Source of the DNA: a virus | Lineage: Duplodnaviria; Heunggongvirae; Uroviricota; Caudoviricetes | Virus record (IMG/VR): IMGVR_UViG_2711768056_000002 | Location: 1-9,465 of that record | Reading direction: 5' to 3' (one strand) | Length of the DNA: 9,465 nucleotides | Program-made: the position numbers and the translations under genes | Notes under the pieces: model-generated | Told to the model about the DNA's origin: nothing | What the model saw: only the letters and a program-made list of their open reading frames with translations | Databases searched by the model: none | Shown here: one piece after another, positions 1-9,465 of the stretch | Layout: every line of letters begins with the position of its first letter | How positions within the stretch are numbered: position 1 is the first letter of the stretch

Positions 1-15
1 ATTCAGGGGGCCAGT

Positions 16-591
16 CTACTCACGAATGAGTCTCAATGGTATTCCAGCATAAGATGATGATGGTCTTGATAGTTTTTTACCAACTAATGACTTAGTGCCA
101 ATAATACACCCATATGGTATTACAGAACCTTTGTTTATTGTGACACCTTCACCAACCCACACATGGTCTGAGATAACAATATCTTTTGCGTGATTTATCC
201 TCTCTCCACTTTCAATATCAATAATAGGATGTTCATCTGAAGTTCTAATATAAATAGAACTAGAGAACATGCAATCGTCACCAATTGTAATTGATTTACC
301 TTCCATTGCGAAGAAATGCACACCAGCGGTGGTCGTCCCGCTTCCAATAATTAACTTTGAACTGTTTTGCCGAATATCAATACAGCCTCTTATATTGCTC
401 TTTTTTTTAATATGCAAGGTATTATTCTCACCAATGATGTTTATTCTTAAATTTCTAAGAACTACACCTTCATCTATTGTAATTTTATGCCCGCTACCCT
501 GCACATTAACTTTAACACTTTTGTCAATGAGTACTGATGGATGTATATATATTTCATTACCACTTTCAAATTCACTGAATATATTTTCCAT
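16..591 (-). CDS. Hexapeptide-repeat (left-handed beta-helix) sugar O-acetyltransferase, LacA/Maa/NeuO-like; candidate lysogenic-conversion enzyme
   Basis: 191-codon ORF with ATG at 591..589 on the minus strand; stop codon included at 18..16. Translation shows tandem [LIV]-G-x-x-x-x hexapeptide units (IGDDCMF, HVWVGEGVTINKGSVIPYGCIIGTKSLVG) and a C-terminal ...SSYAGIPLRLIRE that resembles the conserved C-terminus of galactoside/maltose O-acetyltransferases. No obvious hydrophobic transmembrane stretch. AT-rich like the adjacent tailspike gene and on the same strand, about 100 nt downstream of it. Confidence 0.75.
   Translation of the reverse strand: MENIFSEFESGNEIYIHPSVLIDKSVKVNVQGSGHKITIDEGVVLRNLRINIIGENNTLHIKKKSNIRGCIDIRQNSSKLIIGSGTTTAGVHFFAMEGKSITIGDDCMFSSSIYIRTSDEHPIIDIESGERINHAKDIVISDHVWVGEGVTINKGSVIPYGCIIGTKSLVGKKLSRPSSSYAGIPLRLIRE
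401..408 (-). repeat. A8 homopolymer tract (T8 on the plus strand) inside the acetyltransferase coding sequence, at codons HIKKKS
   Basis: Plus-strand positions 401-408 read tttttttt, flanked by c and aa. On the coding strand this is cat att aaa aaa aag agc. Confidence 0.9.
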
Positions 592-691
592 AAAAATATT
601 ATCCGCATTACATAAACAGTCATACCAATCGATACAATCTATCTCTGGTAGTATAAACGACCTTCCAATTCCATGGAAGATCCATTACACG

Positions 692-2497
692 TTATAGGTT
701 TTCGAGTTTGTTCAATCTTTGCTCTAACCCCTCTATCCTTGAAAATGCAACATCTATAGCCTTTGTAACAAACGGTATAACCTGTTCGTAGGCAATTGTT
801 TTTACATCGCATCCATTGTTTACTAGATGATCTTGATATATACCACAGTCAATTCCAAGTCGATCAAGTAATTCTTTAACTTGCTGTGCAAGATACCCGG
901 CATGTTCTCTTTTCCTTTTTCTACTGCCATCTTTTTCATGTTGATGAATTCTAGTTTCAAAAATCGGATTGCCATTAGAATCATCACCAATTTTTACATT
1001 GTATTCTTCTATATAATCATCACGAAAATCCCACTTATAAAAATATGGGATTATTCCACGGACGAATGATACAGCAAGTTCTCCGTCTATTATTCGTTTA
1101 TCTGCTTTATCACGCTCATCAGACCGAGTTTGCACCGTACCATATACATAAACTGTCTGAGAAGAATTTCCTAACTGAATCTCATGATCTCCACCAACTC
1201 TGGCACGGTAGCCTAAAGCTACACAATTTAATTTCTCTTTTGCAGGTGTCCCATCAATCAAAAACCTACCAGCTTGATGTCCAAGATATACTAATTGGGT
1301 TCCAGTAGTCTCACTATCTCCTGACGCTGCACCAACAAAAACATTATCACTTCCTGTTGTTAAATTAAAGCCGGAAGCCCTACCAATAAGAACTGAATCG
1401 TTCATTTTTGTTGCTTTATATCCTGCTTGCATCCCACAAAAAACAACACCATTTAATCCATTCTGTGACCATGCAGCTTGATACCCTATAGCAACAATAT
1501 TATTGGGAGATTCCCCATATGAAGACAAACCAAGAGAAGCCTCACGTCCTAGTGCAACGTTTCCAGAACCATCCACATTTCTAAATAAGGCAGAGCGACC
1601 TGCAGCAAGATTATTACCGCCAGTTCCCGTCTCAGCACCAGAGAATGCTCCTATATAGGTATTACCACCACCAGTTGAGTTATTTTGCATTGCTGCTTGA
1701 CCGACAGCAACGTTATCTCTTCCTGTTGTTGTTTGTGACCCAGCATCCGTACCAACTGAAACATTTCTCTCTCCTGATGTTAATAGTTTGCCAGCGTTAT
1801 AACCAACCACTACATTATAACTGCCGGTTTTATAGTTGGCATAAGAAGAACTTTGAGCGTAAATAAAAATATTATAACTACCTGTAGTTAACAGTGCTCC
1901 AGCCTCATGTCCAAGTAGAACATTGCGCTGTCCTGTTGTAAGGCTTGCACCGGCTCGTCTACCAATACCAGTATTTTCCGCACCAACAGCCTCATCTGAC
2001 TCGTTACCTATAATTGATGATCCTGCTCCAACTCCGAAAAAAGCATTATTTTTCGCATATTCATTAGAAGAAAATGCATCAATTCCCCATACCGTATTAC
2101 TTGGGTCAGCATAACCAGGCGAATTTTCACCAGAAAAATTGGTTAATTCCTGCCTTAACTGATCTGGAGCATATTTCATTACATTTGGGAAATAGTGCTG
2201 CTGAGAGCCATACGCATCAAAAATCGCCATTGAGTGATTTTTTATAGTCGCAAACTTACCGAATTGACCATTCAATACAGGTTGTCCAGCTTGACTTATT
2301 TTTATTGGTTGAGAAACCTTAATATATTTTCCATTCTCATTCTCAAAATAAACATCCACTTGATTATCTGGATTAGTCGGATCGGTATCAGGCTTCCCGA
2401 TATAAATGCTTCCATTCGATACTGATTTAAATGTTCTTGACATTGTGAACAATTGATTAGGCATGGAAACTATAATGTTAGGTATAATGTCTGTCAT
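692..2497 (-). CDS. Tailspike / tail fibre protein with P22-type N-terminal head-binding domain, glycine-rich repeat shaft and C-terminal intramolecular chaperone (peptidase S74-like) domain
   Basis: 601-codon ORF, ATG at 2497..2495 preceded by GGAG about 10 nt upstream on the minus strand; stop TAA at 694..692. The N-terminal ~110 aa (MTDIIPNIIVSMPNQLFTMSRTFKSVSNGSIYIGKPDTDPTNPDNQVDVYFENENG...HSMAIFDAYGSQQHYFPNV) closely resemble the P22 tailspike head-binding domain as I recall it. The middle carries degenerate N-[VI]-x-[VIL]-G-x-x-A-G-x-x-x-T-T-G repeats. The C-terminal ~143 aa begin SDERDK and end ...RIEGLEQRLNKLENL, matching the self-cleaving chaperone domains of endosialidase and T5 pb1-type fibres. 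Confidence 0.9.
   Translation of the reverse strand: MTDIIPNIIVSMPNQLFTMSRTFKSVSNGSIYIGKPDTDPTNPDNQVDVYFENENGKYIKVSQPIKISQAGQPVLNGQFGKFATIKNHSMAIFDAYGSQQHYFPNVMKYAPDQLRQELTNFSGENSPGYADPSNTVWGIDAFSSNEYAKNNAFFGVGAGSSIIGNESDEAVGAENTGIGRRAGASLTTGQRNVLLGHEAGALLTTGSYNIFIYAQSSSYANYKTGSYNVVVGYNAGKLLTSGERNVSVGTDAGSQTTTGRDNVAVGQAAMQNNSTGGGNTYIGAFSGAETGTGGNNLAAGRSALFRNVDGSGNVALGREASLGLSSYGESPNNIVAIGYQAAWSQNGLNGVVFCGMQAGYKATKMNDSVLIGRASGFNLTTGSDNVFVGAASGDSETTGTQLVYLGHQAGRFLIDGTPAKEKLNCVALGYRARVGGDHEIQLGNSSQTVYVYGTVQTRSDERDKADKRIIDGELAVSFVRGIIPYFYKWDFRDDYIEEYNVKIGDDSNGNPIFETRIHQHEKDGSRKRKREHAGYLAQQVKELLDRLGIDCGIYQDHLVNNGCDVKTIAYEQVIPFVTKAIDVAFSRIEGLEQRLNKLENL
695..1123 (-). other. Tailspike C-terminal intramolecular chaperone / autoproteolytic domain (peptidase S74-like); predicted self-cleavage immediately before Ser459
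   Basis: Residues 459-601. Ser459 is encoded by the minus-strand codon at 1123..1121, verified as revcomp aga = tct, followed by D-E-R-D-K. The S-D-x-R-x-K start and the helical, Leu-rich C-terminus are characteristic of this domain family. The call is from recalled motifs, not a profile search. Confidence 0.6.
2168..2497 (-). other. Tailspike N-terminal head-binding (particle-attachment) domain, P22 type
   Basis: Residues 1 to about 110 of the tailspike ORF; estimated ~60% identity by eye to the P22 tailspike N-terminus recalled from memory. The domain boundary is approximate. Confidence 0.75.
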
Positions 2498-2661
2498 TTA
2501 ATTTGCTCCAGACGTAGCAATGCCGAACAAGATGCAACTTGCCCTGCATTGCACTAATGTCAGTTATGATTTGTTAATTATGAGATGAGTCTATGCAAAG
2601 AGATCTGTTGAATATTGCGCTCTATATATTTGGTTTTTGCACGTTCCTGGTGTTTGCGAAG
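2498..2661 (-). promoter_or_regulatory. 164-bp spacer between the gp16-like and tailspike genes; contains the tailspike ribosome-binding site and possibly a promoter or attenuating hairpin
   Basis: This is the only non-coding gap longer than 100 bp inside the structural block. GGAG lies upstream of the tailspike ATG. A 7-bp inverted repeat, gcaatgc at 2517-2523 and gcattgc at 2546-2552, flanks a 22-nt spacer. I could not identify a convincing sigma70 -35/-10 pair by eye. Confidence 0.3.
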
Positions 2662-4659
2662 CTATTCTGACAACGCATCAGACTTAGCCCCCTGCGTCAG
2701 AGCGTTAATTGCCTTTTGTGCCTGCTGCATTGCTTTCTCAAAGGCTGTTGATCCGCGTGGGGTATTTGCCATTCGGAGCATTGCATTTCTGAATGGTTCT
2801 CTCTCATAGGCGCGAGTAAGAAGTCCGTAGCTTACTGCTGCGCCAGTTGTCGCCGGGTTCATTGCCGTCCCATACCCGATAATGAACGGGATGGTTTGCT
2901 GCCCTGTTGGTGTTGTTACTGCCGCTTTTGCTGCCTGCTGAGTGGACTGAAGGTAATTTTTCAATCCTTTCAGATAAGCAGCGTCCTGCCCCTTAAATGT
3001 GATGCCAGTCTGGCTTTGCAGGATGTTAAGCTGTCGAAGGAACTGGTCAGGGGATCCACCTGATTTCTCCATCGCCTTTCCAATGATGCCATTGCGCATT
3101 TGCGCCCTGCCAACACGACCAACTGAGTTATACAGCGTCTTAATTTCCGATTTGTTCTTGCTGAATAGCATGTTGTTGACAACTTCCGGCGTCAGATCGC
3201 CTTTCATGAGAACATTCTTCAGCCTGGTATTCTTTAGTTTCGCGGCTTCGTCAGCGTAGACGGCATTGGCCTGCTGATATTTACGGAGAGTATCGTTGCC
3301 AAGATTCTGACCAATGGCACCATTGATATCGTCGGTCATTGCCTTGTAAACGCGCTGAATTGCAGCATCGGAACGGTTTGGTAACACTGGTCGCTCACCC
3401 TTCACGTCCATTCTGAACTGGCTGCGCAGATCGCTTAATTGCTTCAAATCCAGATTTACCGGACCATCAGGACCAGCATTGCGAACAAGCTCATCACGAT
3501 AGGACTGAAGTTTTGAAATAGTCTCGTTATCAGCAACCTTACCAAGCTTCTGCAGGTTAGATATTTCTGTATCAATCTGCTGAATTGCTCTTGCAGGCTG
3601 AATGTTTATTCCCGCCATAGCATTCTGAACCTGCTCCAGTCGATTTCCTGCAGCGCGACGAATTCCTGATGTTTTCGCTTTAAGGCTGTCAATAACAACC
3701 GCTGGATCATACTCACCGAATTTATCAGCAAATCTCTGAACCAACTGGCTTCTCGCTTCCTGTTGCGTTGCTCTCATTCCGCTTGTGCCCGCCAGGGGGA
3801 TATTTTCTGCTGTCGTTTGCGCCATTTTTCCGACGCGGGAAGTAGGCTGTAACAGGTCTGTGGTGTGCAGAGGCACTCCTTCACGCTCTGCAAATCTGAT
3901 AGCTTGCTGCGCTTCTGGCGCAATAGCACCACGAACTCCACGATAAGCAGCACCTAATCCACGTCCGGCAGCGTTAATAGCACCGCCAGCCAGCACACCA
4001 ACGCCCAAATCGGTGGCGAGTGCTTCCGCATCATCTTTCGCACTATTTGCAGCAAGTGATCCAACTGCGTTTTCTGCTAGAAGGCGAGTTGCCCCATGAG
4101 CAATTCGACCAGCAAGTGTTGGTGCCTGTGCTGCCGCTCTCTCAACGCCAGCAGGAGTGAGGTAAGGCAATGCTTCAGCAAATACCCTTCCCTCTGTCGT
4201 TTGTGGAGTCAGCGCGCCTTGCTGAAGGCCAAAGTCCTGCTCTAATCCCTGCGTTGTTACACGTGGCGCTGGTTGATATGTACCATCGCCAATGCCGAGT
4301 TTACCGCCAGCCCAAGCCGCCGCGCTTGTTACAGCATCGGCAACTGATGCAGGTATGTTTGCCACGTTCACGCCAGCCTGCACCAGTCCGCGACCAGTCT
4401 CTTTTACTGCTTCGCCAAGATCAGACATAAATCCACTTTGCTGTGGTTGTTGCTGTGCTACTGGTTGCTGTGTCTCCACTTGCTGCACATATGGCAATGG
4501 ATAGGCAGCATAGAAAGCTTGCTTAGCCTGCTCTGCATTTTCTCCGGCTTGCGGGGCAACGACTTCATTGAAGTATTGCTCCTGAGCCTGCGCTTTTTGT
4601 TCTGGTGCTAACGCCTGATACTGTGGAGAGGCGATAACATCTTTCCATGCTTTAGCCAT
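2662..4659 (-). CDS. Ejection (E) protein, P22 gp16-like
   Basis: 665-codon ORF, ATG at 4659..4657 overlapping the stop of the upstream gene (minus strand reads TAATG), with a GGGGTGA ribosome-binding site. The N-terminus MAKAWKDVIASPQYQALAPEQKAQAQEQYF... matches my recollection of P22 gp16. It sits in the gp16 position, last of the three E proteins before the tailspike. Confidence 0.85.
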   Translation of the reverse strand: MAKAWKDVIASPQYQALAPEQKAQAQEQYFNEVVAPQAGENAEQAKQAFYAAYPLPYVQQVETQQPVAQQQPQQSGFMSDLGEAVKETGRGLVQAGVNVANIPASVADAVTSAAAWAGGKLGIGDGTYQPAPRVTTQGLEQDFGLQQGALTPQTTEGRVFAEALPYLTPAGVERAAAQAPTLAGRIAHGATRLLAENAVGSLAANSAKDDAEALATDLGVGVLAGGAINAAGRGLGAAYRGVRGAIAPEAQQAIRFAEREGVPLHTTDLLQPTSRVGKMAQTTAENIPLAGTSGMRATQQEARSQLVQRFADKFGEYDPAVVIDSLKAKTSGIRRAAGNRLEQVQNAMAGINIQPARAIQQIDTEISNLQKLGKVADNETISKLQSYRDELVRNAGPDGPVNLDLKQLSDLRSQFRMDVKGERPVLPNRSDAAIQRVYKAMTDDINGAIGQNLGNDTLRKYQQANAVYADEAAKLKNTRLKNVLMKGDLTPEVVNNMLFSKNKSEIKTLYNSVGRVGRAQMRNGIIGKAMEKSGGSPDQFLRQLNILQSQTGITFKGQDAAYLKGLKNYLQSTQQAAKAAVTTPTGQQTIPFIIGYGTAMNPATTGAAVSYGLLTRAYEREPFRNAMLRMANTPRGSTAFEKAMQQAQKAINALTQGAKSDALSE

Positions 4660-5954
4660 TAATCACCCCATAGTGAAGAAAAGTTACTGCCAGTAGTAGA
4701 TTGTTGCCCTGGCGTATTCTGTACTGGCTCCTGATAATCAAACTGTTTTTTAACAGTGCTCAACTTGCTTTCAAGCTGATTTCGAATCTTTCCGATAGAG
4801 TCACGAAAAGCCTTTTCACTCATTTTGGGACTTAGAGCACCAACCGCATCAGATAATTTTTTACCCTCAGCATCTGAAAGAGCCCCCATCCCCTTCAGGG
4901 ACTGCACCATAGGGAGGAAAGTTTGAGCTTTAAAGGTGTCGAGTCTTGCTTCAAAGTTAGCCGCATCAGAGCCAGGAACTGTCGGAAACGCTGAGCGAAT
5001 TCCTACTGCTTTTGAAAGGCCGGGGCTTTGCTCTATCTCGTTGAGAGAATCAAGCGCGGTGCTGAACGTATCAACTGCACCCTGAGCGGCGGCCTGCCTG
5101 TCAGCGCGGGCTATGTCAGCCTTTTGCCGAACATCTGCCTGTTTCTGTTTTAGCTCTTCGAGCTTTAACTGATTGCTTTCTCTGGCTATCTGTCTGTCCA
5201 GAGCCTTTTCTTGTAATTCTGCTCTTTGTATTTCTCGGGAAAGAGCAGCATTCTGTGCGCTGATGTTCTGTCCACGTATCTGGATGTCCTGACCTCGAGC
5301 TGTTAGTGCTTCTCCTGCCTGATTGCTGCGGATTGTCTCTGCCAGCCTGTCTCGGTCAATCTCACGACCAGCCATCTTGTCCTGAACATTGAAGTAATCA
5401 ATCGGACCAAGCGCAGCCATCCCAAGGTGATCAACAAACTCACCAAATCCTGAAGGATTCTGCTGATACATCTGAGCAACGTTGTTAGGGTCAACACCGA
5501 CGCGATTCAGTTCCTTGGCGTTGTTTTGCAGCCATGATTGCATTGCTTCTGGAGACGAGGCAGCAAGGCGTGCGCCAGCCGCTAAGGTGCCGATAGAATT
5601 GCGCTGGTCTTCATCAATGAACCCCATGCCTTTACGAATAGATTCAATCTGGTCTGGATATTGAGTAGCCAACTGACGCAAAGCTCCGCGATCACCAGAC
5701 GCATAAGCATTAGCGTATGCCTGCTGAAATTCTTTCTGCCGCTGAGCCTGCTTTTCCTGATGAAAAACACCCGCAATACCTGAAAGACCTTGCAAAGCAG
5801 TCAGCCCAACATTGTTAGCACCTGAACGCTCAATATCATTGTTCTGCCTGATAAGCTGAAGCGTATTGCCGATGTCATTTACGTTCGGAGCGTTTGAGTT
5901 GACACCACCGATACCAGCCAACAATCCGCCATTTGTTCCTTGCCAAGTAGCCAT
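4659..5954 (-). CDS. Ejection (E) protein, P22 gp20-like
   Basis: 431-codon ORF, ATG at 5954..5952 preceded by AAGGGG on the minus strand; stop TAA at 4661..4659. N-terminus MATWQGTNGGLLAGIGGVNSNAPNVND...; central Gln/Arg/Glu-rich predicted coiled coil. Position between the gp7-like and gp16-like genes. Confidence 0.8.
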   Translation of the reverse strand: MATWQGTNGGLLAGIGGVNSNAPNVNDIGNTLQLIRQNNDIERSGANNVGLTALQGLSGIAGVFHQEKQAQRQKEFQQAYANAYASGDRGALRQLATQYPDQIESIRKGMGFIDEDQRNSIGTLAAGARLAASSPEAMQSWLQNNAKELNRVGVDPNNVAQMYQQNPSGFGEFVDHLGMAALGPIDYFNVQDKMAGREIDRDRLAETIRSNQAGEALTARGQDIQIRGQNISAQNAALSREIQRAELQEKALDRQIARESNQLKLEELKQKQADVRQKADIARADRQAAAQGAVDTFSTALDSLNEIEQSPGLSKAVGIRSAFPTVPGSDAANFEARLDTFKAQTFLPMVQSLKGMGALSDAEGKKLSDAVGALSPKMSEKAFRDSIGKIRNQLESKLSTVKKQFDYQEPVQNTPGQQSTTGSNFSSLWGD

Positions 5955-5963
5955 GATTACCCC

Positions 5964-6659
5964 TTAAAACAACGATCCAAGCAGGCCAAGTCCGCCGCCA
6001 ATTGCCGCACCTAATCCAGTGCCAAGTCCTGGAACAATAGAGCCAAGAGCAGCGCCAGTCATAGCCCCTGAAGCTCCGCCACTAATTGCTGTCTGAAGAC
6101 CTGATGGTTTATTGGCATTAGCAGCGGCAAGAGCCGCACTTTGCTGCGAAATCTGACTCATGTTGTTGGCATATGTCTGCCCGGCGTTTGCCTGACCTTG
6201 CAGTGCGCCAAGACCAATATTTGCCAGATTCTGGTAGTTGTTCATCTGACCAGACAGCCACTGCTGACCAAGCGTTGGTGCGATTGTTGCTAACTGATTA
6301 CCGGTTGCAGTGGAACCCAATCCACCTGTTGCTTCCGCTGCCGCCAGACTCTGATAGCGAGCCTGACCAGCAAGATCTTTGTACTGCTGAGAGTTGTAAT
6401 ACTGGTTAAGTGCCTGACCTTGCCCCTGAAGAGAGGAAAGATTCTGCAATTGTGATACGTACTGCTGAGCGAGTGGCGTGAACGGAGCAAGGTTTTTCAT
6501 GATCGTCTGCCACTGCTGATTCTGCAGGTCTGCGGCATACTTCTGAGCTTCTGCGGCATACTTTGCGCTTTTATCAGAACTGCCACCTTTCCCACCCTTT
6601 TCAGGGCAATAAGGTTCCTCGCCGCGCAGTTTTCTGCCCAGCTTAAATGCATATAACAT
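5964..6659 (-). CDS. Ejection (E) protein, P22 gp7-like
   Basis: 231-codon ORF, ATG at 6659..6657 preceded by GGGAG; stop TAA at 5966..5964. N-terminus MLYAFKLGRKLRGEEPYCPEKGGKGGSSDKS...; Gln/Asn-rich middle; Gly/Ala/Leu-rich hydrophobic C-terminus. Size close to the 229 aa I recall for P22 gp7. Confidence 0.8.
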   Translation of the reverse strand: MLYAFKLGRKLRGEEPYCPEKGGKGGSSDKSAKYAAEAQKYAADLQNQQWQTIMKNLAPFTPLAQQYVSQLQNLSSLQGQGQALNQYYNSQQYKDLAGQARYQSLAAAEATGGLGSTATGNQLATIAPTLGQQWLSGQMNNYQNLANIGLGALQGQANAGQTYANNMSQISQQSAALAAANANKPSGLQTAISGGASGAMTGAALGSIVPGLGTGLGAAIGGGLGLLGSLF

Positions 6660-6661
6660 GG

Positions 6662-7117
6662 CTATCTCCCGTGATTCAGGAAGTCGATTAGTTCTTCGCG
6701 TGTGGCGCTGTAAAACGTCACGTCATCCACGCCTTTGAAGTATTTTTTGATGGTTCCTACACGATTAAGGCCAATCATTGCGCAGTACATCTGACCGTGG
6801 CGGAATTTGCGTGCAGCGAACGATGTGACGCACTGAACGGTGGTGTTAGTCAGAATGTATCGCCAGAAAGCCAGCCCGATTTCCTTGCTGAATCCGCGAA
6901 TCTCTGGCAGGTACATGGCGTGGCAATCAAAGGTCAGCGGCTGAATCTCCTGATAGTAAACAATTCCGCCGAACTGCCCGTGCACGTTCACCTCAAAGTA
7001 ACGGCATTCAGGCTTGTAGTCGTATCCATCGCCGTTGTTGCTCCCGGCGATAATGTCAGGGTGATTTCCTACTGCTTCGATCAGGTCGATGTTTCGCGTT
7101 GGTTTGAAATGAATCAT
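6662..7117 (-). CDS. P22 gp14-like small late protein (function not well defined)
   Basis: ORF in the gp14 position between the needle and gp7 genes. I place the start at the ATG at 7117..7115, which overlaps the needle stop (minus strand reads TGATG). The ORF track extends one codon further, to a GTG at 7120..7118. Stop TAG at 6664..6662. Assigned mainly by synteny and size. Confidence 0.6.
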   Translation of the reverse strand: MIHFKPTRNIDLIEAVGNHPDIIAGSNNGDGYDYKPECRYFEVNVHGQFGGIVYYQEIQPLTFDCHAMYLPEIRGFSKEIGLAFWRYILTNTTVQCVTSFAARKFRHGQMYCAMIGLNRVGTIKKYFKGVDDVTFYSATREELIDFLNHGR

Positions 7118-8070
7118 CACTGCTCCGCGATTATCTTGATGGTTGTGGCAGTAAACGCCGCACCATTCGACTGAATGGTTAACGTGCTGCCATTTGTGGC
7201 AAGAAAGCCGTCTTTATCCACGCTGAAGAACGTAGCTAACAGGATGTTGTCGGTTGTTGTCGCCGCATTACGACTGCTGACCAACGTGTCAGGAACAGAG
7301 CCGGAAAAGGTTAGCTGCATTGACCTGTTGGCGGTTCCGCTGGGCCACGTCCCGACGATCGACAGCTTGAAGAACAGGGTTTTGTTCTCGTTGAACACAA
7401 CCATCTTGTTGTTAACGGTGTCGAAGAATGGTGCCAATGTGCCGGATGACGGCGTGAGCGTTTTCAGCAGGCTAACAAGGTTGGTCGGCGCTGTCGGGAT
7501 GGTTACAGATACTCCTGAGTAAACAACCTCTGATTTCTTGCGCGTGGTGGCATACTCAAGCGCAGATATTCTTGTTGAGTGATCACCAACTGTGCTTTGT
7601 AGCGTCGAAATACTTCCTTCTGCCGCTGTGAGCCTGGTATCAAGTGCGTCGATATCGGTTGTATTCTGAGTTATGCGCGCATCATGGTTTGCTAACTCAG
7701 ATTCATTGGCAGCAATTCGCGTATCGTGATCAGCCAGCTCTGTTTCAGCAGCCGTAATCCTTGTTTCATGATCTGCAAGAGTGCTTTCCGCTGCTGCAAT
7801 TCTATGTTCATGATTGATGAGAGTTGATTCAGCAGCTTCAATTCTGGATTCATGGTCTGCAAGGGTGACATCCTGCTCATCATTCTTCACCTGTGCATCA
7901 TAAGCCCCCTTCCCTGCTTCGTTGGCCTTGTTAGCCACGTTACCAACATCAGCACCCTGTGCAATAACGTACAGCAGATATGACTGCGAGAAGATATTAC
8001 GCGGAAGGACTGATGTGTCGAGCCGCGTAGCCTGGATGATTACCGGCTCATTGAGATTCGAATCAGCCAT
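7117..8070 (-). CDS. Tail needle (P22 gp26-like) with extended repeat coiled coil and a large C-terminal domain
   Basis: 317-codon ORF, ATG at 8070..8068 overlapping the stop of the gp10-like gene (TAATG); stop TGA at 7119..7117. The N-terminal ~68 aa ([68 protein letters not shown]) closely match the P22 gp26 N-terminus as I recall it. They are followed by heptad-pattern repeats and a ~150-aa Ser/Thr-rich C-terminal region. Confidence 0.9.
7654..7863 (-). repeat. Five tandem degenerate 42-bp repeats encoding 14-residue (double-heptad) units of the tail-needle coiled coil
   Basis: Protein units [14 protein letters not shown] / [14 protein letters not shown] / [14 protein letters not shown] / [14 protein letters not shown] / [14 protein letters not shown]. 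Matching DNA periodicity is visible on the plus strand, e.g. ...tcatg(a/g)tctgcaag(a/g)gt... recurring at about 42-bp spacing between 7680 and 7860. A further weaker unit extends to about 7612. Confidence 0.8.
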
Positions 8071-9464
8071 TACTCAATCCTTATCTGGCAGCCAGACAGA
8101 GTGACAGGTGACTTCGTGATAACGCGCAATTTGAAACCGACATTTTTCCTGATGCGCCCGACACGCTTCCACAAAACGCGTTTGTCGTAAACGAACGGTT
8201 CATTCTGCTCAATCATCTGCTCACGCCCGTAATTGATGCCGTCAGTGGTTGCAGAGAGAAAAAGGCGGTCAGCATACTGCGCAACGCCAGTTGACGACTC
8301 AACCTCAAGGTCGAACACTCTGGCGTTATCCGCTTTGAACAACGGAGTAAACAGCAGGTGTTCCTGTTGAAGACCATACTGACTGCTGATATCGAACTGC
8401 AATTTCCCGGTCACGGACTCCAGCTTATCGCCGCACGTTATCTGATTGCCTTCGTAAATGAAGTCGATAGCGCGGTACACATCGTCATACAAGCCTGTTT
8501 TCAGCACACACCATTGCGGACCATTGGCGCTTGAAGATGCGTCGTACACGAGGACGTGGCGCGGAAGGTGGATAATCAGCAACTCATGAGCATCAAACCG
8601 CAACGATTCCATCACGCCATCAGCCAGTTCATCAGCAGTGTAGGAACGAAGGATTTTCTCAATGCTCGCGCTGGCGATTGGTGATACCTGACCGGATCCG
8701 ATGATGTACACAGACGGCGCACCTGTTGCCGGATTGCTGATGAACGCATACGAATCAGCAAACGGCGTTTTGCAGTAGGTTCCGGCAATACCTTTCTGCA
8801 CCATCAGCGATGGCTGTGCGACATACAAAGCGGCACCAACGGTGGTTGCACCTGTCAGGGAAAAATATTCAATCGTCGATGAACCAAAGCAGACGATGAA
8901 GTCTCGCCATGTCCCGATACCGATGATGCCGTCCGGCTGCGATTCTGCGCGATATTGTGCGCTGTATCGGTCAGGATGCGATTCGTCTCCAAGGTCAGTG
9001 ATAAACCATGAATCCGTGCCGTCTTTTGACCACGCATAACGCCCACGTAAGCGCGTAATGTCACGAACCGAACCTAACTCATACTGCGTGAATCCGCTGT
9101 CTGTAGGCCAGTTTGAGACGGTTTTAACCGTGCCATCATAGCGATACTCGACCAGTTGACCATTAACGCCAACCGCCTGTGATGTTCGACCATGTGCCAT
9201 TGATACGCGACCACTTCCAGCAACATCACCCACTTCACTTTCACCCTTATACAGCTTGCCACCGCACACGCGATAAACAGCATTCTGCGCCATGTTGTAC
9301 TCGACGCCGCGAGATACACCGTTCACATCAGAACGTTTGGCAATGCCCGGGAATGAGCGAAGATATCCGCTGCTGTTAAGGATTTCTTTGGGTGTAGCCA
9401 GCATATTCACTGGCAGATAGTCGATATAGTCGGCGTTTCTAAAGTCTTTGCCGACACCTTTCAT
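8070..9464 (-). CDS. Tail hub / packaged-DNA stabilisation protein, P22 gp10-like; 5' end probably truncated by the window edge
   Basis: 464-codon ORF running to the last full codon of the window; stop TAA at 8072..8070. Translation from the in-window ATG at 9464..9462 begins [44 protein letters not shown]... and ends ...[17 protein letters not shown], matching my recollection of P22 gp10 throughout. P22 gp10 is slightly longer, so the true start is probably a few codons beyond position 9465. Confidence 0.88.
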
Positions 9465-9465
9465 A

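Follow-up and report, generated by a model that had tools for sequence, protein, structure and literature searches.

A tailspike and O-acetyltransferase cassette, probably mobile among P22/Sf6-like Escherichia coli prophages, beside a G+C step that belongs to the architecture of the group

Among the closest described systems is CUS-3, a P22-like prophage of E. coli K1 (siaK1 and neuO) whose endosialidase tailspike combines a P22-type head-binding domain (HBD) with an S74 chaperone at the C terminus. The gene directly downstream on the same strand, at the integrase end, encodes a left-handed beta-helix capsule O-acetyltransferase. The CUS-3 module is AT-rich (35% G+C in the neuO region), and annotators have noted a 'boundary sequence' just ahead of the tailspike. 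NeuO shields K1 lysogens from capsule-targeting phages (PMC9659370); its active-site residues are His147, Trp171 and Met134, and its Trp220 and Arg222 make up the pocket for the acceptor and hold the catalytic His in place (PMC3046976). In Sf6 (gene 14 and oac) and P22 (gene 9 and gtrABC), too, the late operon ends in the gene of an adsorption protein, which is coupled to a conversion gene that modifies the receptor. In tailspike genes, receptor-binding domains (RBDs) are exchanged as modules, with the junction in the linker between anchor and RBD, and 'boundary' motifs that are conserved act as recombination hotspots (PMC2629481; PMC10408124). The arrangement as a swappable module of tailspike and conversion gene is already well known, and the sole new point here is that the cassette tracks a rare group 2 capsule gene cluster.

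The window (the whole stretch of 9,465 nt that was analysed) shares with CUS-3 the P22-like prophage setting, the HBD and S74 domain of the tailspike, the placement and strand of the acetyltransferase gene, the AT-richness and a conserved sequence ahead of the tailspike. In place of the endosialidase, the receptor-binding part is predicted from modelling to be an adhesin-like beta-roll. It also differs in the enzyme, which is 41% identical to CUS-3 NeuO and is encoded without the phase-variable heptanucleotide poly-psi repeat, in the divergent HBD (66% identity) and in the associated capsule locus, which is not that of K1. Sf6 resembles the window in its backbone (94% identical, gene13-gene14 spacer included). 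Its Oac, however, is an integral-membrane acyltransferase-3 acting on the O antigen and encoded on the opposite strand, whereas the enzyme of the window is a predicted cytoplasmic NeuO-type protein, and Sf6 has as its tailspike an endorhamnosidase with a right-handed beta-helix. On the minus strand the gene order is gp10, needle, gp14, gp7, gp20, gp16 and tailspike (Table 1); the tailspike stands at the late-operon end, after the ejection-protein genes 7, 20 and 16, as in P22-like phages. Identity to Sf6 is 93.9% across 97% of the query, and the backbone at 2662-9464 is 99.9% identical to that of the CM2 prophage.

Table 1. Features of the window, in order of position.
Feature	Position	Strand	Basis and remarks
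IS2 terminal inverted repeat, last 18 nt	1-18		ATTCAGGGGGCCAGTCTA, identical to the annotated IS2 end (L010:4490-4507)
NeuO/OatWY-family left-handed beta-helix polysaccharide O-acetyltransferase	16-591	-	PDB sequence search; G+C 34%, GC3 0.25
Terminator-like hairpin with T-rich tail	659-682	-	9-bp stem, 4 G-C pairs; consensus pattern match only
Tailspike gene, 601 aa, AT-rich core of the cassette	692-2497	-	G+C 38.6%, GC3 0.23; Pfam Head_binding and Peptidase_S74
Peptidase_S74 C-terminal intramolecular chaperone/auto-processing domain, residues 456-601	695-1132	-	PF13884
Receptor-binding region, residues 134 to ~455, Gly/Asn-rich solenoid	1133-2098	-	AlphaFold2 model
Head-binding domain, residues 1 to ~117	2147-2497	-	PF09008, E = 1.5e-50 over residues 1-113
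Conserved patch TCTGGAGCAAATTAAATGACAGA (Shine-Dalgarno, ATG, first codons)	2490-2512	-	Right-hand crossover interval
Sf6-type gene16-to-tailspike spacer	2513-2661	-	Backbone, not cassette; 39% G+C; holds change-point 2638
gp16-like gene	2662-4659	-	Pfam
gp20	4659-5954	-	Pfam
gp7	5964-6659	-	Pfam
gp14/DUF2824	6662-7120	-	Pfam
Needle with Sf6-type knob	7117-8070	-	Pfam
gp10, continues off the window	8070-9464	-	Pfam

We suggest that the locus as a whole is probably explained by a mobile cassette of about 2.8 kb for host range and lysogenic conversion, with a capsule-related function, and by a G+C step that is architectural. Positions 1-2512 would be the right-hand part of this cassette, which would contain, beyond the edge of the window, what is left of the 3' end of intS and, within it, the NeuO-family O-acetyltransferase and the complete tailspike gene. 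Homologous recombination would shuttle it among P22/Sf6/CUS-3-like prophages of E. coli, with the right crossover in a shared ribosome-binding-site and start-codon patch of 23 nt (2490-2512) and the left crossover at the end of the prophage integrase; from the 164-bp spacer rightwards, all DNA would be Sf6-type backbone. The tailspike may dock through its HBD and display the modelled beta-roll, which the S74 chaperone would fold and then release, and it may recognise one particular group 2 capsule. By analogy with the action of CUS-3 NeuO on K1, the acetyltransferase would O-acetylate that same capsule in the lysogen.

Copies of positions 19-2512 with 99.2-99.7% identity were found in 7 of 5426 genomes, all seven being complete E. 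coli genomes, and in one IMG/VR contig (UViG). The first-pass annotation was right that the whole tailspike gene, HBD included, travels as one unit, here together with the acetyltransferase. The copies are found in at least five prophage contexts, with varied immI layouts, and at three integration sites (torT, dacD and argW/intS). The hosts are not a single clone, because four different torT protein alleles occur among the torT-site lysogens. As in a genomic island, the composition deviates, the distribution is patchy and the junctions are defined. On the right, identity ends exactly at 2512, 15 nt before the ATG, in all 7 contexts other than CM2 (L002, L010, L011, L018, L019, L020 and L021, which are the six other complete genomes and the UViG); the left edge lies within the last 60-87 nt of intS. 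The patch is kept in 6 of 6 aligned P22-like contexts, and past ATGACAGA the identity of the backbone to E. coli 7/2 and Sf6 falls from 93-99% to about 65%. To the right of the patch, 2515-2661 is identical to the E. coli 7/2 prophage at 146 of 147 positions (99.3%) and to Sf6 at 137 of 147 (93%), and both have tailspikes unrelated to the present one.

The prophage comparison that had been proposed for finding the breakpoint places the crossover interval at 2490-2512. The expectation of a junction in the intergenic spacer holds in that the exchanged segment ends upstream of the ATG, at 2512, but the remaining spacer is Sf6-type backbone. In the same way, a junction away from the domain linker describes the recent exchanges but not the deeper history, in which the customary intragenic junction is also present. 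Two spikes with a different N-terminal anchor (PF18668) match residues 134-601 with 83% and 73% identity, the 83% match being the spike of an SU10-like phage; the receptor-binding region by itself is 84% identical to P0002 and 76% to P0003, both with PF18668 anchors. This sharing with SU10-like podovirus and siphovirus spikes, and a short conserved motif that flanks the exchanged unit, are as described for linker exchange. Unlike there, the latest exchanges involve the whole gene with its anchor, and the crossover is at the Shine-Dalgarno/ATG patch.

A CM2-type kps region 2 was found in 12 of the 5426 genomes, and 6 of the 7 cassette carriers are among them (hypergeometric p = 1.8e-16, with population structure ignored). 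The exceptions are the carrier OZ039848, which has no kps locus, and six locus-bearing genomes without the cassette. This AT-rich group 2 locus encodes a 1157-aa HAD-type polymerase, and homologues of the acetyltransferase lie inside kps loci with a homologue of the same polymerase in 3 of the 3 loci examined. We tentatively propose, at slightly less than an even chance, a second independent case of the CUS-3 principle, with a capsule-specific adsorption protein and a NeuO-family enzyme, for a rare untyped group 2 K antigen. An equally tentative part of this proposal is that the antigen is the product of the Bcs3-like HAD-domain polymerase and that the tailspike is non-canonical, with an adhesin-type beta-roll. 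If this is true, recent K-typing work, which appeals to an 'acetyltransferase outside the kps locus' for serotype pairs such as K18/K22 (PMC13171606), would have an actual example in this enzyme, and prophage content could partly define K serotype variants of E. coli.

The base composition bears on where the cassette ends. Computed over the window, G+C is 37.7% in 1-2661 and 50.3% in 2662-9465, and the four spot counts of the first-pass annotation (18/60, 25/60, 36/60 and 27/60) were reproduced exactly; the gene calls were borne out as well. The break that it claimed is real, and lies in the 164-bp spacer (2498-2661) where it had been placed: two-segment maximum likelihood gives a change-point at 2638, 24 nt beyond the gene-16 stop codon (2-lnL support interval 2614-2689), with a log-likelihood ratio of 62.9, where 200 shuffles gave 2.7 on average and 7.05 at most. 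The 60-nt lines of the left and right parts also differ (Mann-Whitney p = 2.6e-17). Synonymous sites account mainly for this contrast, with GC3 of 0.25 in the acetyltransferase and 0.23 in the tailspike against 0.42-0.63 in the six virion genes. The step does not mark a graft, as had been supposed. A homologous step is found at the gene-16 end of Sf6, E. coli 7/2 and WWCOL-236, whose tailspikes differ from the present one or which have an immI region in between. The step is therefore generic and no marker of the junction; it is larger here than in Sf6 and not larger than in E. coli 7/2. The step at the gene-16 end is an architectural feature of the P22/Sf6-like group, and the crossover interval 2490-2512 and the change-point 2638 are separate places. 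Beyond gene 16, the spacer or immI region, the tailspike and the cargo would all be AT-rich regardless of the tailspike carried.

An AT shift at synonymous sites appears to be specific to the lineage of the present cassette. Over residues 134-601, 90 lineage-specific strong-to-weak (G/C to A/T) changes were counted against 25 in the reverse direction (p = 8e-10), the reference being the two closest homologues, with whole-gene GC3 of 0.37 and 0.56. The HBD alleles of Sf6, E. coli 7/2, STEFF_1 and CUS-3 are already low in G+C (42.5-43.1%, against 35.1% here), and the extra AT shift of the present HBD was non-significant (36 vs 22 changes, p = 0.087). The acetyltransferase would resemble in composition the capsule 'region 2' genes, which in E. 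coli have 30-33% G+C. The shift could stem from a foreign donor or from mutational bias in the accessory compartment.

We regard it as somewhat unlikely that this AT-rich island is a xenogeneic region silenced by H-NS in the lysogen. With 34-39% G+C over 2.6 kb, where the genome has about 50.7%, it falls in the range typical of H-NS targets, but the high-affinity motif TCGATAAATT is not enriched (12 matches with up to 2 mismatches vs 10.1 expected), and the prophage repressor already keeps the late-operon genes off in a lysogen. The analogous neuO is reported to be under direct DsdC control, with H-NS mentioned only by analogy (PMC9659370).

We consider it unlikely that the AT-richness is a side effect of relaxed selection and the universal G/C-to-A/T bias on rarely expressed accessory genes at the prophage end, saying nothing about origin or function, and that the capsule link is only shared host ancestry. 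Low G+C does recur among cargo genes at the same prophage end of unrelated relatives, in the GDSL esterase of E. coli 7/2 (33%), DUF1796 (34%) and the neuO region of CUS-3 (35%), and the acetyltransferase was struck twice independently by IS2, which suggests that it is dispensable. The tailspike, however, is an essential virion gene, intact and with over 99% identity in 8 of 8 cassette copies. Even within a metagenomic kps locus of 57% G+C, homologues of the acetyltransferase are poorer in AT than the DNA around them, which points to a property of the family or of the gene pool. Shared ancestry is also at odds with the association with a single kps type across at least five contexts, three attachment sites and four torT alleles.

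Least probable, and clearly improbable, is the whole and unameliorated import of the tailspike-acetyltransferase block from a P22-like phage or host long resident in a lower-GC bacterium, with the step as the graft point: the GC3, which is 0.21-0.30 in the three parts of the tailspike (HBD, receptor-binding region and S74 domain) and in the acetyltransferase, the deep-branching HBD allele, the strong AT-directed substitution bias on the cassette lineage and the rarity of the cassette (7/5426 genomes) would fit it, but the step sits in backbone DNA and recurs in relatives whose tailspikes are different, neither a copy nor a closer HBD was found outside E. coli, the nearest receptor-binding homologues, on contigs of an SU10-like podovirus and a siphovirus, have 44-48% G+C, and the G+C of E. 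coli kps region 2 itself is so low that no foreign host is needed. The lower-GC donor lineage that had been suggested was not found: a scan of the GTDB species representatives (185,579 genomes) gave no relative, and the HBDs of Proteus P22-like phages are 64-65% identical, no closer than others.

In the mobile cassette that we favour, the tailspike belongs to a cluster of 100% identical proteins (P0001) with 81 member sequences on 123 contigs. Its HBD, the domain by which P22-like (Lederbergvirus-type) tailspikes dock on the gp4/gp10 tail hub, matches the structures of Sf6 gp14 and P22 gp9 with E = 1e-33 to 1e-46 (7SG7, E = 2.8e-46), with Foldseek TM of 0.7-0.8 to 1LKT and 7SG7. It is nevertheless a divergent allele, whose identities to all the other HBDs found are 62-69% (amino acids) and 65-66% (nucleotides), and it is more divergent than that of epsilon34, which at about 75% identity was termed the most divergent (PMC2629481). 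The AlphaFold2 model of the tailspike (a monomer, mean pLDDT 75) has short strands per 17 residues in the receptor-binding region, with pLDDT of 80-93 over roughly residues 230-410. Foldseek relates this region to the F. nucleatum adhesin CbpF (9GH4, E = 7.6e-4) and weakly to YadA. The Gly/Asn-rich short repeats and the predicted narrow solenoid recall these trimeric autotransporter adhesin heads, a weak fold match from the monomer model (Foldseek E ~1e-3, TM 0.25-0.30). We found no solved structure for this receptor-binding type. A right-handed parallel beta-helix endoglycosidase domain was considered and rejected, as the model is a solenoid with a 17-residue period whose best folds outside the HBD are the adhesin heads; the Pfam search of the tailspike gave no beta-helix or pectate-lyase match. 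The receptor-binding part appears to differ from the beta-helix of classical depolymerases and therefore does not imply degradation of the capsule.

The C-terminal S74 domain scores 24.1 bits with PF13884 (cut-off 22) and shows Foldseek matches to the MyRF ICA (7DC3) and the endosialidase chaperone 3GW6. S459, D460, R462 and K464 are invariant across an alignment of 25 sequences, and form the S-D-x-R-x-K motif of the auto-processing domain of other S74 fibres (K1F endosialidase, SPO1 gp2.52-type); cleavage is predicted at Ser459 (codon 1121-1123), and would release the C-terminal domain autocatalytically once the trimer has folded. The terminator-like hairpin lies directly beyond the tailspike stop codon.

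For the acetyltransferase, the PDB sequence search gave NeuO (3JQY, E = 5e-33) and OatWY (2WLC, E = 3e-31), followed by maltose acetyltransferase (E = 6e-9). Matches in the phage collection numbered 23 records, 20 of them of the CUS-3 neuO type and the other three from Listeria and Enterococcus. M108, H121 and W145 align with NeuO Met134, His147 and Trp171 and are conserved, and the position of NeuO Arg174 is occupied by E148. The window starts inside an IS2 copy inserted in the 3' end of the gene, which contributes the stop codon, and the intact CM2 gene is matched only from position 19 onwards. The protein has 191 aa here and 199 aa in intact form in CM2, where W195 and R197 correspond to NeuO W220 and R222; both are missing in the window because IS2 truncates the ORF after E191. 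The enzyme of the window is probably crippled by the insertion. No sigma-70 promoter was predicted upstream of the gene. Tandem repeats are absent in 1-2700, where the heptanucleotide (AAGACTC)n poly-psi repeat was not found; an A8 run at 401-408 is the sole repeat-like feature there. In Citrobacter, a further homologue of the acetyltransferase adjoins a prophage tail-fibre gene.

Over 19-9465 the window matches a prophage of E. coli CM2 at 99.9% identity, and its left end, an AT-rich cassette containing the tailspike and acyltransferase genes, is found again in other surroundings. The block 19-2512 is present at 99.2-99.7% identity in six further complete genomes of E. coli, and an IMG/VR contig ends with its part 692-2512 (99.8% identity). 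In all 7 of these contexts the identity ends at exactly 2512, 15 nt upstream of the ATG, and the DNA beyond varies among an Arc-type immunity region (immI), an antirepressor with arc/mnt, and ClpP and YafO cargo genes; in CM2 and in the window it is an Sf6-type spacer. This spacer (2515-2661) shares 146 of 147 positions with the E. coli 7/2 prophage and 137 of 147 with Sf6, both having tailspikes unrelated to that of the window, and identity to the two falls to 65-66% directly after ATGACAGA. The crossover interval is therefore the patch TCTGGAGCAAATTAAATGACAGA (~2490-2512, 23 nt), which runs from the Shine-Dalgarno sequence through the start codon into the first codons and is conserved in 6 of 6 aligned contexts. 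The comparison with related prophages, proposed in the first-pass annotation for placing the breakpoint, thus bears out its claim that the tailspike gene moves as a whole and that a junction lies upstream of it. An apparent extension of Sf6 homology into the tailspike gene (megablast, 85% over 2397-2661) was discarded, being segment-wise the sum of a spacer of ~93% and a head-binding domain (HBD) of ~67% identity. P22-like phages are already known for mosaic tailspike and conversion modules, conserved boundary motifs and AT-rich cargo. What is modestly new is the whole-gene exchange at a Shine-Dalgarno/ATG patch. The precise map places the swap of the full tailspike gene, with its anchor domain, at a 23-nt ribosome-binding-site/start-codon patch; it complements the textbook junction between anchor and receptor domains.

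The left edge of the shared block lies 240-265 bp past the acyltransferase stop, inside the last 60-87 nt of the integrase gene intS. The intS gene is intact in the argW-integrated copy (L019:2134-3294, one of the compared loci), and the torT-site copies keep a pseudogene remnant only. The presence of torT prophages with just an integrase remnant suggests that the cassette may derive from an argW/IntS-type prophage and have later recombined into prophages at other integration sites. The prophages adjoin torT, dacD or argW, and the torT-site hosts have four different TorT protein alleles, which therefore indicates several independent placements of one cassette. The 'integrase' pseudogene fragments measure 63-87 nt and lie in four compared loci (L001:8708-8770, L018, L020 and L021:3208-3294).

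Features of the window, a minus-strand run of P22/Sf6-type virion genes, in order of position
Feature	Position	Strand	Remark
Hexapeptide-repeat acyltransferase	16-591	minus	
Tailspike	692-2497	minus	601 aa
Spacer	2498-2661		164 bp
gp16-like	2662-4659	minus	
gp20	4659-5954	minus	
gp7	5964-6659	minus	
gp14/DUF2824	6662-7120	minus	
Needle	7117-8070	minus	317 aa; Sf6-type knob (PF16532)
gp10	8070-9464	minus	

A terminator-like hairpin (659-682) immediately follows the tailspike stop codon, and a promoter scan found no convincing sigma-70 promoter between this hairpin and the acyltransferase. In the needle, the coiled-coil shaft ahead of the knob is a run of similar ADHExRIxAAExxL units.

The compositional contrast is real and far beyond chance, judging by both the change-point statistics and the codon positions. 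G+C is 37.7% in 1-2661 and 50.3% in 2662-9465, with a maximum-likelihood change-point at 2638 (support 2614-2689) and a log-likelihood ratio of 62.9 vs at most 7.05 in 200 shuffles. The difference lies mostly at third codon positions, GC3 being 0.23-0.25 for the tailspike and acyltransferase vs 0.42-0.63 for the six virion genes. The first-pass annotation was therefore right in describing a compositionally distinct cassette; its four spot counts were all exact on recount, and the G+C profile it called for has a significant step. It erred in taking the spacer, with its G+C transition, as the graft point: the spacer belongs to the backbone, the Sf6-type DNA to the right of the junction, and relatives have the step as well. 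Identical change-point analysis of three of them placed it at the homologous spot, at most 24 nt from the gene-16 stop, in Sf6 (43.0% vs 50.2% G+C), in E. coli 7/2 (37.7% vs 51.9%, larger than in the window) and in WWCOL-236, where it falls at the gene-16 end and the tailspike begins 1.4 kb further on, beyond an AT-rich immI region. The HBDs of Sf6, E. coli 7/2 and CUS-3 already have 42.5% G+C, and their spacers 37-42%. The step is thus common to this phage group in general, and it is stronger in the window than in Sf6 owing to the unusual AT-richness of the cassette. It is located in backbone DNA, 126-148 bp from the recombination junction, so a G+C change-point and a recombination junction need not fall together. 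The compositional break alone, ordinary for the group, adds little.

The tailspike HBD (residues 1-~117) is clearly of P22 type (PF09008, E = 1.5e-50; Sf6 gp14, E = 2.8e-46), with only 62-69% identity to every other allele found, those of Proteus phages included. The epsilon34 genome paper gave ~75% for what it called the most divergent HBD allele of its time (PMC2629481). Compared with the other alleles, the window's HBD has a weak extra AT shift (36 vs 22 changes) that falls short of significance (p = 0.087), and for this reason we dropped the idea of a specially ameliorated HBD. Over residues 134-601 the tailspike shares 83% identity with a spike of an SU10-like podovirus (72-kb contig) and 73% with a siphovirus spike (48-kb contig), and both of those spikes have a PF18668 anchor in place of the HBD. 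A classical anchor/receptor junction therefore exists too, at a deeper time level, and the proposal that the upstream junction replaces the usual linker junction is wrong, as both occur. GC3 is 0.37 and 0.56 in the two homologous spikes (whole gene) vs 0.21 in the corresponding region of the window, and substitutions on the window branch are strongly biased (90 strong-to-weak, G/C to A/T, vs 25 weak-to-strong; p = 8e-10).

Among isolated phages, this part of the tailspike is matched at 37% identity at best. The AlphaFold2 model (mean pLDDT 74.7; 80-93 in the repeat region) predicts short strands at 17-residue spacing. Its best fold matches outside the HBD are the trimeric autotransporter adhesin head CbpF (E = 7.6e-4) and the intramolecular chaperones MyRF (7DC3) and endosialidase (3GW6). 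Pfam Peptidase_S74 is above cut-off, and 25 homologues all share S459, D460, R462 and K464. No isolated phage has a close relative of the predicted architecture, an HBD followed by an adhesin-like beta-roll and an S74 chaperone, and such a beta-roll tailspike on a P22 anchor would be modestly new.

A scan of GTDB species-representative genomes found no relative of the tailspike, so the donor genus could not be named. The suggestion of a lower-GC donor lineage is unsupported, with nothing closer outside E. coli among GTDB representatives or Proteus phage HBDs. Regarding the suggested H-NS silencing, the motif has 12 matches vs 10.1 expected. We consider the AT-richness best read as membership of an AT-rich capsule/accessory gene pool together with lineage-specific AT drift.

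Among proteins of solved structure, the intact CM2 allele of the acyltransferase is most closely related to two capsule O-acetyltransferases, NeuO from the CUS-3 prophage (E = 5e-33, 41% identity) and meningococcal OatWY (E = 3e-31), whose scores are far above those of other hexapeptide transferases. In the phage collection, 20 of 23 matching records are of CUS-3 neuO type, the others being two Listeria phages and one Enterococcus phage. The paper on the NeuO structure (PMC3046976) lists six conserved residues of the active site; of these, M108, H121 and W145 are present in the window's copy. This copy is interrupted: the window opens within the terminal repeat of an IS2 inserted at the 3' end of the gene, since positions 1-18 exactly match the last 18 nt of an IS2 annotated at L010:3178-4507. 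The element provides the stop codon and deletes the last eight residues, including W195 and R197 (NeuO W220 and R222), a loss that has probably crippled the enzyme. LC-1302-2020 contains a second, independent IS2 insertion within the gene, at window position 190-195, so the gene has been struck by IS2 at least twice. A search for tandem repeats found none, the NeuO-type heptanucleotide repeat included, which argues against NeuO-type phase variation. An A8 homopolymer lies within the coding sequence (401-408), and it is conceivable that it acts as a slipped-strand switch instead. In a Citrobacter freundii contig (L014:6001-9494), a 56%-identical acyltransferase (38% G+C) at a prophage end has as neighbours an 852-aa tail protein and a GpJ-like gene (53-58% G+C); this is a further family member carried by a phage, here in lambda-like tail surroundings.

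Homologues of the acyltransferase with 51-58% identity are found within the kps loci of Phytobacter and two metagenomic contigs, and a large HAD-domain polymerase is encoded in each of these three loci as well. In CM2 a canonical group 2 kps locus adjoins gsp genes, and its region 2 (L017:6931-14452; CM2 chromosome 22614-30135) comprises five genes. They include one for a 1157-aa HAD-type polymerase, 43% identical to that of Phytobacter, and three that share 48-61% identity with genes from one of the metagenomic loci; region 2 has no acetyltransferase of its own. Region 2 has 30-33% G+C, in the same range as the prophage acyltransferase (34%). At 99.5% identity or more, this CM2-type region 2 of 7.5 kb occurs in only 12 of 5426 complete E. 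coli genomes, among them 6 of the 7 cassette carriers (hypergeometric p = 1.8e-16, uncorrected). From this co-occurrence and the homologues in kps loci, we infer that the tailspike would recognise the CM2-type capsule and the acyltransferase would O-acetylate it. Such a pairing would parallel that of CUS-3 with K1, in which NeuO shields the lysogen against capsule-targeting phages (PMC9659370). The link of a NeuO-family enzyme to a rare non-K1 capsule locus is modestly new, and it ties the prophage cassette to that locus in a testable way.

According to a recent K-typing study (PMC13171606), the loci of K18 and K22 are identical and the two types probably differ by an acetyltransferase encoded elsewhere. 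Identifying the CM2-type locus with K18_K22 is probably wrong, since it has five region 2 genes vs apparently three in K18_K22, homologous to K100 (supplementary file 5, PMC13171606). The K18 and K22 reference genomes did not turn up among the hits, and no cassette-carrier assemblies were found in the supplements of that study. Even so, the CM2-type locus illustrates what kind of element could account for pairs such as K18/K22, and K-typing from the kps locus only may miss prophage-encoded modifications. As a minor observation, in the chromosomal kps locus of Phytobacter sp. AG2a a 778-aa Peptidase_G2 protein, tailspike/depolymerase-like, lies beside the acyltransferase (L012:6760-9096).

Follow-up and report, generated by a model that had tools for sequence, protein, structure and literature searches.

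Some temperate podoviruses carry genes near the tailspike gene that modify the surface glycan used by phages, among them oac of Sf6 and gtrABC of P22. Oac is a membrane acyltransferase-3 protein and GtrABC a glucosyltransferase system; both have the O antigen as their target, work at the membrane or outside it, and are unrelated to the enzyme described here. A closer parallel is NeuO, an LbH-fold O-acetyltransferase whose gene lies directly downstream of the tailspike gene siaK1 in the P22-like prophage CUS-3. NeuO acts in the cytoplasm on the group-2 capsule of K1 hosts, and is phase-variable through a 5' poly-psi AAGACTC repeat. It gives K1 strains protection against K1 phage (PMC9659370). 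The best structural match to our enzyme, OatWY of N. meningitidis W-135/Y (PDB 2wlc-2wlg), is instead the product of a chromosomal capsule-locus gene that is not phage-borne, and it acts on a heteropolymer of hexose and sialic acid. Outside E. coli, the nearest relatives are likewise chromosomal, being region-2 genes of kps loci in Phytobacter, Superficieibacter, Pseudomonas and metagenomic contigs, whereas the K112-type locus of E. coli has no such gene and a prophage supplies it. The best explanation for this prophage gene, and one that we consider likely, is that in its intact form it is a NeuO-like lysogenic-conversion gene for a capsule that does not contain sialic acid.

The window (the whole stretch of DNA analysed, 9465 nt) is a complete contig that ends within an IS2 element. 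On its minus strand, an ATG-started ORF running from 591 to 16 encodes a 191-aa product (WP_053287810.1). It lies 100 nt downstream of the gene for a 601-aa tailspike or fibre (692..2497, minus strand), in the same geometry as neuO and siaK1, and a P22/Sf6-type late module fills the remainder of the window, comprising gp10, the needle knob, DUF2824, gp7, gp20 and a gp16-like gene. The low GC content that an earlier sequence-only reading had attributed to both genes was borne out, with 34% in the acetyltransferase gene and 35-41% in the tailspike gene against 50% in the remaining window and prophage backbone. The intergenic stretch that separates the tailspike and acetyltransferase genes (592..691, minus strand) holds a terminator-like hairpin with a 9-bp stem (682..659), and a promoter scan of 592-691 returned none at the scan threshold.

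The same reading had taken the 191-aa frame after the tailspike as the gene itself. The ORF is real, but it is not the native gene, which measures 199 aa in intact alleles and has been cut by IS2. Positions 1..18 (minus strand; reverse complement TAGACTGGCCCCCTGAAT), at the contig end, are the terminal 18 nt of IS2, with 100% identity to the annotated IS2 end in NZ_CP091756.1. We take this terminus to be IRL, the left inverted repeat. In intact copies the corresponding sequence is TCGCTCCCACCTAACACC, and the homology of the window to them begins at base 19; the 5-bp target duplication expected for the insertion is CTCAC. The TAG stop of the ORF (16..18, minus strand) is supplied by the IS2 terminus and is foreign to the acetyltransferase gene, while 19..591 (minus strand) comprises codons 1-191 of a 199-codon NeuO/OatWY-type LbH O-acetyltransferase, as indicated by phmmer against the PDB, by the family alignments and by the intact allele P0087, whose protein is identical to that of the window over residues 1-191. 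The last eight codons (GVRWERKL) are missing from the window copy, with the IS2 insertion in their place. The RefSeq entry WP_053287810.1 ('acyltransferase', 191 aa) is accordingly the IS2-truncated product rather than a native protein, and the source of this truncated form is a single short-read contig.

Among solved structures, phmmer placed NeuO (3jqy, E 2.7e-31; 39% identity over 94% of the acetyltransferase) and OatWY (2wlc, E 2.4e-27; match spanning residues 4-191) closest to the enzyme, with Maa and LacA far behind at only ~1e-8. An AF2 model of the intact enzyme (pLDDT 97.5) gave the same order of relatedness in Foldseek, which returned OatWY at TM 0.92 (rmsd 0.9 Å, 33% identity) and NeuO at TM 0.86, and the next folds, including other LbH enzymes, at TM <0.55. 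Pfam Hexapep matched with 22 bits, under its gathering score, and the ORF is a hexapeptide/LbH protein. NCBIfam gave weak matches to WbbJ, Maa, LacA, WcaF, Vat and CatB, none of which reached its family cut-off (WbbJ 46 bits versus 243, Maa 36 versus 314, LacA 34 versus 347; 34-46 bits versus cut-offs of 192-347 for the Maa/LacA/WbbJ/WcaF group). Members of that group belong to the same LbH superfamily, and their C-terminal halves align with the window enzyme; its N-terminal half and quaternary-structure elements, unlike those of the group, are of the NeuO/OatWY type. The gene family is that of the NeuO/OatWY-type LbH O-acetyltransferases, of which the window copy is a truncated member. The analogy with NeuO drawn earlier is real homology, given that NeuO of CUS-3 and OatWY are the top solved relatives by both sequence and fold, and the profile search that had been proposed to settle the family excluded a generic Maa, LacA or WbbJ enzyme in favour of the NeuO/OatWY type.

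The catalytic residues follow the same pattern. His121 (codon 229..231, minus strand) is the equivalent of NeuO catalytic His119 (His147 in crystal numbering), and the family-invariant Trp145 (codon 157..159, minus strand) is that of catalytic Trp143 (Trp171 in crystal numbering). The window copy retains both residues as well as Met108; all three are near-invariant or invariant in 50 homologues, and their NeuO equivalents line the NeuO active site. The intact enzyme has in common with NeuO the LbH fold, these three active-site residues (His, Trp and Met) and a C-terminal Trp-x-Arg; the 30-residue C-terminal helix extension of NeuO is missing from it.

In the window copy, IS2 has removed part of this shared architecture. 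The lost segment contains Trp195 and Arg197, two of about 22 near-invariant family positions, both conserved in at least 90% of the 50 homologues, and Arg197 is equivalent to NeuO Arg222. Also deleted is the C-terminal strand after the LbH domain, which is present in intact alleles and forms the trimer interface in NeuO. This NeuO strand is paired with the adjacent subunit, and Arg222 is part of a proposed acceptor platform (PMC3046976); the active sites are located between subunits. Because the insertion took away both the interface strand and the Arg222 equivalent, the window copy is probably inactive or badly impaired, judging from its sequence. That the 191-aa enzyme is still active and the insertion functionally neutral seems unlikely to us, although it retains Met108, His121, Trp145 and the entire LbH solenoid up to strand 187-191, and has lost only eight residues with its start and reading frame kept. 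Loss of these eight residues may reduce rather than abolish activity. Further independent disruptions of the gene (IS2 at about codon 134, a stop at Q75 and an N-terminal loss) suggest that losing the function is either tolerated or selected for, which also speaks against a neutral insertion. The broken alleles of this gene include P0088 and P0092.

The NeuO gene of CUS-3 is not cut in this way and is switched by its repeat, whereas the window gene has no VNTR. No tandem repeats were found in 1-2700, including no poly-psi heptanucleotide VNTR, and the acetyltransferase N-terminus has no RLKTQDS heptads. We therefore rejected NeuO-like phase variation, for which the sole candidate was an A8 run at 401-408.

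The neighbouring tailspike differs from that of CUS-3 as well. The partner of NeuO is an endosialidase, and that of the window enzyme is a fibre with Gly-rich repeats. It combines a P22 Head_binding domain (2159-2497; E 1.5e-50) with a C-terminal Peptidase_S74 intramolecular chaperone domain (695-1123), between which a central Gly-rich region (about 1133-2095, minus strand) shows a 17-residue periodicity. By sequence it had no PDB match outside the head-binding domain, and Foldseek matches to its AF2 model (pLDDT 85) were to intramolecular-chaperone domains only. No recognisable depolymerase fold appeared in the PDB sequence search or in the AF2/Foldseek comparison of this protein, called a tailspike in the earlier reading, and the idea of a depolymerase was rejected for want of any enzyme fold. 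It is putatively a capsule binder.

Together, the two genes form a low-GC exchangeable cassette of about 2.5 kb (19..2512, minus strand) that is 99.2-99.7% identical in seven complete E. coli genomes, where the flanking prophage modules differ. These are the only carriers among 5426 genomes. Some of the prophages that carry the cassette are attached at torT and others at dacD (CUS-3 uses argW); at both, the acetyltransferase gene is always the last gene ahead of the host flank, and in E. coli genomes it is never separated from the tailspike gene. These observations establish the acetyltransferase gene as prophage cargo. Whether it might instead be a housekeeping gene of the host flank had been raised with the original proposal, and weak NCBIfam and PDB matches to Maa, LacA, Vat and CatB could be read as a housekeeping or xenobiotic acetyltransferase. 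Genomic context and homology refute this, and we give it next to no credence: the best homologues are not Maa or LacA, the matches to housekeeping families fall 200-400 bits under their cut-offs with TM <0.55 (against 0.86-0.92 for NeuO and OatWY), and a gene carried by 7 of 5426 genomes sits inside a mobile prophage cassette at two chromosomal sites.

The hosts of NeuO make the K1 capsule; the cassette carriers have a capsule locus of another kind. In the carrier EC5931, region 2 of the kps locus comprises five genes, a region-2 type found in only 12 of the 5426 genomes, and six of the seven cassette carriers are among those 12 (hypergeometric P = 1.8e-16). The seventh shares their region-1 proteins and has lost kpsMT and region 2 through an IS1-linked deletion. 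CM2 and EC5931 have the intact acetyltransferase allele, and PCN033 is a K112-type strain lacking the prophage. The five proteins of EC5931 region 2 measure 525, 122, 238, 456 and 1157 aa, in the same order as the kTYPr K112 genes, for which the supplementary table lists 525, 122, 238, (unlisted) and 1157 aa with GCF_000708145 as the reference. Annotations also match K112 (HAD, Capsule_synth, BcbE-like GT2, capsule-phosphatase). The capsule locus of the carriers matches kTYPr K112 by gene order, lengths and domain annotations as compared with the supplementary table; the assembly accessions of the carriers were not found in the kTYPr supplements. A Kdo-transferase-like, HAD and ribofuranosyltransferase protein is encoded in region 2 (matching Bcs3, 7shg), and a ribofuranose-Kdo backbone is predicted for the K112 polymer. 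No sialic acid synthesis genes are listed in the region 2 annotation, which points to an acidic sugar other than sialic acid, as far as gene content can indicate. Region 2 of the carriers also has no Pfam acetyltransferase domain. It does include K112_10 (456 aa), a protein without a recognisable domain that could conceivably be an acyltransferase encoded within the locus. The GC content of K112 region 2 is 32%, as compared with 34% for the acetyltransferase gene and 50% for the prophage backbone.

Given that the two cassette genes are always linked, this co-occurrence cannot separate the enzyme from the tailspike, and at the strain level it could reflect tailspike host range alone. The acetyltransferase would then be a hitch-hiker with an unrelated substrate, and lytic phages with a 61-83% identical RBD do have no such acetyltransferase gene. 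This absence is, equally, what would be predicted for a lysogenic-conversion gene, and pairing with this RBD type is seen again in a Citrobacter lambdoid prophage. Only through the context of its homologues is the enzyme as such linked to the capsule. Homologues in Phytobacter and three contigs, at 47-58% identity, all lie inside kps loci as integral genes, each beside a full-length homologue (28-42% identity) of the 1157-aa K112 polymerase, and one of these loci adds homologues of three more region-2 genes. The top four species-level matches (three in Pseudomonas, one in Superficieibacter) are also all in kps loci, and full-length polymerase homologues are encoded across this wider group of loci. 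Moreover, the closest homologues outside E. coli have the same length as the intact enzyme and share its C-terminal RE-x-V-x-W-x-R-K-L motif. When one metagenomic kps region 2 was searched by megablast against E. coli genomes, there was no match. In view of this context we regard the hitch-hiker explanation as improbable.

The sequence-only reading had also drawn a parallel with the gtr-type converters of P22. In this respect the analogy was wrong: the O-antigen clusters of three carriers all differ, with one capsule locus among the carriers, and an association with the O antigen was rejected on that basis. A WbbJ-like O-serotype conversion, in which the enzyme would act at the cytoplasmic face on the O antigen or some other Und-PP-linked glycan, would be in keeping with WbbJ as the best NCBIfam match (46 bits) and with the slot after the tailspike, which holds O-antigen modifiers in P22 and Sf6. 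The WbbJ score is nonetheless far under its cut-off of 243, NeuO and OatWY are much closer, the carriers span at least three unrelated O-antigen clusters, and the closest homologues sit in kps rather than O-antigen loci, so we judge such a conversion very unlikely. The broader suggestion that the enzyme modifies the polysaccharide used by the phage gained indirect support from the co-occurrence with a rare capsule and from the homologues in related kps loci, with the likely target shifting from the O antigen to a group-2 capsule. Genomic context has in this way narrowed the class of substrate, which had been thought unreadable from the sequence.

We propose that the gene encodes a trimeric LbH O-acetyltransferase of the NeuO/OatWY subfamily, located in the cytoplasm and dependent on acetyl-CoA, and that a P22-like temperate phage carries it at the prophage end, in a cassette shared with the gene for the phage receptor-binding protein. 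The intact enzyme would most likely O-acetylate the group-2 (kps, ABC-transporter-dependent) capsule of the host before the polymer leaves the cytoplasm, the placement known for NeuO, and the target would be the rare K112-matching type with its predicted ribofuranose-Kdo backbone. Acetylation would alter the capsule antigen and, by analogy with NeuO, would be expected to lower attack by capsule-targeting phages. In the window, replacement of the last eight codons by IS2 has probably left the copy unable to do so.

In-silico capsule typing of E. coli covers the kps locus alone. Acetylation encoded elsewhere, by which some serotypes such as K18 and K22 differ, limits the prediction of serotype from genotype (PMC13171606, kTYPr 2026). 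The cassette is a concrete candidate for such an out-of-locus capsule modifier: phage-borne, NeuO/OatWY-like and tied to one capsule genotype. If our proposal is correct, the NeuO defence against phage by capsule acetylation would extend beyond polysialic acid. Strains of the same K genotype could then differ in antigenicity and phage susceptibility according to whether the prophage is present and its gene intact, with consequences for capsule-targeted phage therapy, vaccines and serology. A wider proposal, which we offer tentatively and on balance lean against, is that NeuO-type prophage acetyltransferases are no peculiarity of K1 and sialic acid but a general means by which temperate phages re-type the group-2 capsules of E. 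coli without being part of the kps locus. On that view, the enzyme would be the first O-acetyltransferase of phage origin that acts on a capsule of the Kdo/ribofuranose type, and genotypic K112 would split into acetylated and non-acetylated serovariants. The gene would be switched off by repeated insertion of IS2 or by point mutations, not by repeat slippage.

The wider proposal would also provide a search strategy for the out-of-locus acetyltransferase that separates K18 from K22. The present gene was itself considered as the missing K18 acetyltransferase, and a capsule of the K18/K22 type, built of ribose and ribitol phosphate, was rejected for the carriers: K18_K22_9 is a 1107-aa TagF-like protein, and the K18/K22 locus has genes in common with K100 that are 97-99% identical. 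Region 2 of the carriers had no other match in the 5426 genomes, and its lengths fit K112.

All genes of the window lie on the minus strand and make up the late/tail end of a P22/Sf6-like prophage: a gp10-type stabilisation protein (8070-9464), an Sf6-type needle knob (7117-8070), a DUF2824 protein (6662-7120), gp7 (5964-6659), gp20 (4659-5954), a gp16-like DNA-transfer protein (2662-4659), a 601-aa tailspike (692-2497) that combines a P22 head-binding domain with a C-terminal Peptidase_S74 chaperone and, directly past it, a 191-aa hexapeptide-repeat ORF (16-591). As the sequence-only reading had described, the ORF is low in GC (34%), next to 35-41% for the tailspike and 50% for the remaining window. 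A terminator-like hairpin with a 9-bp stem and a weak T tract follows the tailspike stop and precedes the acetyltransferase start (682-659, minus strand), suggesting that the two genes may not be co-transcribed. A promoter scan before the acetyltransferase gene returned nothing at threshold, and no clear promoter followed the hairpin. Only 164 nt (2498-2661) separate the gp16-like gene from the tailspike gene; immI-type genes (arc/mnt/ant) are missing from this gap in the window and in E. coli CM2, and occupy the equivalent place in four related prophages (L002, L003, L004 and L018).

The ORF as drawn proved to be real, but its 3' end belongs to an insertion sequence. Megablast matched the tailspike and ORF stretch in 7 of 5426 complete E. 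coli genomes at 99.2-99.7% identity, with the matches in all seven beginning at window base 19, and the intact gene in this set, annotated 'acyltransferase', is 600 nt long and encodes 199 aa. In strain LC-1302-2020, the final 18 nt of an annotated IS2 are the same as window bases 1-18 (ATTCAGGGGGCCAGTCTA); uninterrupted copies have TCGCTCCCACCTAACACC at this place, and the 191-aa ORF takes its TAG stop from the first triplet of the IS2 end. One 199-aa allele (P0087, 25 contigs) is identical to the window ORF over residues 1-191 and then continues with GVRWERKL. The exact 191-aa product is WP_053287810.1, recorded from one contig of 9465 nt, and the window is therefore that entire contig, broken inside the IS. 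The RefSeq entry ('acyltransferase, 191 aa') is thus the IS2-truncated product with an IS-derived stop, and it carries no partial or pseudogene flag.

To place the enzyme in a family, we compared the ORF with curated equivalogs and matched none: WbbJ, Maa, LacA, WcaF, Vat and CatB all fell 200-400 bits under their cut-offs. Among all PDB sequences, the best match was NeuO of prophage CUS-3 (E 2.7e-31, residues 10-190), as the proposed likeness to that prophage had anticipated, followed by OatWY of N. meningitidis W/Y (E 2.4e-27); both are sialate O-acetyltransferases acting on capsules. Maa and LacA came next at about 1e-8. Across 50,697 phage records, the ORF was 37-39% identical to the NeuO proteins of CUS-3 and a K1 APEC prophage, and the remaining relatives came from an Enterococcus phage and, as two partial matches, from Listeria phage. 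Modelled with AlphaFold (pLDDT 97.5), the intact allele superposed on OatWY with a TM of 0.92 (0.9 A) and on NeuO with a TM of 0.86, while other LbH enzymes stayed below 0.55. The enzyme belongs to the NeuO/OatWY structural subfamily.

The active site of NeuO comprises Met134, His147 and Trp171 in crystal numbering (native His119 and Trp143; PMC3046976). These residues correspond to Met108, His121 and Trp145 of the ORF, which are invariant or near-invariant among 50 homologues. Also near-invariant in the family is a C-terminal Trp195-x-Arg197, the equivalent of the trimer-forming strand that pairs with the neighbouring subunit; in the PDB sequence-search alignment, Arg197 is the equivalent of NeuO Arg222, one of the basic residues in the proposed acceptor platform (PMC3046976). 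The IS2 insertion deletes exactly this segment. Since LbH active sites lie between subunits, loss of the trimer strand and of Arg197 predicts that the window copy has lost all or much of its activity.

The window copy is not the only disrupted one. The 600-bp gene of LC-1302-2020 also contains an IS2 (NZ_CP091756.1 9100-10510), at about codon 134, or about window position 190, and its matching orientation and 5-bp GTGAT duplication mark it as an independent event. The surrounding prophage is a remnant of about 9 kb that ends at an IS3-family element adjoining appA. Further broken alleles comprise a Q75-stop form of 74 aa, with a 104-aa downstream remnant in the same 5.42-Mb genome, an N-terminally truncated 170-aa form and a 146-aa form; the commonest alleles in the protein cluster, on 80, 72 and 25 contigs, are intact. 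The repeated independent disruptions (two IS2, a nonsense mutation and truncations) suggest that turning the gene off is tolerated or sometimes advantageous, which might parallel the on/off behaviour of neuO. The gene contains a single simple repeat, an A8 run of its coding strand (window 401-408, codons Lys61-Lys63), which is a conceivable slippage site and does not account for the broken alleles seen.

The acetyltransferase gene is prophage cargo rather than host flank. Together with the tailspike it forms a cassette, and no other coding unit of the prophage lies between this cassette and the host flank, which is torT in CM2, LC-1302-2020, EC5931 and OZ039848 and dacD in WWCOL-236, and the prophage modules upstream of the tailspike vary among these five genomes. 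CUS-3 has the same geometry, with neuO after the endosialidase tailspike gene. The receptor-binding part of the tailspike (residues 115-601, window 692-2155) has no PDB relative by sequence. Its AF2 model (pLDDT 85) shows short strands with a 17-residue periodicity, a Gly-rich solenoid of consensus GxxNxAxGxxAxxxxTTG, leading into the S74 chaperone; fold matches in the PDB were confined to the chaperone, with none significant for the rest. Contigs resembling SU10-like, siphovirus and T7-like phages encode close homologues of the receptor-binding part (83, 71 and 61% identity) joined to different adaptors, and the module is thus exchanged between phages. None of these homologues adjoins an acetyltransferase. 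A lambdoid prophage of Citrobacter freundii pairs a 55%-identical acetyltransferase with an 852-aa fibre whose receptor-binding part is of the same type. The pairing has so far been seen only in prophages, which fits a role in lysogenic conversion.

What do the cassette carriers share? What unites them is the capsule rather than the O antigen. In carrier EC5931, a group-2 kps locus adjoins yghD, and its region 2 holds five genes (1157, 456, 238, 122 and 525 aa); the 1157-aa protein bears Capsule_synth and HAD signatures and has PDB matches to Bcs3 and a ribofuranosyltransferase structure. This 7.5-kb region is present in only 12 of the 5426 genomes, and six of the seven carriers are among them (hypergeometric P = 1.8e-16, kinship ignored). 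The seventh, OZ039848, shares its kpsC/U/D/E/F proteins with EC5931, and an IS1 next to gss abuts kpsS (NZ_OZ039848.1 30565-32479), with the gsp cluster, kpsMT and the whole of region 2 missing relative to EC5931; it is therefore of the same capsule type by descent. This lysogen has probably lost its capsule and has kept the prophage with an intact acetyltransferase. The O antigen was dropped as the likely target, as three carriers have three different clusters (O16, a gne-type and a third rfbBDAC-type). The idea that the enzyme acetylates the receptor glycan thus probably holds in kind, with its target revised from O antigen to capsule. The O-antigen flippase gene of WWCOL-236 carries a partial annotation, with an IS1A about 1 kb off adjoining gnd (NZ_CP178552.1 13829-16191), and this strain may be without O antigen.

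In gene lengths and domain annotations, region 2 of the carriers matches kTYPr type K112, in which genes 7, 8, 9 and 11 encode 525, 122, 238 and 1157 aa (PMC13171606). K112_11 is 55% identical to the K97 polymerase, and ORFs above 1100 aa are assigned to enzymes combining a GT99-like Kdo transferase with a ribofuranosyltransferase-phosphatase, which make the Ribf-Kdo backbones of K13, K19, K20, K23, K95 and K97 (PMC13171606). From the K112 match and this family assignment, we infer that the carriers' capsule is a Ribf-Kdo-type acidic polymer. The K18/K22 system was also tested as the carriers' capsule and dropped. Kdo and sialic acid are both 3-deoxy-2-ulosonic acids, and by this chemical likeness a NeuO relative is plausible as a Kdo or ribose O-acetyltransferase. 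We recognised no acetyltransferase in E. coli region 2 itself, whose GC content (32%) resembles the phage gene's.

An enzyme of this kind, a soluble LbH trimer, would use acetyl-CoA to decorate the group-2 capsule polymer before export, as does NeuO of CUS-3, which in K1 lowers killing by K1 phage (PMC9659370). Unlike neuO, which has a poly-psi phase-variation repeat, the acetyltransferase gene contained no tandem repeat of that type; the C-terminus is also shorter than that of NeuO, the partner receptor-binding protein differs and the hosts have a non-sialic-acid capsule. The gene offers a concrete example of a candidate capsule modification encoded outside the kps locus.

In other genera, chromosomal homologues (47-58% identity) lie inside kps-type loci (KpsMT, KpsCS, KpsDE, KpsFU) in Phytobacter and on three other contigs. 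Each adjoins a 1096-1176-aa protein, and in all but one of the four loci this protein carries a HAD domain. These large neighbours are homologous to the 1157-aa protein of E. coli over the full length (28-42% identity), and three more region-2 genes have homologues in one of the loci (48-61%). With one genome taken per species, the four closest relatives (three Pseudomonas and Superficieibacter, 53-55% identity) are all in kps loci, three of them next to a polymerase homologue. In Phytobacter (L007/L008 8760-11096), the acetyltransferase homologue shares the edge of the kps locus with a convergently oriented gene for a 778-aa Peptidase_G2 protein of the phage pre-neck-appendage-like kind; no further phage genes are in view. 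Outside E. coli, the nearest homologue (70% identity) is on metagenomic contig L006 (583-1991) and is preceded by a further hexapeptide-repeat protein of 246 aa, and the two look like a tandem acyltransferase pair.

Follow-up and report, generated by a model that had tools for sequence, protein, structure and literature searches.

A stretch of 9,465 nt of viral DNA (Caudoviricetes; IMG/VR record IMGVR_UViG_2711768056_000002, positions 1 to 9,465), referred to below as the window, carries on its minus strand a gene in which a short coding motif recurs at a regular spacing. The question raised by this locus is how such an array arose, since the first-pass annotation regarded it as a recent tandem duplication that lengthens a phage tail needle, and whether changes in the number of units would adapt the needle to different hosts. 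The evidence presented here very probably identifies the segment as the central shaft of an HS1-type tail needle from a P22-like prophage, formed by an old array of 14-residue units that is subject to in-register unit change in relatives.

The tail needle gene and its neighbourhood

The features discussed are listed in Table 1. Identification of the gene as an HS1/Sf6-type tail needle relies on several matches. The Pfam profile of the Sf6-type tail needle knob (PF16532) covers residues 136-317 with an E-value of 8.6e-108 (358 bits for a cut-off of 27), and phmmer comparison with the PDB indicated that residues 165-317 are ca. 99% identical to the knobs of HS1 (4k6b) and Sf6 (3rwn). In the same comparison, residues 1-118 matched P22 gp26 (2poh, E = 6.4e-43) and residues 1-79 were nearly identical to the HK620 needle (5bu5, domain E = 9.7e-40). 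At the DNA level, a prophage of Escherichia coli CM2 that adjoins torT matches the window with 99.9% identity over 9447 nt, and RefSeq names its needle product "tail needle knob protein". The lysozyme gene of this CM2 prophage is interrupted by an IS3 element.

Gene order is P22-like (gp10 - needle - DUF2824 - gp7 - gp20 - gp16-like - tailspike), and the CM2 and HS annotations concur in placing the needle gene after the gp10 hub and before the gp14/gp7/gp20/gp16 genes. The tail hub gene matches positions 6-469 of the 469 of its Pfam profile; its 5' end lies outside the window and its product has 472 aa in the CM2 annotation. Matches to PF25688 and PF16928 were found among the genes downstream of the needle, and the tailspike carries the P22 head-binding domain according to Pfam. 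Three short ORFs (7692-7883 on the minus strand, 7175-7522 and 7922-8104 on the plus strand) were dismissed as by-products of the needle frame, for which the homology support is overwhelming.

Table 1. Position of the tail needle gene, its parts and its neighbours in the window
Feature	Position	Strand	Basis or extent
gp16-like ejection-protein gene	2662-4659		Pfam and CM2 annotation
gp20-like ejection-protein gene	4659-5954		Pfam and CM2 annotation
gp7-like ejection-protein gene, after the DUF2824 gene	5964-6659		Pfam and CM2 annotation
DUF2824 protein, downstream neighbour, in the position of P22 gene 14	6662..7117	(-)	Pfam PF11039, CM2 annotation
Tail needle gene, HS1/Sf6-type homologue of P22 gene 26	7117..8070	(-)	317 aa + stop; ORF, Pfam, PDB matches
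C-terminal knob, Sf6/HS1 type, TNF-like jelly-roll fold	7120..7548	(-)	aa 175-317; PDB matches, AF2
Last three shaft heptads, leading to the knob	7549..7611	(-)	aa 154-174; heptad phase table
Unit 5, degenerate sixth unit, heptad register kept	7612..7653	(-)	aa 140-153
Units 0-4, five well-conserved 42-nt (14-aa) double heptads	7654..7863	(-)	aa 70-139
NxxQD polar core layer (N63-D-E-Q66-D67), fixes the heptad register	7870..7884	(-)	read from sequence
N-terminal domain, common to P22 gp26	7891..8070	(-)	aa 1-60; phmmer
gp10-type tail hub ("packaged DNA stabilization protein"), upstream neighbour	8070..9465	(-)	PF11134, E = 2.6e-295

Periodicity, heptad register and fold of the shaft

The periodic segment (7612-7863) corresponds to exactly six times 42 nt and encodes residues 70-153 of the needle. 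Units 0-4 follow the pattern L(a)-x-[DN]-H(d)-[ED]-x-R-I(a)-x-x-[A/N](d)-x-x-x. Any two of units 0-3 agree at 8-10 of 14 aa and, at the nucleotide level, at 20-31 of 42 positions; unit 4 has 5-7 of 14 aa in common with units 0-3, and unit 5 has 3-6 of 14 aa in common with units 0-4; in DNA, the units are 48-74% identical to each other. The first-pass annotation had described at least five units with a "near-identical" consensus: the L-x-[DN]-H-[ED]-x-R-I part does hold for units 0-4 but, with 8-10 common residues even among units 0-3, the wording overstates their likeness. Beyond unit 5, the heptad pattern runs for about three heptads, up to L171.

The tandem-repeat search that the same annotation recommended came out blank, as Tandem Repeats Finder (TRF) reported no array at 7612-7863 in the window even with a minimum score of 30, and a second repeat search of the window (seed 6) did not recover the 42-nt family. 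Repeat finders are blind to this family because the units are too diverged. Periodicity was measured instead by autocorrelation against codon shuffles (n = 5000), which gave a DNA value of 0.562 at lag 42 versus 0.303 +/- 0.031 in the shuffles (z = 8.2, with 0 of 5000 shuffles as high) and of 0.536 at lag 84, the maximum over all in-frame lags in the shuffles being 0.488. At the protein level, autocorrelation reached 0.40 and 0.37 at lags 14 and 28 and 0.13 and 0.18 at lags 7 and 21, so that the period is a double heptad and not a single one. The 42-bp periodicity and the 14-residue units claimed from inspection of the sequence are both borne out by these values.

The heptad register is unbroken from residue 56 to residue 174. 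In the solved structure of P22 gp26 (2POH/3C9I), Ca2+ is bound by the NxxQD motif, whose N occupies a and whose Q occupies d (PMC13580157); with residue 70 taken as a, N63 of the window needle falls at a and Q66 at d, as in P22, and none of N63, Q66 and D67 varies among 32 homologues. Over residues 56-174, the a positions read A N L I L I L I L I L I I L I V I and the d positions A Q H A H A H A H N H N L A L H L, and the heptad phase table gives 94% hydrophobic residues at a and 0% at e. Within units 0-4, position a alternates between L and I, and position d alternates between H and either A or N. Position e is E or D, except for T in the last heptad, while g alternates between R and one of T, E or D; inter-helix g-e' salt bridges are possible given the acidic e positions and the alternating Arg at g. 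The stretch I133-T-Q-N136-T-T-D fits the Asn-at-d motif [ILV]-x-x-N-T-x-x and may be an ion-binding layer; this ion-binding motif of trimeric coiled coils was reportedly defined by Hartmann et al. in 2009. N122 likewise occupies a d position in this register. Asn-at-d layers are given as the subject of Hartmann et al. 2009 in PMC13580157.

An AlphaFold2 (AF2) model, run as a monomer with an alignment of the 32 homologues, displays a single helix over residues 42-175 (pLDDT 93-98 over residues 60-160) followed by beta strands over residues 179-316. The predicted helix of about 134 residues would measure roughly 200 Å at ca. 1.5 Å per residue, an estimate consistent with the 210 Å published for HS1 (PMC3741392). 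By analogy with the solved homologues, the shaft is expected to form a trimeric alpha-helical coiled coil. Pfam, the PDB matches and the AF2 helix all agree with the coiled-coil needle shaft proposed beforehand, as does the continuous register. Homology and the literature (PMC3741392, PMC9728967) suggest that the N-terminal domain would plug the tail hub and the portal channel. At the other end, where the match to the HS1 knob crystal construct (4k6b) begins at residue 165, the window protein has E181, K235, S283 and D285, which are described as L-glutamate-contact residues (PMC3741392) and are invariant in the 32 homologues. The S266-R267-N268 triad of the same report is also present, with N268 nearly invariant and the other two invariant in these homologues.

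The closest characterised relative is the needle of HS1 from E. coli HS (EcHS_A0316 / ECHS_RS01575; knob PDB 4K6B), which has the same length of 317 aa and the same seven-unit order and is 96.8% identical (10 of 317 aa differ; ca. 99% identity in the knob). The two differ by point substitutions only, such as S82 vs A, D100 vs E, A107 vs D and A269 vs S, and the prophages that carry them have different backgrounds and different tailspikes. The HS1 needle has been described as having 16 heptads versus 11 in Sf6 and P22 (PMC3741392), within a range of 11-16 heptads and 220-320 Å for the needles of P22-like phages (Leavitt et al. 2013, PMC3741392). Gp9 of Shigella phage Sf6 (282 aa; knob PDB 3RWN) has the N-terminal domain, the knob and the DHExRI double-heptad motif in common with the window needle; its shaft falls 35 aa (5 heptads) short of that of the window needle, a difference already in print (PMC3741392), lacking two double heptads and the ISTLQST heptad, which leaves a coiled-coil core of 68 aa compared with 103 aa in the window needle. 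The shafts have diverged, with ca. 79% identity over the whole protein.

In P22 gp26 (233 aa; PDB 2POH/3C9I) and in the needle of HK620 (5BU5), the N-terminal plug domain is homologous to that of the window needle, and both proteins carry the NxxQD Ca2+ layer as well as the first DHExRI units on a shaft that is a trimeric coiled coil. They differ in having two DHE units only, 11 heptads and a C-terminus made of a triple beta-helix and an inverted coiled coil in place of the knob. The 317 versus 233 aa comparison drawn earlier with P22 conflates a longer shaft with this different C-terminal domain, and the proper comparator is the 282-aa Sf6 gp9. An engineered elongated gp26 fibre (PDB 4LIN, 300 aa), man-made and P22-based, matches residues 1-146 and then residues 70-184 of the window needle; extra heptad blocks were inserted experimentally in its shaft, giving a longer and crystallisable fibre. 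The insert is said to be an 85-residue block rather than 14-residue units, in work by Bhardwaj et al. 2009 that reportedly also describes the needle family, its variable heptad number and shaft-length engineering.

Age and origin of the array

The similarity between units was compared with that expected from random back-translation of the same peptides using the codon usage of the window. Mean nucleotide identity was 0.615 among units 0-3 versus 0.589 +/- 0.022 expected (P = 0.14) and 0.533 among units 0-5 versus 0.515 (P = 0.11), and identical residues were encoded by the same codon in 40 cases for 34.7 expected (P = 0.17), or in 26 cases for 19.3 expected when units 0-3 only are considered (P = 0.05, borderline). 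Homologues of the same 317-aa length in Klebsiella aerogenes, Serratia and others (ca. 76-82% identity) usually have their best match to each window unit in the unit of the same number, with a few off-diagonal ties, so that the seven-unit architecture is older than the divergence of these genera. Nucleotide and codon identities at the level of back-translation, together with a unit order mostly conserved across genera, indicate that the array is old. Its 42-nt DNA periodicity follows from the conserved peptide periodicity, with no recent event behind it, and the array does not qualify as a recently expanded minisatellite-like repeat, having no TRF call and a synonymous identity not above expectation.

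A recent tandem duplication that made the array in the window gene, and hence lengthened the needle in this lineage, could account for the strong 42-nt periodicity and for the borderline codon excess in units 0-3, and recent duplications do exist in two relatives (L001 and L002, see below). Set against this are the lack of a TRF array in the window, a DNA identity between units of merely 48-74% that equals the back-translation expectation, and a seven-unit order that is also found in E. coli HS and, largely, in the ca. 76%-identical Klebsiella and Serratia homologues. This reading, which was that of the first-pass annotation, is effectively refuted by the TRF, unit orthology and back-translation results, and we regard it as having almost no chance of being correct. 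Most likely, the array arose long ago by tandem duplication of a 14-residue unit; synonymous sites are randomised and unit order is mostly kept across genera. From these sequences, duplication is not strictly distinguishable from convergence on a preferred 14-residue motif, because the DNA signal does not exceed the level imposed by the peptide. Convergence as the sole explanation, with the 14-residue period reflecting the structural demands of such a trimeric coiled coil (core layers alternating between L/I and H/A, g-e' salt bridges) and not the descent of units, would agree with this absence of additional DNA similarity and with the occurrence of DHExRI motifs in the P22 and HK620 needles, the shafts of which are otherwise different. 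It is nonetheless highly unlikely, since surface positions b, c and f are also conserved (A, D, S/T) without being required by a coiled coil, and since duplication of units is directly seen in relatives, so that the mechanism exists in this very gene.

Length variants in relatives and needle length

The number of units does vary among related needles. Among the best 120 of 2510 homologues, lengths include 254, 268, 282, 289, 296, 303, 310, 317, 331, 338 and 345 aa. In the 54 sequences in which both anchor motifs could be located, the N-terminal 67 and the C-terminal 147 residues are each constant in all but a single sequence (a different start codon in one case, a truncated fragment in the other), and all length variation falls within the coiled-coil core, which measures 40, 54, 68, 75, 89, 103, 117 or 131 aa. 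Differences in length are mostly of 14 or 28 aa, and at least 14 distinct in-register events were distinguished among the homologues surveyed. Examples are given in Table 2; changes of +28, +56, -28, +14 and -14 aa also occur in the Sf6-type lineage (282 aa). Needles of 324 aa (P0006 and some ORF calls) were set apart, as they result from an upstream ATG start and not from a repeat change.

Table 2. Unit order in the window needle and in length variants
Length	Sequence	Unit order or change
317 aa	window	0-1-2-3-4-5-6
345 aa	P0001	0-1-0-1-2-3-4-5-6
331 aa	P0009	0-1-0-1-2-(3/4)-5-6
303 aa	P0010, P0011, P0040	one-unit deletions, three different: 3/4, 0/1, 1/2
289 aa	P0041, P0042, P0050	two-unit deletions, three different junctions
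268 aa	P0061	LADH fused to STRISA, 7 heptads lost

Four loci document such events at the DNA level. L001 contains an 84-bp duplication whose copies are 100% identical (TRF period 84, score 360) and L002 contains three identical 84-bp copies. The deletion junctions sit on 7-8-nt stretches common to the joined units, as illustrated by L003, in which the shared stretch is GCGCGAAT, and by L004, in which it is AGAATTG. The 42-nt register would thus leave 7-8-nt in-register matches between units at which, as the junction sequences alone suggest, replication slippage or unequal recombination may occasionally delete or duplicate whole units in relatives. Each unit gained or lost would change the shaft by ca. 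2 nm (14 aa) with the heptad phase unbroken. Repeat-number change, which the first-pass annotation ascribed to unequal recombination, does occur in relatives: the check on related needles that this annotation recommended uncovered needles of 254-345 aa that differ only in the core.

Most variant sequences come from draft assemblies, and the length variants might be artefacts or debris, produced by short-read misassembly of repeats or by mutation in dead prophages. Most of them are indeed singleton clusters, short reads make it difficult to count exact tandem copies of 84 bp, the CM2 prophage has its IS3 insertion, and some variants are out of register (deletions of 18 and 5 aa and a duplication of 27 aa, all singletons), which could be decaying prophages or assembly errors. 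As a general explanation this is improbable, given that the units have diverged too far (no more than 74% identity) for an assembler to merge them, that 303-aa forms were found on 17 and 13 independent contigs from different samples with one in a closed genome, and that the virion genes beside the needle are intact in L001-L004.

In-register unit change is nevertheless infrequent. The needle gene was matched in 923 of 5426 complete E. coli genomes, 164 of them with at least 80% cover; across these 5426 genomes, the unit 3/4 deletion junction (303 aa) was found in one and the unit 0/1 junction (303 aa) had no full match. Frequent copy-number variation in close relatives, by which a contingency or hypervariable locus is recognised, was not observed for these two junction types. 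In IMG/VR, all needles measured (n = 77) were of 317 or 282 aa, and scans with 303- and 289-aa queries returned only loci of these two lengths. E. coli harbours both forms, which are also carried by propagated phages: JEP4, Gally and 720R6 have needles of 317 aa, and Sf6, Kapi1, Louie and N7 needles of 282 aa. Needle length was further compared with tailspike type for these two main lengths. Tailspikes of 478-1281 aa from 45 different receptor-binding clusters accompany the 317-aa needle (64 IMG/VR loci), and in this sparse IMG/VR sample no tailspike cluster was common to 317- and 282-aa needles.

These data bear on the proposal that the array acts as an evolvable ruler, its length being selected to fit the thickness of the host envelope or capsule or the length of the tailspike. 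Many independent in-register gains and losses, a heptad phase kept in nearly all changes, the stable maintenance of both the 282- and 317-aa lengths in propagated phages, and the ability of shaft or tip changes to alter DNA-delivery kinetics (PMC3741392) all speak for it. However, 14-aa steps arise mechanically from recombination between 42-nt-periodic units, so that an unbroken phase is no sign of selection. Occurrence of the 317-aa needle with 45 tailspike types likewise leaves adaptive length tuning unsupported; in addition, intermediate lengths are rare, both main lengths are found within one host species, and P22 provided with the shaft and knob of Sf6 behaves like wild type (PMC3741392). 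Tuning to host penetration depth, as initially put forward, found no support in these comparisons and we consider it unlikely. A bolder version, in which the array is a built-in length-variation device generating by in-register slippage a pool of needles in ca. 2-nm steps, and in which length, perhaps with stacked His-at-d layers (pH- or metal-sensitive), sets needle release and the rate of DNA delivery for each host envelope, is speculative and appears quite improbable.

The preferred reading thus remains that of an HS1-type needle shaft with an old 14-residue array. The feature is ordinary and carries little weight as a discovery, since the long needle of the HS1 type has been described before, as has the variation in heptad number within the gp26 family (Leavitt et al. 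2013, PMC3741392). What is added here is that the DNA shows the repeat to be old, that in-register events at matches of 7-8 nt give rise to natural variants of 254-345 aa, and that these variants are rare, with needle length uncoupled from tailspike type. The natural series of shaft lengths could provide material to test needle length against DNA delivery, and could also serve protein-fibre engineering.

Polar and histidine layers in the core of the needle shaft

The coiled-coil shaft of the 317-aa tail needle carries six histidine layers, since alternate d positions in its core are filled by His (see Table). In the 32-sequence alignment of needle homologues, H73 is invariant and conservation reaches at least 90% at both H129 and H164; H87, H101 and H115 are retained in nearly all of the homologues listed. 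No paper dealing with stacked His triads in a needle core was found in the literature searched; in the core of a trimer, such triads could be sensitive to pH or to metal.

Further polar core layers correspond to two Asn residues at d positions (N122 and N136), the second of which lies in the context I-T-Q-N-T-T-D, whose residues fit the ion-binding Asn-at-d motif. The NxxQD motif also forms a polar core layer; it is invariant in the same alignment and binds Ca2+ in gp26 of P22 (PMC13580157).

Table. Features of the tail needle and neighbouring genes in the window
Feature	Window position	Strand	Gene or context
H73 codon	7852-7854		needle; shaft d position
H87 codon	7810-7812		needle; shaft d position
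H101 codon	7768-7770		needle; shaft d position
H115 codon	7726-7728		needle; shaft d position
H129 codon	7684-7686		needle; shaft d position
H164 codon	7579-7581		needle; shaft d position
NxxQD motif (N63-D-E-Q66-D67)	7870-7884		needle; polar core layer
N122	7705-7707		needle; Asn at shaft d position, polar core layer
N136	7663-7665		needle; Asn at shaft d position, polar core layer
21-nt tandem repeat	6529-6570	minus	inside gp7-like gene (5964-6659)
gp16-position gene, 665 aa	2662-4659	minus	gp16-like, among the ejection-protein genes
Tailspike, 601 aa	692-2497	minus	P22 head-binding domain (Pfam)
Hexapeptide-repeat acyltransferase-like gene	16-591	minus	just downstream of tailspike

Length variation in related needles

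Heptad phase is broken in three rare shaft variants, namely P0052 (285 aa, 18-aa deletion), P0051 (298 aa, 5-aa deletion) and P0055 (309 aa, 27-aa duplication), each a singleton from a short or draft contig. They may be non-functional alleles, artefacts of assembly, or stutters that the coiled coil tolerates.

Another short site of variable length occurs in the N-terminal region of relatives' needles and corresponds to window positions 7921-7938 (aa 45-50, V-A-N-K-A-N). Among the homologues P0086, P0087 and P0078, the NKA triplet is found with one or two extra copies (285 and 288 aa) and one relative displays a 16-aa duplication (298 aa).

Ejection proteins, tailspike and the CM2 prophage

The sole tandem repeat reported by TRF in the window (two 21-nt copies, 90% matches) duplicates one heptad of the gp7-like ejection protein and translates as SAKYAAE / AQKYAAD. 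The protein in the gp16 position had no match in the Pfam copy searched; it is named "lytic transglycosylase domain-containing" by RefSeq in E. coli CM2, and the gene at the corresponding position in L001, a relative with an exact 84-bp shaft duplication, matches PF26808 (Phage_P22_gp16).

The lysozyme gene rrrD of the CM2 prophage, to which the window is 99.9% identical, has been truncated by an IS3 element (L102, positions 1-1610, outside the window), so that this prophage may be defective despite its intact virion genes.

Residues 459-548 of the tailspike match Peptidase_S74 (intramolecular chaperone of endosialidase) in Pfam, and the same tailspike is found in IMG/VR locus L037. The acyltransferase-like gene next to it is a candidate O-antigen-modifying gene, that is, one for lysogenic conversion.

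Follow-up and report, generated by a model that had tools for sequence, protein, structure and literature searches.

The tail needle gene of a P22-like prophage raises the question of how the needle ends: in a globular knob like that of Sf6, in a short tip like that of P22, or in a coiled coil running to the C-terminus. It was followed up here in the window, i.e. the whole analysed stretch of 9,465 nucleotides (IMG/VR virus record IMGVR_UViG_2711768056_000002, positions 1 to 9,465; Caudoviricetes). An earlier note, made from the letters of this DNA alone, had proposed a globular, β-rich tip of the Sf6 type for the last ~150 residues of the needle. The segment 7120-7554 almost certainly encodes the HS1/Sf6-type needle knob of a P22-like (Lederbergvirus, Sf6-like) E. 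coli prophage, and the needle would work as in P22, Sf6 and HS1.

The needle gene and its shaft

The tail needle gene, a homologue of P22 gp26 and Sf6 gp9, is found on the minus strand at 7117..8070 (317 aa; TGA stop at 7117-7119, minus strand; both from the ORF list). It is 100% identical to a gene of E. coli CM2 whose product carries the RefSeq name 'tail needle knob protein' (WP_053287814.1). The protein consists of three parts, all encoded on the minus strand. The N-terminal domain (residues 1-60; 7891..8070) was matched from residue 1 by 2POH, 3C9I, 5BU5, 4LIN and 8EAP in a phmmer search of the PDB with E-values of 1e-27 to 3e-49, and PHROG 1219 ('tail needle protein') spans residues 1-111. 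It is followed by a coiled-coil shaft of 16 heptads (residues 61-172; 7555..7890), delimited by register analysis and shuffle statistics, and by the Sf6-type knob (residues 173-317; 7120..7554), delimited with the PDB, PF16532, PHROG 1030, AlphaFold2 and Foldseek. A gp26-type N-terminal domain joined to a heptad-repeat coiled coil characterises the family of P22-like needles. The segment 7120-7560, to which the earlier note referred, corresponds exactly to residues 171-317 (L171 to Q317).

The first claim to be checked was that this C-terminal part is rich in Ser and Thr and devoid of a heptad pattern, and it held. Ser and Thr account for 40 of the 147 residues at positions 171-317 (27.2%; Thr 16.3%, Ser 10.9%) compared to 12.6% in the other seven proteins of the window when pooled (binomial p = 1.5e-6), and the peptide cited in the note is located in this part. 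Within the shaft, Leu, Ile, Val or Met occupy 15 of the 16 'a' positions (94%) in one register, which none of 2000 shuffles matched, and the Fourier power at periods 7 and 3.5 was likewise equalled in 0/2000 shuffles. On residues 173-317, no register or period exceeded the shuffles (best register 0.33, shuffle mean 0.36). As the heptad signal extends up to residue 172 and none was detected beyond it, the boundary is real and lies where it had been placed before. L171 is the final core position of the coiled coil; in the AlphaFold2 model, the helix reaches residue 175 and the first strand starts at 179. Charged residues (Asp, Glu, Lys, Arg) drop from 28% in the shaft to 14% in residues 171-317. 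Since the coiled coil is itself fairly rich in Ser and Thr (22%), the contrast between coil and knob is more a loss of periodicity and charge, together with a gain of Phe, Pro and Gly, than a matter of Ser/Thr alone.

The 'a' positions of the shaft are Leu, Ile or Val, while its 'd' positions alternate His or Asn with Ala or Leu (H73, A80, H87, A94, H101, A108, H115, N122, H129 and so on). This reads as a repeat of 14 residues, DHxxRIxAAExxLx, with histidines stacked in the trimer core. Tandem Repeats Finder detected no DNA tandem repeats in 7100-8100 beneath this 14-residue period and therefore, the repeat is kept at protein level only.

Directly upstream of the needle lies the gene of a gp10-like tail hub (8070..9464, minus strand; PF11134, Phage_stabilise, E 2.6e-295), the stop codon of which overlaps the needle start (ATGA). 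Directly downstream, a gp14-like DUF2824 gene (6662..7117, minus strand; PF11039, E 1.1e-52) overlaps the needle stop with its ATG by one base (TGATG). Pfam matches to PF25688 and PF16928 were also obtained downstream of the needle. Homologues of gp7, gp20 and gp16 follow after gp14, and then the tailspike; the gp16 homologue was called from its position and its nucleotide similarity to Sf6. The needle thus stands between gp10 and gp14 homologues in the order known from Sf6 and HS1, as is typical of P22-like late operons, and terminase, portal, scaffold, coat and gp4 genes belong to the same operon according to the RefSeq context. The window represents the distal end of the prophage. It shares 99.9% identity with a region of E. 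coli CM2 (NZ_CP158308) that adjoins torT, and its part 2397-9465 shares 93.5% DNA identity with Sf6.

The ejection protein at the gp16 position (2662-4659, minus strand; 665 aa) is named 'lytic transglycosylase domain-containing protein' in RefSeq and had no Pfam match at E ≤ 0.001. The 164 bp at 2498-2661 separate its gene from the tailspike gene, as in Sf6. NCBIfam gave nothing but sub-threshold coiled-coil noise for the needle (SMC, PspA), with no model of that library reaching its cut-off, and Rfam gave zero matches in the window. Between 6600 and 8200, no terminator-like sites and one promoter-like site were found, the latter below the shuffle expectation. The plus-strand ORFs 7175-7522 and 6797-7174, which overlap the needle gene, had no Pfam match and were treated as mechanical antisense ORFs.

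Identity and ligand sites of the knob

Residues 165-317 were compared with the PDB by phmmer. They are identical to the HS1 knob (4K6B) at 151 of 153 positions (E 3e-90) and to the Sf6 knob (3RWN) at 149 of 153 (E 2e-89). The Pfam family PF16532 (Phage_tail_NK, Sf6-type phage tail needle knob) was matched over model positions 1-175 of 175 with 358.1 bits (E 8.6e-108), its gathering score being 27, and PHROG 1030 ('tail needle knob') matched the needle with an E-value of 1.4e-135. For structure prediction, residues 150-317 were modelled as a monomer with AlphaFold2, template-free and from an alignment with 35 homologues down to 48% identity. The model has a pLDDT of 93.4 and a pTM of 0.83, with a helix at 151-175 and exclusively β-structure past residue 178. 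In Foldseek, its best matches were 3RWN and 4K6B (E 2e-27, TM 0.92, rmsd 1.9 Å), followed by PRD1 P5, EDA, TNF, C1q and BclA. The knob is accordingly modelled as a TNF-like jellyroll of antiparallel strands behind the coiled coil. The profile and structure comparison with the Sf6 knob, as it had been suggested, therefore agrees with a globular β-rich tip instead of the P22-type one; neither a continuous coiled coil nor a lack of similarity to knob domains was encountered, and no evidence argues against the identification.

The closest characterised relative is the needle of HS1, a prophage of E. coli HS (EcHS_A0316, NC_009800 320115-321068), which likewise has 317 residues and a 16-heptad shaft; the shafts of Sf6 and P22 have 11 heptads each (Leavitt et al. 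2013, PMC3741392). Both needles are identical at 307 of 317 positions (97%) without gaps. Nine of the ten substitutions fall into the N-terminal domain and the shaft, and the knob differs by S269A only. The gene order gp10 - needle - gp14 - gp7 - gp20 - gp16 is also the same. The prophages differ in other respects: HS1 is integrated at tRNA-Thr near proA, contains an immI-like region and has another tailspike, whereas the prophage of the window adjoins torT, has no immI genes and carries a tailspike with an S74 chaperone domain. Sf6 gp9, the needle of a Shigella phage, shows the same three-part architecture and a knob that differs at 2 of 147 positions (S269A and S305A in window numbering). 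With 282 aa and 11 heptads it is shorter; the shaft in the window is longer by 35 residues (14+14+7, five heptads) and divergent in sequence, and the overall identity is 79% with gaps included. Judged from these alignments, the needle can be considered as the HS1-type long form with an Sf6-type knob at its tip.

In HS1, bound L-glutamate is contacted by E181, K235, S283, D285, L290 and K312 (Leavitt et al. 2013, PMC3741392). All six residues are kept at identical positions in the needle, namely, E181 (codon 7528..7530), K235 (7366-7368), S283 (7222-7224), D285 (7216-7218), L290 (7201-7203) and K312 (7135-7137), all on the minus strand. The same applies to the triad S266-R267-N268 (7267..7275, minus strand), which binds phosphate where the 3-fold axis passes through the distal tip. 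Beside this triad, the window has Ala at residue 269 where HS1 and Sf6 have Ser; A269 is shared by further database members, e.g. P0007. In an alignment of 36 sequences down to 48% identity, E181 and K235 never vary, and R267 and S283 hardly ever do. By analogy with the 1.1 Å structure of HS1, a 99%-identical domain, the knob would be a homotrimer with three L-glutamates and one phosphate.

P22 gp26 and HK620 gp26 (2POH, 3C9I, 5BU5) have a homologous plug and proximal coil (residues 1 to ~140, E 1e-41 to 1e-44) and share gene position and channel-plug role with the needle of the window. Their tip (P22 gp26 residues 141-233) is unrelated and smaller, and has no detectable similarity to residues 173-317. 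Neither phmmer nor BLASTP revealed similarity of the needle C-terminus to the P22-, HK620- or epsilon34-type tips (subtypes A-C). HK620 had been listed as a carrier of the knob in the earlier note, which proved wrong: its needle has a P22-type tip of subtype A (Leavitt et al. 2013, PMC3741392), and the match of HK620 DNA to the gene is confined to the 5' 200 bases. The P22-type tip is regarded as ancestral and diverse, whereas the Sf6-type knob hardly varies and is seen as a recent import (Leavitt et al. 2013, PMC3741392).

These comparisons leave hardly any probability for a C-terminus that prolongs the coiled coil or forms a short P22-type tip (an inverted coiled coil plus triple β-helix) with an incidental Ser/Thr content. 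Such a reading draws on the P22 gp26-like N-terminal two fifths of the needle and on nothing else, but the chains of P22, HK620 and other gp26 proteins in the PDB reach only residues 1 to ~146 (phmmer; repeat-on-repeat coil matches beyond about residue 146 were set aside), an HK620-type needle aligns with residues 1-98 only (BLASTP), the heptad signal ceases after residue 172, and the model is all-β with a pLDDT above 90. It is also very unlikely that the prophage is defective and its needle gene a remnant in decay that no longer yields a functional needle. Remnants of this kind are common, as more than 100 E. coli genomes contain a small P22-like remnant including an Sf6-type needle gene (Leavitt et al. 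2013, PMC3741392) and many database members are truncated to 95-200 aa. The ORF in the window, however, is full-length at 317 aa and has kept every ligand and core residue, it stands in an unbroken run of intact late genes from terminase to tailspike, and it overlaps its neighbours at the start and stop codons, which is also seen in active phages. An intact needle with an HS1/Sf6-type knob is thus the preferred reading.

Proposed role of the knob in infection

The mechanism proposed for this needle is carried over from the literature on its close homologues in P22, Sf6 and HS1. The plug role, the TNF-like trimer and the bound glutamate are taken from Leavitt et al. 2013 (PMC3741392); PMC9728967 shows where the needle sits in the Sf6 virion and also describes the plug role. 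Three chains would form one needle, the N-termini of which plug the channel of the gp10 tail hub and retain the DNA within the head. Its shaft would project about 210 Å past the tailspikes, and at the distal tip three C-terminal jellyrolls would pack as a TNF-like trimer of ~45 Å, with one L-glutamate buried at every interface between subunits and a phosphate sitting on the 3-fold axis. Once the tailspikes bind O-antigen and lower the tail, the knob would meet the outer membrane. The needle would then be expelled, and the channel would open for the ejection proteins (homologues of gp7, gp20 and gp16) and the DNA; with the needle lost, the ejection proteins would form the DNA conduit. The knob would adjust how fast ejection proceeds, acting either mechanically, by punching a hole of defined diameter, or as one trigger among several. 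The needle tip had been described as the first part of the virion to contact the cell envelope. This has to be modified, given that initial attachment is brought about by the tailspikes on O-antigen and the needle touches the surface at the same oblique-binding stage.

Among TNF-like jellyrolls, PRD1 spike protein P5, TNF/EDA, the globular head of C1q and Bacillus BclA/ExsFA belong to the same fold class as the knob and also form the distal domain of a trimeric fibre (Foldseek probability 1.0, TM 0.5-0.6, identity 6-18%). The adenovirus fibre knob has been likened to the needle knob in the literature as well. Receptor binding is shown for the class of PRD1 P5, TNF/EDA, C1q and BclA/ExsFA and not for the needle knob, while the buried L-glutamate is peculiar to the needle-knob family.

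The fold class nevertheless suggests another reading, in which the knob binds a host-specific secondary receptor, e.g. an outer-membrane protein, is co-adapted with the tailspike and makes up a unit distinct from P22. Proteins such as TNF, the adenovirus fibre knob, PRD1 P5 and C1q typically bind receptors; in addition, no Salmonella P22-like phage with a knob was known in 2013, which was taken to suggest a selective disadvantage, and a specific role in Shigella infection by Sf6 was left possible (Leavitt et al. 2013, PMC3741392). The published genetics speak against it. On Salmonella, P22 hybrids bearing HS1 codons 174-317, which encode the HS1 knob, or the knob of Sf6 reach normal titres and are normally infectious, and the one with the HS1 knob differs only in releasing K+ at 40-70% of the wild-type rate; phages with a foldon-tipped needle are viable, and mutants of the glutamate site have no phenotype (Leavitt et al. 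2013, PMC3741392). All host-range expansion mutants of Sf6 map to the tailspike. Moreover, needles of both kinds, knobless with 233 aa and knob-bearing with 317 aa, accompany a near-identical tailspike, and the annotated knobs now include one from Salmonella enterica subsp. salamae with 97% identity. A receptor-binding knob is therefore considered unlikely, and by analogy with these phages the knob of the window would not be a host-range determinant. The functional weight that had been implied for the knob also appears too high, since exchanging it in P22 changes K+-release kinetics only.

It is about as improbable that in Escherichia and relatives the knob serves to bind a specific ligand or the envelope, with the buried L-glutamate and the phosphate site at the tip being important for this. 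If true, it would explain the spread of a nearly invariant knob to ~15% of E. coli genomes and many myoviruses, and the occurrence of the knob or the HK620-type tip with the same tailspike would reflect adaptation to different envelope types. The window adds no evidence for such a role beyond that from Sf6 and HS1; its only local peculiarity is S269A, which is shared elsewhere.

Distribution of the knob and mixing of tail modules

Knob DNA with at least 90% identity is present in 821 of 5,426 complete E. coli genomes (about 15%), and the full-length long needle form in 164 of them. Homologues of the knob with 37-57% identity were found in 275 further phage records, mostly of large myoviruses, as reported before on a smaller scale (Leavitt et al. 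2013, PMC3741392). A homologous C-terminal domain occurs in T4-like and ~150-160 kb myoviruses of Salmonella, Dickeya and Klebsiella and in Aeromonas/Vibrio phages. In all these phages it is not joined to a gp26-type needle; its glutamate contacts are reported as conserved, and these proteins are a possible source of the needle knob domain (Leavitt et al. 2013, PMC3741392). Knobs on needles were limited to Escherichia and Shigella in 2013, with a divergence of ≤4.9% (Leavitt et al. 2013, PMC3741392). Members with 70-82% identity are now annotated from Enterobacter, Citrobacter, Serratia, Salmonella and Yersinia, besides the above-mentioned one from subsp. salamae, and going by these annotated sequences (P0052, P0065-P0089) the knob-on-needle family is wider than described at that time. 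In some distant homologues, Glu replaces the contact residue Asp285 within the motif SVEEGD.

The knob itself is already known: two crystal structures have been solved, Pfam has a family for it, RefSeq names the gene product after it, and swap genetics have been published. The copy in the window, common in E. coli, is nothing unusual. The annotation as HS1-type long tail needle with Sf6-type knob can be regarded as settled, and the deduction of a non-helical globular tip from sequence alone was sound.

The tailspike (692-2497, minus strand; 601 aa) is chimeric. Its residues 1-113 match the head-binding domain PF09008 (E 1.5e-50), and its N-terminus also matches Sf6 gp14 residues 1-121 (E 3e-46). 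At the C-terminus, Peptidase_S74 scored 24.1 bits against a cut-off of 22 bits, with no single stretch passing (sub-threshold domain E-value). The body is rich in Gly and Asn and repeat-like. Its nearest phage relatives, with 33-37% identity, are from an Aeromonas phage and Bacillus SPO1-like phages, and it has no relative of solved structure detectable by sequence. The tailspike had been called foreign, which applies to this unusual body; the head-binding domain is of the P22 family. The claim of an adsorption and penetration apparatus wholly different from that of P22 can hence not be upheld. The gp10 hub, the needle plug, the ejection proteins and the head-binding domain of the tailspike all belong to the P22 family, and within the tail apparatus only the tailspike body and the needle tip appear to differ from P22.

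Just past the tailspike and next to torT, the last prophage gene encodes a hexapeptide-repeat acyltransferase (16-591, minus strand; 191 aa). Its similarity to the LPS O-acetyltransferase WbbJ, WcaF and sugar O-acetyltransferases is weak and stays below curated cut-offs. Tailspike and acyltransferase occur in 7 of 5,426 complete E. coli genomes and, because they are linked in all seven, the acyltransferase gene may serve lysogenic conversion (O-antigen modification) and move along with the tailspike. Bases 1-18 of the window align neither to E. coli CM2 nor to six other genomes with the tailspike module, the matches starting at 19; the strain of the window thus differs slightly at the end of the acyltransferase gene or at the prophage junction.

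Five prophages share the tailspike module with at least 99.1% DNA identity over window positions 19-2150 (the protein was compared in one case). The knob needle of 317 aa is present in three of them (CM2, WWCOL-236 and NMBU_W05E18). In the other two, from E. coli 30345_1#247 and EC5931, the needle is knobless, has 233 aa and belongs to the HK620 type, with 600 of 601 tailspike residues identical in the one protein compared. The 233-aa needle (WP_346714477.1; L007:534-1235 and L009:18272-18973) matches 5BU5 with an E-value of 1e-131 and shares only residues 1-98 with the needle of the window. Co-adaptation of needle type or length with the tailspike was considered and rejected on these numbers. 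As the same tailspike is found with either needle type, the two distal modules, tailspike body and needle tip, are not an obligate pair and assort independently, as expected for mosaic P22-like phages. A rare tailspike that occurs naturally with either needle tip also offers a ready-made comparison for knob function. At the position of the 164-bp gap between gp16 and tailspike, other prophages with the same tailspike (L004-L006 and L009) carry an immI-like cluster with Arc-family repressors and an antirepressor, accompanied in one case by a YafO toxin and a ClpP-like gene.
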